Of a stretch of DNA of 46,178 nt, positions 1-46,178 are shown one piece after another; within the stretch, counting starts at the first letter, position 1; each line of letters opens with the position of its first letter. The notes below the pieces were generated by a model that did not search any database, was not told where the DNA came from, and saw nothing but the letters and a program-made list of their open reading frames with translations. The stretch comes from Candidatus Micrarchaeota archaeon (GTDB taxonomy: Archaea; Micrarchaeota; Micrarchaeia; Anstonellales; Bilamarchaeaceae): contig JBDRIM010000005.1 of the NCBI GenBank assembly GCA_043816005.1, positions 1 through 46,178 on the forward strand. Direction: 5' to 3'. A program made the translations under genes and the position numbers.

Positions 1-2
1 GA

Positions 3-1019
3 GAACTTCCATATCCACCCACATCGGATTGTGTTGTTCACAATGATACTGCTTTTGTAGCAAAATCATGTGCAATGCTCCCGGAAGCGTGTAAAGTAAA
101 ACGACTTGTTCCACCACAAAACCAGGATGCTACACAATCACTAAAATGTCCACTTTCTTGTAAAATAATTCCTCCATTAAAATCTGATTGTAGATCTGAC
201 CCAAGCAATGACGATCTTGATGATGGAGATGGTTGTCTTGATTCAAGTTATGATTGCAGAATGGCAAAGTCTAATGCTATGGATTGGAGACCAACAAAAG
301 AAAATGTAGATGGGGATGTTGCTCTGAAATGTTTGATGGCAGCAGGGTGTACTGCAAGCATGACTGCTACACAATCATGTGTATATGTAGTGCCACCAAC
401 AGGACTGTGTAGAGATTTGTGTGGTGGTTGCCCTTCAGAATGCAGAATAACTGGGGCAGAAGTACAACTCCCACCTAGTTGTATTGCTAATGTATTTGCA
501 TGTCTTTCATGTCCAGAAGGATGCAGAGTGTCAGGTGCTGATTTACTTGATAAGAAAGTCGAAGCTACTGCTGCAGGAAAATGCCTAGCGCCAGGTAGTG
601 GGTGTGAAGCAAACAGATTGATCATATCAAATTCTCCACCTCTTCCATATAATTATAATCATGGTTCTTGCGATTACGATGTTTGTCCAGTTGAGTATAG
701 AATACCAGTACCAAGAAGTGCATGTGAAATGTGTATAGCTGCTGAGGAACAGTATACATACCAACCACCAATCAATCCACGTTGTCCAGATCTTTGCAAA
801 CCATCAGATAGAGCACCAGCTGCAGATCCATCTTCATTGACAAAAATAGGACCAGATGGATTAGTTGGAAAACCCATGATACAAGATGTTTCTAAGTATA
901 TGATACCGGTTTACTTGCTTCCGTTATTCAATATAGTTGCAACATTTATCTTCATAAAAAGCCTTTCGCAATTCCTTGGTGGGGACATAGAGATCCCAGG
1001 AATATCTAAGGTGTTTTGA
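3..1019 (+). CDS. 5'-partial Cys-rich membrane protein; paralog of the three downstream CedA/VirB6-like proteins
   Basis: Frame is open from base 3 (ELPYPPTSDC...AKSCA|MLPEAC), so it starts outside the window. Many CxxC/CPxxC units. C-terminal TM segment LLPLFNIVATFIFIKSLSQFLGGDIEI matches the C-terminal motif of the next three ORFs. Confidence 0.8.
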   Translation, partial: ELPYPPTSDCVVHNDTAFVAKSCAMLPEACKVKRLVPPQNQDATQSLKCPLSCKIIPPLKSDCRSDPSNDDLDDGDGCLDSSYDCRMAKSNAMDWRPTKENVDGDVALKCLMAAGCTASMTATQSCVYVVPPTGLCRDLCGGCPSECRITGAEVQLPPSCIANVFACLSCPEGCRVSGADLLDKKVEATAAGKCLAPGSGCEANRLIISNSPPLPYNYNHGSCDYDVCPVEYRIPVPRSACEMCIAAEEQYTYQPPINPRCPDLCKPSDRAPAADPSSLTKIGPDGLVGKPMIQDVSKYMIPVYLLPLFNIVATFIFIKSLSQFLGGDIEIPGISKVF

Positions 1020-1020
1020 T

Positions 1021-1992
1021 ATGAAAAAATTATTACTTTTGTTGTTGTTTGTACCGCTTGTGTTTGCAGGATGGGAAGCAACAGCTGCACTAGCAATAAT
1101 TACAGCAGCAACAATACTTGCAGTATTATATATGATAGGGTTTGGATTTGATATTACCGAATTGAAAATAATGGCTAAAGAAGAATTATTCCAGCTTATT
1201 GCCCTTATGGTAATGATGGTAGTTTTTTATGGTTCAACTAATGTTTTGAATGATAGTTTAATTGATGCAATATCCACCAATGATGCTATGGCACAAAGCA
1301 CGGGCAGCATACAAGATGAAGCAAGTGCAATATTAACAGAATGGAAAGACCAGACAAACACGATCCTAAATAGTATAGTTTCATTAGACAAAAACGCATC
1401 AATAGAATCATCAAAAGCAGACCAATGTAGTTTATTTGGAATGGGTTACAGTGTGAGTGCATGTGGGGGGTTTGCCATGCTTAATCCCCCCCTGAGTATG
1501 GCTGGTGGAATAACAGGATTTGCTCTTGCTGAAGTAAACGGCATGCACCGGTTTATAGAAATTTCGAAAGAATACGCACTTACTATCCTTATGCCAATAG
1601 GAATTCTTCTGAGGACCTTCAAGATAACACGAGGTGCTGGGGGATTTTTTATTGCACTAGCAATATCAATGCATATTATGCTTCCACTTGGTATAATCTT
1701 CAATGAAATGGTTGCCAAAACATTTGATAACACAAACCCACCTGATTACACTGGGATAACAATGGGATCAATAAGTGAATGCTCGCCAGGTGATCCTGGT
1801 TCAAATGAAGGAGCAATAAAAGATGATTATATGGACCTTAGACGGGGGATCCGAGGCCAACTAAGCACGATATTATTAAGATCAACATTGGGTCCGGTAC
1901 TAGGATTATTGATTATGATGGCGTCAATTCGTGGTCTAAGTTCACTCATGGGTGCTGAAGTAGATGTAAGTTCAATATCGAGGTTTACCTGA
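1021..1992 (+). CDS. Polytopic membrane protein, putative CedA/TedA(VirB6)-like
   Basis: Signal peptide, several TM helices, motif PIGILLRTFKITRGAGGFFIALAISMHIMLP, C-terminal GPVL...LMGAEVD. Family call by eye. Confidence 0.6.
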   Translation: MKKLLLLLLFVPLVFAGWEATAALAIITAATILAVLYMIGFGFDITELKIMAKEELFQLIALMVMMVVFYGSTNVLNDSLIDAISTNDAMAQSTGSIQDEASAILTEWKDQTNTILNSIVSLDKNASIESSKADQCSLFGMGYSVSACGGFAMLNPPLSMAGGITGFALAEVNGMHRFIEISKEYALTILMPIGILLRTFKITRGAGGFFIALAISMHIMLPLGIIFNEMVAKTFDNTNPPDYTGITMGSISECSPGDPGSNEGAIKDDYMDLRRGIRGQLSTILLRSTLGPVLGLLIMMASIRGLSSLMGAEVDVSSISRFT

Positions 1993-3056
1993 TGGCAGTA
2001 GACTTAATATTGTGTGGTGCAACTTTTGATAGTTTCATGACAGGAACGATATTGCCACTTGTTGGAATTGCTGCCATGACAACATCGCTATTGATAGCAA
2101 TAAGTTTTATGGCTGGAAGAGCTCTTTCAAATCCAAAATTAATATTATGGTCAAAAACAGAAATCATACAATTGGGCATATCTTTGTTTACCATATTCAT
2201 AATAACGGCTTCAGTTACAACATTCTGCAATTTGAATGTTAGAAGCATAGAAGAAGCACTTGGATTGACACCCACTATGGGTGCAACAGTAAATATTTAT
2301 CAAGCAGCATCAGAATATCTGCGAGATGCCACTATATACACACATAACGCAATAGTTGTTTCAAGATATCAACTGGAAGCATATACTGTTCTCTCTTATT
2401 TCAGCGCATTTGAGTGTGATTGGCCAATAGGAAGAGTTGGGATAGGCTGTTGGTTTGGATGGGGAGGAACAAATATGCAGAACTTTGGTGGATATGGGGC
2501 TGCAATGGCAGCTCTAAATACATCATTTAACAGTTTGCTGATCACATATTTTACACTTATAAATCATATTTTCATTCTTCTTTTCATATACAAAGGATTT
2601 GCATTTTTCTTTTTGCCAGTTGGGATTTTGATGCGCTCTCTGCCATATCTAAGGCATTTTGGTGCAGTACTAATAGCGATTTCCATGGCATTTTTGATTG
2701 TTTATCCAGCAATGCTTGCAATTTTCAATATTATGGGAGATGTGTTACTTGATCGGCCACATTTATCTCCAGAAGATAAAGCAACTACTTTCAAAAATGC
2801 AGAAGCTTGGATGGTTGATCTTACGCAAGCAGATTTCTTGGGTATGAGTGCTGCTGGTCCAGGCACAGTTGAAGACAATTATATTGGAGGAGGAAAAGGG
2901 GATATAGGATATGCATTAATGTTTACGGCATATGCTTTCATTGCAGGTGGATTTTTTCCTTCCGTGGCATTATTAGCCACCATTGCAAGCGTATCTTACA
3001 TAGCAAGACTTTACGGTGATGAAATAGACTTAAGTAGAATAGTTCAGATGGTGTAG
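1992..3056 (+). CDS. Polytopic membrane protein, putative CedA/TedA(VirB6)-like
   Basis: TGATG overlap with the previous gene. Motif PVGILMRSLPYLRHFGAVLIAISMAFLIVYP; C-terminal FFPSV...LYGDEID. Confidence 0.6.
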   Translation: MAVDLILCGATFDSFMTGTILPLVGIAAMTTSLLIAISFMAGRALSNPKLILWSKTEIIQLGISLFTIFIITASVTTFCNLNVRSIEEALGLTPTMGATVNIYQAASEYLRDATIYTHNAIVVSRYQLEAYTVLSYFSAFECDWPIGRVGIGCWFGWGGTNMQNFGGYGAAMAALNTSFNSLLITYFTLINHIFILLFIYKGFAFFFLPVGILMRSLPYLRHFGAVLIAISMAFLIVYPAMLAIFNIMGDVLLDRPHLSPEDKATTFKNAEAWMVDLTQADFLGMSAAGPGTVEDNYIGGGKGDIGYALMFTAYAFIAGGFFPSVALLATIASVSYIARLYGDEIDLSRIVQMV

Positions 3057-3066
3057 GGGTAATAAA

Positions 3067-4131
3067 ATGGATTTGATACTAACAATACCAAGTTTTCTTC
3101 AAAACCTTGGGGTTCCAACATGGACTGGAACATGGCTCCCACTTTCAATACTAGCAGTTTTAGTTTCAGTTCTTATTCATAATATACTTCTTATGCTTGC
3201 AAAAGCATTTAGTGTCAAAGAATTAGAAAATTATGCAACATCTGAGATATTACAAGCAGCAAGCACTGGTTTTATGGCGATATCACTTGTTGTTATAGTA
3301 TCTAGTGCAATGACAGTTGCAGGTAGCACGATAACCGGATCAATGCCCTGCTTTGGCGATACAATAAATATTGAGAATGGTCCGGATGATGTAACAAATA
3401 AGGTTATGGATGATGCCTACAGAGCAATATTATGCAGAATACAAGAAAAAGCAAAATCAATGGCAACCATTCAAAGTTATATCCTTGATGCTGATGCAGG
3501 AACATCAACTTATAATAATTATTTCGTATCAAATATGGCTTTGAGTATATTTGGAATTACTTATTTTCAAGGAAGTTGGCTAGGAAGTGTATATGAAGAA
3601 ATAGAAACTCGAAGAATAGTCAACAACTTACTTACAACACTTTTGATAGGTTTGAATGCACAGATGCAACTGATAGGGTATATACGGATCAACATGCTGC
3701 ACATATTTATTCCGTTAGGAGTATTGCTGCGAAGTTTTTATTTTACACGGGGACCAGGAGCGTTTATGATAGCCCTCGGAGTTGGTTTGTATTTTATATT
3801 CCCAGTATTTTATGTGTTAATGGACCCCGGATTTGTACCTGCACCACCAGCACCTCCAAATACCGGTGGAACACCGATACAGCAATATTGTTATCCAACG
3901 ATGAGTACTGCAGTGAGTGTAGTTCAGAGCGTTAATACACAAGGCGCAACCCCTGCAGGTTCTTCTCTTAGTTTTTCACAATTAAGAAATGAACTTGGAA
4001 AAACATATATAGGATTAATACTGCATCCCTTGATAGCATTTTTCCTTACAATGGTTTTTGTAAGATACATGATGTCTATTTTAGGAGCAGATACAACAGA
4101 TATGACGAAGATGATTACAAAAGTGATATAA
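3067..4131 (+). CDS. Polytopic membrane protein, putative CedA/TedA(VirB6)-like
   Basis: Motif PLGVLLRSFYFTRGPGAFMIALGVGLYFIFP; C-terminal LHPLI...ILGADT. GGGGT RBS-like sequence upstream. Confidence 0.6.
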   Translation: MDLILTIPSFLQNLGVPTWTGTWLPLSILAVLVSVLIHNILLMLAKAFSVKELENYATSEILQAASTGFMAISLVVIVSSAMTVAGSTITGSMPCFGDTINIENGPDDVTNKVMDDAYRAILCRIQEKAKSMATIQSYILDADAGTSTYNNYFVSNMALSIFGITYFQGSWLGSVYEEIETRRIVNNLLTTLLIGLNAQMQLIGYIRINMLHIFIPLGVLLRSFYFTRGPGAFMIALGVGLYFIFPVFYVLMDPGFVPAPPAPPNTGGTPIQQYCYPTMSTAVSVVQSVNTQGATPAGSSLSFSQLRNELGKTYIGLILHPLIAFFLTMVFVRYMMSILGADTTDMTKMITKVI

Positions 4132-7100
4132 TGAAAAAAATGATTATTTTGATTATTCTTGCAATTATCGCAGTTGGATGTCTAGAGGAAATTAACGATC
4201 TTGGATGTTGTAATAAGGATGAAGCAACCGATTCAAATAATCCAAGGTGTGTCATAATTGATGCAATAGAAGAAGCACCAACAGGAGTAGAATATGATGT
4301 AACTGATGTATGTGATGCAACTAGCGGATGTAATGCAATAGTAGCACCTGGAGAAACTATGATAATACCAGTATGTACAAAAGATTACAAAGTTTCTTGC
4401 TTAAACCCCGATTGTACTGCTATGGTATGTGGCGAATTTTCATTTACACCAAGACTAGCACCAGGTTATGCAAATGCTGATTCAGAATCAGATGAACCAC
4501 CAGAAGATGCAGTTGGTGATGCACCTGCAAGTGAAGATAGTGCTGCACAGAATTTCTATAAAGCCAGATGTAGATTTTTACCGATGGATATTAATTTCAA
4601 GAAGATAATGAAAAGCAGTAAATCAGTTATTAATGTTTTTAGGCTTGGAGCTGGTGGATCATTTGATGAATATGATCAATATCGATACTACTTACCGATG
4701 TCGGATAAGTTCTGTGCTTTGAATTTGCCATCAATTGCAAGTGAAGGAAAAGTTGACAGATATATGAATTACCTCCAACCAGGTCCAGCGTCTTATAATG
4801 AGGAAATAACAACAAATTGTTTGACTGATGCCACTGCACCACCACCATTTAGGTATAACGGATTGGATGTTAACCTGAATGATTACGGCACAGTTGTACC
4901 AGATATAACAGGATATAAATTTGCAAGACAGCTGAGGCGTTCACAAGATGCTGTATGGGATGAAAATAACTGTGGGGGGGTATATGTATATACTGGAACA
5001 ACAAGAAACGCCATATTTAAGAGAATAGATACTGGTTACTACAAACGATATCTATCCTCTGCATATGCCGAATTAATATATGATGTTGATAATATTGGAT
5101 TGGGTAGAGCTTCTTTTGAGTGTAGAATAGATAAATCAGAATGTTATTCTGGAAAATGTGATACTTCAGTCTACAATAGAGGTGTATTGGTAAAAGGAAC
5201 ATCAGCAGACCCGAATGCTGACATTGAAGTTGCAACTGATTGTTTCAAGGCCCTTGATGAGAACAAGAGAGAAATGGTTTTCTGCTATCCAACCAAAGAT
5301 GTTATAGTAAACTCAGAAACTGACCCGCCAACATTCAATTATGCAAGTGTACCAATCAAACTTCAATATCTTGAACTTGTTCATACTTATGGCGATGATG
5401 GAGCAGAGATTTTTAATGATAGAGACTTTGATAATATAGATGATGAAGGGGATGTTGTTGATGGCGATGGTGACACTATTGAGGAGTACTGGGCTAATGT
5501 TGCCAATGAGGTTATATTTATGGATCCACCTGCAAACTCAAAATACCCAGTATACTTAACAAAGGCAATTAAAACAATGAGTTTTGATATCAGGCAAAAG
5601 AAGTTTTGTGGGAATCCTGCATCTTATTATGCAAATGAAAATTGGTCTGTTTACTGTACGCAGATGACACAAGAAATTTATGGACCGCCAATAGGGGGTG
5701 CAGTGTTCTTTGGTAAGCCAAAAACCGAAGGAGAAATTACCTATCATGGAAATAGAATAATCGGGTATGCCTTAGCAACTCCAACTGAATTCCAGGATAT
5801 ATATGCAATCGACCGTTGTGGATTGAACCATGATCCAATGTTTCCAAATAGAGAGGCTTTGATTGAGGGAACTATGAGTAATGCAACATGTATTTACCAA
5901 TGTACAAATAGCTGTACAGGACCAGGAATTCAAGCTGGTTGTAATAGTTGGTGCAATAAAAATATTGATAGTCCTCCAGAACCATGCACCCTTTCAACTA
6001 ATCCAGATAAAATTTATGAAACCGAAGATTACATACGCGTGCATTTAACAGGTATGAATACACCAGAATGGAAAGAATTAATGGAGGGTTTTGAAACATA
6101 TTATAAGGATAGGATGGTTGCGATGAGGGATGTTGCAGTTGAGGATTGTGATCATGAGTTCATACCAGCCGATGCAGTATTTTCTGCAATGCCATGGGTG
6201 GTATCATTCGCAGTTGTAGGAAAAACAGATCATGTACACACCCCTGGTGATACTTTTTTCAATGAGTTAGCAAGTCAAGGAGAAACTCCAACAAAACTTT
6301 CTCAAATTCGAAATACGTACCACAATATCAATTATCAGAAGACTTTGCTAAGTGGATCTGCGGCACAAGCATTTAGAAAGAGAAATATTTTTGATTTGCC
6401 CATGGGAACAACAAGAGGAACAACAGCCTGCAATCTTGAATGGTTGGAATATGAATGGTTGAATGATGATTGGGCGTATTATCGCGATAGAGCATTTTAC
6501 TATCTCGCATATAGCACTGATATTTATCTCTTTAAAGGAAAAGCTGGAGAAGATAGCTTCGGACAGTGTAAGATTGATGATAACACTAAATTGCCAGTGA
6601 TAAAAGAACTTGGGTGGTGCGAACCATGTACAACTTCAACAATTGCATATCAAAAAGTAACACTTCGAGATAAACCTTATCTTCCTCTTATGAACTATAA
6701 GATTGATATAAATGGTATAGACGAGTTACCAGCCTCACTTAATGATATAATGGATACAATAGTTATATGTTCAGCTGAATATGATAGGTCATTTGGGTAT
6801 GGGGGGTATGGATCACTTGGCTGTGGAAGTGCAATGGACACCATTACTTGCAATAATGATGAGATACCAGATGTTAGTGATCTTTCTGGGATATCATTTG
6901 GATTATCCGGGACACCAAGATCAATACCAGATGCAACCATACTTAAGGAGAGAATTGGCAATTATATGAGGTCAGGAATATTACCAGTTATTGATCTTAG
7001 TGATGAATCAAATTGGAATCTCACTAATCCCAATTACCATCATGTTGACGGTTTAGACGATTTTTTTGGGACGGATAGTTCACCGCCAACTGACTATGCT

Positions 7101-8381
7101 TTTTATGATTTTGAAAAATTAATTGGTAATATGGGCGTGGTTGTTGTAATAATTGACACTATAGACTTACACAATACCGAACTTACGCAAGACCAAGCAA
7201 ATCAAATAGCAGGAAGACTGATAGAACGAGCAGAGCAGGTAAAAGGCAAATGCGATGGTTGTTTGGTAGCAGTTCGTTTTTCACCAGAACCATTTTACAG
7301 GCAAAAACTTAGCGATGCCGTAATTTCAATACTAAGTTCTGATCCATCTTTGAACAATATGGTGGACATAATAGCATATAGCTACTTTATCGGTGGTCAC
7401 CCTGTCGAAGGGGATGGAGATTACGCAGATAGAGTGGTTAATAATATTCAAGCATTTTCTGCGGATATTCTTGAGGCTCCTGGAATAAATAAATTAACAA
7501 TGATTGTTGGTTTAACTGCAGCGGATAATGACCAAGGATGGACAAATGGAGGATACGCAAGTATACTTGATCGAATTGTTTTGAGACAATCAGATCTTAT
7601 TAGATCTGGACTTATTGGAATTGTATACTTCCCAATTAGAGATTATGCCGGCGGAGATGGATTTATTACCGTGACAGATCCACCAGAATCTTTAGGAACA
7701 AAAGATAATAGATTTTGTATACTTCAAAATTCATTCCAAATTATGTCAACCACACCACCATCTGCGGTTTTCAATAGAGTGGATGCTGAGAATCAAATTA
7801 ATTGTACGCTTTGTAGCTCAGTAGACATAGCACAAGGAAGTTGTGGACCAGAACCTGGTGACACCTTCCCACTATGCGATGATGGAAGTTTCTGTACTAT
7901 GCCAAATGCGAATTTAGCATTACCACTAAATGATCCATACCGGATACCAGAACCTATAAATTTCAAATGTCTATCAGGAAGTGTAAAGGACACCACCTGT
8001 GAGGTTTGTAGTGAACTTAGTGGTCATTATGTATGCACAAGAAAATTCCAAAATAATAGCCAAGACACAATAACTGGGCTTATGTCAGAACTAGATTCAG
8101 ACCTGTATCTTGATGTAATAGGTGGTATAGAAAAACCTAATAAATGCTGCCTAGCAGTTGACGTTGTTGGTCTTAATGGACCAGAAACATACAAATATAC
8201 ATATACAAAAGAAAGTTCAATATCACCAGTTAACAAACCCATAGTTTATTCAAAAGCAGGTTACACTGAAGTAGATTGTGGATTTGGATCAACCAGTGGG
8301 TTTGGAGATACAACCAGTTTCTGTGGTCAAAGCGTAATACCAATTAGAAATTACGATATAAATTGCACTTTAACTCCGTGA
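4131..8381 (+). CDS. 1416-aa Cys-rich surface lipoprotein with a possible glycoside-hydrolase-like TIM-barrel region
   Basis: MKK plus hydrophobic stretch plus AVGC lipobox. TAATG overlap with the upstream gene. Abundant Cys; acidic D-x-D-G segment; alternating alpha/beta pattern at about aa 935-1170. Confidence 0.75.
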   Translation: MKKMIILIILAIIAVGCLEEINDLGCCNKDEATDSNNPRCVIIDAIEEAPTGVEYDVTDVCDATSGCNAIVAPGETMIIPVCTKDYKVSCLNPDCTAMVCGEFSFTPRLAPGYANADSESDEPPEDAVGDAPASEDSAAQNFYKARCRFLPMDINFKKIMKSSKSVINVFRLGAGGSFDEYDQYRYYLPMSDKFCALNLPSIASEGKVDRYMNYLQPGPASYNEEITTNCLTDATAPPPFRYNGLDVNLNDYGTVVPDITGYKFARQLRRSQDAVWDENNCGGVYVYTGTTRNAIFKRIDTGYYKRYLSSAYAELIYDVDNIGLGRASFECRIDKSECYSGKCDTSVYNRGVLVKGTSADPNADIEVATDCFKALDENKREMVFCYPTKDVIVNSETDPPTFNYASVPIKLQYLELVHTYGDDGAEIFNDRDFDNIDDEGDVVDGDGDTIEEYWANVANEVIFMDPPANSKYPVYLTKAIKTMSFDIRQKKFCGNPASYYANENWSVYCTQMTQEIYGPPIGGAVFFGKPKTEGEITYHGNRIIGYALATPTEFQDIYAIDRCGLNHDPMFPNREALIEGTMSNATCIYQCTNSCTGPGIQAGCNSWCNKNIDSPPEPCTLSTNPDKIYETEDYIRVHLTGMNTPEWKELMEGFETYYKDRMVAMRDVAVEDCDHEFIPADAVFSAMPWVVSFAVVGKTDHVHTPGDTFFNELASQGETPTKLSQIRNTYHNINYQKTLLSGSAAQAFRKRNIFDLPMGTTRGTTACNLEWLEYEWLNDDWAYYRDRAFYYLAYSTDIYLFKGKAGEDSFGQCKIDDNTKLPVIKELGWCEPCTTSTIAYQKVTLRDKPYLPLMNYKIDINGIDELPASLNDIMDTIVICSAEYDRSFGYGGYGSLGCGSAMDTITCNNDEIPDVSDLSGISFGLSGTPRSIPDATILKERIGNYMRSGILPVIDLSDESNWNLTNPNYHHVDGLDDFFGTDSSPPTDYAFYDFEKLIGNMGVVVVIIDTIDLHNTELTQDQANQIAGRLIERAEQVKGKCDGCLVAVRFSPEPFYRQKLSDAVISILSSDPSLNNMVDIIAYSYFIGGHPVEGDGDYADRVVNNIQAFSADILEAPGINKLTMIVGLTAADNDQGWTNGGYASILDRIVLRQSDLIRSGLIGIVYFPIRDYAGGDGFITVTDPPESLGTKDNRFCILQNSFQIMSTTPPSAVFNRVDAENQINCTLCSSVDIAQGSCGPEPGDTFPLCDDGSFCTMPNANLALPLNDPYRIPEPINFKCLSGSVKDTTCEVCSELSGHYVCTRKFQNNSQDTITGLMSELDSDLYLDVIGGIEKPNKCCLAVDVVGLNGPETYKYTYTKESSISPVNKPIVYSKAGYTEVDCGFGSTSGFGDTTSFCGQSVIPIRNYDINCTLTP

Positions 8382-8387
8382 TTTCAC

Positions 8388-8702
8388 ATGGGAATGTTTG
8401 ACTTTCTTGGCGGTAAAAAAACAGCCCGTGGGCAGAACTGTCCGAATTGTGGAGAGGTTATCAACCTCACTATGGAAAGATGCCCAAAATGCGGTGTAAG
8501 AATAAAAAGTATGTTCCGCCGCAGATGTCCAAAATGTGAAACACTCAATGAATTGGACATAAAAAAATGCATAAAATGCTTTTATGATTTTGAAGCAGAA
8601 TCAGAAAGGGCTAATAAAACTTTCTATGTATGCCCTATATGTGGGTACAAAATGGAAAGCATGTACACCCAATGCCCAGCATGTAGCACTAAATTCGCGT
8701 GA
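8388..8702 (+). CDS. Zinc-ribbon repeat protein (six CxxC)
   Basis: CPNC, CPKC, CPKC, CIKC, CPIC, CPAC. Confidence 0.8.
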   Translation: MGMFDFLGGKKTARGQNCPNCGEVINLTMERCPKCGVRIKSMFRRRCPKCETLNELDIKKCIKCFYDFEAESERANKTFYVCPICGYKMESMYTQCPACSTKFA

Positions 8703-8707
8703 GATAA

Positions 8708-9301
8708 ATGGAATCATTCAAACAGACAGAAAAGAAAAAGGATTTTGAAAGTCCTAAGAAAAAATTCTTGCACCTCCTAGACGAGGATGAGGTAGAAGTA
8801 AAACGCCTCACTATAGAAGACATAGACGAATGCGTAAAGGTAATGAGAAAATGTGCTTTTGATGTGACTGAAGTTGAAGTAGGAAATATAGTCAAATATG
8901 GCAAAAGCTTTGGTGCAGCAGTAAATCGCATGATTATCGGAGTTGGATTAGGTTGGCCTGCCTGTCTTGACCCAAAACAAATGATAATAACTAACAGTCA
9001 ACCAAATGCTATGTATCTTGAGGATCCTGCAGTCCTACTTGCTTATGAAGGAAGAGGAGTTAGAAGAATTCTGCTTAAGGAACGAGAAAGAGAGGCAGTG
9101 CAATCACAATATGAATACGCAATGGGCTACCTCTATGAGGATATACCAAAAGAGAACATAGCAGATTACATAACAGAAGCAGGTAGTCAGTTGGAGAAAT
9201 TATATCTTTCAGAAGAATACAAGTTCATAAGAACAGAAAAAGGAATTCTTGCCTTTAAAAAACTTGGAAAGCAAGAATCAGAGATAAAAAAAGAAGAGTG
9301 A
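8708..9301 (+). CDS. GNAT-family N-acetyltransferase-like protein
   Basis: VKRLTIEDIDE start of the fold; AVLLAYEGRGVRRILL acetyl-CoA-binding motif A; KLYLSEEY motif B. Confidence 0.65.
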   Translation: MESFKQTEKKKDFESPKKKFLHLLDEDEVEVKRLTIEDIDECVKVMRKCAFDVTEVEVGNIVKYGKSFGAAVNRMIIGVGLGWPACLDPKQMIITNSQPNAMYLEDPAVLLAYEGRGVRRILLKEREREAVQSQYEYAMGYLYEDIPKENIADYITEAGSQLEKLYLSEEYKFIRTEKGILAFKKLGKQESEIKKEE

Positions 9302-9835
9302 TTATTTCTTTTTTCTCTTATTATTTGAATGTTTCCTTTTTGATTTAACACTCAAATTCAGTGTCCCCAATTCTTTGGCAAGTAGATAAATTTCAGCTTT
9401 TGATAAATTACTTTCTAGAAGAGGACTTTTTACTTTGGCTTGTTTTGCAGCAAGTAAATGCATGCTTCTCGTGTTCAAATCGTCAAGATGAAAGCCATTA
9501 ATAATGTTCTTTAATTTCATCCGCATTGCAACACTTTTCAGAGTACTGTAAAGCTTAGAAGAACCAAAGCGCGGTGATTTAAGCGAACTTTGTCGATCAA
9601 GAACTATGTGTGTAACTCCTACGATTTTTGCTATTTGTCTAGCTATGTCTATTTCAGAACTTGGATAGTCATCTGTAATGGAGGTTACTGCCACCGCCTT
9701 ATCACCAAGTTCTTCACGACATATACGCATAAGGAATGTACTATCAACACCACCAGAAAATGCAACCAATGCACTGTCTAATTTTCGTATTTTTTGCCTA
9801 AGTACCAGCATCTTTTGTTCAATTGATTTATCCAT
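9302..9835 (-). CDS. Truncated LarE-like PP-loop ATPase
   Basis: VAFSGGVDST PP-loop, ELGDKAVAVT, SPLLESNLSKAEI. Lacks the Cys motifs and the C-terminal domain of full LarE. Confidence 0.7.
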   Translation of the reverse strand: MDKSIEQKMLVLRQKIRKLDSALVAFSGGVDSTFLMRICREELGDKAVAVTSITDDYPSSEIDIARQIAKIVGVTHIVLDRQSSLKSPRFGSSKLYSTLKSVAMRMKLKNIINGFHLDDLNTRSMHLLAAKQAKVKSPLLESNLSKAEIYLLAKELGTLNLSVKSKRKHSNNKRKKK

Positions 9836-9886
9836 AAGGATTAGACATGGTGATCAATTTATTAAGATAGCCCAAAAGAAATCAAT

Positions 9887-11545
9887 ATGAGATTTTTTCT
9901 GATTTTAATCATTCTACTACCATTTGTTTTTTCATCATGTAGTGGTGAACTATCACATTACATACCGGCAGTTATAGGCGATGGTGGGGGTCTTGTAAAT
10001 GTGACGATGAGAATTGCACCGGGATCTGGAGAAACATATATCACAGTTTCTCCAAGGATTGGGACGTCAACGCAGGAATCTTTACAAAATGCTGCAACTT
10101 ACTGGCAGAGTTTGTCAAATAATGAATGTGATATTTTTGTAAGTTTCCCAGGCAGGAATACAGAATCCATAGATGGACCAAGCGGTGGAGCAACATTTAG
10201 TTTGATGATTTATGCTCTTTTGAGTAACAATACGATAAGAGATGACAGCATAATAACAGGATCAATGGATAAATTTGGAAATGTAGGATCGGTTGGGGGA
10301 CTTTACGAAAAAGCAAAAGGAGTTTCATCTATCGGAGCAACATATTTCATTACTCCTGAAGAAAACTTATATGAAACATTTATGCTGAAAAATGCTGGAG
10401 AAAAATACAATATAACAATACTGCAAGTCAAAAATATGGATGAAATAATCGATTTCATGATCTACGATAAACCTATAGAAAAAACAGAATTAGATTCTAA
10501 GAAAAGACCGATACCAAATCTTACAGAATATGATTACTCGGGAATTGAGAGATTCAAGACAGTAGCAGAAAAAATAATCGATCTTGAAAACCAAACTGTT
10601 TCGAATATGATTACAAATGATAACGAAAGTATGATAGTAAAGGAATTTTTTGAAAATGAAGTTAGTAGGCAAACAATAATTTTAGATAAAGGTTATTTGT
10701 TCACAGGCGCAAATGAAGCATTCGTAAATTATATTGATCTTTCAACAATCAAAGCAATAATCATGGGCGAAATTAATTTACCACGAAAAAAAGAGAACAT
10801 TGAGAGATGTCTGGCTTCAATTTCAAGACCAAACATGACGGATAAAAACTTTGAATGGATTATTGGTGCTGATCTCCGTCAAGGATGGGCATATGATAAG
10901 CTTAGCACAACCAAAATAGATGGACTCTTGAAAGAAGAGGAATATTTCGCATATAATGAGATTATGTATTCCCAGGCATGGTGCGAAGTCGGAACAGGAC
11001 TTATAGGTGCTGCAGAACCTGAGGGTATCGAAATAAACGAAAATGAGTGGAGAGAGATAGCAGAGAAAAAACTAATTCAAGCAAAGAATATTGAAATGAA
11101 TGACGAAGACCTTAAAACAAGATTACGAATAGCAGAGGAAGCATATGGTGATGGAAGGTATGGTGCAGCCATATATGATGCAGTTTTTGTCATTGTAAAT
11201 TCACAAAGTTTACTAGATGAATTGAATATGTCAATAATAAATGAGAGTAGAAGTTCTTTGTGGGGGCAGGTCTATCAATCACACGCAGTCTTTCTTTATT
11301 CACAAAATCAAACAAAAGTTGCTTATATCACTGCAAAATATGCAGAAGAACTGGATGATATTACAGAAGAAATGAGACGTAAATTAGTACCGTTAAATAG
11401 TAGTGATGAAACTCAATCACAGTTATATTATGGGTTAATTGTGCTTGGCTCTGTGTTTTTATTAATTGTTGTAGTTATTATAATCAAAAGGCGATCTTAT
11501 GGAAATAACGGCCCGGGATATAGGAAGACTAATCGAACTAAATAA
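9887..11545 (+). CDS. Membrane-anchored Lon-like (S16) Ser-Lys serine protease without an AAA domain
   Basis: Signal peptide; DGPSGG catalytic Ser; VGGLYEKA catalytic Lys; helical middle region; C-terminal TM followed by KRR. Confidence 0.85.
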   Translation: MRFFLILIILLPFVFSSCSGELSHYIPAVIGDGGGLVNVTMRIAPGSGETYITVSPRIGTSTQESLQNAATYWQSLSNNECDIFVSFPGRNTESIDGPSGGATFSLMIYALLSNNTIRDDSIITGSMDKFGNVGSVGGLYEKAKGVSSIGATYFITPEENLYETFMLKNAGEKYNITILQVKNMDEIIDFMIYDKPIEKTELDSKKRPIPNLTEYDYSGIERFKTVAEKIIDLENQTVSNMITNDNESMIVKEFFENEVSRQTIILDKGYLFTGANEAFVNYIDLSTIKAIIMGEINLPRKKENIERCLASISRPNMTDKNFEWIIGADLRQGWAYDKLSTTKIDGLLKEEEYFAYNEIMYSQAWCEVGTGLIGAAEPEGIEINENEWREIAEKKLIQAKNIEMNDEDLKTRLRIAEEAYGDGRYGAAIYDAVFVIVNSQSLLDELNMSIINESRSSLWGQVYQSHAVFLYSQNQTKVAYITAKYAEELDDITEEMRRKLVPLNSSDETQSQLYYGLIVLGSVFLLIVVVIIIKRRSYGNNGPGYRKTNRTK

Positions 11546-12302
11546 GAAAAAGGCCGAATTAGAATTTAAAAGAACGATTTATGGTGAAGAGTCATCAGAA
11601 TCAGTGTTGGTTAACAAAAATGCAACTGTGTTAACAGAAAAAACACGTAACGCTGGCATTGAAATTGTTTATCCAAATCAACGAAAATTAGATGCACTGG
11701 CAAAGGTTCTCAGTGGTTTTACTAAGGACGAAATAAGAGAGGCAATAAAAACAAAAAAAGGTAAAGCATACGAAATCCTAAAGGAAAGAGGCATAATAGT
11801 AAAAAGGAATTACGAAAATAGATTTGAGATAGCAAAATTGTTTATGATAGCAGCAAAGATGAAAGATGATGAGAAAAGAGCATTTCTTGATGTGTTGGCA
11901 GCTGGTTGTTTGGCCAAAGCACTCAAAATTGAATCATTAGATGAAAATACCAAGAAAAAACTCACAAGAATAATGAAACGGTGTGGTATTGGACTTGCAG
12001 AATTTGAAAAAGAATTTATGCCTGCACACCACGATGAACCTGAGGTTAGAGTAGAAATATCAAATAGGTATATATGGGTAGAACAAGCAACACTCGTTAG
12101 GATACAAGAAAATTTGAATAAAATTAGTTCTATTAATTCAAAAATACAACTTAAAAATGCTGAGAGACAGATTAGGACTTTTGGTGAGGAGGAGGAAGGA
12201 TATTTCAACAATCTCCAGCAGGAATATCTTTTTTTACTGAAGGAACAAGACGAATTATTGAAAGGATATTGGGATGAAGAAAAGATCTCAGTAATGGTTT
12301 GA
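11499..12302 (+). CDS. Hypothetical charged/coiled-coil protein
   Basis: 267-aa ORF with host-like codon usage, overlapping the protease 3' end. Confidence 0.7.
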   Translation: MEITARDIGRLIELNKKKAELEFKRTIYGEESSESVLVNKNATVLTEKTRNAGIEIVYPNQRKLDALAKVLSGFTKDEIREAIKTKKGKAYEILKERGIIVKRNYENRFEIAKLFMIAAKMKDDEKRAFLDVLAAGCLAKALKIESLDENTKKKLTRIMKRCGIGLAEFEKEFMPAHHDEPEVRVEISNRYIWVEQATLVRIQENLNKISSINSKIQLKNAERQIRTFGEEEEGYFNNLQQEYLFLLKEQDELLKGYWDEEKISVMV

Positions 12303-12325
12303 TTAGCGTTTGGGATAGTTCTTCA

Positions 12326-13837
12326 TCATAAAAAAGCTTCCACATTCTTCTCTTTCTTATCTTGTTTTTCTTCAAATTCTTTTGCTTGAATATGCAACGG
12401 TGCACCTTTTTCACGTTTTAGAGATTTTCTGTCACGTACTGAAATAAAAATCGGATAGTTCACAGCAGCACCAACAATTATTGCTTCTCCAACCTTAAGC
12501 CCAGTAATGCTTTTTGCAACCCGTGAATCAATACCCTCAGAACTCATTTGTATATGGTCAAGATCATTTGGATTGGTCACTCTTAGAATAATATGAGTAT
12601 TGCATTGGCTAAGTGCAGTTGTACTCAGATTCACAGGTCTTTGACTTATGAGGCATAAAGAAGAACCAAATTTTCTCCCTTCGCGTGCAATTGTCTCGAT
12701 TATAGCTCGTGAAACGACTTCACTTTCTTCTGCTTTTTGTTTTGCAAAATTATGAGCTTCTTCTATTAACAATAAGAATGGTGGAATTTTGCCTTTTTTC
12801 CGTAAATTGAAAAGCCTTCTAGCAATTAGTGAAACTAAAATTTGTTTTTTTCTTAAAGAATCAATTGAATTAAAATCAAGAATAAGCATATGACCCGGTT
12901 TGACCTGTGAAATTAGTTTTGGATTTTCTGTTTTTCTAGATAGGAAACGATAGCGTTTCAATTCATTGATGCTCCTTTTGAGTGCACGTTTCACTTCATC
13001 TTTTGAAACATCTGATGAATCGATAGTTGAAATAAGATCTTTGATATTGTAACCATCTCCATCTTTTTTTTCTGTTTTTAGCGAGGATAAAACATGCCGT
13101 AAAACATCACGCTGGGGTGCAGAGAGATGAGGTAACCACTCACTCATTATTTCAGGGTGAATTTTTGTTAACGGAACAGAAATTTCGTTTCCTTCGATAA
13201 TAGTTGTTTTTGAACCAAACACAGGGTCGTGTGCAAACCCACAATATTCTCCATGAATGTCAATTATTACAACTGCCACTCTACCATCTTCTTTTTTTCT
13301 CATGAGTAATTCTTCAAGAAGAACACTTGCAAGATGTGATTTCCCGGCTCCTGACATTGCCAGGATGGCAAAATGTTTCTGAAGAAGCCTTGTTAGTGAG
13401 ATGGTTGCTGGAATGTCATGATGTTCAATTGAGCCAAGATGAAGTCCTTTTTCTTCAAAACCAAGAAATATTTGTAATACTGCATTTTCTGCGAGTTTAA
13501 CCTTTGCCCCTGGTGATGGTGGTGTAAATGATCTTTCGAATTTTTTATCAGTAAAAGTACCTAATATTTTTACCACTCCAATAACATGTTCCCAAGAATC
13601 TGAGGGGAATTGGGAGGGAATTGGGGTTGTGCGCTCAAATTCAGCAACGCTTTCTGCTCGCTCAAAATAACGATTTGATTTGAAAACTTCAGAAATAAAA
13701 CCAAATAGGATGCCATTGCCATGTTGTACTTGGACGTACTGACCCTTTTTGATGCATTTTTCTTTTACAACAAATGAAAATTCAGATGTTGATGGTGATT
13801 CTTCAGTAGCTAATATGACTCCCAAGGATTCGTTCAT
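12326..13837 (-). CDS. herA: HerA/FtsK-superfamily ATPase with N-terminal HAS barrel
   Basis: HFAILAMSGAGKS Walker A, IIDIHGEY, LLIEEAHNF Walker B, AREGRKFG, SQRP, LSQCNT. Confidence 0.85.
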   Translation of the reverse strand: MNESLGVILATEESPSTSEFSFVVKEKCIKKGQYVQVQHGNGILFGFISEVFKSNRYFERAESVAEFERTTPIPSQFPSDSWEHVIGVVKILGTFTDKKFERSFTPPSPGAKVKLAENAVLQIFLGFEEKGLHLGSIEHHDIPATISLTRLLQKHFAILAMSGAGKSHLASVLLEELLMRKKEDGRVAVVIIDIHGEYCGFAHDPVFGSKTTIIEGNEISVPLTKIHPEIMSEWLPHLSAPQRDVLRHVLSSLKTEKKDGDGYNIKDLISTIDSSDVSKDEVKRALKRSINELKRYRFLSRKTENPKLISQVKPGHMLILDFNSIDSLRKKQILVSLIARRLFNLRKKGKIPPFLLLIEEAHNFAKQKAEESEVVSRAIIETIAREGRKFGSSLCLISQRPVNLSTTALSQCNTHIILRVTNPNDLDHIQMSSEGIDSRVAKSITGLKVGEAIIVGAAVNYPIFISVRDRKSLKREKGAPLHIQAKEFEEKQDKKEKNVEAFL

Positions 13838-13867
13838 GGAAGTAATTAGTAAGGGAAATTAAAAAGT

Positions 13868-14323
13868 CTAGCGGCGCAATGTTTGTGATCCATTAGTTTG
13901 TCCTGGACCAGAACGACCAAGTTTTTTTACATCAACAGCAGTTGGTCCTGTTGGTTTTGGAATGAATTTATCAGCAGAACTACCACGAAGCTTTGGAATA
14001 GCAGAACCTGGAGGAAGTTGTTCTTCCCTCACCGTATCACTATCATAGCCTCCATCTGGATTTAACTTTGCAACAAATGTTCTTGTTGGATTTGGACCTC
14101 TTTCAAAGAAGAATAATGTTGGTTCTTTTGGAACTGATGCACCATCTTGGACAGTAGTAGCATCAACAGGCAGACGTTCAGTTGTATGAACGCTGTTAAA
14201 GCCCATTCTAGCAAATGTTTTTCTGTCTGGGGGGTCTGGATAAAATGCAACACCGATTGCAGCAGAGCTAAATGGACTAGTTCTTGATCCAACGATTAAA
14301 TAGGCATGATTCATATCGGTCAT
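13868..14323 (-). CDS. Hypothetical protein
   Basis: 151-aa ORF fills the gap; TATA-like TTTATAAA upstream; no recognisable motif. Confidence 0.55.
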   Translation of the reverse strand: MTDMNHAYLIVGSRTSPFSSAAIGVAFYPDPPDRKTFARMGFNSVHTTERLPVDATTVQDGASVPKEPTLFFFERGPNPTRTFVAKLNPDGGYDSDTVREEQLPPGSAIPKLRGSSADKFIPKPTGPTAVDVKKLGRSGPGQTNGSQTLRR

Positions 14324-14378
14324 TCTAACACCAAATCTAATTGATTATAACAATGGTAGTATTTATAAAGATGTGTAA

Positions 14379-14870
14379 CTACTCAAAATTTAATCTAGCG
14401 AATTTCATGAATTTTGGTTCTTCTCCGTCAACAATCGCAATTGCCAATTCTTTTCGCAATCTTCCGGCTGTTTCCAAAGATGGGGTTAACGTTTCAACAG
14501 ACGCTTTCCAGGTTTTTGGAACAACTTCGATAAGATAATAAGTTTTATCTTCTCCAGGACGCACGCCTTTGCGATGAAGTCGTAAAAATGAAGTGCCATC
14601 TAAACTTGGCCTAACAATATATCCTCGGTCACGAAGATATTTTATTACATGATATTTTTCAGCACAAAGTTTATCTTTTTTTGCAGCGTACTGTAAAAGT
14701 TCATCTTTTGGAACTGGTAATACACCACGATCTGCAAAATAAGCTGCCTCGAGAAATGTTATTTTTGTCTCGTTTTCGTCTTCAACACCTGCACCAAGGC
14801 TTCTGAGCTTAAGTATAAGTGATTTTTGTCTTATTATGAGAAAATCATCTGTAAATTCAATTTCTTTCAT
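14379..14870 (-). CDS. endA: tRNA-splicing endonuclease subunit, probably structural (non-catalytic)
   Basis: True start MKEIEF at 14870. Motifs FLEAAY, YLRDRGYIVR, RLRKELAIAIVD. Catalytic Tyr and His positions read H and K. Confidence 0.8.
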   Translation of the reverse strand: MKEIEFTDDFLIIRQKSLILKLRSLGAGVEDENETKITFLEAAYFADRGVLPVPKDELLQYAAKKDKLCAEKYHVIKYLRDRGYIVRPSLDGTSFLRLHRKGVRPGEDKTYYLIEVVPKTWKASVETLTPSLETAGRLRKELAIAIVDGEEPKFMKFARLNFE

Positions 14871-14931
14871 TATAAGATTAGCACAACGAATATTATAAAA
14901 ATAAGAGCAGTAGTAATTCTTGGAGAAGATT

Positions 14932-15348
14932 ATGATAATTGCATTTACTGATGGCGCTTCAAGCGGAAATCCAGGTCCAATGGGAATAGGAGTAGTTATT
15001 ATAAAAGATGGATTTGTTGTCGACGAACTTAGTGAATATTTAGGTGATGGAACAAATAATATTGCCGAGTATAAAGCGATAATAAAAGCATTGGAAACAG
15101 TACATAGTATGGGAGAGATGGAAGTACATATTAAAAGCGATAGCGAGCTTGCGATAAGACAGTTAACACATGAATACAAAGTGAAGGACCCTGAACTAAT
15201 TTTATTGAAGAAACATGTAGAACATCTTTGTATAGGGATAAAAGTTTCATTTGAGCATATACCCAGGGAAAAAAACAGTGAAGCAGATAAATTATCAAAA
15301 GAAGCAGTGATACTTGCCAAGAGGCGCCAAAATGCAAATCGTAAATAA
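14932..15348 (+). CDS. rnhA: Ribonuclease HI
   Basis: FTDGASSGNPG, TNNIAEY, SDSEL, HIPREKNSEADKL. ATG at 14932; alternative TTG at 14920. Confidence 0.92.
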   Translation: MIIAFTDGASSGNPGPMGIGVVIIKDGFVVDELSEYLGDGTNNIAEYKAIIKALETVHSMGEMEVHIKSDSELAIRQLTHEYKVKDPELILLKKHVEHLCIGIKVSFEHIPREKNSEADKLSKEAVILAKRRQNANRK

Positions 15349-16474
15349 GCCAGAGCTTGGCCAGTATATGACATTCGAATTTAGCAAGGAAAAACAGATC
15401 CACGGCTGGTTCTGGTATAAGGAAGGTTTTGCTCCTGAAATTGTTGAATGGAGTATTAGTGAATCCAAAAAAAACAATGGGCCAAAAAAAATTCTTGATC
15501 CTTTCTGTGGGGTTGGAACAGCTTTACTTACTGCAAAAAATTGTGGAATTCAATCTATTGGTGTTGATGCCTCTTCTCTTGCAGTTTTCATATCGAAAAC
15601 CAAAACAGACGACTACGAACAAAAAGATCTTGAAGATGCCCGCGCATTTCTTGAGAAAAAACTTCAAGTTCCTACAACACGTTGGCAATTTGAGTTGTTT
15701 GATGCAAGAGCAGCATTTCCAAAGAGAAATTACAATGAAATTTTAGCATTACGAGAAGCTATTGAACAGGAAAATGAAAAAGTACGCAATCTGCTTCTTC
15801 TTGCACTTCTATCTATTTTACCGCAAGCAAGTATAGTTCTGAAAGATGGCGGCGTATTGAAAATAATGAAGAACAAAAAAGCATTGCCTGCACGTGAGAT
15901 ATTCAAAAGACGAGTAAAAAGAATGGTTAGGGATTTGGAAACGCAAAAAATAGGTCACGGCCCACAAGTTTATCTTGGAGATGCAAGAGCTATGGATATA
16001 GAAGGAGAATCAATAGATTTAGTTATCACTTCCCCACCTTATTTGAACAACATTGACTATTCAAAAATTTATGGCCTTGAACTAAGTTTACTTTCCATGA
16101 GCAAAGCAGAAGCTTCAGAAGTTAGGATGAGAGCCATAAGATCATTTATTGGAAAACAGATGGATGTTGGACAAATGCCCGAGGAAATTGGTGAGATTGG
16201 TGAAAGAATACCAATCATTGGCACATATTTCAGAGATATGGAATTGGCAATTAGCGAAATGTACCGAGTTTTGAATGAGAATGGTGAAGCACACATAATT
16301 GTTTCAAATTCGGTAATTCATGATACTCATGTTATGGTTGATGAAGTTTTCGGACAGATGGCTGAAAGGATTGGATTTAAAGAAGCAGAAATTGTTGTTG
16401 GAGCTGAAAGAATTGCTGATGTAAAACCAGCTAAAGTTAAAACAAGAGAAAGCATTGTTATTTTGAGGAAATGA
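15332..16474 (+). CDS. Orphan amino (N4-C/N6-A) DNA methyltransferase, alpha-class motif order
   Basis: ILDPFCGVGT (motif I) precedes VITSPPY (motif IV). No restriction enzyme gene adjacent. Confidence 0.8.
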   Translation: MQIVNKPELGQYMTFEFSKEKQIHGWFWYKEGFAPEIVEWSISESKKNNGPKKILDPFCGVGTALLTAKNCGIQSIGVDASSLAVFISKTKTDDYEQKDLEDARAFLEKKLQVPTTRWQFELFDARAAFPKRNYNEILALREAIEQENEKVRNLLLLALLSILPQASIVLKDGGVLKIMKNKKALPAREIFKRRVKRMVRDLETQKIGHGPQVYLGDARAMDIEGESIDLVITSPPYLNNIDYSKIYGLELSLLSMSKAEASEVRMRAIRSFIGKQMDVGQMPEEIGEIGERIPIIGTYFRDMELAISEMYRVLNENGEAHIIVSNSVIHDTHVMVDEVFGQMAERIGFKEAEIVVGAERIADVKPAKVKTRESIVILRK

Positions 16475-16478
16475 GTTC

Positions 16479-16991
16479 ATGATTCATCCATTCAAAAATA
16501 AAAAACCAAATTTTTTTGGAAATAACTTTTTGGCACCAAGTGCAGAAATTATCGGAGATGTTGAAATTGGCCAGGGGTCAAGTATTTGGTATAATGCAGT
16601 TGTTCGAGCTGATATAGGTGCGATAAAAATTGGCAATAATGTAAGTGTTCAGGATGGTTGTGTTCTTCATACTCAACAAAATATACCACTTATTATTGGG
16701 GACGATGTTGCAGTAGGGCATAATGCAGTATTGCATTCTTGCGAAATAGCAGGAAATTGTATAATAGGCATGGGAGCCATTTTACTTTCGAGATCAAAAA
16801 TCGGAAAAAACTGCATAGTTGGTGCAGGAAGCGTAATAACTGAAGGAACAGAAATTCCAGATAATTCAATTGTTATGGGAATTCCTGGGAAAGTTGTAAA
16901 ACAAATAACTGATGAACACAAAACCAGGATAAAAAGAAACATTGAAGAATATATTCGATTGAATAAAGAGTATCTAGCTGAGAAAAAATAG
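16479..16991 (+). CDS. Gamma-class carbonic anhydrase family (CaiE/YrdA/PaaY-like) hexapeptide-repeat protein
   Basis: IIGDVEIG, VRAD, VQDGCVLH, GHNAVLH metal-binding His; left-handed beta-helix repeats. Confidence 0.9.
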   Translation: MIHPFKNKKPNFFGNNFLAPSAEIIGDVEIGQGSSIWYNAVVRADIGAIKIGNNVSVQDGCVLHTQQNIPLIIGDDVAVGHNAVLHSCEIAGNCIIGMGAILLSRSKIGKNCIVGAGSVITEGTEIPDNSIVMGIPGKVVKQITDEHKTRIKRNIEEYIRLNKEYLAEKK

Positions 16992-17023
16992 TCTCTTTTT
17001 TGTTAGCTAAACTGAGGATTATT

Positions 17024-17065
17024 ATGTTAATAGGAATTGTTGGAAAACTTTTTTGGAAAGCTTAA
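17024..17065 (+). pseudogene. Relic 5' end of ychF (MLIGIVGK...GK)
   Basis: GAGGA RBS at 17014-17018, then ATG TTA ATA GGA ATT GTT GGA AAA C TTTTTT GGA AAG. Aligns codon by codon with the intact ychF start at 18236 (MLIGLCGKPSSGK). Stops at TAA 17063-17065. Confidence 0.75.
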
Positions 17066-17090
17066 TAAAATTAGGCTTGATAGGAAGGAC

Positions 17091-18233
17091 ATGAAAAGGG
17101 TTAATATTTGGGAGTTCCGATCTAGAGTTAATATACGAGTCGATGAAGAATTTTTGATACGCATCAAACGCAAGCTTTATGAAAGATATAAGACCAGAGC
17201 GAGTATTTATCGAGCTTTAAAAAGCAGAATTCACTTTAGCTCAGACACATTTAATAATTTCTTAAAAGAAAGTCACCATAGGAAATTCTTTGTTCCGTTA
17301 GAGATTTGGATTCAAGTCTGTGATGTTCTTAATGTTAGTTTGTATGACCTACAGGACAGCATAGTTGCATATAAGACCAGCGGGGGGCCAAATTTTATTT
17401 CAGAACCGATATTGCCAGTTGAGATAACCCCAGTATTTGACATGATACTTGCCCATAATATTGCAGATGGAACCGTGATAAACCCAAAAAAAGGCCGTTT
17501 GCCATATTTTGGATACAGGCAATTGGATAAGCAAATTCGAAGCTTATATATAACAAAATTGGAATCTGTATTCGGACGGATAAATTTTCCAAATAAGTAT
17601 TATTTGGTAACTACGCGACCATACTGTCCCCCAGTGCTTTCTAGTTTGTTTTTCAACGAATATAAACTGAATACAAAAAGTTTTCTCTCAAGAAGTGCCC
17701 GTATACCAAAAGAAATAATGGCCAAGAGCCATGAATACATTCTTGCAGTTCTAGTTGCATTTATCATAGACGAAGGATGGATCGATTCGACACTGATTGG
17801 AATTTCAGTAAAAAACATAGGATTGTCAAGGGATCTGCGTAACATATGTTCAAAATTAGGGTATAAAACAGCATTTACAATTAAAGGGGAATATGGGACA
17901 GTATTGATACTCAGAAATGGTATGAGGAAGTTTTTCGAAGATTACAAAAAGATAATTAGGGAGTATCCTGAGATGAGTCTTGGTGGAAAAGAAACAAAAA
18001 TTGAAAATAGTTTCAAAATATACAACCGGCCGATTTATAAGACAAAGGGAAATAAAGAGAATATATTGAACATGCTAGAAAAGGAACCATTAACGATCAA
18101 TCAAATTGCTCTGAGAATAAATATGACCAGACAGGGGGTCAGATTTCACATTCATAATTTAGAAAAGGCAAACTTAATCTCAAAAGCAGAAGTTAACAAG
18201 GAAAAAGAAATTGTGTATAAGTTCGGAGGATGA
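17091..18233 (+). CDS. Free-standing two-motif LAGLIDADG endonuclease-like protein with C-terminal winged HTH
   Basis: LPVEITPVFDMILAHNIADG and IPKEI...LVAFIIDEG motifs. C-terminal ILNMLEKEPLTINQIA...RQGVRFHIHNLEKANLI wHTH. ATG at 17091 follows AGGAAGGAC; the frame is open from 17037. Confidence 0.75.
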   Translation: MKRVNIWEFRSRVNIRVDEEFLIRIKRKLYERYKTRASIYRALKSRIHFSSDTFNNFLKESHHRKFFVPLEIWIQVCDVLNVSLYDLQDSIVAYKTSGGPNFISEPILPVEITPVFDMILAHNIADGTVINPKKGRLPYFGYRQLDKQIRSLYITKLESVFGRINFPNKYYLVTTRPYCPPVLSSLFFNEYKLNTKSFLSRSARIPKEIMAKSHEYILAVLVAFIIDEGWIDSTLIGISVKNIGLSRDLRNICSKLGYKTAFTIKGEYGTVLILRNGMRKFFEDYKKIIREYPEMSLGGKETKIENSFKIYNRPIYKTKGNKENILNMLEKEPLTINQIALRINMTRQGVRFHIHNLEKANLISKAEVNKEKEIVYKFGG

Positions 18234-18235
18234 AC

Positions 18236-19423
18236 ATGTTAATTGGTTTGTGTGGCAAACCCAGTAGTGGCAAATCAACCTTTTTCATGGCAGCAACTTC
18301 AGTGCCTGTTGAACGGTCATCAAGACCATTCACTACAATAAAACCGAATAGAGCAGTCGCTTATGTTGAAGTTGAATGTGTGGATAAAGAATTTGATAAA
18401 CAATGCAATCCACGATCAGGTTTCTGCGTAAATGCACGAAGATTTGTACCTGTTGAACTTCTTGATGTTGCTGGTTTAGTGCCTGGTGCACATGAGGGGA
18501 AGGGTCTTGGAAATAAATTTCTAGACGATCTTAGGCAGGCAGATGTTCTTGTTCATATTGTTGATGCAAGCGGCTCTACAAATGAAACAGGAGAACGAGT
18601 ACCAGTTGGAAGTTATGACCCGTGTAATGATGTAACGTTTTTGGAACAAGAATTAGATTATTGGATTAAGGGAATTTTAGATAATAATTGGCAGAAATTA
18701 GTTCGAGAAGCAAAATTAAACAAAAAAAATGAAGAGATGCTAACAACCCAATTTAGTGGTCTGGGCATGACAAAAGATGTTATAGTAAAAGTTTTGAAAG
18801 AATTGAGATTAGAAGAAAAAAACCTTGCAGACTGGACAGAAGAGGAAAGATTAGAGGTATGTAAAAAAATAAGGCATATAGGAAAACCAATAATTATTGC
18901 AGCAAATAAATGCGATCTTTCAACAGGTTGGGACAATTATCAAAAATTAAAGAAAGAGTTTCCAGAATATGTTGTTATTCCATGTTCAGCTGAGGCAGAA
19001 ATAACATTAAAAGGAGCTACAAAAGCTAATTTTATCGAATATATTCCAGGGGATAAGACTTTTACAATTAAAGCAGAATTAAATCAAGATCAGCAAAAAG
19101 CAATGGACATAATGAAGCTTGTTTGTGATAAATATGAAGGAACTGGAGTTCAAAAATGTTTGAATGCTGCAGTATTTGACTTTTTACATTATATTGCAAT
19201 TTTCCCAGGTGGCGGCAATCTTATTGACAGCCAAGGAAGGTTATTACCAGACTGTTTCCTTATGCCACATACAACAAGAGCAATTGATTTTGCTTTCAAA
19301 TTACATTCAGACATTGGAAATGGTTTTATCAAAGCAATTGATTACAAAACAAAACAAGCAGTTGGGAAGGAACACACTTTGAAGCATAGGGATGTAATAG
19401 AAATTGTTTTCAAAAAGCCTTGA
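18236..19423 (+). CDS. ychF: Archaeal YchF/OLA1 Obg-family translation-associated NTPase
   Basis: GKPSSGKST, RPFTTIKPN, DVAGLVPGAHEGKGLGNKFLDDLRQAD, ANKCD, C-terminal TGS domain. GGAGG RBS lies in the last codons of the upstream gene. Confidence 0.93.
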   Translation: MLIGLCGKPSSGKSTFFMAATSVPVERSSRPFTTIKPNRAVAYVEVECVDKEFDKQCNPRSGFCVNARRFVPVELLDVAGLVPGAHEGKGLGNKFLDDLRQADVLVHIVDASGSTNETGERVPVGSYDPCNDVTFLEQELDYWIKGILDNNWQKLVREAKLNKKNEEMLTTQFSGLGMTKDVIVKVLKELRLEEKNLADWTEEERLEVCKKIRHIGKPIIIAANKCDLSTGWDNYQKLKKEFPEYVVIPCSAEAEITLKGATKANFIEYIPGDKTFTIKAELNQDQQKAMDIMKLVCDKYEGTGVQKCLNAAVFDFLHYIAIFPGGGNLIDSQGRLLPDCFLMPHTTRAIDFAFKLHSDIGNGFIKAIDYKTKQAVGKEHTLKHRDVIEIVFKKP

Positions 19424-19690
19424 ACGTCCAATTTATCGTCGCTACGATAAATTGACCACAAGACGATGCGTCGTTTTGTAGGTCGAAACGTTCAAGATAC
19501 TCGAAAACTTCGTTTTTCAAGAAACCCGAGGTTGTCAAAATTTCGCGAAGTAAAAATTAGCATGCCAGTTTTTTTGGTTCTTTTTTTCCTAAAAAAAGAA
19601 CAACCAGTCCCCTCCACCACTCATACGCTTGTCAAGAACGTTGCAACGTTCTTGACTGCCATTGTTGCTTTGCAACAATAGCATGGCAAT
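19419..19690. repeat. Cluster of nested short palindromic hairpins
   Basis: CTTGAACGT/ACGTTCAAG (19419-19427/19488-19496) encloses CAATTTATCGT-cgct-ACGATAAATTG. Perfect 26-bp palindrome at 19631-19656. ATTGTTGC-ttt-GCAACAAT at 19661-19679. Confidence 0.8.
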
Positions 19691-19763
19691 ATAGTTTAGG
19701 CTTATCATCGTGGTTTCGGATCATCCTAACTCAATTACTACGAATAGATTTATTATTCAGACA

Positions 19764-21284
19764 CTATCTTTGGTAAGGTTTAATCACTGGATAAACTCTC
19801 TTAACTATTTTTGGCAAGCACATTGCATGCAAACAGCCATAATTACATTTTTGGATTAGATTTTTAGTTACTGAACTAGAACAAACTGAATTAAAACTGC
19901 CAGGATTTTTACAAACGTAAGTAGCATAATTTTTGTAAACACCGCCATCCTTACAATAGGCATAATTGAAAAATTGATTTTTTCCGCAATCAGAATCTTC
20001 TGTACATGCTGGCTTGAAACAACTTCCATCATAACAACCAACTTCGCATGTTTGTTTTAATTCAGAGACAAGAGTTGAAGTGCATGAAGCTTGCAATGTT
20101 CCAGGATTGGAACATGAATATTTTTTCATATTTTGGAAAACAGAATCCCCTGAACAAAATAAATCAACATATTCAGTCGTTCCGCAATCAGAATCATCGA
20201 AACAAACAACTGATTTGCATTCGGCATTTTCACAAAGTTCTTTTGCTGAACAGTCTGTTACTAATTTATTTGAAATTAATTCTGAACATGCTGCGTTTAC
20301 TGTACCAGCATTGTTGCAAGTAAATGTGTTATACTGCTGAAAAACATCTTCATTATTGCATGATGCCTGGCCTATAAAGCCGTCTGAACCGCATTCTGCA
20401 TCAGAATAACAACTAGGTTGAACTAAAGGCAATGAATGAACCATAAACCACTGCCATTGTAGTATGTTCTTGGATTTGTCCCAATTATGCCCACCAGCAT
20501 CTGAATCAATTAATTGATTTGCATAGCCATGTGCAGTTAATTCCGATTGTAATGTTTTACTCCAGGAATATGAAACGGTTTCGTCGTTTTTCCCATGTAT
20601 TAGCAAGCCAGGAACCTCATATGCAGGATCTAGATTAGCATTTCTTGGTTCAATTGGAAAATAATAACAGAAAATAACATAACAATATTTTACTACACCA
20701 CCCGAATGTTCTGCAAATGCAGTTACGTTATCAGGGATTGCCACAGAAGCATAATATGCGAACAAAGCACCATAAGAATGTCCTGTGAAAAAAATATGAT
20801 TCTCTGAAACTTTATATGTTGAGGTTAGTTCATTCATGATATTTTTTACAAATTCAATATCCTGAGAAGTATACCTATCATCTGCTTGTAGATGTGCAAT
20901 ATCCCATCTAATGTAGGTCTGACTACCTGAAAAACCAGTAACATCATAACCAGGAATAGAGATAGGACCAAGAACGAAATCCTTTGGTGGTAAATCTTTT
21001 AATGAATCAGGAAAAACAACTATAAAACCTTCTTGATCAGCTAATTCCTGCCAACCATATGAATCTGCTGCAGCCTGAGCATTTCCACCCATTCCATGGA
21101 ACATAAATACAACAGGATAGAGGGTATTTGGATCATAATTTGTTGGTAAATAGACTAGATATGTTCTCTGTTTGGTTATATTGTCAAATGTTACATCAGT
21201 TGTTTTTGGTAACAAATTGCCGGCAAAAACAAAAGGGATCGAAATAACTAATAAAAAAATTAAACACTTAATAGTAGTATTCAT
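19764..21284 (-). CDS. Secreted alpha/beta-hydrolase (LpqC/PHB-depolymerase-like esterase) with three C-terminal Cys-rich repeats
   Basis: Signal peptide; FHGMGG; GHSYG nucleophile elbow; HGKND; GGHNW. Three repeats of C..D.(E/D)CG...C....V......C.N(A/P)G....C. Confidence 0.85.
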   Translation of the reverse strand: MNTTIKCLIFLLVISIPFVFAGNLLPKTTDVTFDNITKQRTYLVYLPTNYDPNTLYPVVFMFHGMGGNAQAAADSYGWQELADQEGFIVVFPDSLKDLPPKDFVLGPISIPGYDVTGFSGSQTYIRWDIAHLQADDRYTSQDIEFVKNIMNELTSTYKVSENHIFFTGHSYGALFAYYASVAIPDNVTAFAEHSGGVVKYCYVIFCYYFPIEPRNANLDPAYEVPGLLIHGKNDETVSYSWSKTLQSELTAHGYANQLIDSDAGGHNWDKSKNILQWQWFMVHSLPLVQPSCYSDAECGSDGFIGQASCNNEDVFQQYNTFTCNNAGTVNAACSELISNKLVTDCSAKELCENAECKSVVCFDDSDCGTTEYVDLFCSGDSVFQNMKKYSCSNPGTLQASCTSTLVSELKQTCEVGCYDGSCFKPACTEDSDCGKNQFFNYAYCKDGGVYKNYATYVCKNPGSFNSVCSSSVTKNLIQKCNYGCLHAMCLPKIVKRVYPVIKPYQR

Positions 21285-21420
21285 GATAGTCTACCTCGTA
21301 TTTTTTTAAGATATATTAATACTATTCATAATAAGTGTTTAAACGTGTTTAAAAAGATTGGGATAAATAAGGTGAAATTTTTCCATTAGAATTTTAAGTA
21401 CTATAATACGATATTGAAAC

Positions 21421-21723
21421 ATGATTATTGTTTTGACAACATATCCAAATAAGAAAAATGCACAGGAAATAGCAAAAAAGATTATAAAACAAAAACTTGC
21501 AGCATGCATCAATGTTATAAAAATCGAATCTTCGCATTATGAATGGAAAGGCAAGTTATGTAGTGGAAGCGAATTTCTACTTATTATCAAAACCGCAAAC
21601 AAAAACTATAAAAAACTGGAAACTTTCGTAAAGAAAAACCACCCCTACAAACTGCCAGAAATAATCAAGTTGAATGTCAGCGGATTTTCTGCTTATTTAA
21701 ATTGGGTTGATCAAGCGACTTGA
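21421..21723 (+). CDS. cutA: Divalent-cation tolerance protein CutA
   Basis: LAACIN, SHYEWKG, KT, HPYKLPEII, YLNWV. Confidence 0.93.
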   Translation: MIIVLTTYPNKKNAQEIAKKIIKQKLAACINVIKIESSHYEWKGKLCSGSEFLLIIKTANKNYKKLETFVKKNHPYKLPEIIKLNVSGFSAYLNWVDQAT

Positions 21724-22015
21724 TTGTTCCGCTTGATTTTTTTGAAATTAGTCTTGCTTCTCTACCTTCCAAAGAAGTAACAAGTGCCAAAAATCCAAGA
21801 ACTTTTTCTAAATAACTGCGTTCGCACCTAAGGATACCTAATTTTGTGTTAGTATCAAATTGCACTAATTTTAGAGCAGCATAGGACATTCCAAGTTCAC
21901 CAAAAAATTTCAATGCCTCGGATTGGATTGTTTTTTTGAGCTGTTCGTTGCCAAAGACTGGCCCTTTCAATTCGAATAAAACGTACCTTTTTCGTAATGC
22001 GTCTGATTTTACCAT
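21677..22015 (-). CDS. pop5: RNase P protein component Pop5/Rpp14
   Basis: RKRYVLFE, FFGELG, GILRCER, SGTIKS. Confidence 0.88.
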   Translation of the reverse strand: MVKSDALRKRYVLFELKGPVFGNEQLKKTIQSEALKFFGELGMSYAALKLVQFDTNTKLGILRCERSYLEKVLGFLALVTSLEGREARLISKKSSGTIKSLDQPNLNKQKIR

Positions 22016-22075
22016 ATGCCAACGAAAAAATTGGGCTACAGCGTATTAAATAACTTGGCATTTATAACCAAAAAA

Positions 22076-22657
22076 ATGGACAAACCTGATTTTCATTTTC
22101 CGCCATTACTTAGAAAGTTAAAACGTGGAGGACCTGCAGTTACTCTGCCAAAAGATGCAGGATTACTTATTGCATATACTGGCGTTGGAAAAGAATCAAA
22201 AGTAATTGAACTTGGTTCGGGTACTGGATTTATGACTGTCCAGCTTGCTAACATTGTAAAAGAAGTTATTAGTTATGAAAAACGAGAGGAATTCTTGAAG
22301 ATTGCTGAAGGTAATGTCCAACGTGCGGATTTGAAAAATGTTGTTTTTAAGTTTCAAGACGTTTTGGCTGGAATAGATGAAAATGATGGAAGTTTTGATC
22401 TTGTTTTTTGTGATATTCCTGACGCAGAAAAAATAGTCCAAGAAGCTTTTACTGCATTAAAAAAAGACGGGTATTTGGCAGCACATTGTCTGCAATCAGA
22501 ACAGGCAAAAGCACTGCATCTTGCTGCTGAAAAGATTTTTAGAGAGGTTTTCACAATAGAAGCCATCGTACGTGAATATGACGCACGAGAATTTGGATTT
22601 AGGCCAAAACATTTTGGCTTAATGCATACTGCATATTTAGTATTTGCAAGAAAATAA
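22076..22657 (+). CDS. trmI: tRNA m1A57/58 methyltransferase TrmI-like, lacking the N-terminal beta domain
   Basis: LKRGGPAVTLPKDAG, ELGSGTG, YEKRE, DIPD, RP...HTAYLVFARK. Likely ATG at 22076. Confidence 0.85.
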   Translation: MDKPDFHFPPLLRKLKRGGPAVTLPKDAGLLIAYTGVGKESKVIELGSGTGFMTVQLANIVKEVISYEKREEFLKIAEGNVQRADLKNVVFKFQDVLAGIDENDGSFDLVFCDIPDAEKIVQEAFTALKKDGYLAAHCLQSEQAKALHLAAEKIFREVFTIEAIVREYDAREFGFRPKHFGLMHTAYLVFARK

Positions 22658-22707
22658 AGGAAGGTTAGAAAGGAAACGTAGTTTCCTTTCATTTGCAAGA
22701 AAATAAA
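22642..22707. repeat. 17-bp direct repeat flanking a perfect hairpin
   Basis: ATTTGCAAGAAAATAAA at 22642-22658 and 22691-22707; GAAAGGAAAC-gta-GTTTCCTTTC at 22668-22690. Confidence 0.85.
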
Positions 22708-22786
22708 TACGATTTTCGACGAAATTACAGAAAAATGAAAATGATATTCTTAAACCTTTCTAGAGAACGTATATGAGGTGAAATCA

Positions 22787-23059
22787 ATGGCAAAAGTAGA
22801 AATAAAAAACGATGGACAGACAATTGAAGTTCCAGATGGAAGTATGCTTTCTGAACTCGATGGAAAAACAACTATTCTTTTTGCATGTAAAACTGGAAGT
22901 TGCGGATCGTGCAAATGCAAAGTTTTGGAAGGTAAAGAAAACCTTGAAGCTCCAAACGACGTTGAACAAGCAGGATTGGAAACTTTTGGAACAGACCCAG
23001 AAGACAGATTGCTATGCGTTTGTAAGATAAAAAAAGGGAATGTGAAGGTAGAGTATTGA
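22787..23059 (+). CDS. [2Fe-2S] ferredoxin
   Basis: CKTGSCGSC...RLLC; GAGGTGA RBS at 22775-22781. Confidence 0.9.
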   Translation: MAKVEIKNDGQTIEVPDGSMLSELDGKTTILFACKTGSCGSCKCKVLEGKENLEAPNDVEQAGLETFGTDPEDRLLCVCKIKKGNVKVEY

Positions 23060-23208
23060 TTGTTTAAGAACCACTAATGTGTTCAAATGGGGTTCTTAGA
23101 CTCCTTCCTGAGAGATTAGGAGAGAATAAAAAACCTAACAATTATGTTTTTTGTCAAACTTGTTAGCTAGTTTTGGTTTTACCTTAACTACACAGTTTTG
23201 GTGAAGCT

Positions 23209-23260
23209 CCCAATTGAAACGTTCGTTTCAATGGGCACATTGTTGCTTTGCAACAATGTC
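23209..23260. repeat. Two tandem hairpins immediately 5' of tRNA-Leu
   Basis: TTGAAAC-gttc-GTTTCAA, then ACATTGTTGC-ttt-GCAACAATGT. 23238-23257 is identical to 19660-19679. Confidence 0.8.
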
Positions 23261-23278
23261 GTTTCCTAAAAGCTTCAA

Positions 23279-23392
23279 GCAGGAGTAGCGAAGCGGTCAA
23301 ACGTGATAGACTCAAGATCGTTCCCTTTCCAAATGGGGTTTGGGAAATCTATTGGCTCAGCGCCTTCGAAGGTTCAAATCCTTCCTCCTGCA
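23279..23392 (+). tRNA. tRNA-Leu(CAA) with a 30-nt intron at 37/38 (23317-23346)
   Basis: Acceptor stem GCAGGAG/CTCCTGC-A; anticodon stem ATAGA/TCTAT; CAA at 23313-23315; long variable arm; GGTTCAAATCC T-arm; CTCA/TGGG central helix. No encoded CCA. Confidence 0.93.
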
Positions 23393-23545
23393 ATTTCGAA
23401 GAAATTGTGGGAGCCTTGAACACAAGTCAAGTGCTCCTGCATTTTTATTAACCAACACACGAGTGAAACGAGTGCAACTAACAAAAATCTCCTGTAAAAT
23501 TTTTCTAATTAACCTGAGTTAAGTATTTATATACTAAGAAACTAA

Positions 23546-23806
23546 TTGTTTACCATGTGCCCTGAAAAACAAATGACAAAAAAGGAAACTGCCGAAGCAG
23601 TGAAAGCAGAACTTACAGCCTCATTAGGTCCGAGAGGAATGTCACTAACTGAACTGATGGGTACAAAGGAAGTAAGACATATATTAGACAACGCAAGAAA
23701 CGCTGGGGATGTAAGGGAGATGGTAAAAGGATTTCTTGCAAAAAGAGGCTCTGTGAAATCAGGAAAGGGACCAGCACCCAAACCAAAAGCGCAGAAAAAA
23801 AGCTAA
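23546..23806 (+). CDS. Small hypothetical protein (start uncertain)
   Basis: Purine-rich ORF following a TTTATATA box at 23526; basic C-terminus. Confidence 0.55.
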   Translation: MFTMCPEKQMTKKETAEAVKAELTASLGPRGMSLTELMGTKEVRHILDNARNAGDVREMVKGFLAKRGSVKSGKGPAPKPKAQKKS

Positions 23807-24324
23807 TAAGTTATTCTATCAGTATTTTTGAATAGTTTTTCAAAATCTAGATCTACTCCTTCGGCAATAGTTTCAACGAATTCCTTTGCTGCAATATTAT
23901 TTATGGCAAACATATTTGTAAAATGTTTTTCTGCTTCTTTGTCGTCGTTAACAGAAAGACTGAAAAGAAAGAAAAGTTGCTCTGTTTCTTCACATGATCT
24001 TATATGCTCTGTAGCTTTGAGCAATTCGAAACCTTTTGTATATTCACCAAGTTTGTAATATGCAACACACGCATGAATCACACACATTATCATATCTGCC
24101 TCGTTTTTTGCTAAATTGTATGCCCTTCTTGCTTCAATTGTTGCCTCCCCAAAATTCTCAGATGCAATAGCTGATTTGGCAAGGAGAAAATGAGCAACCA
24201 TGTCCTCAGGATATTCATTAACATATTGTTTTGCAAAGTCGTATGCCTGCTCATTGCAGTTGTTTTGAAGATATAGTATTAACTGTTTTTGATATGCTAC
24301 TTGTTTCACTGTAATTCCTCCCAT
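23803..24324 (-). CDS. TPR-like helical repeat protein
   Basis: YPEDMVAHFLLAKSA, AYYKLGEYTKGFELL. Confidence 0.7.
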   Translation of the reverse strand: MGGITVKQVAYQKQLILYLQNNCNEQAYDFAKQYVNEYPEDMVAHFLLAKSAIASENFGEATIEARRAYNLAKNEADMIMCVIHACVAYYKLGEYTKGFELLKATEHIRSCEETEQLFFLFSLSVNDDKEAEKHFTNMFAINNIAAKEFVETIAEGVDLDFEKLFKNTDRITY

Positions 24325-24413
24325 ATTCCTAAAAATAATACTAGCTTACAGTTTAAAACTTTAAGTAGATGGGAAGAAATTAAAGCTGATAGTGAGTATT
24401 TTGTTCGAAGCAC

Positions 24414-24716
24414 ATGTCCATATACTTAAAAGTCCATGAAGACAATGGTAAACGAATAATTGCCGTCTGTGATAAAGACTTGATTGGTAAAGTATTGAAA
24501 GATAAAAAAGGTTACATGGACTTAAATACATATCGTGGGTTTTATGTTGGAAAAGAAGTCGAGGATGATGAAGTAAAAAAAGAATTAAAAAACTTCTCGT
24601 CGATAAATATGGTTGGAGAACAATCAGTAAGAATTGCACTTGAAATGGATCTTGTAAACAAACAAGACGTTATGTATATAAAGAATATACCGTATATTCA
24701 AGTCTATAAACTTTAA
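24414..24716 (+). CDS. DUF424 family protein
   Basis: KVH...IIAVCDKDLIGK, FYVG, INMVGEQSV, IKNIPYIQ. Confidence 0.85.
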   Translation: MSIYLKVHEDNGKRIIAVCDKDLIGKVLKDKKGYMDLNTYRGFYVGKEVEDDEVKKELKNFSSINMVGEQSVRIALEMDLVNKQDVMYIKNIPYIQVYKL

Positions 24717-24729
24717 TAGAGGTGGGGGT

Positions 24730-25137
24730 ATGAAAAGCATTACAATAATTGCAGAGGATAAAGTAGGACTTTTGGCAGACATATCATATATACTAGCAAA
24801 ATCAAAAATAAACATAGATATGATAACTGTGGAGGTCATCTCCACCAAAGCAATCATTTCACTTTGCTTATCCGATATTCTTAGAGGTAAAGAGGTAATT
24901 GAGGCAGCTGGTTATAAAGTTGAGAACCCAGAGGCAATAGTAGTAAAATTAAATGAAACACACGGAGAATTGACTAAGATAACCGCCATGCTAAAAAAAG
25001 AAGGTGTGGAAGTAAAAAATGTAAATATTCTTACAAAAGATAACGTCACTAGCATTGTTGCATTTATAGTTGACAAACAAAAGAGAGCCACCACAATATT
25101 GAAACCATATCTTATAACTAATGAGTCAGTTGATTAA
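24730..25137 (+). CDS. Tandem ACT-domain protein
   Basis: EDKVGLLADISYILAKSKINI; ETHGELTKITAMLKKEGVEV. Confidence 0.85.
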   Translation: MKSITIIAEDKVGLLADISYILAKSKINIDMITVEVISTKAIISLCLSDILRGKEVIEAAGYKVENPEAIVVKLNETHGELTKITAMLKKEGVEVKNVNILTKDNVTSIVAFIVDKQKRATTILKPYLITNESVD

Positions 25138-26113
25138 CAGTCACAGATTTTTCTTTTTTATCTATTTGTGCATTTAATTCATCAAATTTACCTACTGTTG
25201 CTAATTGAATAATATTTTCAATTATCGCATAGTTAGCATAGATAAAATCGCCGTTGGCCTTGAAATCTTTTTCTTCTTGCAATAGTTCCATAAGTCTTTC
25301 TTGTTGTTTTTCTAGTCTGGAAAGAAGTTTTTCGAGTTTCGGATTTAGTTTTTCAGCTTTTGAATAATATTCATCTGCGGCGTCACTTAGTGTTTGAGAT
25401 TCCTGAATAGTGAATGTAGAGTATTTCGACATAGGAGTTAGACCATAGTCGATGATCTTTGAACCGTCTACGAACAAAAGTGGCGTTGTTTCTTTTTTTA
25501 TCTTTTCTAGTTCGTACTCGAGTTTCTTTTTTTCACTACTATCTATTTGATTTCCTTGTTTTTTCTCATCTATTTTTGCCCGCGATAGTGCTTCTATCAC
25601 GTAATCTTTCCCTAATGGAAGCTTCATCAATGAGACAATTACATACCGGTCTGAAAGCTCAAGTCCTGACGTTGGGATATTTTTTGGTGGTGAATATTGC
25701 GAACCAGATTTGATTTCACGACCAGTCCAGGATTGGTATTTTACTGCAGCGATAGTTTTTCCATCCCTAATCAAAATAGCATTACCATCGCTAAACATTT
25801 CAAAGATAAGCTGTGCTTTATCAAAATCAAATAGAACAATACGATCGTGATTTACTTGAGTTATGGCTAATAATTTTGCATTATCAAGTTCTTTGGCAAC
25901 TTTCTCAGTAAATTTATCAGTTTCGCTTGTTTGCTCGATGTACTTAGTAAGATGTATCCGTACGCCAAGTTCACATAGAATCTCATAATTGGCTATTTTC
26001 ATCCGATAAATTCCGTCGTTGAGTTTCTTTATGCGATTAAAATGCTTACCAGTAATTTTTGGTGAAAGTTCATCAACTAAGAAAGAGTATTCCAGATTAG
26101 TCATGCAATGCAT
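25118..26113 (-). CDS. NFACT/Rqc2 (FbpA-like) ribosome quality-control protein, N-terminal part only
   Basis: MTNLE, GVRIHLT, QVNHDRIV, EMFSDGNAIL, GREIKSGSQYSPP, coiled coil. Ends before the NFACT-R/C domains. Confidence 0.8.
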   Translation of the reverse strand: MHCMTNLEYSFLVDELSPKITGKHFNRIKKLNDGIYRMKIANYEILCELGVRIHLTKYIEQTSETDKFTEKVAKELDNAKLLAITQVNHDRIVLFDFDKAQLIFEMFSDGNAILIRDGKTIAAVKYQSWTGREIKSGSQYSPPKNIPTSGLELSDRYVIVSLMKLPLGKDYVIEALSRAKIDEKKQGNQIDSSEKKKLEYELEKIKKETTPLLFVDGSKIIDYGLTPMSKYSTFTIQESQTLSDAADEYYSKAEKLNPKLEKLLSRLEKQQERLMELLQEEKDFKANGDFIYANYAIIENIIQLATVGKFDELNAQIDKKEKSVTVNQLTH

Positions 26114-26164
26114 GTAGTAAATAAGTAAGTGTACGTTTAAATCGCTTACCTGAGATAATATTGT

Positions 26165-27112
26165 ATGGACTTAGAGAGCAAACTCCGAGAATCGATCTCT
26201 GAAGACGAACTCGAGAAAACAATTAAAGAGAAGATCAACTCCTTCCACGGATTGCTCACACGAGAAGTTGCAATGAGACTTATTGCAAAAGAACGTGGAT
26301 TACTAAAAGAAGAGGAAAAAAACTGTAAGTTGGCTGAGATACCTAAAAATGAGAGAAAAATACGATTCAGTGCCCATATTAAAAAGATCTGGCAGGTTGC
26401 CGAATACTCTTCCGGGAAACGATCACGAGTGATAGAAGTGGAAGATGAAACAACAACCAAACCTCTTGTTTTGTGGAATGATGATGTTGACTTAGTAAAA
26501 GGATTACGGATTAGAGATGAGATAAATGTTAAAGGAACATATGAAAGGAATGGCGAACTTCATCTCGGATACAGTGGTTCAATAGAAGTGGTAAATAAAG
26601 CAGGTTTTTCCGATCTTTCAGATATAAACGAAGGTGATGTAGTTCATCTTAGAGGGATAATAAGCACAATAGAAGGCCATGATAAATTCATAGTTGATGG
26701 GAGATCAACACCTGGATTTTCATTCATGATTTCAGATGGAAAAATAGAGAGGAGATGCGTTATTTTTGAAGGGATTGGAAGAGCTAATAAAATCGAATTA
26801 AATGATGAAACTATAATCGAGGGTGCAGTTGTAAAAAATAGCAATATTGAGATTAATGATGGGGCTAGACTACTAATCAGGCGAGTCAAAAATATGCTTA
26901 TGGGTGAGGTAAAAAAAATCGAATGTGTGGATGAAAAATTGCATGTAGAAGTAGGAGAAAGGAAGGTAACATTAGATAGAGAAAATGCAATGAGATTTTT
27001 CAATGTCCAAGTTGCAGACGATGTAAAACTTTCAACAATCACCGAACTTAAAGAAAGATCAATATTAAATACTAAAGTTGCGATAAAGGAAAAAGATGGA
27101 CAAATCTCTTAG
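26165..27112 (+). CDS. Replication protein A / OB-fold ssDNA-binding protein
   Basis: FHGLLTREVAMRLIAKERG N-terminal helix; EDETTTKPLVLWND and ISDGKIERRCVIFE OB folds. Confidence 0.8.
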   Translation: MDLESKLRESISEDELEKTIKEKINSFHGLLTREVAMRLIAKERGLLKEEEKNCKLAEIPKNERKIRFSAHIKKIWQVAEYSSGKRSRVIEVEDETTTKPLVLWNDDVDLVKGLRIRDEINVKGTYERNGELHLGYSGSIEVVNKAGFSDLSDINEGDVVHLRGIISTIEGHDKFIVDGRSTPGFSFMISDGKIERRCVIFEGIGRANKIELNDETIIEGAVVKNSNIEINDGARLLIRRVKNMLMGEVKKIECVDEKLHVEVGERKVTLDRENAMRFFNVQVADDVKLSTITELKERSILNTKVAIKEKDGQIS

Positions 27113-27165
27113 AGTTGTAAATTTACAAAACATGAACAATTCGTGGAGTTATGAGGTGACAGCAG

Positions 27166-29313
27166 ATGGCAGCAACCATGCTTAAAGTAGCTGAAGCTTT
27201 TCAGAATGATATTGGAAGAGGAATTGCAAGAATCGATTCAAAAGCAAAAAATGAGCTTAGTGTATCGACAGGAGACATAATCAAGTTAGTTGGAAAAAAA
27301 TCAGCCCTTGCAATAGTATGGCAAGCACACCCAGATGATGAAGGAGTTGATATGATAAGAATGGATGGTATCCTTCGTCAAAATGTTGGAGTTGGACTTG
27401 GGGAAAAAGTCAGAGTAGAACAAGTACAGACAAAAGTTGCAAAGAAAATTGTCCTTGCACCGCAAGAACCAGTAAGATATTCAGTAGGATTTGACCAGTA
27501 TGTAAAGAAAAGACTTATAGGAAAGGCGTTGTTAAAAGGCAATCTTCTACCAGTTGGAATTTTTGGAACTTCAATACCTCTTGTAGTTGCTCAGGTATTG
27601 CCACAAGGACCAGTAATGGTAACTGAAGACACTGAAGTCAAGATAAATAAAGAACCCATAAAAGAAATCAAAAATGTTCCTAATATTACTTATGATGACG
27701 TTGGCGGAATGAAGGAAACAATCCAAAAAGTCCGCGAAATGATTGAACTCCCACTCAGGCATCCTGAAATTTTTGAAAGATTGGGAATAGATCCTCCAAA
27801 AGGTATCCTTCTTTATGGTGCCCCAGGTACTGGAAAAACTCTTCTTGCAAAATCAGTTGCAAATGAATCCGATGCTAACTTTTTTTATGTTGGTGGGCCT
27901 GAGATTATAAGTAAATTTGTAGGAGAAAGCGAAGAAAGATTAAGAAAATTATTTGCAGAAGCCCAGGAAAACGGACCTTCGATTATTTTCATCGACGAAA
28001 TTGATGCCATTGCACCAAAGCGTGAAGAAGTTACCGGTGAAGTTGAAAAGAGGATGGTTTCACAGCTTTTGACAATAATGGATGGTCTCAAAGCAAGAGG
28101 AGAGGTAATTGTTATAGGTGCAACAAACAGGCCAGATTCAATAGACCAGGCATTAAGAAGACCAGGAAGATTTGATCGTGAAATTGAAATAGGCGTACCT
28201 GATAGAAATGGTCGACGGGAGATATTGAATATCCATACAAGAAACATGCCTCTTGATAAGGATGTAGGATTGGCTGAAGTGGCTGCAATAACACATGGCT
28301 ATACAGGTGCTGATTTGTCTTTGCTAACAAAAGAGGCAGCCATCAAAGCTATGAGAAGAATTTTGCCACTTATTCATATAGAAGAAGAAACTTTGTCACC
28401 AGAACTCCTTGAGACTATAATAGTGAAAAGAGATGATTTTCTAAATGCAATGCACGAAATTCAGCCGTCAGCATTACGTGAAGTTTATGTTGAAAGACCT
28501 TCAGTAAAGTGGGCCGATATAGGGGGCCTAAATCAGATAAAAAAAGAGATACAAGAAGCAGTTGAATTGCCACTTAAAAAACCAGAAGTATTTGAAAAAA
28601 TGGGAATACGGCCAGTGAAGGGGATTTTACTTTGGGGACCTCCAGGTACTGGAAAAACTCTTCTTGCAAAAGCAGTTGCAAATGAAAGTGAAGCAAATTT
28701 CATTTCGATAAGTGCTGCACAGGTATTAACAAAATATGTTGGAGAATCGGAAAAAGCAGTGAGAGAGTTATTCAAAAAAGCAAGAATGTCAGCACCATGC
28801 GTATTATTTATTGATGAGATTGATGCCATAGCCAGTAGAAGAACCGGGAGTGGTGAGGCTGGGGTTATGGTTACTGAAAGAATAGTAAATACTTTACTTA
28901 CTGAAATGGATGGCCTTAGAAGTTTGAAACATGTTGTTGTTATTGCAGCAACAAACAGACCGGACATGTTAGACCCAGCATTATTACGTGCAGGTCGTTT
29001 TGATAGACTTATAGAAATTGTTACTCCTGATGAAAGTGCCAGACTTGAGATATTCAAAATTTCCACAGTAAAAATGCCATTGGATAAAGAGGTTAATCTC
29101 AAAGAATTAGCTAAACTTACAGAAGGATATACTGGTGCAGATATAAATAATATTACAAGAGAAGCAGGAATGGCAGCTATAAGAGAAGGATCGAAAAAAG
29201 TTGCTGCTAGACATTTCGAACTATCATTTAAGGCAATAATGCCAAGTATAAAAAAAGAGGATATTGAAAGTGTACAAAGATTCAAGATGTCTTCAGTTAC
29301 AATGTACAGGTGA
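27166..29313 (+). CDS. cdc48: CDC48/VAT AAA+ ATPase
   Basis: Double-psi N domain; two GxPGTGKT/FIDEID/ALxRxGRFDR modules; C-terminal HbYX motif (MYR); GAGGTGA RBS. Confidence 0.96.
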   Translation: MAATMLKVAEAFQNDIGRGIARIDSKAKNELSVSTGDIIKLVGKKSALAIVWQAHPDDEGVDMIRMDGILRQNVGVGLGEKVRVEQVQTKVAKKIVLAPQEPVRYSVGFDQYVKKRLIGKALLKGNLLPVGIFGTSIPLVVAQVLPQGPVMVTEDTEVKINKEPIKEIKNVPNITYDDVGGMKETIQKVREMIELPLRHPEIFERLGIDPPKGILLYGAPGTGKTLLAKSVANESDANFFYVGGPEIISKFVGESEERLRKLFAEAQENGPSIIFIDEIDAIAPKREEVTGEVEKRMVSQLLTIMDGLKARGEVIVIGATNRPDSIDQALRRPGRFDREIEIGVPDRNGRREILNIHTRNMPLDKDVGLAEVAAITHGYTGADLSLLTKEAAIKAMRRILPLIHIEEETLSPELLETIIVKRDDFLNAMHEIQPSALREVYVERPSVKWADIGGLNQIKKEIQEAVELPLKKPEVFEKMGIRPVKGILLWGPPGTGKTLLAKAVANESEANFISISAAQVLTKYVGESEKAVRELFKKARMSAPCVLFIDEIDAIASRRTGSGEAGVMVTERIVNTLLTEMDGLRSLKHVVVIAATNRPDMLDPALLRAGRFDRLIEIVTPDESARLEIFKISTVKMPLDKEVNLKELAKLTEGYTGADINNITREAGMAAIREGSKKVAARHFELSFKAIMPSIKKEDIESVQRFKMSSVTMYR

Positions 29314-29323
29314 TCAAATAAGA

Positions 29324-29698
29324 TTGAGTTTATTTTTCAAATTAATGTTGATTTCTTTATGTACCACATTGCTTGTGTTTGCCCTTACGCCAGATGCAAC
29401 ATTGATTGGTGCACTGAAGATGATGGCACTTGGAATTGTTTTGTCAATAGTAATTACATTTGTTTATCCTGAAGTTCGTGGAGTAAAAACAGGAGATCCC
29501 GTATCTGTAGTTAATGGCGGCGGGATAAATGGACTTCTTGGAAGATTTGGAAGAGCTACTGCACCAGCAAGAAAAAATGAGCAGATAAAAATATTATTAG
29601 ATAATGGTGGGGAAGTAGTTGGAATCGTTGAAAGCTATATAGGTCTGGTAGGCCCGGCTAAAATTCGCCTTCTTTACGAAGAAAAATTGGTGGAATGA
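29324..29698 (+). CDS. Small membrane protein, NfeD-C-like topology (start uncertain)
   Basis: Two TM helices plus a beta-rich C-terminus. AGGTGA at the cdc48 stop precedes TTG at 29324. Confidence 0.55.
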   Translation: MSLFFKLMLISLCTTLLVFALTPDATLIGALKMMALGIVLSIVITFVYPEVRGVKTGDPVSVVNGGGINGLLGRFGRATAPARKNEQIKILLDNGGEVVGIVESYIGLVGPAKIRLLYEEKLVE

Positions 29699-29699
29699 A

Positions 29700-30434
29700 G
29701 TGCATACTCTTATAGGAACGGATGAAGCAATACAAATAGTGATTAGTGTTCTTGCCATAACCGTAGCCATGGCACTTGTTTTTGCAGGTCTTGACGGTAT
29801 GTTTTCTAGCCCAAAAGAATTCATAATGTTTCTAATGCCGATTTTAGTTACTATGGGAAGTGGGTTTATCCTTCATGAAATGGCTCACAAACTCGTTGCA
29901 ATTCATTATGGTGCCCAAGCACGATTTCGCATGTGGTTACAGGGCATAGTTTTCATGCTTGTAATGTCAGTTATTGGAGTTCTTTTTGCAGCTCCTGGTG
30001 CAGTTTATATATATGCAGAAAAAATAACACGAAAACAAAATGGGATAATCTCGCTTGCCGGTCCAGTACTCAATATTTTTCTTTTGTTATTTTTCATATT
30101 AATGCAAAAATTTGCACCCATAACTCAGTATTATAGCTTTCTTACACCATGGGGTAACAGTTTCAGCGGATTTGGGATAATGTTTGGTGCACTTAGTGTC
30201 TGGCAATTTGGAGCTGCCATGAACCTTATACTTGCACTTTTCAATATGATCCCGGCCTTTCCCCTTGACGGCAGCAAGGTTTTTGCATGGAATAAATTGA
30301 TATGGATTGGGTTTGTGTTTGTTCTGTTAATTTTAGGAAGTATATTGATTCAACCAGGGATTGTAATAGGGTGGGGGATCATGCTGTTGATATTGTTGAT
30401 TCTTTCAAAATTATTCTTCCAGGTGAAAAAATGA
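29700..30434 (+). CDS. Site-2 protease (M50) membrane metalloprotease
   Basis: LHEMAH, APGAV, AGP, NMIPAFPLDG. Confidence 0.92.
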   Translation: MHTLIGTDEAIQIVISVLAITVAMALVFAGLDGMFSSPKEFIMFLMPILVTMGSGFILHEMAHKLVAIHYGAQARFRMWLQGIVFMLVMSVIGVLFAAPGAVYIYAEKITRKQNGIISLAGPVLNIFLLLFFILMQKFAPITQYYSFLTPWGNSFSGFGIMFGALSVWQFGAAMNLILALFNMIPAFPLDGSKVFAWNKLIWIGFVFVLLILGSILIQPGIVIGWGIMLLILLILSKLFFQVKK

Positions 30435-30991
30435 GAGGAGCCGAAGCAACCGTCACTAAAACAAAAATTATTAGTCGTCCTGCCGTATTAAAGAGTAGAA
30501 TTCCAAAAAATTATCGTGTTAAAGAACTTGACCGCAAGCTCAGAATTGAAAGAACAAGAAATGAAGCCAAACTTTTGAATAAAGCAAAGTTAGCAGGTGT
30601 AAAATGTCCAACTGTTCTTCAAGTTGACGAATTTAACATTACAATGTCTTATGTTGATGGTAAGCGACCGAAAATGGATAAAAAAGAAGCTAGAGAAACT
30701 GGAATTTTGCTTGCTAAGCTTCATATGGCAGACATCATTCATGGTGATTATACTCCTGCCAATTTGATTAAAACCAAGAATGATGAGTTGATAGTAATTG
30801 ATTTTGGTTTGGGTTATATTTCTAAAGATATTGAGGATAAAGCAGTTGATGTTTTCACTATGCTTCGATCGTTTGGAAATAACAAAATCGCAAACGAATC
30901 TTTTTTGTCAGCTTATCACGAATATGACAGGGCTGAAGAGGTATTAGTACGAGTTAAAGCGGTTGAAAAAAGAGTAAGGTATGCAGTTTAA
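30431..30991 (+). CDS. bud32: KEOPS kinase Bud32
   Basis: MRGAEA, KSRIPKNYR...RTRNEA, IIHGDYTPAN, IDFGL, EDKAVD, RY C-terminus. ATG at 30431 overlaps the upstream stop. Confidence 0.92.
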   Translation: MRGAEATVTKTKIISRPAVLKSRIPKNYRVKELDRKLRIERTRNEAKLLNKAKLAGVKCPTVLQVDEFNITMSYVDGKRPKMDKKEARETGILLAKLHMADIIHGDYTPANLIKTKNDELIVIDFGLGYISKDIEDKAVDVFTMLRSFGNNKIANESFLSAYHEYDRAEEVLVRVKAVEKRVRYAV

Positions 30992-31036
30992 TTACACTAG
31001 AAGATATTATAAACATTCAAAACATTTACCTAACTA

Positions 31037-31945
31037 ATGGTAGTTGATAGCACTGTTGCGATCATAGCGTTAATTCTGTATGCTCTGGTTGTTATATTCG
31101 GCATAATGATAGTAGTAGTAATAGTTTTAGCAGTCTTAATGCTTATTTTTGGTTTGTTGATTAGAGGACTTACTGAGGATCGGATTATAGATTTAATCGA
31201 CGTAGATACAGTGTCGGCAGGAAAGGTAAGTATAACTATTGGAGCTGTAAAGACCGAAGAAAACCAGATAACACTGGAGGTATATAATAAACAAAAGATA
31301 CAAATACCAAAAAAAGATATAATTGGAGTTGTTGAATGGAAGAGGTTAGGGCCATCTCTAGTGTGGATTTATTACCAAAAACAGAACAGGCTATGTGTAG
31401 TCGCTTTTACTAGTCCCGGTAATTCAAAGAGAATGCATGCACTCACAGAAAAATCCATAATTGTCCCATTTGGATCAAATTATGGAATAAACACGTGGTG
31501 GGATCTGATGGGAGGAGGCATATCTCATGTTTATTTTGGAAACCAACCAGAGAAATTAATAGAGAATAAAACTACAGCATTTACAAAATCCCCATATATA
31601 CAACTAGCAGATGTTAGATATCTAAGATTGGATGAATTCAGAGGGATGAAATTCGAAGAAATAGAAAGAGATAAGGTTAAGGTATTGAAGCTTCCATTTT
31701 ACTTTTCCTCAGCAGGGTTTTTTAGTGGGATAGATATATATGACAACGCAGTGGTAATCAAAAGTGGTGTATACAGATTTATTATTCCAAAAGAAAAAAT
31801 CAAATCATTTTGGAAAGTTAGTGGAGGTTACAGTATAATACATAGTGCAAAAAATGCACCTGAGAGGATAGATGTAGTGGGAAATGCAGAGAGCATAGCT
31901 GATAAGCTAATAGAACTAGGATATAAAATCGAAGGAAAAATGTAA
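31037..31945 (+). CDS. Hypothetical membrane-anchored protein
   Basis: Long N-terminal hydrophobic segment; two IP(K)-x-x-I beta-rich units. Confidence 0.65.
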   Translation: MVVDSTVAIIALILYALVVIFGIMIVVVIVLAVLMLIFGLLIRGLTEDRIIDLIDVDTVSAGKVSITIGAVKTEENQITLEVYNKQKIQIPKKDIIGVVEWKRLGPSLVWIYYQKQNRLCVVAFTSPGNSKRMHALTEKSIIVPFGSNYGINTWWDLMGGGISHVYFGNQPEKLIENKTTAFTKSPYIQLADVRYLRLDEFRGMKFEEIERDKVKVLKLPFYFSSAGFFSGIDIYDNAVVIKSGVYRFIIPKEKIKSFWKVSGGYSIIHSAKNAPERIDVVGNAESIADKLIELGYKIEGKM

Positions 31946-32034
31946 ATGGTAAGGCAATTATCAGAGTCTTTTTTATCAAGCCTTTTCTTAGACCATTTCA
32001 TCCATATTAAAAACATTATTTAACAAATAAAAAA

Positions 32035-32287
32035 TGGGCTAGATGGGAATTAGGGGCTCCCGCGCCGTAAATCCTCTTAGACGGATCGAATGCCCGGGGC
32101 GTTTTGTCAGATATTCATGCCCATTACCTTAAGCGTTGACGTCCTGCCTTATATGGCGGGATAATATGTGAACCGGGTCAGATCGGAAGAAGCAGCCCTA
32201 AACCTATTGTGCCGTGCTTGTAAGATACAGGATTGAGTGGATGGTGATGGCTCCTTGCATATTTGCCATGGCAAACCGGGAAGCCCA
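32035..32287 (+). ncRNA. ffs: Signal recognition particle (7S) RNA
   Basis: Helix 8 GGGTCAGATC-GGAA-GAAGCAGCCC at 32175-32198. Termini TGGGCT/AGCCCA pair. Helix-5 pairings CCATTACC/GGTGATGG and CCCGG/CCGGG. T-run follows the 3' end. Confidence 0.88.
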
Positions 32288-32292
32288 CTTTT

Positions 32293-32555
32293 GTTTTGCT
32301 AATTTTTCTCGCTCCGCTCGAAAAATGCAAAACACACAGATGGCAGATAGTCCTTAGGAAAGGCTGGTGATCTTGAAAGCGCAGCTTTCAAGCGGAAGCC
32401 CATGTTCTTTTTTTATGAAAAACAATAGAGAACCACGTTCTCTGTACCCCATTGTTCTGAACAATGTAATGGACCAAAAACGGACTAGTTAATTTTCGCT
32501 TCACAAAAATGGGCTGTTTTGAACGGATTGCCGTTCAAACTGAAGCCCACTTTTC
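32293..32555. repeat. Hairpin cluster downstream of SRP RNA, ending in a copy of both SRP termini
   Basis: CTTGAAAGC-gca-GCTTTCAAG 32372-32392; CATTGTT-ctg-AACAATG 32450-32466; AAAAATGGGCT...GAAGCCCACTTTT 32505-32554. Confidence 0.8.
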
Positions 32556-32575
32556 ATTAGATTTTAATTATGGAA

Positions 32576-33718
32576 TTAGTCATGTACAGCTGTCGTAGAT
32601 TGTACTGGGGTATTTTTTGAAGGTTGAATAGATGTATACAACTTTTGTGGCTGGTTATACTCAGGTACAGTAGTTGTAAATGGTACTGGAATAATTCTTG
32701 AAGGCGGATTAGATGTATGTTTTTGTGGTTGGTTAGATAAGAGTATAGCAGCTGTTATAGTCGCAATAAAAGTTCCTGATAATACAGCTCCAACACCAGC
32801 CAAAATATATTTATCTTTTCTACTAAGTGGAGTAGAAACTGGTTCTGGAGGCCAACAATCACATGCAAGAAACGCATCAAGCATTTCCCTCATACTTTGG
32901 AAACGTTTATTCGGATCACTGTCTAAAGCAGTCACGACTACATTTTCTAAATCAGGATGAACTTTTAGAGAAGGAAATCGCCTAGATATTGGAACTACAC
33001 CAAGAGAAAAATATGAACGTGGTAAAGTGCCAGTGATAAGTTGGTATAAGATTACACCGACAGAATAGATGTCTGAGGTATAACCAAAACCAACAGAACC
33101 TCTAAGCCTTTCTGGAGAAGAATAATCTTTAGTACCTAGTGATGAGATTTCTGAACTCGCTGGATCGGATAATGACCTTGCAATTCCAAAATCAATTAAA
33201 CGTAGAACAGCTTGATCATATAATAAATTAGCGGGTTTGATATCTCTATGCTCAATATCTGCTTCATGACAAGCAATTAGTACTTTCATCAGCTGGATTC
33301 CGATATTACGAACAGCTCGAATTGGTATAAAATGTGTAGAATCTAAAAAATCTTGGAGTGTACGCGGGTTATAATAATCAAATACCATAAATCTAGTTCC
33401 TAAATCCCGACCTACATCCAAAAGAGGGACGATTTGTGGATGATGAACTTGTGCACTAAAATGCTGTTCATTAGAAAAAACAATAAGTGCCTCTTGGTTT
33501 GTAACCAACCAAGGAAGCAAGACCTTGACTGCAACATCAACTTCGCGAGCTTTGTCTCTAGCACGATAAACATTTCCATAGCTTCCTTTTCCGGCTAAAG
33601 CACAAATATCATATCTATCAACTAAAACTCTTCCAAGAAATGGATCAGATTGGATGGTAGCAGGTGGAGTGTGCACTGGGAGTGACATAGGAAAAGATCT
33701 GGGGGCTAATGAACGCAT
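32576..33718 (-). CDS. Hanks-type (PknB-like) membrane Ser/Thr protein kinase
   Basis: GKGSYGNVY, VAVK, HRDIKPAN, DFG, GTKDYSSPE, DIYSVG; one TM helix and a Pro/Thr-rich tail. Confidence 0.9.
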   Translation of the reverse strand: MRSLAPRSFPMSLPVHTPPATIQSDPFLGRVLVDRYDICALAGKGSYGNVYRARDKAREVDVAVKVLLPWLVTNQEALIVFSNEQHFSAQVHHPQIVPLLDVGRDLGTRFMVFDYYNPRTLQDFLDSTHFIPIRAVRNIGIQLMKVLIACHEADIEHRDIKPANLLYDQAVLRLIDFGIARSLSDPASSEISSLGTKDYSSPERLRGSVGFGYTSDIYSVGVILYQLITGTLPRSYFSLGVVPISRRFPSLKVHPDLENVVVTALDSDPNKRFQSMREMLDAFLACDCWPPEPVSTPLSRKDKYILAGVGAVLSGTFIATITAAILLSNQPQKHTSNPPSRIIPVPFTTTVPEYNQPQKLYTSIQPSKNTPVQSTTAVHD

Positions 33719-33757
33719 GTTGTAATTAGTGGTACGTACAGTTTAAATAAATAACGA

Positions 33758-34225
33758 TTAAAACAGTTTCTTTATTTCCACAATCTGCCCATGATTTGCT
33801 TTTTGCAATTCTTTTGTAGAAATTTTCAAAAGAGCAGTTTGTGAACCGCCACCGCCGTAAACAAATTCTTTTTCCATAACTCTTTGATCAATTAGAAAAA
33901 TAGCAGTAAAACCAAATGGTGGTGTACCTCCACAAGGATATCCTGTTTTTTCAAGCATTTCGTCTGGTTTTGCAATGCGGAGTTTTAATTTAGCAAAATT
34001 TTGGATCTTAGAAATATCAACCTTATCTTCTCCTTTCACAATGCCAACAAAAAAATTCCCATTTTGATCAACAGTACAAATACTTTTGATAAAATCAGTT
34101 GGTTGTGCATTTACAACTTCTGCTGCTTCCTTAACAGAATGACAAGACTCTTTGAAACTGAGGTGTTCTGCTTTGATATTATGTAGATTAATGTAGTGTT
34201 TGAGCTTTTCCTCGTATTCATTCAT
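33758..34225 (-). CDS. YbaK/EbsC aminoacyl-tRNA editing domain protein
   Basis: SVKEAAE, IKSI, TGYPCGGTPPFG, YGGGG. Confidence 0.88.
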   Translation of the reverse strand: MNEYEEKLKHYINLHNIKAEHLSFKESCHSVKEAAEVVNAQPTDFIKSICTVDQNGNFFVGIVKGEDKVDISKIQNFAKLKLRIAKPDEMLEKTGYPCGGTPPFGFTAIFLIDQRVMEKEFVYGGGGSQTALLKISTKELQKANHGQIVEIKKLF

Positions 34226-34277
34226 GTTTTCACTCTAATGTGGATGAAAGCATACTTTTTGAGATTATGTTTCAAAA

Positions 34278-35552
34278 TCAGCATGCACCACAGTCTAAAA
34301 CCGCACCCTGAGTGGTTCCATGTCCAGTAGTGCTATCATAAAGCGCATTTTCTGCATTTAATGCATTAATTTCATTTGTAAGCTCGGTCTGAACATCTGT
34401 TTTGAGTTTTTCAAATGCTGCATCACAAGCAGCCTGACAAGTTGCACCTGTTGCTTGATTTGTTAATGGGAGTGCACCAGCTTTGATACTGTTTGATGTA
34501 TCCTGACAACGTAAGGCATGACCTTCCTCGTGTGTTTTAGTATTTTGAAGGAATGTATCCCAATGTTGTTTTTCACATGTTGTTCCTGAATCATAATTGG
34601 TCCAATCTGGGAAGTCAATATTTATTTCTGGAGTCACAGTAACGCTGGTCACTGAAGCAGTACAATTACAGGTACATGATTGTTGATCTGGTACGGGAGT
34701 GAAACTTGAGCAGAAATTTTGTCTGTACCTGCAACGTGTTTGTGCAAAGAACCCAGTACCTAAACCACCGCCAGAATTTACCTCATCACATAAATCGCTA
34801 TAATTATTATTCAGATTATATGGAACTGGGTTCGAGTCATGGGCCCAGCCGTCTGAGATAGTACTACCGTAAAATGTAAGCACACCACTGTCAACTTCAC
34901 CACATAGATCACCTACCTCAGCTGATAAGCTGCAAGTTTCTGCAAGATAGTATGCATCACTTTCAGACAATGCATATGCATAAACCATACTTTCTCCAAT
35001 TAACCCAGCACCATCTTCAACAGTGACCTTAATTTCATTGTACTCGCCTTCGAGGATAAATAATGGAACCGAGTACATTGTTGGACTTGCACAGTTTTCT
35101 GGACAGGTTGCATTAAATGATTCGATAGGCTCGTTATCAACATAAACAGTAAATTGAACATAATCAGTGAATGGTTGGTTATTTTCAGCAATTATTTCAT
35201 ATTCACTTCCAACTACAAGTGCACGACCAATTGGTGCTTCGTATGTTGCTAAATCAATTACTCTAACATCATCGACATATGTTTTTGTTGGTACAGTTAG
35301 TAGGGGATAGTTTGCTGGTGCACTCATAAGTGACGATAATGGGGACTGGGGTGACTGGGTTGGTGAAATGTTTTGTGGTTGAGTTGGCGTATCATTTTGT
35401 TGAATTGATGAACAATTTTGCTCAGGACAGTTACATGGTTGAACTGGTTGGTTTGTACAATTATTAATTATCACAGGAGGCTGGTTACAAAGATTAACAC
35501 AACCATATAGAAATAAAATGACTAACACAGCACCAAGAAGATAAAGTTTCAT
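34278..35552 (-). CDS. Secreted Cys-rich lipoprotein with C-terminal DUF922-like zinc metalloprotease domain
   Basis: LYGC lipobox; FPDW...W..F....THEEGH...YD..T.HG..QGA. Confidence 0.75.
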   Translation of the reverse strand: MKLYLLGAVLVILFLYGCVNLCNQPPVIINNCTNQPVQPCNCPEQNCSSIQQNDTPTQPQNISPTQSPQSPLSSLMSAPANYPLLTVPTKTYVDDVRVIDLATYEAPIGRALVVGSEYEIIAENNQPFTDYVQFTVYVDNEPIESFNATCPENCASPTMYSVPLFILEGEYNEIKVTVEDGAGLIGESMVYAYALSESDAYYLAETCSLSAEVGDLCGEVDSGVLTFYGSTISDGWAHDSNPVPYNLNNNYSDLCDEVNSGGGLGTGFFAQTRCRYRQNFCSSFTPVPDQQSCTCNCTASVTSVTVTPEINIDFPDWTNYDSGTTCEKQHWDTFLQNTKTHEEGHALRCQDTSNSIKAGALPLTNQATGATCQAACDAAFEKLKTDVQTELTNEINALNAENALYDSTTGHGTTQGAVLDCGAC

Positions 35553-35597
35553 ACTTTTCCTTCAGAGAAAAAATATAAATAAGTTTTGGTTTTTTAA

Positions 35598-36584
35598 TTA
35601 ACCAGTTCTCCTCTTCCAAACCATTTCAGAACAATTGGCAACTTCTTTTTTCCCACCTGGTTTTATAACTGGCAAATAAGCTTTTCCAAGTTCTCGCAAT
35701 TCTTTTGCAACCTTTCCAGGATCAATATCTGCGCTTATCATCAAATCTACCAACAGATCATTTCTTTTTGGCCATTCACGAAGTCTTGCTTTTTCATTGC
35801 CATCTATATCAGCAGTTAGTATATCGAATGTTCCCACACCCATAATCGAATCAACCTTAGCTCTAATTTTAGATGTGTCACCTGAAAGATATGCTTTTTG
35901 TATTTCATCATAACCAACAAGCTGTTCGAAAACAGATATTGTCATTACTCCCATAGGATATACTCCAAAAGAATTTTCCAGTGTAAGTGCAGTTCCTGTT
36001 GATTTAACTGTAAGAAATTCAGTCATGCCTTCATCGAGAAAATGAGTTATCTCTGATTTTCTTGAGGTTGCAGAGATATAATGAAGGGATTCGTGAACCA
36101 GTTCCTTAGTGAAAGAGGTGGGATGCTCTTTTCGCGTTTCAGTATGTTCATCTTCACGAATAAAAACAACATTGCTTCTTCTATCGAACAGCACACCTGG
36201 AAAAGTTCCATCAGTATTTGAATAGAACGCATGAACTCCGGATTTTGAACATGGTTCTACTTTTCCCAAAGCAAGGAAAAAGTCCCTCGGTGCAATAATA
36301 AAATAAGGTGGAAATTTTTCAATTAACTCTCGTTGTTCTTGAGGCAATGACCGACGTAATATTTCCATAGCATCGCTTGTATGTGACTGTGGCATTTGAT
36401 AGGAACGATCAAAAATATCTTGAAGTCTATCTCTACCAACACTTGATTGTACCCTCACTGCATCAATTGGAGAGTCTATAAGTGCAGTGAGATATGTCCT
36501 TGCCTGTTGTGGTGTTGAAACATAAACCCAGGAATCTGGATATTTTACTTTTGGTTGTGGTTCAACACGACGTTCGGCACACAT
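35598..36584 (-). CDS. Gluzincin-like metalloprotease domain protein
   Basis: VHESLH...LDEGMTE; no signal peptide. Confidence 0.65.
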   Translation of the reverse strand: MCAERRVEPQPKVKYPDSWVYVSTPQQARTYLTALIDSPIDAVRVQSSVGRDRLQDIFDRSYQMPQSHTSDAMEILRRSLPQEQRELIEKFPPYFIIAPRDFFLALGKVEPCSKSGVHAFYSNTDGTFPGVLFDRRSNVVFIREDEHTETRKEHPTSFTKELVHESLHYISATSRKSEITHFLDEGMTEFLTVKSTGTALTLENSFGVYPMGVMTISVFEQLVGYDEIQKAYLSGDTSKIRAKVDSIMGVGTFDILTADIDGNEKARLREWPKRNDLLVDLMISADIDPGKVAKELRELGKAYLPVIKPGGKKEVANCSEMVWKRRTG

Positions 36585-36649
36585 AGGATAGATAGATACG
36601 TAGATAGTTTAAAATTAAGTTGTGATTTGACTAAAAATAAGAATAAAAA

Positions 36650-37885
36650 TTAATAACGTCTATTTCTTCTATCTCTTGGCCTATTCCTTCGTGTATCATC
36701 ACGAGTTGATCTTGGATAACGATCATTTGAATGACCTGAACCACCACGATTACCACTTGAATCATGATTACTAGAATTTCTCGGGTTTCGGTTGCCAAAA
36801 TTAGAACGATTACTAGAACTTGATCGGTTTCCACCCCTTCGCTTTGGAAGTGGGTCAGTTTCTACAAATGTTATCGCTCTGCCACCCTTACCCATACGAC
36901 CAGTTCTGCCAATACGATGAGTATGCATCTCACTACTATCTGCTTGGTCATAGTTGATTACATGTGAAATATCTTCCACGTGCAACCCCCTAGCTGCAAC
37001 ATCAGTTGCTATAAGTATTCTGAATCTACCTTCTTGAAATTCACGTAGAGTCCGTTCACGTTGGGTTTGGCTTTTTCCACCATGTAAGTATTTTGCTTCT
37101 ACGCCCTCACGATTTAATTTGTGGCAAACTGCTTCAACTTGCCATTTTGAAGCAACAAAAACAAGTGTTCTTGAATTTGGTTCGCTTGTAAGAATTTGTT
37201 TAAGCCGGTCAAGTTTTTCTGCTCTGCTTAATTTTATGAATTCCTCATCGATTTTGTCAACTTTGCCAACAGGACCTATTTCGATAATTTCAGGCGTTTT
37301 TATATAATCCTGAATAATCTTTCTTATTGCAGGTTCCAAAGTTGCTGAAAAAAGCATAATCTGCCGTTCTGGATTTATTTGTTTTAGTATACGGTCGATA
37401 TCAGGTTTGAAGCCCATATCAAGCATCCTATCTGCTTCATCAAGAACAATGCAATTTATTGTGGAAAGTTTTATGGTTCCGCGTTGAACATGATCCAACA
37501 AACGACCTGGAGTTGCTACTACAATATCATATCCGCGTCTCAATGCAGAAATTTGATGTCCCATACCAGCACCACCATAAACGGCAAAAACACTCAGACG
37601 ATGGTTTTTTGCAATCGATCGTATTTCAGTGGTAATCTGAACTGCAAGCTCTCTTGTTGGTGCAAGGATAAGACATTTCTTGGTCTTGTCCTTACATATG
37701 ACTTCGATTAAACCAATGCCAAATGCAGCAGTTTTACCTGTTCCGGTTTGGCTTCTAACTACAACTGATTCCCCTTGAAGAATAAATGGAATTGTTTTTT
37801 CCTGTACTTCAGTTGGATTTTCATAACCAATTTCATTCAAAGCTTCAATTGTCCTTCTACTTATATTCATTTCATTAAATTTCAT
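36650..37885 (-). CDS. DEAD-box RNA helicase
   Basis: Q motif, SQTGTGKT, PTRELA, TPGR, DEAD, SAT, ARGLH, HRIGRTGR; R/S/N-rich tail. Confidence 0.95.
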   Translation of the reverse strand: MKFNEMNISRRTIEALNEIGYENPTEVQEKTIPFILQGESVVVRSQTGTGKTAAFGIGLIEVICKDKTKKCLILAPTRELAVQITTEIRSIAKNHRLSVFAVYGGAGMGHQISALRRGYDIVVATPGRLLDHVQRGTIKLSTINCIVLDEADRMLDMGFKPDIDRILKQINPERQIMLFSATLEPAIRKIIQDYIKTPEIIEIGPVGKVDKIDEEFIKLSRAEKLDRLKQILTSEPNSRTLVFVASKWQVEAVCHKLNREGVEAKYLHGGKSQTQRERTLREFQEGRFRILIATDVAARGLHVEDISHVINYDQADSSEMHTHRIGRTGRMGKGGRAITFVETDPLPKRRGGNRSSSSNRSNFGNRNPRNSSNHDSSGNRGGSGHSNDRYPRSTRDDTRRNRPRDRRNRRY

Positions 37886-37905
37886 TTTTTTAATTCACCC
37901 TTAAA

Positions 37906-38150
37906 GAAAATCGATCATGAAATCAGCATCTGATTTCGTGAGAATTTTTCGAATGAGTTTTAACTCTTCGAAAAATCTGATTTCGATTATTTTCGATACT
38001 CTTTTTTAGGGAGAATAGATTACAATAACTAAAATCAGAATTTTCTGTTTATTGTAACAATATTACAGTAGTACTTATTAATGCTATTCTTTTTTTAGTT
38101 AACTGATCGCTTCGCGATTTTTGTTGTTGAACTCGCCTTCGGCTCGTTGT
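37906..38150. repeat. Hairpin cluster between tRNA-Glu and the helicase gene
   Basis: GAAATCAG-cat-CTGATTTC 37919-37937; TTTTTCGAA...TTCGAAAAA; ATCGC-ttc-GCGAT 38106-38118; GCC-ttc-GGC. Confidence 0.7.
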
Positions 38151-38171
38151 TTTGGATACCAAAACAAAAAA

Positions 38172-38278
38172 TGCTCCGTCAGGGATTTGAACCCTGGTCG
38201 ATGGAGTGAAAGTCCACTATCCGTAGCCCACTTACAATATAAAATTGTCAGTGATTGACCGGTCTAGACGAACGGAGC
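38172..38278 (-). tRNA. tRNA-Glu(TTC) with a 32-nt D-loop intron at 21/22 (38223-38254)
   Basis: Minus strand: GCTCCGT/ACGGAGC-A acceptor; GTGGA-CTTTCAC-TCCAT anticodon arm; CAGGG-TTCAAAT-CCCTG T-arm; BHB GGTC-AA^T-CACT...AGTG-GGCT-AC^G. Confidence 0.92.
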
Positions 38279-38877
38279 GAAATAAACCTATTTTTATGGT
38301 ATGTATTTCTAAAGCCGATTTCTTTATAATATCGATAGATAAGAGATTTCTGGCCAATATAGGTCTGGCCAACCTCATCTTTCCTAATAGACCAGGCGGC
38401 TATTTTATAGTTTAACACCCCCATGGCTTTAGAAAAAGATTCTCTCAGTTTTGGAATTCTGCACTTGAACCATATGTAGGGATAGTCCCTCCCGGTAATG
38501 GGGCATACAGAACCGTCAGTATCAATTAAGCCCCGAATACACGCCCGTAGATATTTTTTAGAACCAAAAACCCATGAGGGGATTTCCACATTATTTACGA
38601 CCTTATTTCCAGTTGGAAAGCCCAGTTCATTAAGTTTTGAAGCAGTACTTTTAGTTTGACTATATATTTGTACTGCGTTCAGCCAGTGTCTTTTTATTTT
38701 AAATTTTGCAGATAAGGTCGTTTCTAACAATGGTTTCACATAATGGACCAAATAGTTGAAATCGTGTTTTAAGTGACCAGTAACGACAATTTGCACAACA
38801 CCATGTTGTTCATTAGCATAGATACTGCCGTCACCAAGAAATATCCCTAATATTTCTGCAAGCTTCTCCTTATTCAT
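38248..38877 (-). CDS. Free-standing two-motif LAGLIDADG homing endonuclease
   Basis: LAEILGIFLGDG and IRGLIDTDG, both with the acidic catalytic residue. ATG at 38877 lies about 30 nt below a TTTATAAA box. The 3' end overlaps tRNA-Glu. Confidence 0.88.
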   Translation of the reverse strand: MNKEKLAEILGIFLGDGSIYANEQHGVVQIVVTGHLKHDFNYLVHYVKPLLETTLSAKFKIKRHWLNAVQIYSQTKSTASKLNELGFPTGNKVVNNVEIPSWVFGSKKYLRACIRGLIDTDGSVCPITGRDYPYIWFKCRIPKLRESFSKAMGVLNYKIAAWSIRKDEVGQTYIGQKSLIYRYYKEIGFRNTYHKNRFISLRSSRPVNH

Positions 38878-38965
38878 ACTAACCAAAATAAATGACACAA
38901 CGACCGTTTATAAATAATATTCGACACCGTATTTCCGCAGATAAACGGGACACACAGAACGAGAT

Positions 38966-39535
38966 TTATTGTAAACATTGCATTATATCAGCTTGCACTG
39001 AGACTATGTCTTTTCGAGCATCAATTTTATGCCAACTTGGTGTTAAAAATCTTTCTTCAAAGAGTTTTAGGAAGGCAGAACGCACTTTACTGAGGTAAAA
39101 CGCATTTTCTTCATATCTATCAAGCTTTTTTTGCTGTGATTTTCTGGCTTGTGAAGTTTTTTCATCAATGTCAAGCAAAACCACCATATCTGGTTTTAGA
39201 AATTTTCCTTCAACAAGCTTTTTAGCTTCCGTATAGGAAAAACTATCAAGCTCATATGCAATTGTAGAAAGTACATACCTATCGAGAATAACGTATTTGT
39301 TTTCAGTGAGTGCTTTTTTTATGTTTTTTTGGTCTTCCAGAATATCTGAAAGAAAAAGCATGAATAGTTCTTTTGGTTCGATTGAGATTTTTTTCTCTAA
39401 ATAGTCATTCAGAATTTTATTGTTTTTTGTAGGATATTTCATTACAACCGCATTGAGTTTCTCTTTGAGCAAACTAATCTGAGTGTCCTTACCACAGCCA
39501 TCAATACCTTCAAAAACAATTAGTTTACCAGTCAT
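38966..39535 (-). CDS. tmk: Thymidylate kinase
   Basis: FEGIDGCGKDTQ, ILDRYVLSTIAY, KPD. Confidence 0.92.
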   Translation of the reverse strand: MTGKLIVFEGIDGCGKDTQISLLKEKLNAVVMKYPTKNNKILNDYLEKKISIEPKELFMLFLSDILEDQKNIKKALTENKYVILDRYVLSTIAYELDSFSYTEAKKLVEGKFLKPDMVVLLDIDEKTSQARKSQQKKLDRYEENAFYLSKVRSAFLKLFEERFLTPSWHKIDARKDIVSVQADIMQCLQ

Positions 39536-39559
39536 GAAAATCAACAGAAAAATAAAAAA

Positions 39560-42500
39560 TTACTTTTTAGTAGGTTTCTTAGCCATGTGACCAAGAACGA
39601 TGTAAGCGAATACACCAACTAATAAAAGCACTATTGGAATCCAGATAAAGTTAACTATATCAGCCAGAACTTGCTTACCTGGTTCACCACCTGGTGATTT
39701 TGCCAGAGCAACAAGATTGGTTGTCTTTATCACCTGACCATCTTTAAGTAAAGCAACTTGGTAGATACCTTCATTGATAAGTGGCACACCAAGTTTGCCG
39801 TCCTGATCTGTTTTACCAGTGGTTACTTTGCCAGTTGGATCAGTTAACTGATAATCACAGAAAGAACATGGTGTTTGGTCTTGTGTGAAATCACAGTTCT
39901 TCTCTTCGCCTACTTTACCTGATTCGCAAATTACATCACCAATAAAACAAATATTGTTGATACAATCACCGATAGGACAAATGGGGCATCCTTCTTCAGG
40001 ACCGCATTGGTATAGTGTAATTGTGTGATTTTTTATTTCACCACAACCAACAAGAGGTTTGCATGAACCATCAACACAAATTGAATCATCAGCACAATCA
40101 GTATCGATAGTACATCCTGGTTTTGTTTTCTGAGTACATACGTGTTCAGTACACACTTCGTTAGTACCACACATGCTATCAGAACAGCACTGGTATTCAA
40201 TGCATTGATGAGTAGTTACGAAACCACAAGCACATGGCACAGGAACACATTGATTATTAGAACATTTTTGATTTTCAGGACAATCAATATCAGTAACACA
40301 TTCGTATGTTACTGTAGTAACACATTCATCACAATCTTCTTCCAAGAAAGTTGTTGAATCAGAAAGATAACCAGATTTACCAGCATAAACTTGAAGTTCC
40401 TGGCCACATCCATCAAATTTTATTCTACCGTTGCTATCAGTTGTACCCAAATCTATTATACCATCAACAAATCTTGGAGTATATTGCTCATATTTGTTAT
40501 CCGTTAGTTGGGTGTTAGTAAGACTATTTTCAGAGTTAGGATAGTCTGCCGTTAGACTGTTTTCGGAATTTGGATATGCTGAGTCTGTTGGATTGTTTTC
40601 AGTGTTTAGATTGACGGAATTATCTATGATGTAATTCTCAGAATTCATATTTGGTGATGTGTCTGGTAGGTAACTTTCAGAGTTTGGATAATTAGTTGTA
40701 ATATAATTCTCAGAATTTGGATATGCTGATGAGGCAGTAAGACTATTTTCAGAATTTAGATTTCCTGAATAGTAGGAGATATACGAGTAAGTGTTTGGAT
40801 AGGTAGATACACTTGTCAAAACAACTCTAACCCCAGAAACTGGATCTCCACCACTTGTCACAGTGATAACATTTTCATCGCATGAACTAGTGACTTCGAT
40901 AGACAATGAGGGTGTATCATAAGTCTTACCATTATCATCATCGGTAACATCAGCCTCAGCAGCTGCTTCAGCAAAATAGGAATATGTACTGTGCACACTA
41001 AGAAGTGAGAAATTAAAACTATCTGCACTTTCGTTCTGAGTTGCATTGTTCGTAAGATCAATCCAATCAGAGCCATTCCATTCATATGGTACAATAGATG
41101 CTTCTGTAAGGCCAGACGAATTGTAATACATTGTAAAGTTTATTGGAATTGTTGTGTTTTTTGTACCTGACGATGTTTGGTTAGATAGAACATCATAGAA
41201 TGATATGTTTGCACTTTCACCAGTCCAACTCCCAGTTGGAGCAGTAGAAATCAAATTTTCTGCATCAAATATAAGATTATAATCATAGACAATGTTTGAA
41301 AGGTTGGCTGAGATTACGGTGCCATTAAGCGAAAGACGGTCCAGCATAACTCCAGATGTTGAATTCAAGAGTCTAAGATCATAATAGTGCTGACATTGTG
41401 GATAACTTATATTTTGCGATGGATTTGTATAGCTAGTTATGTTGGTTAATGTAATATTTGTAGAATCAGATATATAGATACTTTCATTTGCACCCGTTAT
41501 CACAAGATTTGTAAAATTACTATCTAATACATAGTCAGTAAGATAAGCAATTGATATGCCTGTTACATTCGTATTCGTTATAGAAAATCGTGAAAGGTTA
41601 TTAGATTGACCCGAAAGATAGAAACCATAAACATCAGTTGATCGGTATATGTATTCATCTTCCTTACAATCAAAGGTTGGAGAAGCGACTGAGACCGGAG
41701 TATAAAGATAACCAAGTGATGATGATGCAAAACGAATTTCAGTTGGTCTGTCATCCATTGTCGATGGAAGAGAACTGGCGGTTCCATCATAAGTAAGATT
41801 ATTCATATCAAAAACAAAATCACTTGAATCATGAACCTGTACAGATCTACGAAAATTATTATAGAATGTATTGTTTCTTACTGTTGAACTTGAACCAAAT
41901 GCACCTGTAATATACAAACCTTGGTAATTAGATTGAATTTTATTATTAGAGAGATTAAGAGTAACATTATCCCCTAACCCAGCAAGAAAGATACCAGCAC
42001 CAGCATCAGAAGTATAGAGATAATTACCAATAACAGAATTTGTTATAGTGAATGCAGTTTGCGAAGGAGGATAAGAAAGGTAATTAGTGATATCGCTAGC
42101 TTCGCCGTCTATATAGGAAAGAACTTCTGCAGCTGAATTGTTGATGGTTACATTGTGGATTGTTACATTACCAGTTTGATTGAAAAAGAAGATTGGTAAG
42201 GATTCATATTCAAAAGACATATTAGCAATTGTTACATTCTTATTGCAGTTGAAAAGCCAAATTACCCCCACACCAGAAGTAAAGGACATGGTTGATTGAC
42301 AATCGTCATCATAGTAAAGAGTTTCACCGTCAACTGTATTGGACGTGTCAATATCTAGATTATTATTCCTTACCCATAGGTCAGAACCAAGATGAGCATT
42401 TTGATAATTATTAGTTAGGTTAGTGAAGGTTAATGTTTGATTAACTCCATCTCTCAGATAAAGACCAATATGTGAATAGGTAGCTGTGTTTCTAGAAAAG

Positions 42501-43267
42501 TTAGTAAAATTACCATTTATACTGAAACCAACATCAGAATTGTTTACGGTGTTATTGAAGAAAGTAGTACCGTTTGTGTTTATATCATTTACAAAACCAG
42601 CATAAACTTGCTGTGCAGATGAATTTGTTATTTTATTTTGATTTGAGTAACCAGTGAGGAAATAACCGCCAGCACCCAGTGTAAATGTAAGATTTGTTGA
42701 ATTTGTATTAGTCATGTTATTTCCATAAAAACCATATGAATTAGAATAATTGTAGTTGGTGAAAGATAAATTAGTGAATGCACAATTTGAGACATTATTT
42801 GCGTATACCCCATTTGTACTTGATGCAGTAAAATTTGTGAATGCTAAATTTGAAAGTGCGCAGGTAGCAGCAGGCGTAACATTGTTTAGATAAATGCCGT
42901 AAGAGTAGCTTTCGTTAAAATTAGTGAAAGAAATATTGTCAAGAGTGAGGGTGGATGCAGTATTGTTAACATAGACACCATAGCGACTGTTGTTTATATT
43001 ACCATTAATAATAGTGTGACCAGCAGAAGAATTAACATATATTGCAATTGAGGTATCACTATTGTTGGCATTTGAAATTGTGAAACCTGCCATATTCAAG
43101 TACATCCCAGCGGACATATTGAAACATATCTCATAACCAGTTGCATCAATATCAGTAGTAAGACTATTTATACTCTCGGTGATAGTGCCGCACGTAGCAA
43201 AATATCCATCAGCATGCAAACTCGAAACAAATAACAGAATAGCCAGAAAAATGATATACCTGTTCAT
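39560..43267 (-). CDS. 1235-aa surface glycoprotein: right-handed beta-helix (NosD/CASH-like), NSEN repeats, Cys-rich repeats, C-terminal TM anchor
   Basis: Signal peptide; N/T/S-rich parallel beta-helix pattern with many N-x-S/T sequons; C.TD.DC....C....C repeats; TM followed by a basic tail. Confidence 0.85.
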   Translation of the reverse strand: MNRYIIFLAILLFVSSLHADGYFATCGTITESINSLTTDIDATGYEICFNMSAGMYLNMAGFTISNANNSDTSIAIYVNSSAGHTIINGNINNSRYGVYVNNTASTLTLDNISFTNFNESYSYGIYLNNVTPAATCALSNLAFTNFTASSTNGVYANNVSNCAFTNLSFTNYNYSNSYGFYGNNMTNTNSTNLTFTLGAGGYFLTGYSNQNKITNSSAQQVYAGFVNDINTNGTTFFNNTVNNSDVGFSINGNFTNFSRNTATYSHIGLYLRDGVNQTLTFTNLTNNYQNAHLGSDLWVRNNNLDIDTSNTVDGETLYYDDDCQSTMSFTSGVGVIWLFNCNKNVTIANMSFEYESLPIFFFNQTGNVTIHNVTINNSAAEVLSYIDGEASDITNYLSYPPSQTAFTITNSVIGNYLYTSDAGAGIFLAGLGDNVTLNLSNNKIQSNYQGLYITGAFGSSSTVRNNTFYNNFRRSVQVHDSSDFVFDMNNLTYDGTASSLPSTMDDRPTEIRFASSSLGYLYTPVSVASPTFDCKEDEYIYRSTDVYGFYLSGQSNNLSRFSITNTNVTGISIAYLTDYVLDSNFTNLVITGANESIYISDSTNITLTNITSYTNPSQNISYPQCQHYYDLRLLNSTSGVMLDRLSLNGTVISANLSNIVYDYNLIFDAENLISTAPTGSWTGESANISFYDVLSNQTSSGTKNTTIPINFTMYYNSSGLTEASIVPYEWNGSDWIDLTNNATQNESADSFNFSLLSVHSTYSYFAEAAAEADVTDDDNGKTYDTPSLSIEVTSSCDENVITVTSGGDPVSGVRVVLTSVSTYPNTYSYISYYSGNLNSENSLTASSAYPNSENYITTNYPNSESYLPDTSPNMNSENYIIDNSVNLNTENNPTDSAYPNSENSLTADYPNSENSLTNTQLTDNKYEQYTPRFVDGIIDLGTTDSNGRIKFDGCGQELQVYAGKSGYLSDSTTFLEEDCDECVTTVTYECVTDIDCPENQKCSNNQCVPVPCACGFVTTHQCIEYQCCSDSMCGTNEVCTEHVCTQKTKPGCTIDTDCADDSICVDGSCKPLVGCGEIKNHTITLYQCGPEEGCPICPIGDCINNICFIGDVICESGKVGEEKNCDFTQDQTPCSFCDYQLTDPTGKVTTGKTDQDGKLGVPLINEGIYQVALLKDGQVIKTTNLVALAKSPGGEPGKQVLADIVNFIWIPIVLLLVGVFAYIVLGHMAKKPTKK

Positions 43268-43365
43268 GTGTCAATAGAGCAATTTTAGGTTTATAAACAT
43301 TGCTAAACCCAAACCGAACCCATTTTATAGTTTATAGTCAGTAATAACAAAAGAGAGGTGCTAGT

Positions 43366-44250
43366 ATGGACCTAATTTCAATAAGAGACCTTGACAAAAA
43401 AGACATAGATAAGATTTTGGATGTTGCGGAAGAAGTTTTGAAAGGAAAAAAAATCGACTTAAAAGGCAAAATTTTAGCAAGTTTATTCTTTGAACCATCG
43501 ACAAGAACAAAATTGTCATTCCAGTCCGCTGCACTACGAAATAATATGGGATATATCGACTTTATACCAGAGACAAGTTCATTGAAAAAAGGTGAAAGTT
43601 ATATCGACACTATTAAGACAGTGTCAGGATATGCTGATGTGATGGCAATCAGGCATCCAAAAGAAGGATCAACAAGATTGGCAGCAGATTCGGTAGACAA
43701 ACCAGTGATAAACGGAGGGGATGGAGCAAACCAGCACCCAACACAAACACTGATAGACCTCTTTTCAATAAGAAAAGAAAAAGGACGAATAGAGGGATTG
43801 AATGTCACACTACTCGGTGATTTGAAATATGCAAGAACAATGAGATCATTAGTATATGGGCTTGCAATGTTTGGTGCAAATATAACAATGGTTTCCCCGC
43901 CTGGACTGGAAATGGAACAAAGTTATATTGATGAAATGAAAAAAACATTCAAATTCAATGTTGAAGTGAAAAATGAACCTGAATACTCTGAAGCAGATGT
44001 TCTTTACGTCTGTAGAATACAGCAAGAAAGATTTGCAGATCCATATGAAGCAAAGCGAGTAACTGAAAAATTCACAATTAAAAAAGAAAATTTGAAAGGT
44101 GCAAAAGAAGACCTAATAATACTGCATCCTCTTCCAAAAATAAATGAAATAGAAGTGAGTATAGATCAGATGAAACAAGCAAAATATTTTGAGCAAGCAC
44201 ATTACGGAATACCGGTAAGGCAAGCAGTTTTGGAGTATGCTTTAAGGTGA
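43366..44250 (+). CDS. pyrB: Aspartate carbamoyltransferase catalytic subunit
   Basis: FFEPSTRT, KGES, HPTQ, GDLKYART, RIQQER, HPLP. Confidence 0.97.
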   Translation: MDLISIRDLDKKDIDKILDVAEEVLKGKKIDLKGKILASLFFEPSTRTKLSFQSAALRNNMGYIDFIPETSSLKKGESYIDTIKTVSGYADVMAIRHPKEGSTRLAADSVDKPVINGGDGANQHPTQTLIDLFSIRKEKGRIEGLNVTLLGDLKYARTMRSLVYGLAMFGANITMVSPPGLEMEQSYIDEMKKTFKFNVEVKNEPEYSEADVLYVCRIQQERFADPYEAKRVTEKFTIKKENLKGAKEDLIILHPLPKINEIEVSIDQMKQAKYFEQAHYGIPVRQAVLEYALR

Positions 44251-44254
44251 TATT

Positions 44255-44680
44255 ATGCAGGTAGATCAAATAGAAATGGGAACTGTTGTTGATCATATAA
44301 TGGCAGGAAAAGCAGGAAAAGTGATGAAACTCCTTGATATTGGTGAAAAATATCCACACAGAGTTGCTATTGTACTAAATGTTCCAAGTAAAAGGATGAA
44401 AACAAAAGATATAGTTAAGATAGAAGGGAAAATTGTCTCACAGGAAATGGCTAATTTGATTGCACTGGTTTCGCCAGGTGCCACAGTAAATATTGTGAAG
44501 GGCGGAAAAGTAGAGAAAAAATACAATGTAGTAATGCCAAAAGAAGTTAAGGATTATGGAAAATGCCCAAATCCAAATTGCATTACAGGTGAAAGTGGAC
44601 AAAAATATTTCAAAATTGATAAAGATGGCTACCGCTGCCATTTTTGTGAAAGATTGTTTAAAGCAGAAGAACTCGTGTAA
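44255..44680 (+). CDS. pyrI: Aspartate carbamoyltransferase regulatory subunit
   Basis: GTVVDHI, KDIVKIE, CPNPNCIT, CHFCE. Confidence 0.95.
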   Translation: MQVDQIEMGTVVDHIMAGKAGKVMKLLDIGEKYPHRVAIVLNVPSKRMKTKDIVKIEGKIVSQEMANLIALVSPGATVNIVKGGKVEKKYNVVMPKEVKDYGKCPNPNCITGESGQKYFKIDKDGYRCHFCERLFKAEELV

Positions 44681-44694
44681 AAGGAACCAATGTT

Positions 44695-44747
44695 GTCCTT
44701 GAAAGCCTTGCTTTCAAGACAGTTTTGAACGGATCGCAGTTCAAAAA
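44695..44747. repeat. Two tandem hairpins shared with the SRP-downstream cluster
   Basis: CTTGAAAGC-ctt-GCTTTCAAG 44698-44718; TTTTGAAC-ggatcgca-GTTCAAAA 44723-44746. Confidence 0.8.
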
Positions 44748-44782
44748 CATCCTTTTGAACCTCCTTTTAATAGAGAATTAAT

Positions 44783-45199
44783 ATGTTCTACAAAAATACA
44801 GGAAAAGAAATACTTATACGGCTTGACGATGGCGAAGAGATAATCCAAACACTCAAAGGGATTTGTAAAAACGAAGGAGTTCAAAGTGCACTTATTACTG
44901 GCATTGGAGCTGCAAGAAAAGTTGAAATTGGACATTGGAACACAGAAACAAAAAAATATGATAATAAAAAATTTGAAGGCCTTTTGGAAATTGTTTCTCT
45001 GAATGGAAATGTAACAATTAATGAAGAACCGATGATCCACTTGCACATTTCTATTGGAATGGAAGATTTTTCAACAAAATCAGGCCATTTGATTAGTGCT
45101 GAAATTTATCCAACATGCGAAATTGTCTTGCTACCAATTAGTACAAAAATAACAAGAGAAAAAGATGAGAAAACAGGATTGAATTTACAACAATTCTAA
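44783..45199 (+). CDS. PPC/DUF296 domain protein
   Basis: RLDDGEE, GIGA, EIVSLNGN, HLHI, GHL, TCEI. Confidence 0.9.
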   Translation: MFYKNTGKEILIRLDDGEEIIQTLKGICKNEGVQSALITGIGAARKVEIGHWNTETKKYDNKKFEGLLEIVSLNGNVTINEEPMIHLHISIGMEDFSTKSGHLISAEIYPTCEIVLLPISTKITREKDEKTGLNLQQF

Positions 45200-45217
45200 T
45201 GCTTAACCCTGTCAACT

Positions 45218-45874
45218 TCAGCCAAGATATTTCAAAACAATAAAAAGATGATCTTTGTCAAATGGTTCTAGTTTTATTTTTTCAACAACATCAAATTCTT
45301 TTTCCAATTTAGCTAAAACTTCCTCAAAAACAATTTTTGGTTCCTTAGTAACATCAATACTTTGACTCTTGATGCAGAGCATTGCAATCCCATCTTTTTT
45401 CAAAAACATGTTTGCATTTTTTATCAAAAGTTCCGCTTGATCGGGTTGTGCAACGTCTTGATAAAGAGAATCGACTTTTCCAACATCAGAATATTCCTGT
45501 GGTTGTCTTGCATCTCCTTGAATTGGAATTATATTATTCCTGCGTTCTGAGAGTGTGATTAAAGAACGAAGACATTGGGCAGAAATTTCAACTGAATAAA
45601 TTTCACCTTGCGGTCCCATGATATCGGAAAGATGAGAAATAGTAGTGCCAGTTGAAGCACCTAAGTAAAGAAGTTTAGAACCTGCAGTAAAAGGAAAATT
45701 TTTTAGTCCATTTCGTATTGCAGCGCAAAGCTTGCTTCTGAATGGATCCCACACTCTGTATTCTTTATCATCTTCACGAACGAATTTCTCGTTGTAAACT
45801 CTTCTGCCTTTATCTGCATTGATAGTGAAAATTGTTCTGTTTGATTGAAAAATACCTGGAAAAATTTGATTCAT
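45218..45874 (-). CDS. flpA: Fibrillarin-like rRNA/tRNA 2'-O-methyltransferase
   Basis: YRVWDPFRSKL, LYLGASTGTTISH, DARQP, DVAQPDQ, SID, LEPFDKDH. Start at ATG 45874. Confidence 0.95.
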   Translation of the reverse strand: MNQIFPGIFQSNRTIFTINADKGRRVYNEKFVREDDKEYRVWDPFRSKLCAAIRNGLKNFPFTAGSKLLYLGASTGTTISHLSDIMGPQGEIYSVEISAQCLRSLITLSERRNNIIPIQGDARQPQEYSDVGKVDSLYQDVAQPDQAELLIKNANMFLKKDGIAMLCIKSQSIDVTKEPKIVFEEVLAKLEKEFDVVEKIKLEPFDKDHLFIVLKYLG

Positions 45875-45993
45875 AATAATAAAAAGAACCAAGGTTCTTT
45901 TTAAATCTCCCATAAGGCAACATTTTAGGAACTATTGAACTTTGTACAATTGGCCATTGTAAATAGATTAAAAATATAAAAAATAAAAAATTA

Positions 45994-46176
45994 CTAGGTA
46001 CACTGAGCAGTATAGGGATTGCATTGATATCCTGGACAGCATACTGCTCCTCCAGCCTGTTCTCCACATAATCCACCAATGCCAACACAACCTACTGGTG
46101 GTTCTGGTGGTGGTCGATTGATACAGGTAAGAGATGTGCCACAAGCAAGTGGTGAACAACAGGTATCTGCACTACA
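45994..46176 (-). CDS. 5'-partial Cys-rich protein ending in knottin-like modules (absent from the ORF track)
   Basis: Translated by hand: CSADTCCSPLACGTSLTCINRPPPEPPVGCVGIGGLCGEQAGGAVCCPGYQCNPYTAQCT*. Open to the window edge. Confidence 0.75.
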   Translation of the reverse strand, partial: CSADTCCSPLACGTSLTCINRPPPEPPVGCVGIGGLCGEQAGGAVCCPGYQCNPYTAQCT

Positions 46177-46178
46177 GG

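Follow-up and report, generated by a model that had tools for sequence, protein, structure and literature searches.

The closest described relatives of the arrangement reported here are the mORF 'gene hybrids' of fungal mitochondria, found in atp6 of Allomyces macrogynus, in atp6, atp9, cox2 and nad3 of Glomus, in atp9 of Rhizopus and in cox2 of Mortierella (PMC3630166). In the cases which that source describes, a free-standing LAGLIDADG or GIY-YIG ORF interrupts a conserved coding region with no intron or intein around it, and a foreign, diverged copy of the terminus comes with it and keeps the gene complete; the displaced native terminus persists as a relic resembling close relatives, and the pattern is taken as horizontal transfer by homing (PMC3630166). 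Endonuclease genes outside introns and inteins are also known from intronless homing in T4-type phages (SegB and MobE), where, as described, they spread by cutting endonuclease-free genomes near the insertion point with co-conversion of flanking markers; the genes described there are of the GIY-YIG or HNH type, lie between genes, are active in phage co-infection, split no coding region and carry no replacement gene end. We take SegF to belong among the same T4-type free-standing homing endonucleases. The N-terminal part of a gene can also be duplicated and partly exchanged by gene conversion linked to a mobile element, as described for Tremella, the vehicle there being a mobile mitochondrial intron. 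Archaeal LAGLIDADG endonucleases of introns and inteins have conserved essential genes as targets, and inteins favour P-loop codons. The bacterial transcription factor WhiA has the domain order of the protein reported here, with a C-terminal helix-turn-helix behind a LAGLIDADG scaffold, and is presumably a vertically inherited regulator that has lost the catalytic acidic residues.

We analyzed a stretch of 46,178 nucleotides (the window) from a Candidatus Micrarchaeota archaeon, in which an endonuclease-like gene separates an eight-codon GTPase start from a complete GTPase gene. We read this feature, with a probability of about 0.8, as a free-standing homing-endonuclease cassette with a replacement 5' end, located at codon 8/9 of a YchF-related GTPase gene; the reading draws on the anatomy of the locus, empty alleles, a sporadic distribution, a foreign 5' tract, incongruent trees, one copy in decay and the use of a second gene as target. 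By analogy, the cassette is best read as the mirror image of the fungal gene hybrids, a replacement-end design described so far mainly in mitochondria of fungi. Here it is the 5' end that is replaced, whereas in the fungal cases described it is the 3' end, often in phase with the host gene (PMC3630166), and the archaeal element must therefore bring a ribosome-binding site (RBS) and a start codon; it also has a promoter-like block. The cassette further differs from the fungal elements in its host (a DPANN archaeal chromosome), in its target within P-loop codons, and in an endonuclease extended by a further N-terminal domain and, C-terminally, by a winged helix; from the Tremella case in being intron-less and on an archaeal chromosome; and from the archaeal intron and intein endonucleases, with which it shares archaeal hosts and conserved essential target genes, in having no splicing vehicle and an ORF that starts and stops independently and is read in a different frame from the host gene. 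To our knowledge, homing endonucleases have been thought to require an intron or intein for residence in essential genes; replacement of a gene's start would be a third route in archaeal chromosomes.

Anatomy of the insertion at the GTPase start

The locus comprises the following features.

16479..16991, + strand: upstream host gene (left flank), gamma-carbonic-anhydrase-like hexapeptide-repeat protein (Pfam Hexapep, E 2.4e-18)
17014..17018, + strand: Shine-Dalgarno-like GAGGA before the original, now displaced GTPase start, 5 nt 5' of the ATG at 17024
17024..17048, + strand: stub, GTPase codons 1-8 (MLIGIVGK, 17024-17047) plus one base, read in the sequence
17049..17090, + strand: left end of the insert, a T run (6 nt), GGAAAG at 17055-17060 and TTAATAAA at 17062-17069, a block conserved in position
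17049..18260, + strand: whole insert relative to the empty allele, 1212 nt (comparison with L004, L008 and L011)
17091..18233, + strand: free-standing endonuclease gene, 380 aa (Pfam HTH_20, alignment, AlphaFold2, Foldseek)
18225..18230, + strand: GGAGGA in the last endonuclease codons, putative RBS for the live GTPase start, read in the sequence
18236..18268, + strand: replacement, re-spelled GTPase 5' end, codons 1-11 (MLIGLCGKPSS), closer to an endonuclease-bearing allele
18236..19423, + strand: host gene, YchF-related putative GTPase with MMR_HSR1, YGR210-like G4 and TGS domains (NCBIfam NF007171, Pfam)

The upstream gene has gamma carbonic anhydrase as its best NCBIfam match (185 bits, below the 250-bit cut-off), and the GTPase gene, which scores 522.9 bits against NF007171 (cut-off 387), is present in 38 of 41 relatives. 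The Walker A motif (G-x4-G-K-S) of the GTPase spans codons 7-14, and the insertion point at codon 8/9 falls within this motif, ahead of its lysine K13; an earlier note on this DNA had let the stub reach the P-loop lysine, which does not hold, K8 being a different residue. Base-by-base reading of three empty alleles (L004, L008 and L011) gives presence or absence at one precise site, and since the insert closes with a 25-nt repeat of the sequence immediately ahead of it, the bounds 17024-18235 would serve as well.

At the position where the empty alleles of relatives begin the GTPase gene, the window has GAGGA and then ATG TTA ATA GGA ATT GTT GGA AAA C, followed by TTTTTT and GGAAAG CTTAATAAA; this frame is a 13-codon mini-ORF, translated MLIGIVGKLFWKA*, which ends at the stop at 17063-17065. 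The live start reads ATG TTA ATT GGT TTG TGT GGC AAA CCC AGT AGT GGC AAA, and lies just beyond the 3' end of the endonuclease ORF (...TTC GGA GGA TGA, 18222-18233). Both the stub with its RBS and the recoded ychF-type start, as the earlier note had described them, are read directly in the sequence. Over their 25 nt the two copies are identical at 18 positions, and both encode MLIG[I/L][V/C]GK. Across loci, stubs and live copies differ systematically at synonymous positions, with GGA against GGT at codon 4 and TTG at codon 5 in 14-15 of 19 live copies. Like the native relics of the fungal gene hybrids (PMC3630166), the stub resembles the closest empty allele (G023; 22/25 bases) better than the live copy does (18/25).

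The beginning of the live gene has a different affinity from the remainder. Codons 1-11 agree with the endonuclease-bearing allele G003 at 30 of 33 nucleotides and with the empty allele G023 at 20 of 33, and over the rest of the gene the order is reversed (384/567 with G003 and 454/567 with G023); the p-values for this contrast are modest (Fisher p 0.003 and 0.014), and the foreign tract is only 33 nt long. A further locus (L071) encodes an identical MLIGLCGKPSSGK, although its GTPase is 63% identical overall. These comparisons demonstrate, at the level of sequence, that the live 5' end travels with the endonuclease and not with the closest relative of the host, in agreement with the proposal that the element supplies a recoded 5' end. 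A tract of donor sequence beside the insert, as expected of co-conversion, is found both at the GTPase gene and at the thymidylate kinase gene discussed below.

Between the stub and the endonuclease gene, the promoter-like block within 17049..17090 ends 21 nt 5' of the endonuclease ATG and has a conserved position across loci, whereas the 7-nt spacer that precedes it varies freely. Judged against the archaeal consensus, it is a putative BRE/TATA-type promoter of the endonuclease gene. The second GGAAAG lies a constant 7 nt past the first in the loci compared and abuts the TATA-like box, so that the notion of a P-loop 'GK..GK' with 2 nt missing, put forward earlier, stands as one possible reading, and promoter sequence may be the alternative. 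We rejected a translational fusion of stub and endonuclease: the upstream ORF extension is open only in the window and in G003, and most endonuclease homologues begin at a conserved M-x-E-x-N-I-W.

The eight-codon match is short, and the assembly is a metagenome-assembled genome (MAG) of 85 contigs with 5.5% estimated contamination; both would suit an origin in chance similarity or chimeric assembly, to which we nevertheless assign a negligible probability. The loose pattern M[LIV][IVL]G[ILV][VC]GK has exactly two matches in six frames of the 1.26-Mb genome, namely the stub and the gene, and none in five shuffled genomes, and identical anatomy, with the match at homologous loci, is found in more than 20 independent assemblies. 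The left junction is crossed, with 0 differences, by DNA contigs from the runs of two studies (X2 record 9, 16799-17247; X3 record 20, 16621-17097). Among the DNA contigs of runs X1-X4 we found no joint that skips the insert and no endonuclease-free variant of this population; 18096-18357 is almost bare in them, and the right junction is uncrossed. A search for RNA runs covering 16480-19420 yielded none.

Recurrent stubs, empty alleles and incongruent trees

A short duplicate of the GTPase start recurs at homologous loci, as had been predicted: stubs, intact or decayed, are present in 21 of 32 genome loci and in all six metagenome loci, and in none of 27 endonuclease-free loci upstream of the GTPase gene. 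In 17 pattern-matched loci, the window included, the stub lies 63-69 nt 5' of the endonuclease ATG. Most stubs keep the ATG and the frame and vary mainly at third codon positions, which is not expected of one ancient dead relic, and they are less variable than the host N-termini in endonuclease-free genomes. This uniformity calls for target-site preference or co-conversion of the left flank.

Of 32 genome loci, 30 have the endonuclease gene next to the GTPase gene and two are cut by contig ends; all 6 metagenome loci have the two genes side by side. Its distribution among genomes is sporadic. Within the genus, 3 of 40 genomes yielded the gene, and within the order 4 of 176; the MAGs of the genus are 53-94% complete, and failure to find the gene in them is no proof of absence. 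One of the three copies in the genus is broken: in G042 (locus L037) the endonuclease has a frameshift and stops, and the GTPase is intact. Over the 32 loci, 30 copies are intact, one is a pseudogene and one is cut by a contig end. Two genomes of the same genus (L008 and L011) carry the anticipated empty allele, with the gamma-carbonic-anhydrase-like gene directly 5' of MLIGIVGKPSTGKS.

The histories of the two genes differ, which together with the distribution speaks against vertical fixation, the outcome that would have counted against the original proposal. In the GTPase tree the window pairs with the endonuclease-free L004 (support 100) and L037 with L010 (support 94), and each of the three bearers in the genus adjoins endonuclease-free rows. 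An endonuclease clade is rejected on the GTPase tree (p-AU 1.9e-6), as is a GTPase clade on the endonuclease tree (p-AU 6e-9), in tests that used quick trees and groups named after both trees had been inspected. For identical pairs of genomes, the endonuclease has diverged less in dN (0.17-0.21) than the GTPase (0.20-0.31), which we count with the signs of horizontal movement.

Under the preferred reading, the unit that moves would be a cassette of about 1.2 kb, made up of the promoter-like block, the endonuclease gene, the RBS in its last codons and replacement GTPase codons 1-8, with the re-spelled tract continuing to about codon 11 and the old start staying upstream as a dead stub. The endonuclease would cut endonuclease-free alleles in the region of codons 5-11, near the insertion point as do the phage enzymes, and the break would be repaired from a cassette-bearing allele, with the stub and upstream DNA as left homology and the GTPase body as right homology. 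Repair would copy the cassette and co-convert neighboring codons, and the live copy would escape cleavage through its re-spelling, which alters about 10 of about 24 positions around the site. The GTPase would then be translated from the start in the cassette, probably on a bicistronic transcript, without RNA or protein splicing.

The family offers a natural, well-sampled study system: it comprises at least 38 loci, has empty alleles as well as one copy in decay, and extends to a second target. It is suited to questions of cassette origin, target immunity, hybrid genes and the transfer of gene ends between DPANN lineages.

The endonuclease protein and a second target gene

The endonuclease, single-copy in the genome, has a predicted double-motif LAGLIDADG core, preceded by an N-terminal domain and followed by a C-terminal winged helix-turn-helix (residues 323-367). 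The core motifs are AHNIADG (with D126 and G127) and AFIIDEG (with D227 and E228); D126, G127 and D227 are invariant and E228 is conserved in at least 90% of an alignment of 25 sequences, and each of the two LAGLIDADG helices thus ends in a conserved acidic residue. The AlphaFold2 model (pLDDT 89.3, pTM 0.81) and its Foldseek matches contain the alpha-beta-beta-alpha-beta-beta-alpha fold twice. Foldseek places the model with PI-TkoII (2cw7; E 9e-8, probability 1.00) and, also with probability 1.00, with the TliVMA intein endonuclease, I-DmoI (TM 0.56-0.65, normalized to the target) and I-Tsp061I; in its fold and its double-motif single chain it resembles these and PI-PfuI. In Pfam the window protein matches HTH families only (HTH_20, E 1.5e-7; an ArsR-type winged helix at the C-terminus), with no match to a LAGLIDADG model at E<=10, and a PDB sequence search returned nothing below E 0.1. 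Assignment to the LAGLIDADG family therefore rests on the predicted fold, the conserved motifs and matches to PF14528 in 7 of 25 homologues (best E 1.5e-6), and it is on these grounds, rather than on a Pfam match of its own, that the gene's earlier description as LAGLIDADG plus winged helix-turn-helix stands. If the assignment is correct, the family is a source of new single-chain LAGLIDADG enzymes with a predictable target in Walker A codons.

The same protein could instead be a domesticated partner of the GTPase gene, a WhiA-like DNA-binding regulator or another helper that is inherited vertically and often lost, with the stub as a relic. Several observations have a place in such a view: strict adjacency to the GTPase gene across several DPANN phyla, a uniform length of about 380 aa, the finding of 142 homologues, purifying selection (dN/dS about 0.1, in the one pair with estimable dS), and the ArsR-type winged helix together with Foldseek matches to WhiA (8dy9_I, E 9.6e-4; 8dy7_I). 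The stub adjoins the promoter-like block, and binding there might autoregulate the endonuclease gene. Near-universal intactness (30/32), purifying selection and strict association across phyla would look alike under either reading. Against domestication, the protein retains its catalytic acidic residues and its gene is sporadic, in contrast to WhiA, and on these two points (acidic residues conserved, 4/176 genomes of the order) a WhiA-like regulator failed when tested as a candidate. A helper of the GTPase would also have to be reconciled with a GTPase gene present in 38/41 relatives and its partner in only 3/40, with incongruent trees, with foreign 5' tracts at two genes, with stub variation concentrated at third codon positions and with a paralogue of the same anatomy at a different gene. 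We consider domestication improbable, at perhaps the level of a minor reservation.

That paralogue (27% identity, E 1e-12) lies directly 5' of the thymidylate kinase gene in G047, a genome of the same genus, and it supports the suggestion that elements of this type invade other genes. It sits in the P-loop codons of the kinase, with a decayed kinase stub upstream. The first 90 nt of the G047 kinase gene agree with close relatives at 53-58 of 90 positions, and the rest at 403-431 of 471; judged from this difference, the 5' 90 nt are foreign. Among 401 genomes of the class, only G047 has the thymidylate-kinase paralogue. Another paralogue, in G027 (locus L070), has no visible stub of its downstream gene.

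Splicing and a clade with out-of-frame starts

Retention of the ATG and frame in most stubs, with variation at third positions, is also what would be expected if the stub were a functional exon 1 of an intron-like element (bulge-helix-bulge or self-splicing) and the downstream duplicate were dispensable. LAGLIDADG genes are known in archaeal rRNA introns, I-DmoI and I-Tsp061I are among the fold matches, and the GTPase body is not in frame with the downstream start in L034, L035, L038 and L045, which dispensability would explain. Yet no Rfam family, group I and group II introns included, was found at E<=1 over 16400-19600, and bulge-helix-bulge-like pairings in 11 loci occur at chance frequency and in non-homologous places, with none conserved, which agrees with the earlier claim that no splicing element is involved. 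The one stronger match in the window (outer helix 8 bp, inner 4 bp) has no counterpart in L033 or L071, and splicing there would give no sensible product. A Shine-Dalgarno-like 4-mer stands 3-12 nt 5' of the live start in 21 of 28 loci, and this conservation of site and start codon speaks against splicing. The stub is decayed or lacks a start in L044, L045, L052, L059 and L072; the GTPase ORF is nevertheless open in the first three (the last two stop at contig ends), and L072, with its dead stub and a downstream start that is frameshifted as well, would not be rescued by splicing. We consider an intron-like element very improbable. An intein was rejected: the endonuclease ORF runs from its own ATG to its own TGA and in a different frame from the stub, and the GTPase has a complete start.

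The out-of-frame starts, like the re-spelled tract, point to a 5' end that travels with the endonuclease. An out-of-frame insertion in the live start occurs in five of eight members of one endonuclease clade and in none of the 24 others, and the replacement start of the clade carries a conserved 1-nt insertion, NTT-C-GGN. We rejected stop-codon read-through for this clade, in which the in-frame stops differ (TAG in L034 and L035, TAA in L038, three in L072).

A broader and distinctly tentative reading, which we hold to be possible but doubtful, joins these observations in a DPANN superfamily of LAGLIDADG plus winged-helix cassettes on P-loop codons, with a frameshift-read start in one clade. 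The YchF-related GTPase and thymidylate kinase would be its two observed cases, and its members would spread without splicing by virtue of the replacement starts that they bring. Such cassettes may favor the 5'-end P-loop codons of essential NTPase genes and may move 5' ends between lineages; the 1-nt insertion would destroy the target, and a programmed +1 frameshift at the rare CGG codon may read through it. If this is true, immunity from a homing endonuclease is paid for by translational recoding, and the clade becomes a candidate for programmed frameshifting in an archaeon. In annotation, eight-codon stubs and out-of-frame starts account for miscalled or 'truncated' GTPase genes in MAGs.

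Insertion site and the genes around it

In the window, the endonuclease gene separates two copies of the beginning of a GTPase gene: a displaced copy of its first eight codons plus one base (the stub) and a re-spelled start from which the gene now runs (the live start).

Features of the insertion site
Ending at 16991: gamma-carbonic-anhydrase-like gene encoding a hexapeptide-repeat protein, the upstream neighbour
17014-17018: GAGGA, before the stub ATG
17024-17048: stub, ATG TTA ATA GGA ATT GTT GGA AAA C; read in frame it gives MLIGIVGKLFWKA, with a stop at 17063-17065
17055-17060: GGAAAG, preceded by a run of six T after the stub; left end of the insert
17062-17069: TTAATAAA, between GGAAAG and the endonuclease ATG
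17091-18233: endonuclease ORF of 380 codons (ATG at 17091), ending ...TTC GGA GGA TGA
18236-19423: GTPase gene, beginning two bases past the endonuclease stop

The live start (ATG TTA ATT GGT TTG TGT GGC AAA CCC AGT AGT GGC AAA, at 18236) is identical to the stub at 18 of 25 bases. The earlier note had read the stub as a duplicate of the GTPase start, and this likeness is not a matter of chance, because the pattern M[LIV][IVL]G[ILV][VC]GK occurs at only these two places in the six frames of the 1.26-Mb genome and in none of five shuffled genomes. The same note was mistaken in taking K8 for the Walker A lysine: G-x4-G-K-S covers codons 7-14 and the lysine is K13, so the insertion break falls inside the motif but ahead of K13.

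By NCBIfam NF007171 (522.9 bits; cut-off 387) the GTPase is classed as a 'YchF-related putative GTPase'; it has MMR_HSR1, YGR210-like G4 and TGS domains and scores under the cut-off of the true YchF model. The endonuclease, encoded by a single-copy gene in this genome, had been called a LAGLIDADG protein with a winged helix; motifs, modelled fold and C-terminus agree with that assignment, but no LAGLIDADG sequence model picks up the window protein itself (Pfam LAGLIDADG_3 picks up 7 of 25 family members). Across the window ORF and 24 aligned homologues, D126/G127 of motif 1 (AHNIADG) and D227 of motif 2 (AFIIDEG) are invariant, and E228 is present in at least 90%. The AlphaFold2 model built from this 25-sequence alignment is confident (pLDDT 89.3, pTM 0.81), and its Foldseek matches include PI-TkoII (E 9e-8), the TliVMA intein endonuclease, I-Tsp061I, PI-SceI, PI-PfuI and I-DmoI (TM 0.56-0.65, target-normalised), as well as WhiA, a LAGLIDADG-derived regulator. 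The C-terminus is an ArsR-type winged helix (HTH_20, E 1.5e-7).

In the 270 nt past the GTPase stop there are three perfect hairpins with 11-13-nt arms (19429-19454, 19577-19601 and 19631-19656). Contig depth rises to 19-41 at 19537-19667, versus about 2-5 nearby (runs X3 and X4), which points to a short element that is repeated or shared widely; a tRNA search of 19300-19900 was negative, as was an Rfam search around the hairpins, which extended to 19600.

Empty alleles and the origin of the live start

The GTPase gene is present in 38 of 41 related genomes and the endonuclease gene in three, one of them with a weak paralogue. At E<=1e-10 the endonuclease is found in four of 40 genomes of the genus (the window's own, G003, G042 with internal stops, and G047 with a distant paralogue), these genomes being 53-94% complete, such that absence from any one of them is not proof of absence; at E<=1e-30 it is found in four of 176 genomes of the order. 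Among 30 readable GTPase loci it precedes the GTPase only in the window and G003. The uninterrupted allele predicted in the earlier note, with the gamma-carbonic-anhydrase gene leading straight into the GTPase start, exists in exactly that form at two loci (L008 and L011), where the carbonic-anhydrase-like gene abuts ATG CTN ATH GGN ATH GTN GGN AAR CCN TCG ACN GGC AAA, translated as MLIGIVGKPSTGKS. No stub precedes the GTPase at any of 27 endonuclease-free loci within the upstream sequence available (1500 nt in most; less in L010, L013, L022, L023 and L025). Stub and junction in G003 are those of the window (ATG CTA ATC GGA ATA GTT GGA AAA C, then TTTTTTGAAAAGCTTAATAAAG), although its 120 nt upstream have no likeness to the window's upstream sequence.

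The live start resembles that of other bearers of the endonuclease more than that of the host's closest relative. Codons 1-11 of the window's live copy are identical at 30 of 33 nt to G003, a bearer of the same genus, and at 20 of 33 to G023, the closest relative, which is endonuclease-free and has a GTPase protein 93% identical to the window's; over the following 567 nt the pattern is reversed (384 identical to G003, 454 to G023; Fisher tests, p 0.003 and 0.014). Compared with G023, the stub agrees at 22 of 25 bases and the live copy at 18 of 25. Another locus, L071, encodes an identical MLIGLCGKPSSGK in a GTPase just 63% identical overall. Across 19 loci, synonymous positions set live copies apart from stubs in a systematic way: at codon 4, 15 stubs have GGA and 13 live copies GGT; at codon 5, TTG stands in 14-15 live copies; and the third base of codon 7 is A/G in stubs and C/T in live copies (these counts are approximate, four of the 19 rows being in the wrong register). 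On these comparisons, the live start belongs to the cassette that carries the endonuclease. The stub is similar to the host's original start, but is probably shaped by left-flank co-conversion as well.

One endonuclease-free locus (L015, in G010) shares in its first 66 nt the unusual MLIGLVGKPS.GKSTCFQALTS with the allele of G042 (L037), including TTG at codon 5 and AGT at codon 10, and the two are not sisters in the tree; the segment may have been left behind by an earlier conversion or by loss of the cassette.

The cassette family and a second target gene

A database search returned 142 endonuclease homologues, nearly all of 378-387 aa, and a scan of one genome per species found 32 loci in DPANN archaea labelled Pacearchaeota, Woesearchaeota, Nanoarchaeota, Micrarchaeota, Aenigmarchaeota and Iainarchaeum. 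The GTPase is a neighbour in 30 of the 32 (contig ends truncate the remaining two) and in all six metagenome loci; in the genomes it lies directly downstream on the same strand at 25 loci, 313 nt downstream at one, and head to head at four, all in Aenigmarchaeota. A GTPase-start stub, intact or decayed, precedes the endonuclease at 21 of 32 genome loci and six of six metagenome loci, and begins 63-69 nt upstream of the endonuclease ATG (17 pattern-matched loci, window included). After it come 7 nt that vary freely, then a conserved GRAAAR and a TATA-like box; we read this block as a putative archaeal promoter of the BRE/TATA type. An SD-like 4-mer lies 3-12 nt ahead of the live start at 21 of 28 loci, usually formed by the last codons of the endonuclease (...TAT GGA GTT TAA). 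Many stubs are intact, whereas in L044, L045, L046, L047, L052, L059 and L072 the ATG is gone or there are replacements or stops; stub age evidently differs among loci. An assembly artefact is excluded: this anatomy recurs across more than 20 assemblies, and contigs assembled from the runs of two studies span the left junction without difference.

The four head-to-head loci (L060, L061, L062 and L064, at ~2400-2500) have a longer endonuclease (453-466 aa), 55-95 nt from the GTPase, and no stub; GGAAAAC-N7-TGTAAAG-TATA, which resembles the window's left junction, still stands ahead of the endonuclease. At four other stubless loci (L036, L054, L055 and L058) a GC-rich, partly palindromic CACTGGACAYG...GC lies immediately upstream of the TATA-like box, 30-60 nt ahead of the endonuclease ATG in otherwise AT-rich DNA, with a variant in L057 and L053; it may act as an operator, form a hairpin or be a further relic.

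In one group of loci the live start is out of frame.

Out-of-frame live starts
L034, 3649-3680, and the homologous place in L035, L038, L072 and L073-L076 (the last four being L034-type loci in further assemblies): one extra base (C) between codons 6 and 7, for example ATG CTT ATC GGT TTA GTT C GGA AAA CCT
L045, 3647-3675: two extra bases (TA) at the site

The out-of-frame start is kept across several species and at least eight assemblies. Beyond the extra base the GTPase ORF is open for ~385 codons, except in L072, whose contig ends after 42 GTPase residues, and there is no in-frame start ahead of the P-loop. Stop read-through is unlikely, because the in-frame stops are of different kinds. 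All five out-of-frame types fall in one endonuclease clade (five of its eight members with known downstream sequence, against none of 24 outside it) yet the GTPases of these loci are spread over the host tree, which again shows that the start moves along with the cassette. At the insertion the zero frame reads CGG, a codon rare in these loci (1-2 of ~50-80 Arg codons), and our guess is a programmed +1 frameshift at the extra base.

Splicing would not rescue L072, since both its stub and the frame of its live start are broken. This also counts against an insert that is removed as an intron, which we regard as very improbable: there is no Rfam match at E<=1, pairings of bulge-helix-bulge type across the two junctions are as frequent as expected by chance and differ in place (11 loci), and the live starts still have an SD and an ATG. 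An intein was rejected, the ORF having its own start and stop in a different frame.

The earlier note had foreseen the invasion of further genes by the same design, and we found one such case, a single locus in 1 of 401 genomes of the class. The paralogue in G047 is 27% identical to the window endonuclease (E 1e-12), keeps both motifs, and lies directly upstream of a thymidylate kinase gene.

Features of the kinase locus (L068, G047:C70)
1225-1300: decayed kinase stub, read in the same frame as the endonuclease ORF
1297-2394: endonuclease paralogue
2385-2966: thymidylate kinase

In close relatives of G047 the kinase gene is uninterrupted and starts MLVVFEGIDGCGKET; in G047 the relatives' upstream flank is followed by a decayed kinase start (...FELDG-NIELL...), the endonuclease ORF and a live kinase beginning MEMTNKLIVFEGLDGSGKTV. 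Against four close relatives, the live kinase is identical at 53-58 of its first 90 nt and at 403-431 of the remaining 471. This is the anatomy of the GTPase site again, at P-loop codons and with a sharper foreign tract. The C-terminus of the paralogue has no winged-helix match; a transcriptional-regulator C-terminal domain is matched there only weakly, below the cut-off.

A further distant paralogue (L070, G027:C70; 426 aa, E 1e-12 to the window endonuclease; 574-1854, minus strand) lies head to head with an RtcB gene split into two ORFs (1910-3366, plus strand), with no stub of its downstream gene seen.

Movement, decay and the homing model

In the GTPase tree, the three bearers in the clade of the window's genus lie apart, each next to endonuclease-free rows. 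On the GTPase data, uniting the hosts of one well-supported endonuclease clade in a single clade is rejected (lnL difference 121, p-AU 1.9e-6), and so, on the endonuclease data, is a GTPase clade that is itself well supported (lnL difference 164, p-AU 6e-9); both tests used quick trees and groups named after both trees were known. Between the closest three bearers, dN of the endonuclease (0.17-0.21) falls below that of the GTPase in the same genomes (0.20-0.31), and endonuclease dN/dS is ~0.1 in the sole pair with estimable dS. The G042 endonuclease is broken by a frameshift and stops; its GTPase and re-spelled start are intact. Scattered bearers, tree conflict, low dN and a broken copy fit a homing cycle of invasion, decay and loss.

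Purifying selection, the winged helix, the strict GTPase neighbourhood and the WhiA-like layout favour a domesticated regulator of the GTPase gene; we consider this unlikely, given conserved catalytic residues, sporadic occurrence, incongruent endonuclease and GTPase trees, foreign gene ends and a second target gene. It is possible that the endonuclease has a side role in regulating its own promoter beside the stub.

Empty alleles, patchy occurrence, a foreign start, tree conflict and the lack of an intron or intein signal instead support the interpretation first offered in the earlier note, that of a mobile endonuclease unit which enters a gene without splicing and supplies a replacement 5' end. 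We read it as a P-loop-targeting, putatively self-promoted homing cassette in an archaeal chromosome, with cleavage, immunity and expression as predictions. The endonuclease would cut empty alleles around codons 5-11, and the break would be repaired from a bearer, copying the cassette, with homology provided on the left by the stub and the DNA upstream of it and on the right by the GTPase body; codons adjoining the cut would be co-converted during repair. The live copy, re-spelled at ~10 of ~24 positions around the site, would escape cutting, and the GTPase would be translated from the SD and ATG of the cassette, probably on the endonuclease transcript.

Titles and abstracts, in a search mostly outside subscription journals, describe no such element for archaea or a YchF-type gene. 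The closest published analogue is the fungal mitochondrial mORF 'gene hybrid', in which a free-standing endonuclease ORF bears a foreign C-terminus and the native one is left as a relic (PMC3630166); the fungal element swaps a C-terminus, whereas the window cassette replaces a 5' end, in an archaeal chromosome. A review mentions N-terminal duplication in Tremella via a mobile intron (PMC8393795).

In the GTPase tree, sequences from the window's genus fall with those from Pacearchaeota/Woesearchaeota-type genomes that bear the cassette, to the exclusion of seven of the eight sampled families of their own order (SH-aLRT support 85); transfer of a larger part of the GTPase into this genus may be considered as a lead rather than a finding.

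Follow-up and report, generated by a model that had tools for sequence, protein, structure and literature searches.

An endonuclease gene that runs into an intron-bearing tRNA-Glu gene in a micrarchaeon, and a possible route for the spread of D-loop introns

The origin and spread of archaeal tRNA introns at noncanonical positions remain an open question, and it is raised in concrete form by a locus in a 46,178-nt stretch of DNA from a Candidatus Micrarchaeota archaeon (contig JBDRIM010000005.1; hereafter the window), where a LAGLIDADG homing endonuclease gene reads into the 5' end of a tRNA-Glu gene and finds its stop codon within the intron of that tRNA. We asked how the two genes came to be joined and whether the endonuclease and the intron have anything to do with each other.

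The endonuclease gene and the tRNA-Glu gene that it enters

The features of the locus, all on the minus strand, are as follows.

38166..38171, minus strand: T-run directly after the tRNA discriminator, likely an archaeal terminator
38172..38278, minus strand: tRNA-Glu(UUC) gene, 107 nt including the discriminator
38172..38222, minus strand: tRNA 3' exon, nt 57 to 107
38223..38254, minus strand: D-loop intron of probable bulge-helix-bulge type, 32 nt, tRNA nt 25 to 56, holding the endonuclease stop codon (38250..38248)
38255..38278, minus strand: tRNA 5' exon, nt 1 to 24 (acceptor strand, 5' strand of the D-stem, and D-loop), overlapped by the last endonuclease codons
38248..38877, minus strand: free-standing, single-chain LAGLIDADG homing endonuclease gene, 209 codons plus a TGA stop
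38509..38535, minus strand: second LAGLIDADG motif, residues 115 to 123 (RGLIDTDGS)
38824..38853, minus strand: first LAGLIDADG motif, residues 9 to 18
38907..38916, minus strand: TATA-like, AT-rich box that precedes the endonuclease ATG by about 34 nt and, judging from its sequence only, might be the promoter of the cassette

The tRNA gene was recognized from its sequence, a cloverleaf parse, a partial Rfam match, and its orthologs, found in 35 of the 40 genomes of the genus. The acceptor stem of 7 bp is perfect, the anticodon UUC lies at 38210..38208, and CCA is not encoded. ARAGORN found no tRNA in the window, Rfam at its gathering score missed tRNA-Glu there, and the Rfam match covered the 3' part of the gene only (27.1 bits; E value, 9e-4); that this gene escapes standard tRNA finders is a practical point for annotation. 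AT-rich boxes at about -32 to -23 and -20 to -9, within the endonuclease gene, provide no confident tRNA promoter, and their spacing is not decisive.

The endonuclease gene, identified from the list of open reading frames, Pfam, homologs, and structure prediction, runs from an ATG at 38877 to the TGA at 38250..38248 and encodes 209 amino acids ending in SLRSSRPVNH. An alternative upstream start, a GTG at 38898, would give 216 amino acids; we favor the ATG because the homologs begin two codons before its position. As the initial annotation had claimed, the open reading frame (ORF) reads through the whole tRNA 5' exon (nt 1 to 24 of tRNA-Glu(UUC)) and ends within the intron, its stop codon being tRNA nt 29 to 31 (intron nt 5 to 7); its further statement that the frame would otherwise cross the whole tRNA was also borne out, with removal of the intron in silico adding 39 codons that run through the tRNA and beyond. 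The tRNA and intron sequence alone encodes residues 201 to 209. With its start 599 nt upstream of tRNA nt 1 and no more than its last 7 nt within the intron, the ORF does not have the I-DmoI-type arrangement, in which the ORF lies inside the intron that it mobilizes.

The protein matched LAGLIDADG_3 in Pfam (E value, 2.6e-7) in two stretches, and 117 homologs were found; one close homolog carries the label "tRNA-splicing ligase RtcB," an instance of the misnaming of such ORFs by annotators. Among 16 aligned family members, G15, D16, and G17 of the first motif and R115 to G122 of the second (including D119-T120-D121-G122) were invariant, and acidic residues are conserved in both motifs. The AlphaFold model has a pLDDT of 93.2 and a pTM of 0.90, with the tRNA-encoded tail modeled at low confidence (mean pLDDT, 52), and is predicted to have the two-domain alpha-beta-beta-alpha-beta-beta-alpha fold. 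Foldseek matched it to I-Tsp061I, PI-PfuI, and I-DmoI (E values, 1e-10 to 8e-9; TM scores, 0.67 to 0.77) at only 14 to 19% sequence identity, the likeness of the predicted fold to I-DmoI and I-Tsp061I being confident (TM scores, 0.74 to 0.77). A single-sequence search of the Protein Data Bank gave no match at an E value of 0.01 or better, and a profile search gave only marginal matches to I-DmoI (E values, 0.002 to 0.009) and inteins.

The boundaries of the intron are exact because intron-less alleles of the genus, of which five serve as examples, join tRNA nt 1 to 24 directly to nt 57 to 107 in a canonical tRNA; together with the cloverleaf parse, the same alleles define the 3' exon. At these boundaries, a 4-bp central helix (GGUC/GGCU) is flanked by 3-nt bulges (AA^U and AC^G, with cleavage after the second nucleotide) and an inner helix (CACU/AGUG), and the outer helix is weak (two of three pairs), which gives a relaxed bulge-helix-bulge form. 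Since minimum-free-energy folds of the single sequence, either the pre-tRNA or the intron region, lack the central helix and show a hairpin with internal loops instead, the structure rests on comparison: the 4-bp central helix plus inner helix fits 41 of 55 distinct D-loop introns of Glu and Gln tRNAs (shuffle mean, 7.6; maximum, 15), and in 42 of the 55 the 5' splice site is preceded by GGYCAA or by the form shifted by one base, CGGYCA/CGGTTA. The genome has splicing endonuclease genes, with PF01974 found in a 403-amino-acid open frame (two stretches) and in a 333-amino-acid open frame. The precise absence of the insertion from related alleles, its pairing, and the encoded splicing endonuclease all argue that the insertion is an archaeal bulge-helix-bulge intron. 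Between the window and the nearest endonuclease relatives in other phyla, the intron sequence is not conserved; the site and the pairing pattern alone are common to them.

The insertion point and the history of the cassette

The native upstream neighbor of tRNA-Glu lies on the far side of the endonuclease gene.

38966..39544, minus strand: tmk, encoding thymidylate kinase (Pfam Thymidylate_kin; E value, 1.2e-28)

In the window, the order is thus tmk, endonuclease cassette, and tRNA-Glu. Where tmk is the direct neighbor of the tRNA, in 17 endonuclease-free alleles, its end lies -15 to +27 nt from tRNA nt 1; in the 3 endonuclease-bearing alleles, which also have in common the intergenic region upstream of the endonuclease gene, the distance is 683 to 694 nt. 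One further allele with an 850-nt gap between tmk and the tRNA was considered as a possible site of an endonuclease remnant and rejected, as the gap holds an unrelated 226-amino-acid ORF. Among the 17 endonuclease-free alleles, the tmk stop lies inside the tRNA in 3, at a TAG that also ends endonuclease ORFs of the family (see below), tmk overlaps the tRNA by 1 nt in 1, and it abuts the tRNA in 2. Because tmk abuts or overlaps the same tRNA in relatives that lack the endonuclease, the reading of the endonuclease frame into the tRNA is not special, and the overlap by itself is ordinary.

Within the genus, a close ortholog of the endonuclease was found in only 3 of 28 sampled genomes, and the intron was present in 3 of 3 endonuclease-bearing alleles versus 0 of 21 endonuclease-free alleles. 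This co-occurrence represents one event, as the carriers all belong to the same subclade (tmk is 79 to 83% identical among them and at most 64% identical to the rest). Outside the carriers, the best match among the 401 genomes sampled from the phylum reaches 38% identity, and a LAGLIDADG relative of any kind occurs in 47 of the 401. On the tree, the window endonuclease groups most closely with relatives from Aenigmatarchaeota (SH-aLRT support of the clade, 99%), and clades of the endonuclease phylogeny mix phyla. Such patchy presence and discordance with the host phylogeny point to a mobile gene. The conservation of catalytic motifs and length across phyla, as well as an extra N-terminal domain of about 90 amino acids in many family members with a weak HTH_11 match (E value, 0.005, below the Pfam cutoff), would also suit a domesticated LAGLIDADG protein that is no longer mobile and serves the cell, perhaps in the maturation of RNA or the expression of tRNA. 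We hold this to be highly improbable in view of the sparse distribution in the genus and phylum, the mixing of phyla in the tree, and the decayed endonuclease remnants that were found beside intron-bearing tRNAs.

Mobile endonuclease ORFs in fungal mitochondria are known to replace the end of their target gene and to leave a displaced stump of it upstream of the cassette. A comparable replacement, in which the element inserts into the tRNA gene and carries along a copy of the tRNA, either whole or limited to the 5' part, would account for the tight, conserved junction between ORF and tRNA. It would leave a stump between tmk and the endonuclease gene, and local alignment detected no significant tRNA-like stump in the 78- to 89-nt spacers of the three alleles when compared with shuffled sequences (P values, 0.70 to 0.93). 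Several alleles of the genus that lack the endonuclease have the same 5' exon as the window, two of them match its 3' exon at 96% identity, and the tRNAs adjoining the nearest endonuclease relatives differ from the window tRNA-Glu, all of which makes the replacement improbable. The same observations do not support the earlier proposal that the 5' half of the tRNA travels with the endonuclease: the exons are native to the genus, the nearest endonuclease relatives belong to another phylum, and no stump was found.

Parts of the stretch are present in four sequencing runs of groundwater DNA, and no RNA runs are on record among those listed as containing it. The contigs from sequencing runs are short, and none bridges an allele that lacks the endonuclease or the intron; one of them, diverged by 74 differences in 447 nt, spans the 5' part of the tRNA and the 3' half of the endonuclease gene.

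The endonuclease family and its association with the D-loop intron

Relatives of the endonuclease numbered 304 in species-representative genomes, and the loci of the best 80 were examined, of which 69 were parsed and 11 were not; among loci from the phylum, 8 of 30 were left unparsed by the script, and several of the unparsed loci visibly contain multi-intron tRNAs. The endonuclease gene lies cleanly beside tRNA-Glu or tRNA-Gln in 62 of the best 80 loci, with the ORF ending inside the tRNA in 55 of the 62, and the cassette boundary at tRNA nt 1 is conserved throughout the family. On the 69-row endonuclease tree, the tRNA isotype changes only 3 times and the intron state 13 times. It is this family pattern that is not ordinary: relatives across the DPANN archaea almost always stand against the 5' end of tRNA-Glu or tRNA-Gln, with the intron enriched. 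The stop supplied by the intron, which the initial annotation had emphasized, is real in the window but is a clade-specific accident of the frame, since 47 of the 62 cleanly parsed members stop within the 5' exon, at a TAG at tRNA nt 13 to 15 in 32 and at nt 8 to 10 in 15.

In endonuclease-bearing genomes, a D-loop intron at the same site was found in 22 of 35 endonuclease-adjacent Glu and Gln tRNAs versus 8 of 64 endonuclease-free ones (Fisher P value, 4e-7), with control tRNAs drawn from 50 of 79 possible genomes, all of them endonuclease bearing, and with related genomes not independent of each other. Genes with unusual T-loops or with introns in the anticodon loop are absent from the control set, as are about 14 pattern hits that had a variable region of 5 nt and that we took for probable tRNA-Pro genes or chance matches. 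In the 23 genomes with both classes of tRNA, the intron was in excess beside the endonuclease in 12, none showed the opposite, and 11 were ties (sign test P value, 5e-4). The co-occurrence expected by the initial annotation thus holds as a strong tendency in the family and in the genus, but has exceptions on both sides: 13 of the 35 endonuclease-adjacent tRNAs do without the intron, which is thus not required, and the 8 endonuclease-free tRNAs that bear the intron all occur in genomes that also have an endonuclease-adjacent, intron-bearing tRNA. As far as sequence comparison can tell, these results support a link between the endonuclease family and the D-loop intron at its exact site that resembles collaborative homing.

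Might the endonuclease gene and the intron be incidental neighbors, pushed together by genome compaction, with neither overlap nor intron linked to the endonuclease? The proximity of tmk to the same tRNA in endonuclease-free relatives, the single evolutionary event behind the three carriers, and the richness of the window genome in tRNA introns, with many D-loop introns in other tRNAs that have no adjacent endonuclease, are what such a reading would expect. For the adjacency it is strongly disfavored, and as a whole we consider it very improbable, on account of the adjacency to Glu and Gln tRNAs in 62 of the best 80 loci, the fidelity to isotype on the endonuclease tree, and the excess of introns beside the endonuclease in both the pooled and the paired comparisons.

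A more serious alternative concerns what the endonuclease recognizes. Homing endonuclease genes are usually located in their own cleavage site, and the enzyme might recognize the 5' end of the tRNA, with its own insertion at nt 1 disrupting the site and the intron, 24 bp away, merely co-converted and conferring no immunity. The conserved boundary at nt 1, the intron-less endonuclease-adjacent tRNAs, and the unrelated intron sequences beside distant endonuclease relatives would all agree with such hitchhiking, which we nevertheless regard as unlikely. It predicts introns scattered over positions near the 5' end, whereas the intron occupies one fixed site in both tRNA-Glu and tRNA-Gln across phyla (42 of 55); the upstream half of the recognition site would be nonconserved flank (tmk here, other genes elsewhere); and endonuclease-free, intron-bearing paralogs are confined to genomes in which an endonuclease and an intron also occur together at one gene, in keeping with cleavage where the intron lies. 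In an exploratory test with position weights, suggestive but mixed in its outcome, the spliced junctions of endonuclease-adjacent tRNA-Glu resembled the endonuclease-free consensus (P value, 0.6), the intron-less sites of endonuclease-adjacent tRNA-Gln deviated from it (P value, 0.007), and the junctions of intron-bearing endonuclease-adjacent tRNA-Gln also deviated (P value, 0.03), partly through misplaced junctions.

A candidate mechanism and its relation to known systems

The reading that we lean toward, and hold to be somewhat probable, is collaborative homing, in which the D-loop intron is the partner that protects the allele carrying the endonuclease cassette. On this view, the window endonuclease comes from a tRNA-Glu-specific clade of a family that extends across DPANN and has tRNA-Glu and tRNA-Gln genes as its targets. 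Its gene is a mobile, free-standing cassette of about 690 bp, encoding a single-chain LAGLIDADG enzyme, that inserted between tmk and tRNA-Glu(UUC), flush with tRNA nt 1. The cassette supplies no stop codon, and the ORF therefore runs to the first one in frame within the tRNA; in the clade of the window, the frame skips the usual TAG at nt 13 to 15, and the stop falls by accident 7 nt into the intron. The evolutionary partner of the endonuclease would be this 32-nt, ORF-less bulge-helix-bulge intron 24 bp downstream. We propose that the enzyme attacks the tRNA gene in its intron-less form and cuts at or close to the junction of D-loop and D-stem, that the intron splits the cut site and so protects the carrier allele while leaving the mature tRNA unchanged, and that repair of the break copies the intron, plus the nearby endonuclease gene where upstream homology allows. 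Repair that copies the intron only would explain the endonuclease-free, intron-bearing paralogs. The scheme would be collaborative homing in which an archaeal intron takes the role of the group I intron.

A broader version of this proposal, to which we give only tentative credence, is that tRNA-targeting homing endonucleases drive the birth as well as the spread of noncanonical tRNA introns in DPANN archaea. Repeated cutting at a single D-loop site would then favor, or give rise during repair to, immunity-conferring insertions that can be removed by the splicing endonuclease. Copies of them would pass in trans to paralogous and foreign genes for tRNA-Glu and tRNA-Gln, whether or not the endonuclease gene comes along, and the introns of unrelated sequence at the one fixed site would represent independent births. 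The family pattern of endonuclease and D-loop intron suggests in any case a testable route for the origin and spread of these odd introns. Since the enzyme family is identified, the intron site is fixed, and alleles with and without the intron exist in nature, cooperation between a selfish endonuclease and a protein-spliced intron can be put to the test; if it is true, collaborative homing extends from phage group I introns to cellular bulge-helix-bulge introns, and it helps to explain the heavy disruption of DPANN tRNA genes. In the literature covered, which leaves aside subscription journals, we found no published description of LAGLIDADG genes abutting archaeal tRNA genes.

The closest parallel is in cyanophage S-PM2, where the free-standing endonuclease F-CphI adjoins the intron-containing psbA gene in a case of collaborative homing (PMC6083498). 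In the window, too, a free-standing endonuclease gene adjoins a gene with an ORF-less intron, and the proposed logic is by analogy the same, in that the intron would block self-cleavage and the endonuclease would give the intron mobility. The host differs, being a phage there and a cellular archaeon with a tRNA gene as the target here; F-CphI is an Endo VII-like enzyme, whereas that of the window is a LAGLIDADG protein, and the psbA intron is a self-splicing group I intron, whereas that of the window is 32 nt long and protein spliced. Unlike the F-CphI gene, the window ORF physically overlaps its target gene, and its cleavage and immunity are predicted only. In phage T4, where free-standing homing endonucleases home in trans, mobE is reported to be paired with the defunct I-TevIII intron (PMC2790892); as with mobE, an endonuclease gene outside the intron may here mobilize flanking DNA together with an ORF-less intron, and its presence is patchy among relatives, but the enzyme families, the phage context, and the group I introns set the T4 case apart. 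With I-Tsp061I, I-DmoI, and PI-PfuI, the window enzyme shares its predicted fold, two motifs with conserved acidic residues, and an archaeal host with bulge-helix-bulge introns; those three are encoded inside rRNA introns or inteins, whereas the window ORF lies mostly upstream of the tRNA and is intronic in its last 7 nt. Finally, noncanonical tRNA introns and broad-specificity splicing endonucleases have been described for DPANN and ARMAN archaea (PMC5829648), and the window matches these cases in its relaxed bulge-helix-bulge intron, the noncanonical position, a lineage known for disrupted tRNA genes, and the presence of splicing endonuclease genes; the available part of that work draws no link from the introns to homing endonuclease genes.

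The endonuclease ORF and its overlap with tRNA-Glu

The LAGLIDADG endonuclease gene ends inside a tRNA gene that is itself interrupted in the D-loop.

ATG 38877 to TGA 38250..38248, minus strand: endonuclease ORF, 209 aa
38278..38172, minus strand: tRNA-Glu(UUC), directly overlapping the end of the endonuclease ORF
38254..38223, minus strand: D-loop intron, 32 nt (tRNA nt 25 to 56), delimited by intron-less genus alleles

The ATG at 38877 is favored as the start by close homologs, which begin two codons before its position; an in-frame GTG upstream, at 38898, would add seven residues. Two stretches of the protein match Pfam LAGLIDADG_3 (E = 2.6e-7), the acidic residues of the motifs are invariant in 16 aligned family members, and structure modeling predicts with confidence a two-domain LAGLIDADG fold (pLDDT 91 to 98 outside the tRNA-encoded tail). 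About half of the family (including P0004, P0007, P0034, and P0064) reach about 300 aa through an N-terminal extension of about 90 aa, which matches HTH_11 only weakly (E = 0.005) and is missing from the window's clade. An 83%-identical homolog, P0003, carries the public record name "tRNA-splicing ligase RtcB" and is apparently a misannotated LAGLIDADG endonuclease.

The tRNA has a perfect 7-bp acceptor stem, its anticodon at 38210..38208, and a T-run after the discriminator; CCA is not encoded. It was missed by ARAGORN and by Rfam at gathering score, the Rfam alignment (27.1 bits) covering only the part 3' of the D-arm. Its first nucleotide is the third base of codon 200, and the 5' exon together with intron nt 1 to 7 supplies residues 201 to 209, exactly as the codon-by-codon account in the initial annotation had it. 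The stop does lie within the intron, and the ORF would gain 39 codons without it. A scan of species-representative genomes gave 304 relatives, and among the best 80 of these 304 loci parsing identified a tRNA at the end of the ORF for 69, cleanly tRNA-Glu (UUC or CUC) or tRNA-Gln (UUG or CUG) in 62 of the 69; multi-intron tRNAs were visible at several unparsed loci. The ORF ended inside the tRNA in 55 of the 62 cleanly parsed members, 47 of them within the 5' exon, at a TAG of nt 13 to 15 (32 ORFs) or nt 8 to 10 (15 ORFs). The window's clade uses a different reading frame, which misses these TAGs and meets its first in-frame stop in the intron. Because the usual stops are missed, the tail is modeled with low confidence (mean pLDDT 52), and the last conserved protein motif ends a few residues before the tail begins, the intron stop is best read as an accident of frame; the ORF length in this clade is now tied to the intron.

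The overlap with tRNA-Glu is not special in itself, since genes upstream of this tRNA tend to run into it. In 17 endonuclease-free genus alleles with tmk (Pfam Thymidylate_kin) immediately upstream, tmk stopped at the TAG of tRNA nt 13 to 15 in three, overlapped the tRNA by 1 nt in one, abutted nt 1 in two, and ended 1 to 27 nt upstream in 11. Cotranscription is plausible, as is removal of the stop codon when RNase P or the splicing endonuclease processes the transcript, which was proposed earlier as built-in attenuation; the same argument holds for tmk in the endonuclease-free relatives. None of the sequencing runs listed as containing this stretch is recorded as RNA. The window's genome has a region that aligns over the full length of archaeal RNase P RNA, below the cut-off; it is probably a divergent version of this RNA:

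G000:C61:10378-10687, plus strand: archaeal RNase P RNA candidate, 59.7 bits (cut-off 84)

The D-loop intron and the tRNA complement

With the 107-nt tRNA gene as the query against 40 genomes of the genus, tRNA-Glu was found in 35. Nucleotides 1 to 24 and 57 to 107 of the query are directly joined in several of them (including G405, G262, G406, G342, and G164), which fixes the intron boundaries without sliding ambiguity. These boundaries obey the archaeal bulge-helix-bulge rule, with a 4-bp central helix pairing GGUC (nt 19 to 22) with GGCU (nt 51 to 54), 3-nt bulges cut after the second base (AA^U and AC^G), and an inner helix CACU/AGUG; the outer helix is weak, making this a relaxed form. 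The structure is absent from the single-sequence minimum-free-energy fold, so that the model rests on comparison. All four central and at least three of four inner pairs formed in 41 of 55 distinct Glu/Gln D-loop introns collected, whereas 200 shuffles gave 7.6 on average and never more than 15, and the paired bases vary among introns (e.g., TTCT/AGAA, CTCC/GGAG, and AATT/AATT), indicating that the helices covary. In 42 of the 55, the sequence preceding the 5' splice site was GGYCAA or, shifted by one base, CGGYCA/CGGTTA. Two open frames in the genome carry splicing-endonuclease domains, one gene with two domain matches in a single frame:

Window 14421-14663, minus strand: tRNA-splicing endonuclease domain, in a 333-aa open frame
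G000:C64:47933-48424, plus strand: tRNA-splicing endonuclease domain, in a 403-aa open frame

Published work (PMC5829648) links broad-specificity splicing endonucleases to the disruption of tRNA genes seen in DPANN and ARMAN archaea.

The Rfam tRNA model gave only 13 matches in the 1.26 Mb of this genome (86% completeness), whereas a loose acceptor-plus-T-arm scan found about 27 plausible tRNA genes, most with at least one intron of 30 to 250 nt; standard annotation would thus badly undercall its tRNAs. Many tRNA introns of this genome and genus (contigs C22, C24, C34, C40, C41, C43, C64, C78, and C85; loci L061 to L075) contain repeated modules, namely, a palindromic CTTTTT..AAAAAG hairpin, CAAAAACTG, TTAGCAAG, and GTTTTGG, at anticodon-loop as well as D-loop positions in different tRNAs, a pattern suggestive of an intron family that is spreading or of an embedded small RNA. 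The window also contains its only tRNA at Rfam gathering score, an SRP RNA, and a predicted surface protein with very many N-x-S/T sites and Cys-rich repeats:

23279-23392, plus strand: tRNA with a long variable arm and a 33-nt anticodon-loop insertion (Rfam tRNA, 48.5 bits)
32034-32288, plus strand: signal recognition particle RNA (bacterial large SRP model, 61.7 bits; cut-off 60)
39560-43267, minus strand: predicted surface protein, 1,235 aa; signal-like segment at the N terminus, membrane anchor at the C terminus

Mobility of the endonuclease and its association with the intron

On comparative evidence the endonuclease gene is an insertion and is mobile. An ortholog was found only in the carriers, 3 of the 28 genus genomes sampled (85% identity in G288 and 83% in G289), where the distance from tmk to the tRNA is 683 to 694 nt, comprising the ORF and a 78- to 89-nt spacer with an AT-rich box. 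Upstream of this box, a conserved motif (CGCGGAAAT..GGTG-like; window 38920-38950, minus strand, and the spacers of loci L047 and L048) could be part of the cassette promoter or the left end of the cassette. The tmk genes of the carriers are 79 to 83% identical to each other and at most 64% identical to those of the rest of the genus; the carriers form one subclade and so represent a single acquisition. Elsewhere in the phylum, the best match in 401 sampled genomes has 38% identity, and proteins with 50 to 59% identity come from metagenomes and other DPANN phyla. In a 69-row tree the protein groups with Aenigmatarchaeota sequences (SH-aLRT 99), within a 22-member clade (SH-aLRT 99) all of whose members lie beside tRNA-Glu, and clades mix Iainarchaeota, Woesearchaeota, Pacearchaeota, Nanoarchaeota, Aenigmatarchaeota, and Micrarchaeota. 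The tRNA isotype changes only three times on this tree, as expected under sequence-specific targeting. More distant LAGLIDADG genes of the phylum likewise abut tRNA-Thr, -Ala, -Gly, and -Val, and the window's genome has a second free-standing example:

G000:C64:37237-37998, minus strand: LAGLIDADG ORF, 253 codons, 29% identical to the window's

It runs into a tRNA (acceptor GGGCTCG...) and stops at the TAG of nt 8 to 10; with about 260 nt downstream of the ORF included, this tRNA has several introns, one of which apparently adjoins the T-arm.

The initial annotation had the endonuclease and the intron-bearing 5' half of the tRNA traveling as one unit. The 5' half does not appear to have been imported: its 24-nt exon recurs unchanged in several endonuclease-free genus alleles, two of which also match the window's 3' exon at 96% identity; the tRNA of the window differs from those next to the closest endonuclease relatives; and no displaced tRNA stump was detectable in the tmk-to-endonuclease spacer of the carriers. 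With those relatives the intron shares its site and pairing pattern and not its sequence, which may reflect rapid divergence of the sequence or introns arising independently at a single site.

In the genus, the D-loop intron is present in 3/3 carriers versus 0/21 endonuclease-free alleles, many of which have anticodon-loop introns of 52 to 221 nt instead. An independent sample covered 50 of 79 possible endonuclease-bearing genomes. Glu and Gln tRNA genes were located by an anticodon-loop and T-arm pattern, with about 1.3 kb upstream included; those with a family endonuclease ending -120 to +150 nt from the tRNA on the same strand (tblastn E ≤ 1e-20) were classed as adjacent, and a D-loop of >12 nt was scored as an intron.

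D-loop introns in 106 distinct parsed Glu/Gln tRNA genes
Class; genes; with D-loop intron
Endonuclease-adjacent; 35; 22
Endonuclease-free; 64; 8
Weak endonuclease remnant beside tRNA; 3; 2
Too little upstream DNA for scoring; 4; 1

The odds ratio of 11.8 between the first two classes (Fisher P = 4e-7) comes from related genomes that are not independent, and from endonuclease-bearing genomes only, with genes having anticodon-loop introns or unusual T-loops excluded. By isotype, adjacent versus free, introns occurred in 13/15 versus 2/28 Glu genes and 9/20 versus 6/36 Gln genes, and among 23 genomes with both classes the intron frequency was higher in adjacent genes in 12, lower in none, and equal in 11 (sign test, P = 5e-4). 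The association is incomplete, 13 of the 35 adjacent tRNAs having no intron, and the endonuclease tree shows 13 changes of intron state. All eight endonuclease-free genes with an intron occur in genomes that also have an adjacent, intron-bearing Glu or Gln gene; in genomes whose adjacent genes are intron-less, 0/14 endonuclease-free genes have one.

Proposed collaborative homing and comparison with known systems

Collaborative homing, defined for F-CphI and the psbA intron (PMC6083498), is the simplest mechanism accounting for the evidence and the most likely meaning of the link between endonuclease and intron, given the fixed intron site 24 bp from the cassette, the ORF-less intron, the isotype fidelity, and the confinement of intron-only paralogs to endonuclease-plus-intron genomes. 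The enzyme would cut the intron-less tRNA gene at the D-loop/D-stem junction; the intron would split this cut site and leave the mature tRNA unchanged; and repair would copy the intron, together with the cassette where upstream homology exists. In the main alternative, which is less likely, the target of the enzyme would be the 5' end of the tRNA, with the intron simply hitchhiking in the conversion tract. An exploratory comparison of junctions fits collaborative homing only in part. Beside the endonuclease, spliced tRNA-Glu junctions match the endonuclease-free consensus (P = 0.6); deviation from this consensus was seen for intron-less tRNA-Gln sites (P = 0.007) and, owing in part to misplaced junctions, for intron-bearing tRNA-Gln junctions (P = 0.03).

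In predicted fold, the endonuclease is closest to PI-PfuI, I-Tsp061I, and I-DmoI. A literature search, with subscription journals outside its scope, found neither an account of LAGLIDADG genes lying directly against tRNA genes in archaea nor one of a link to bulge-helix-bulge introns. Free-standing homing endonucleases, collaborative and trans homing, and noncanonical archaeal tRNA introns are already known; what is new here is the combination of these components.
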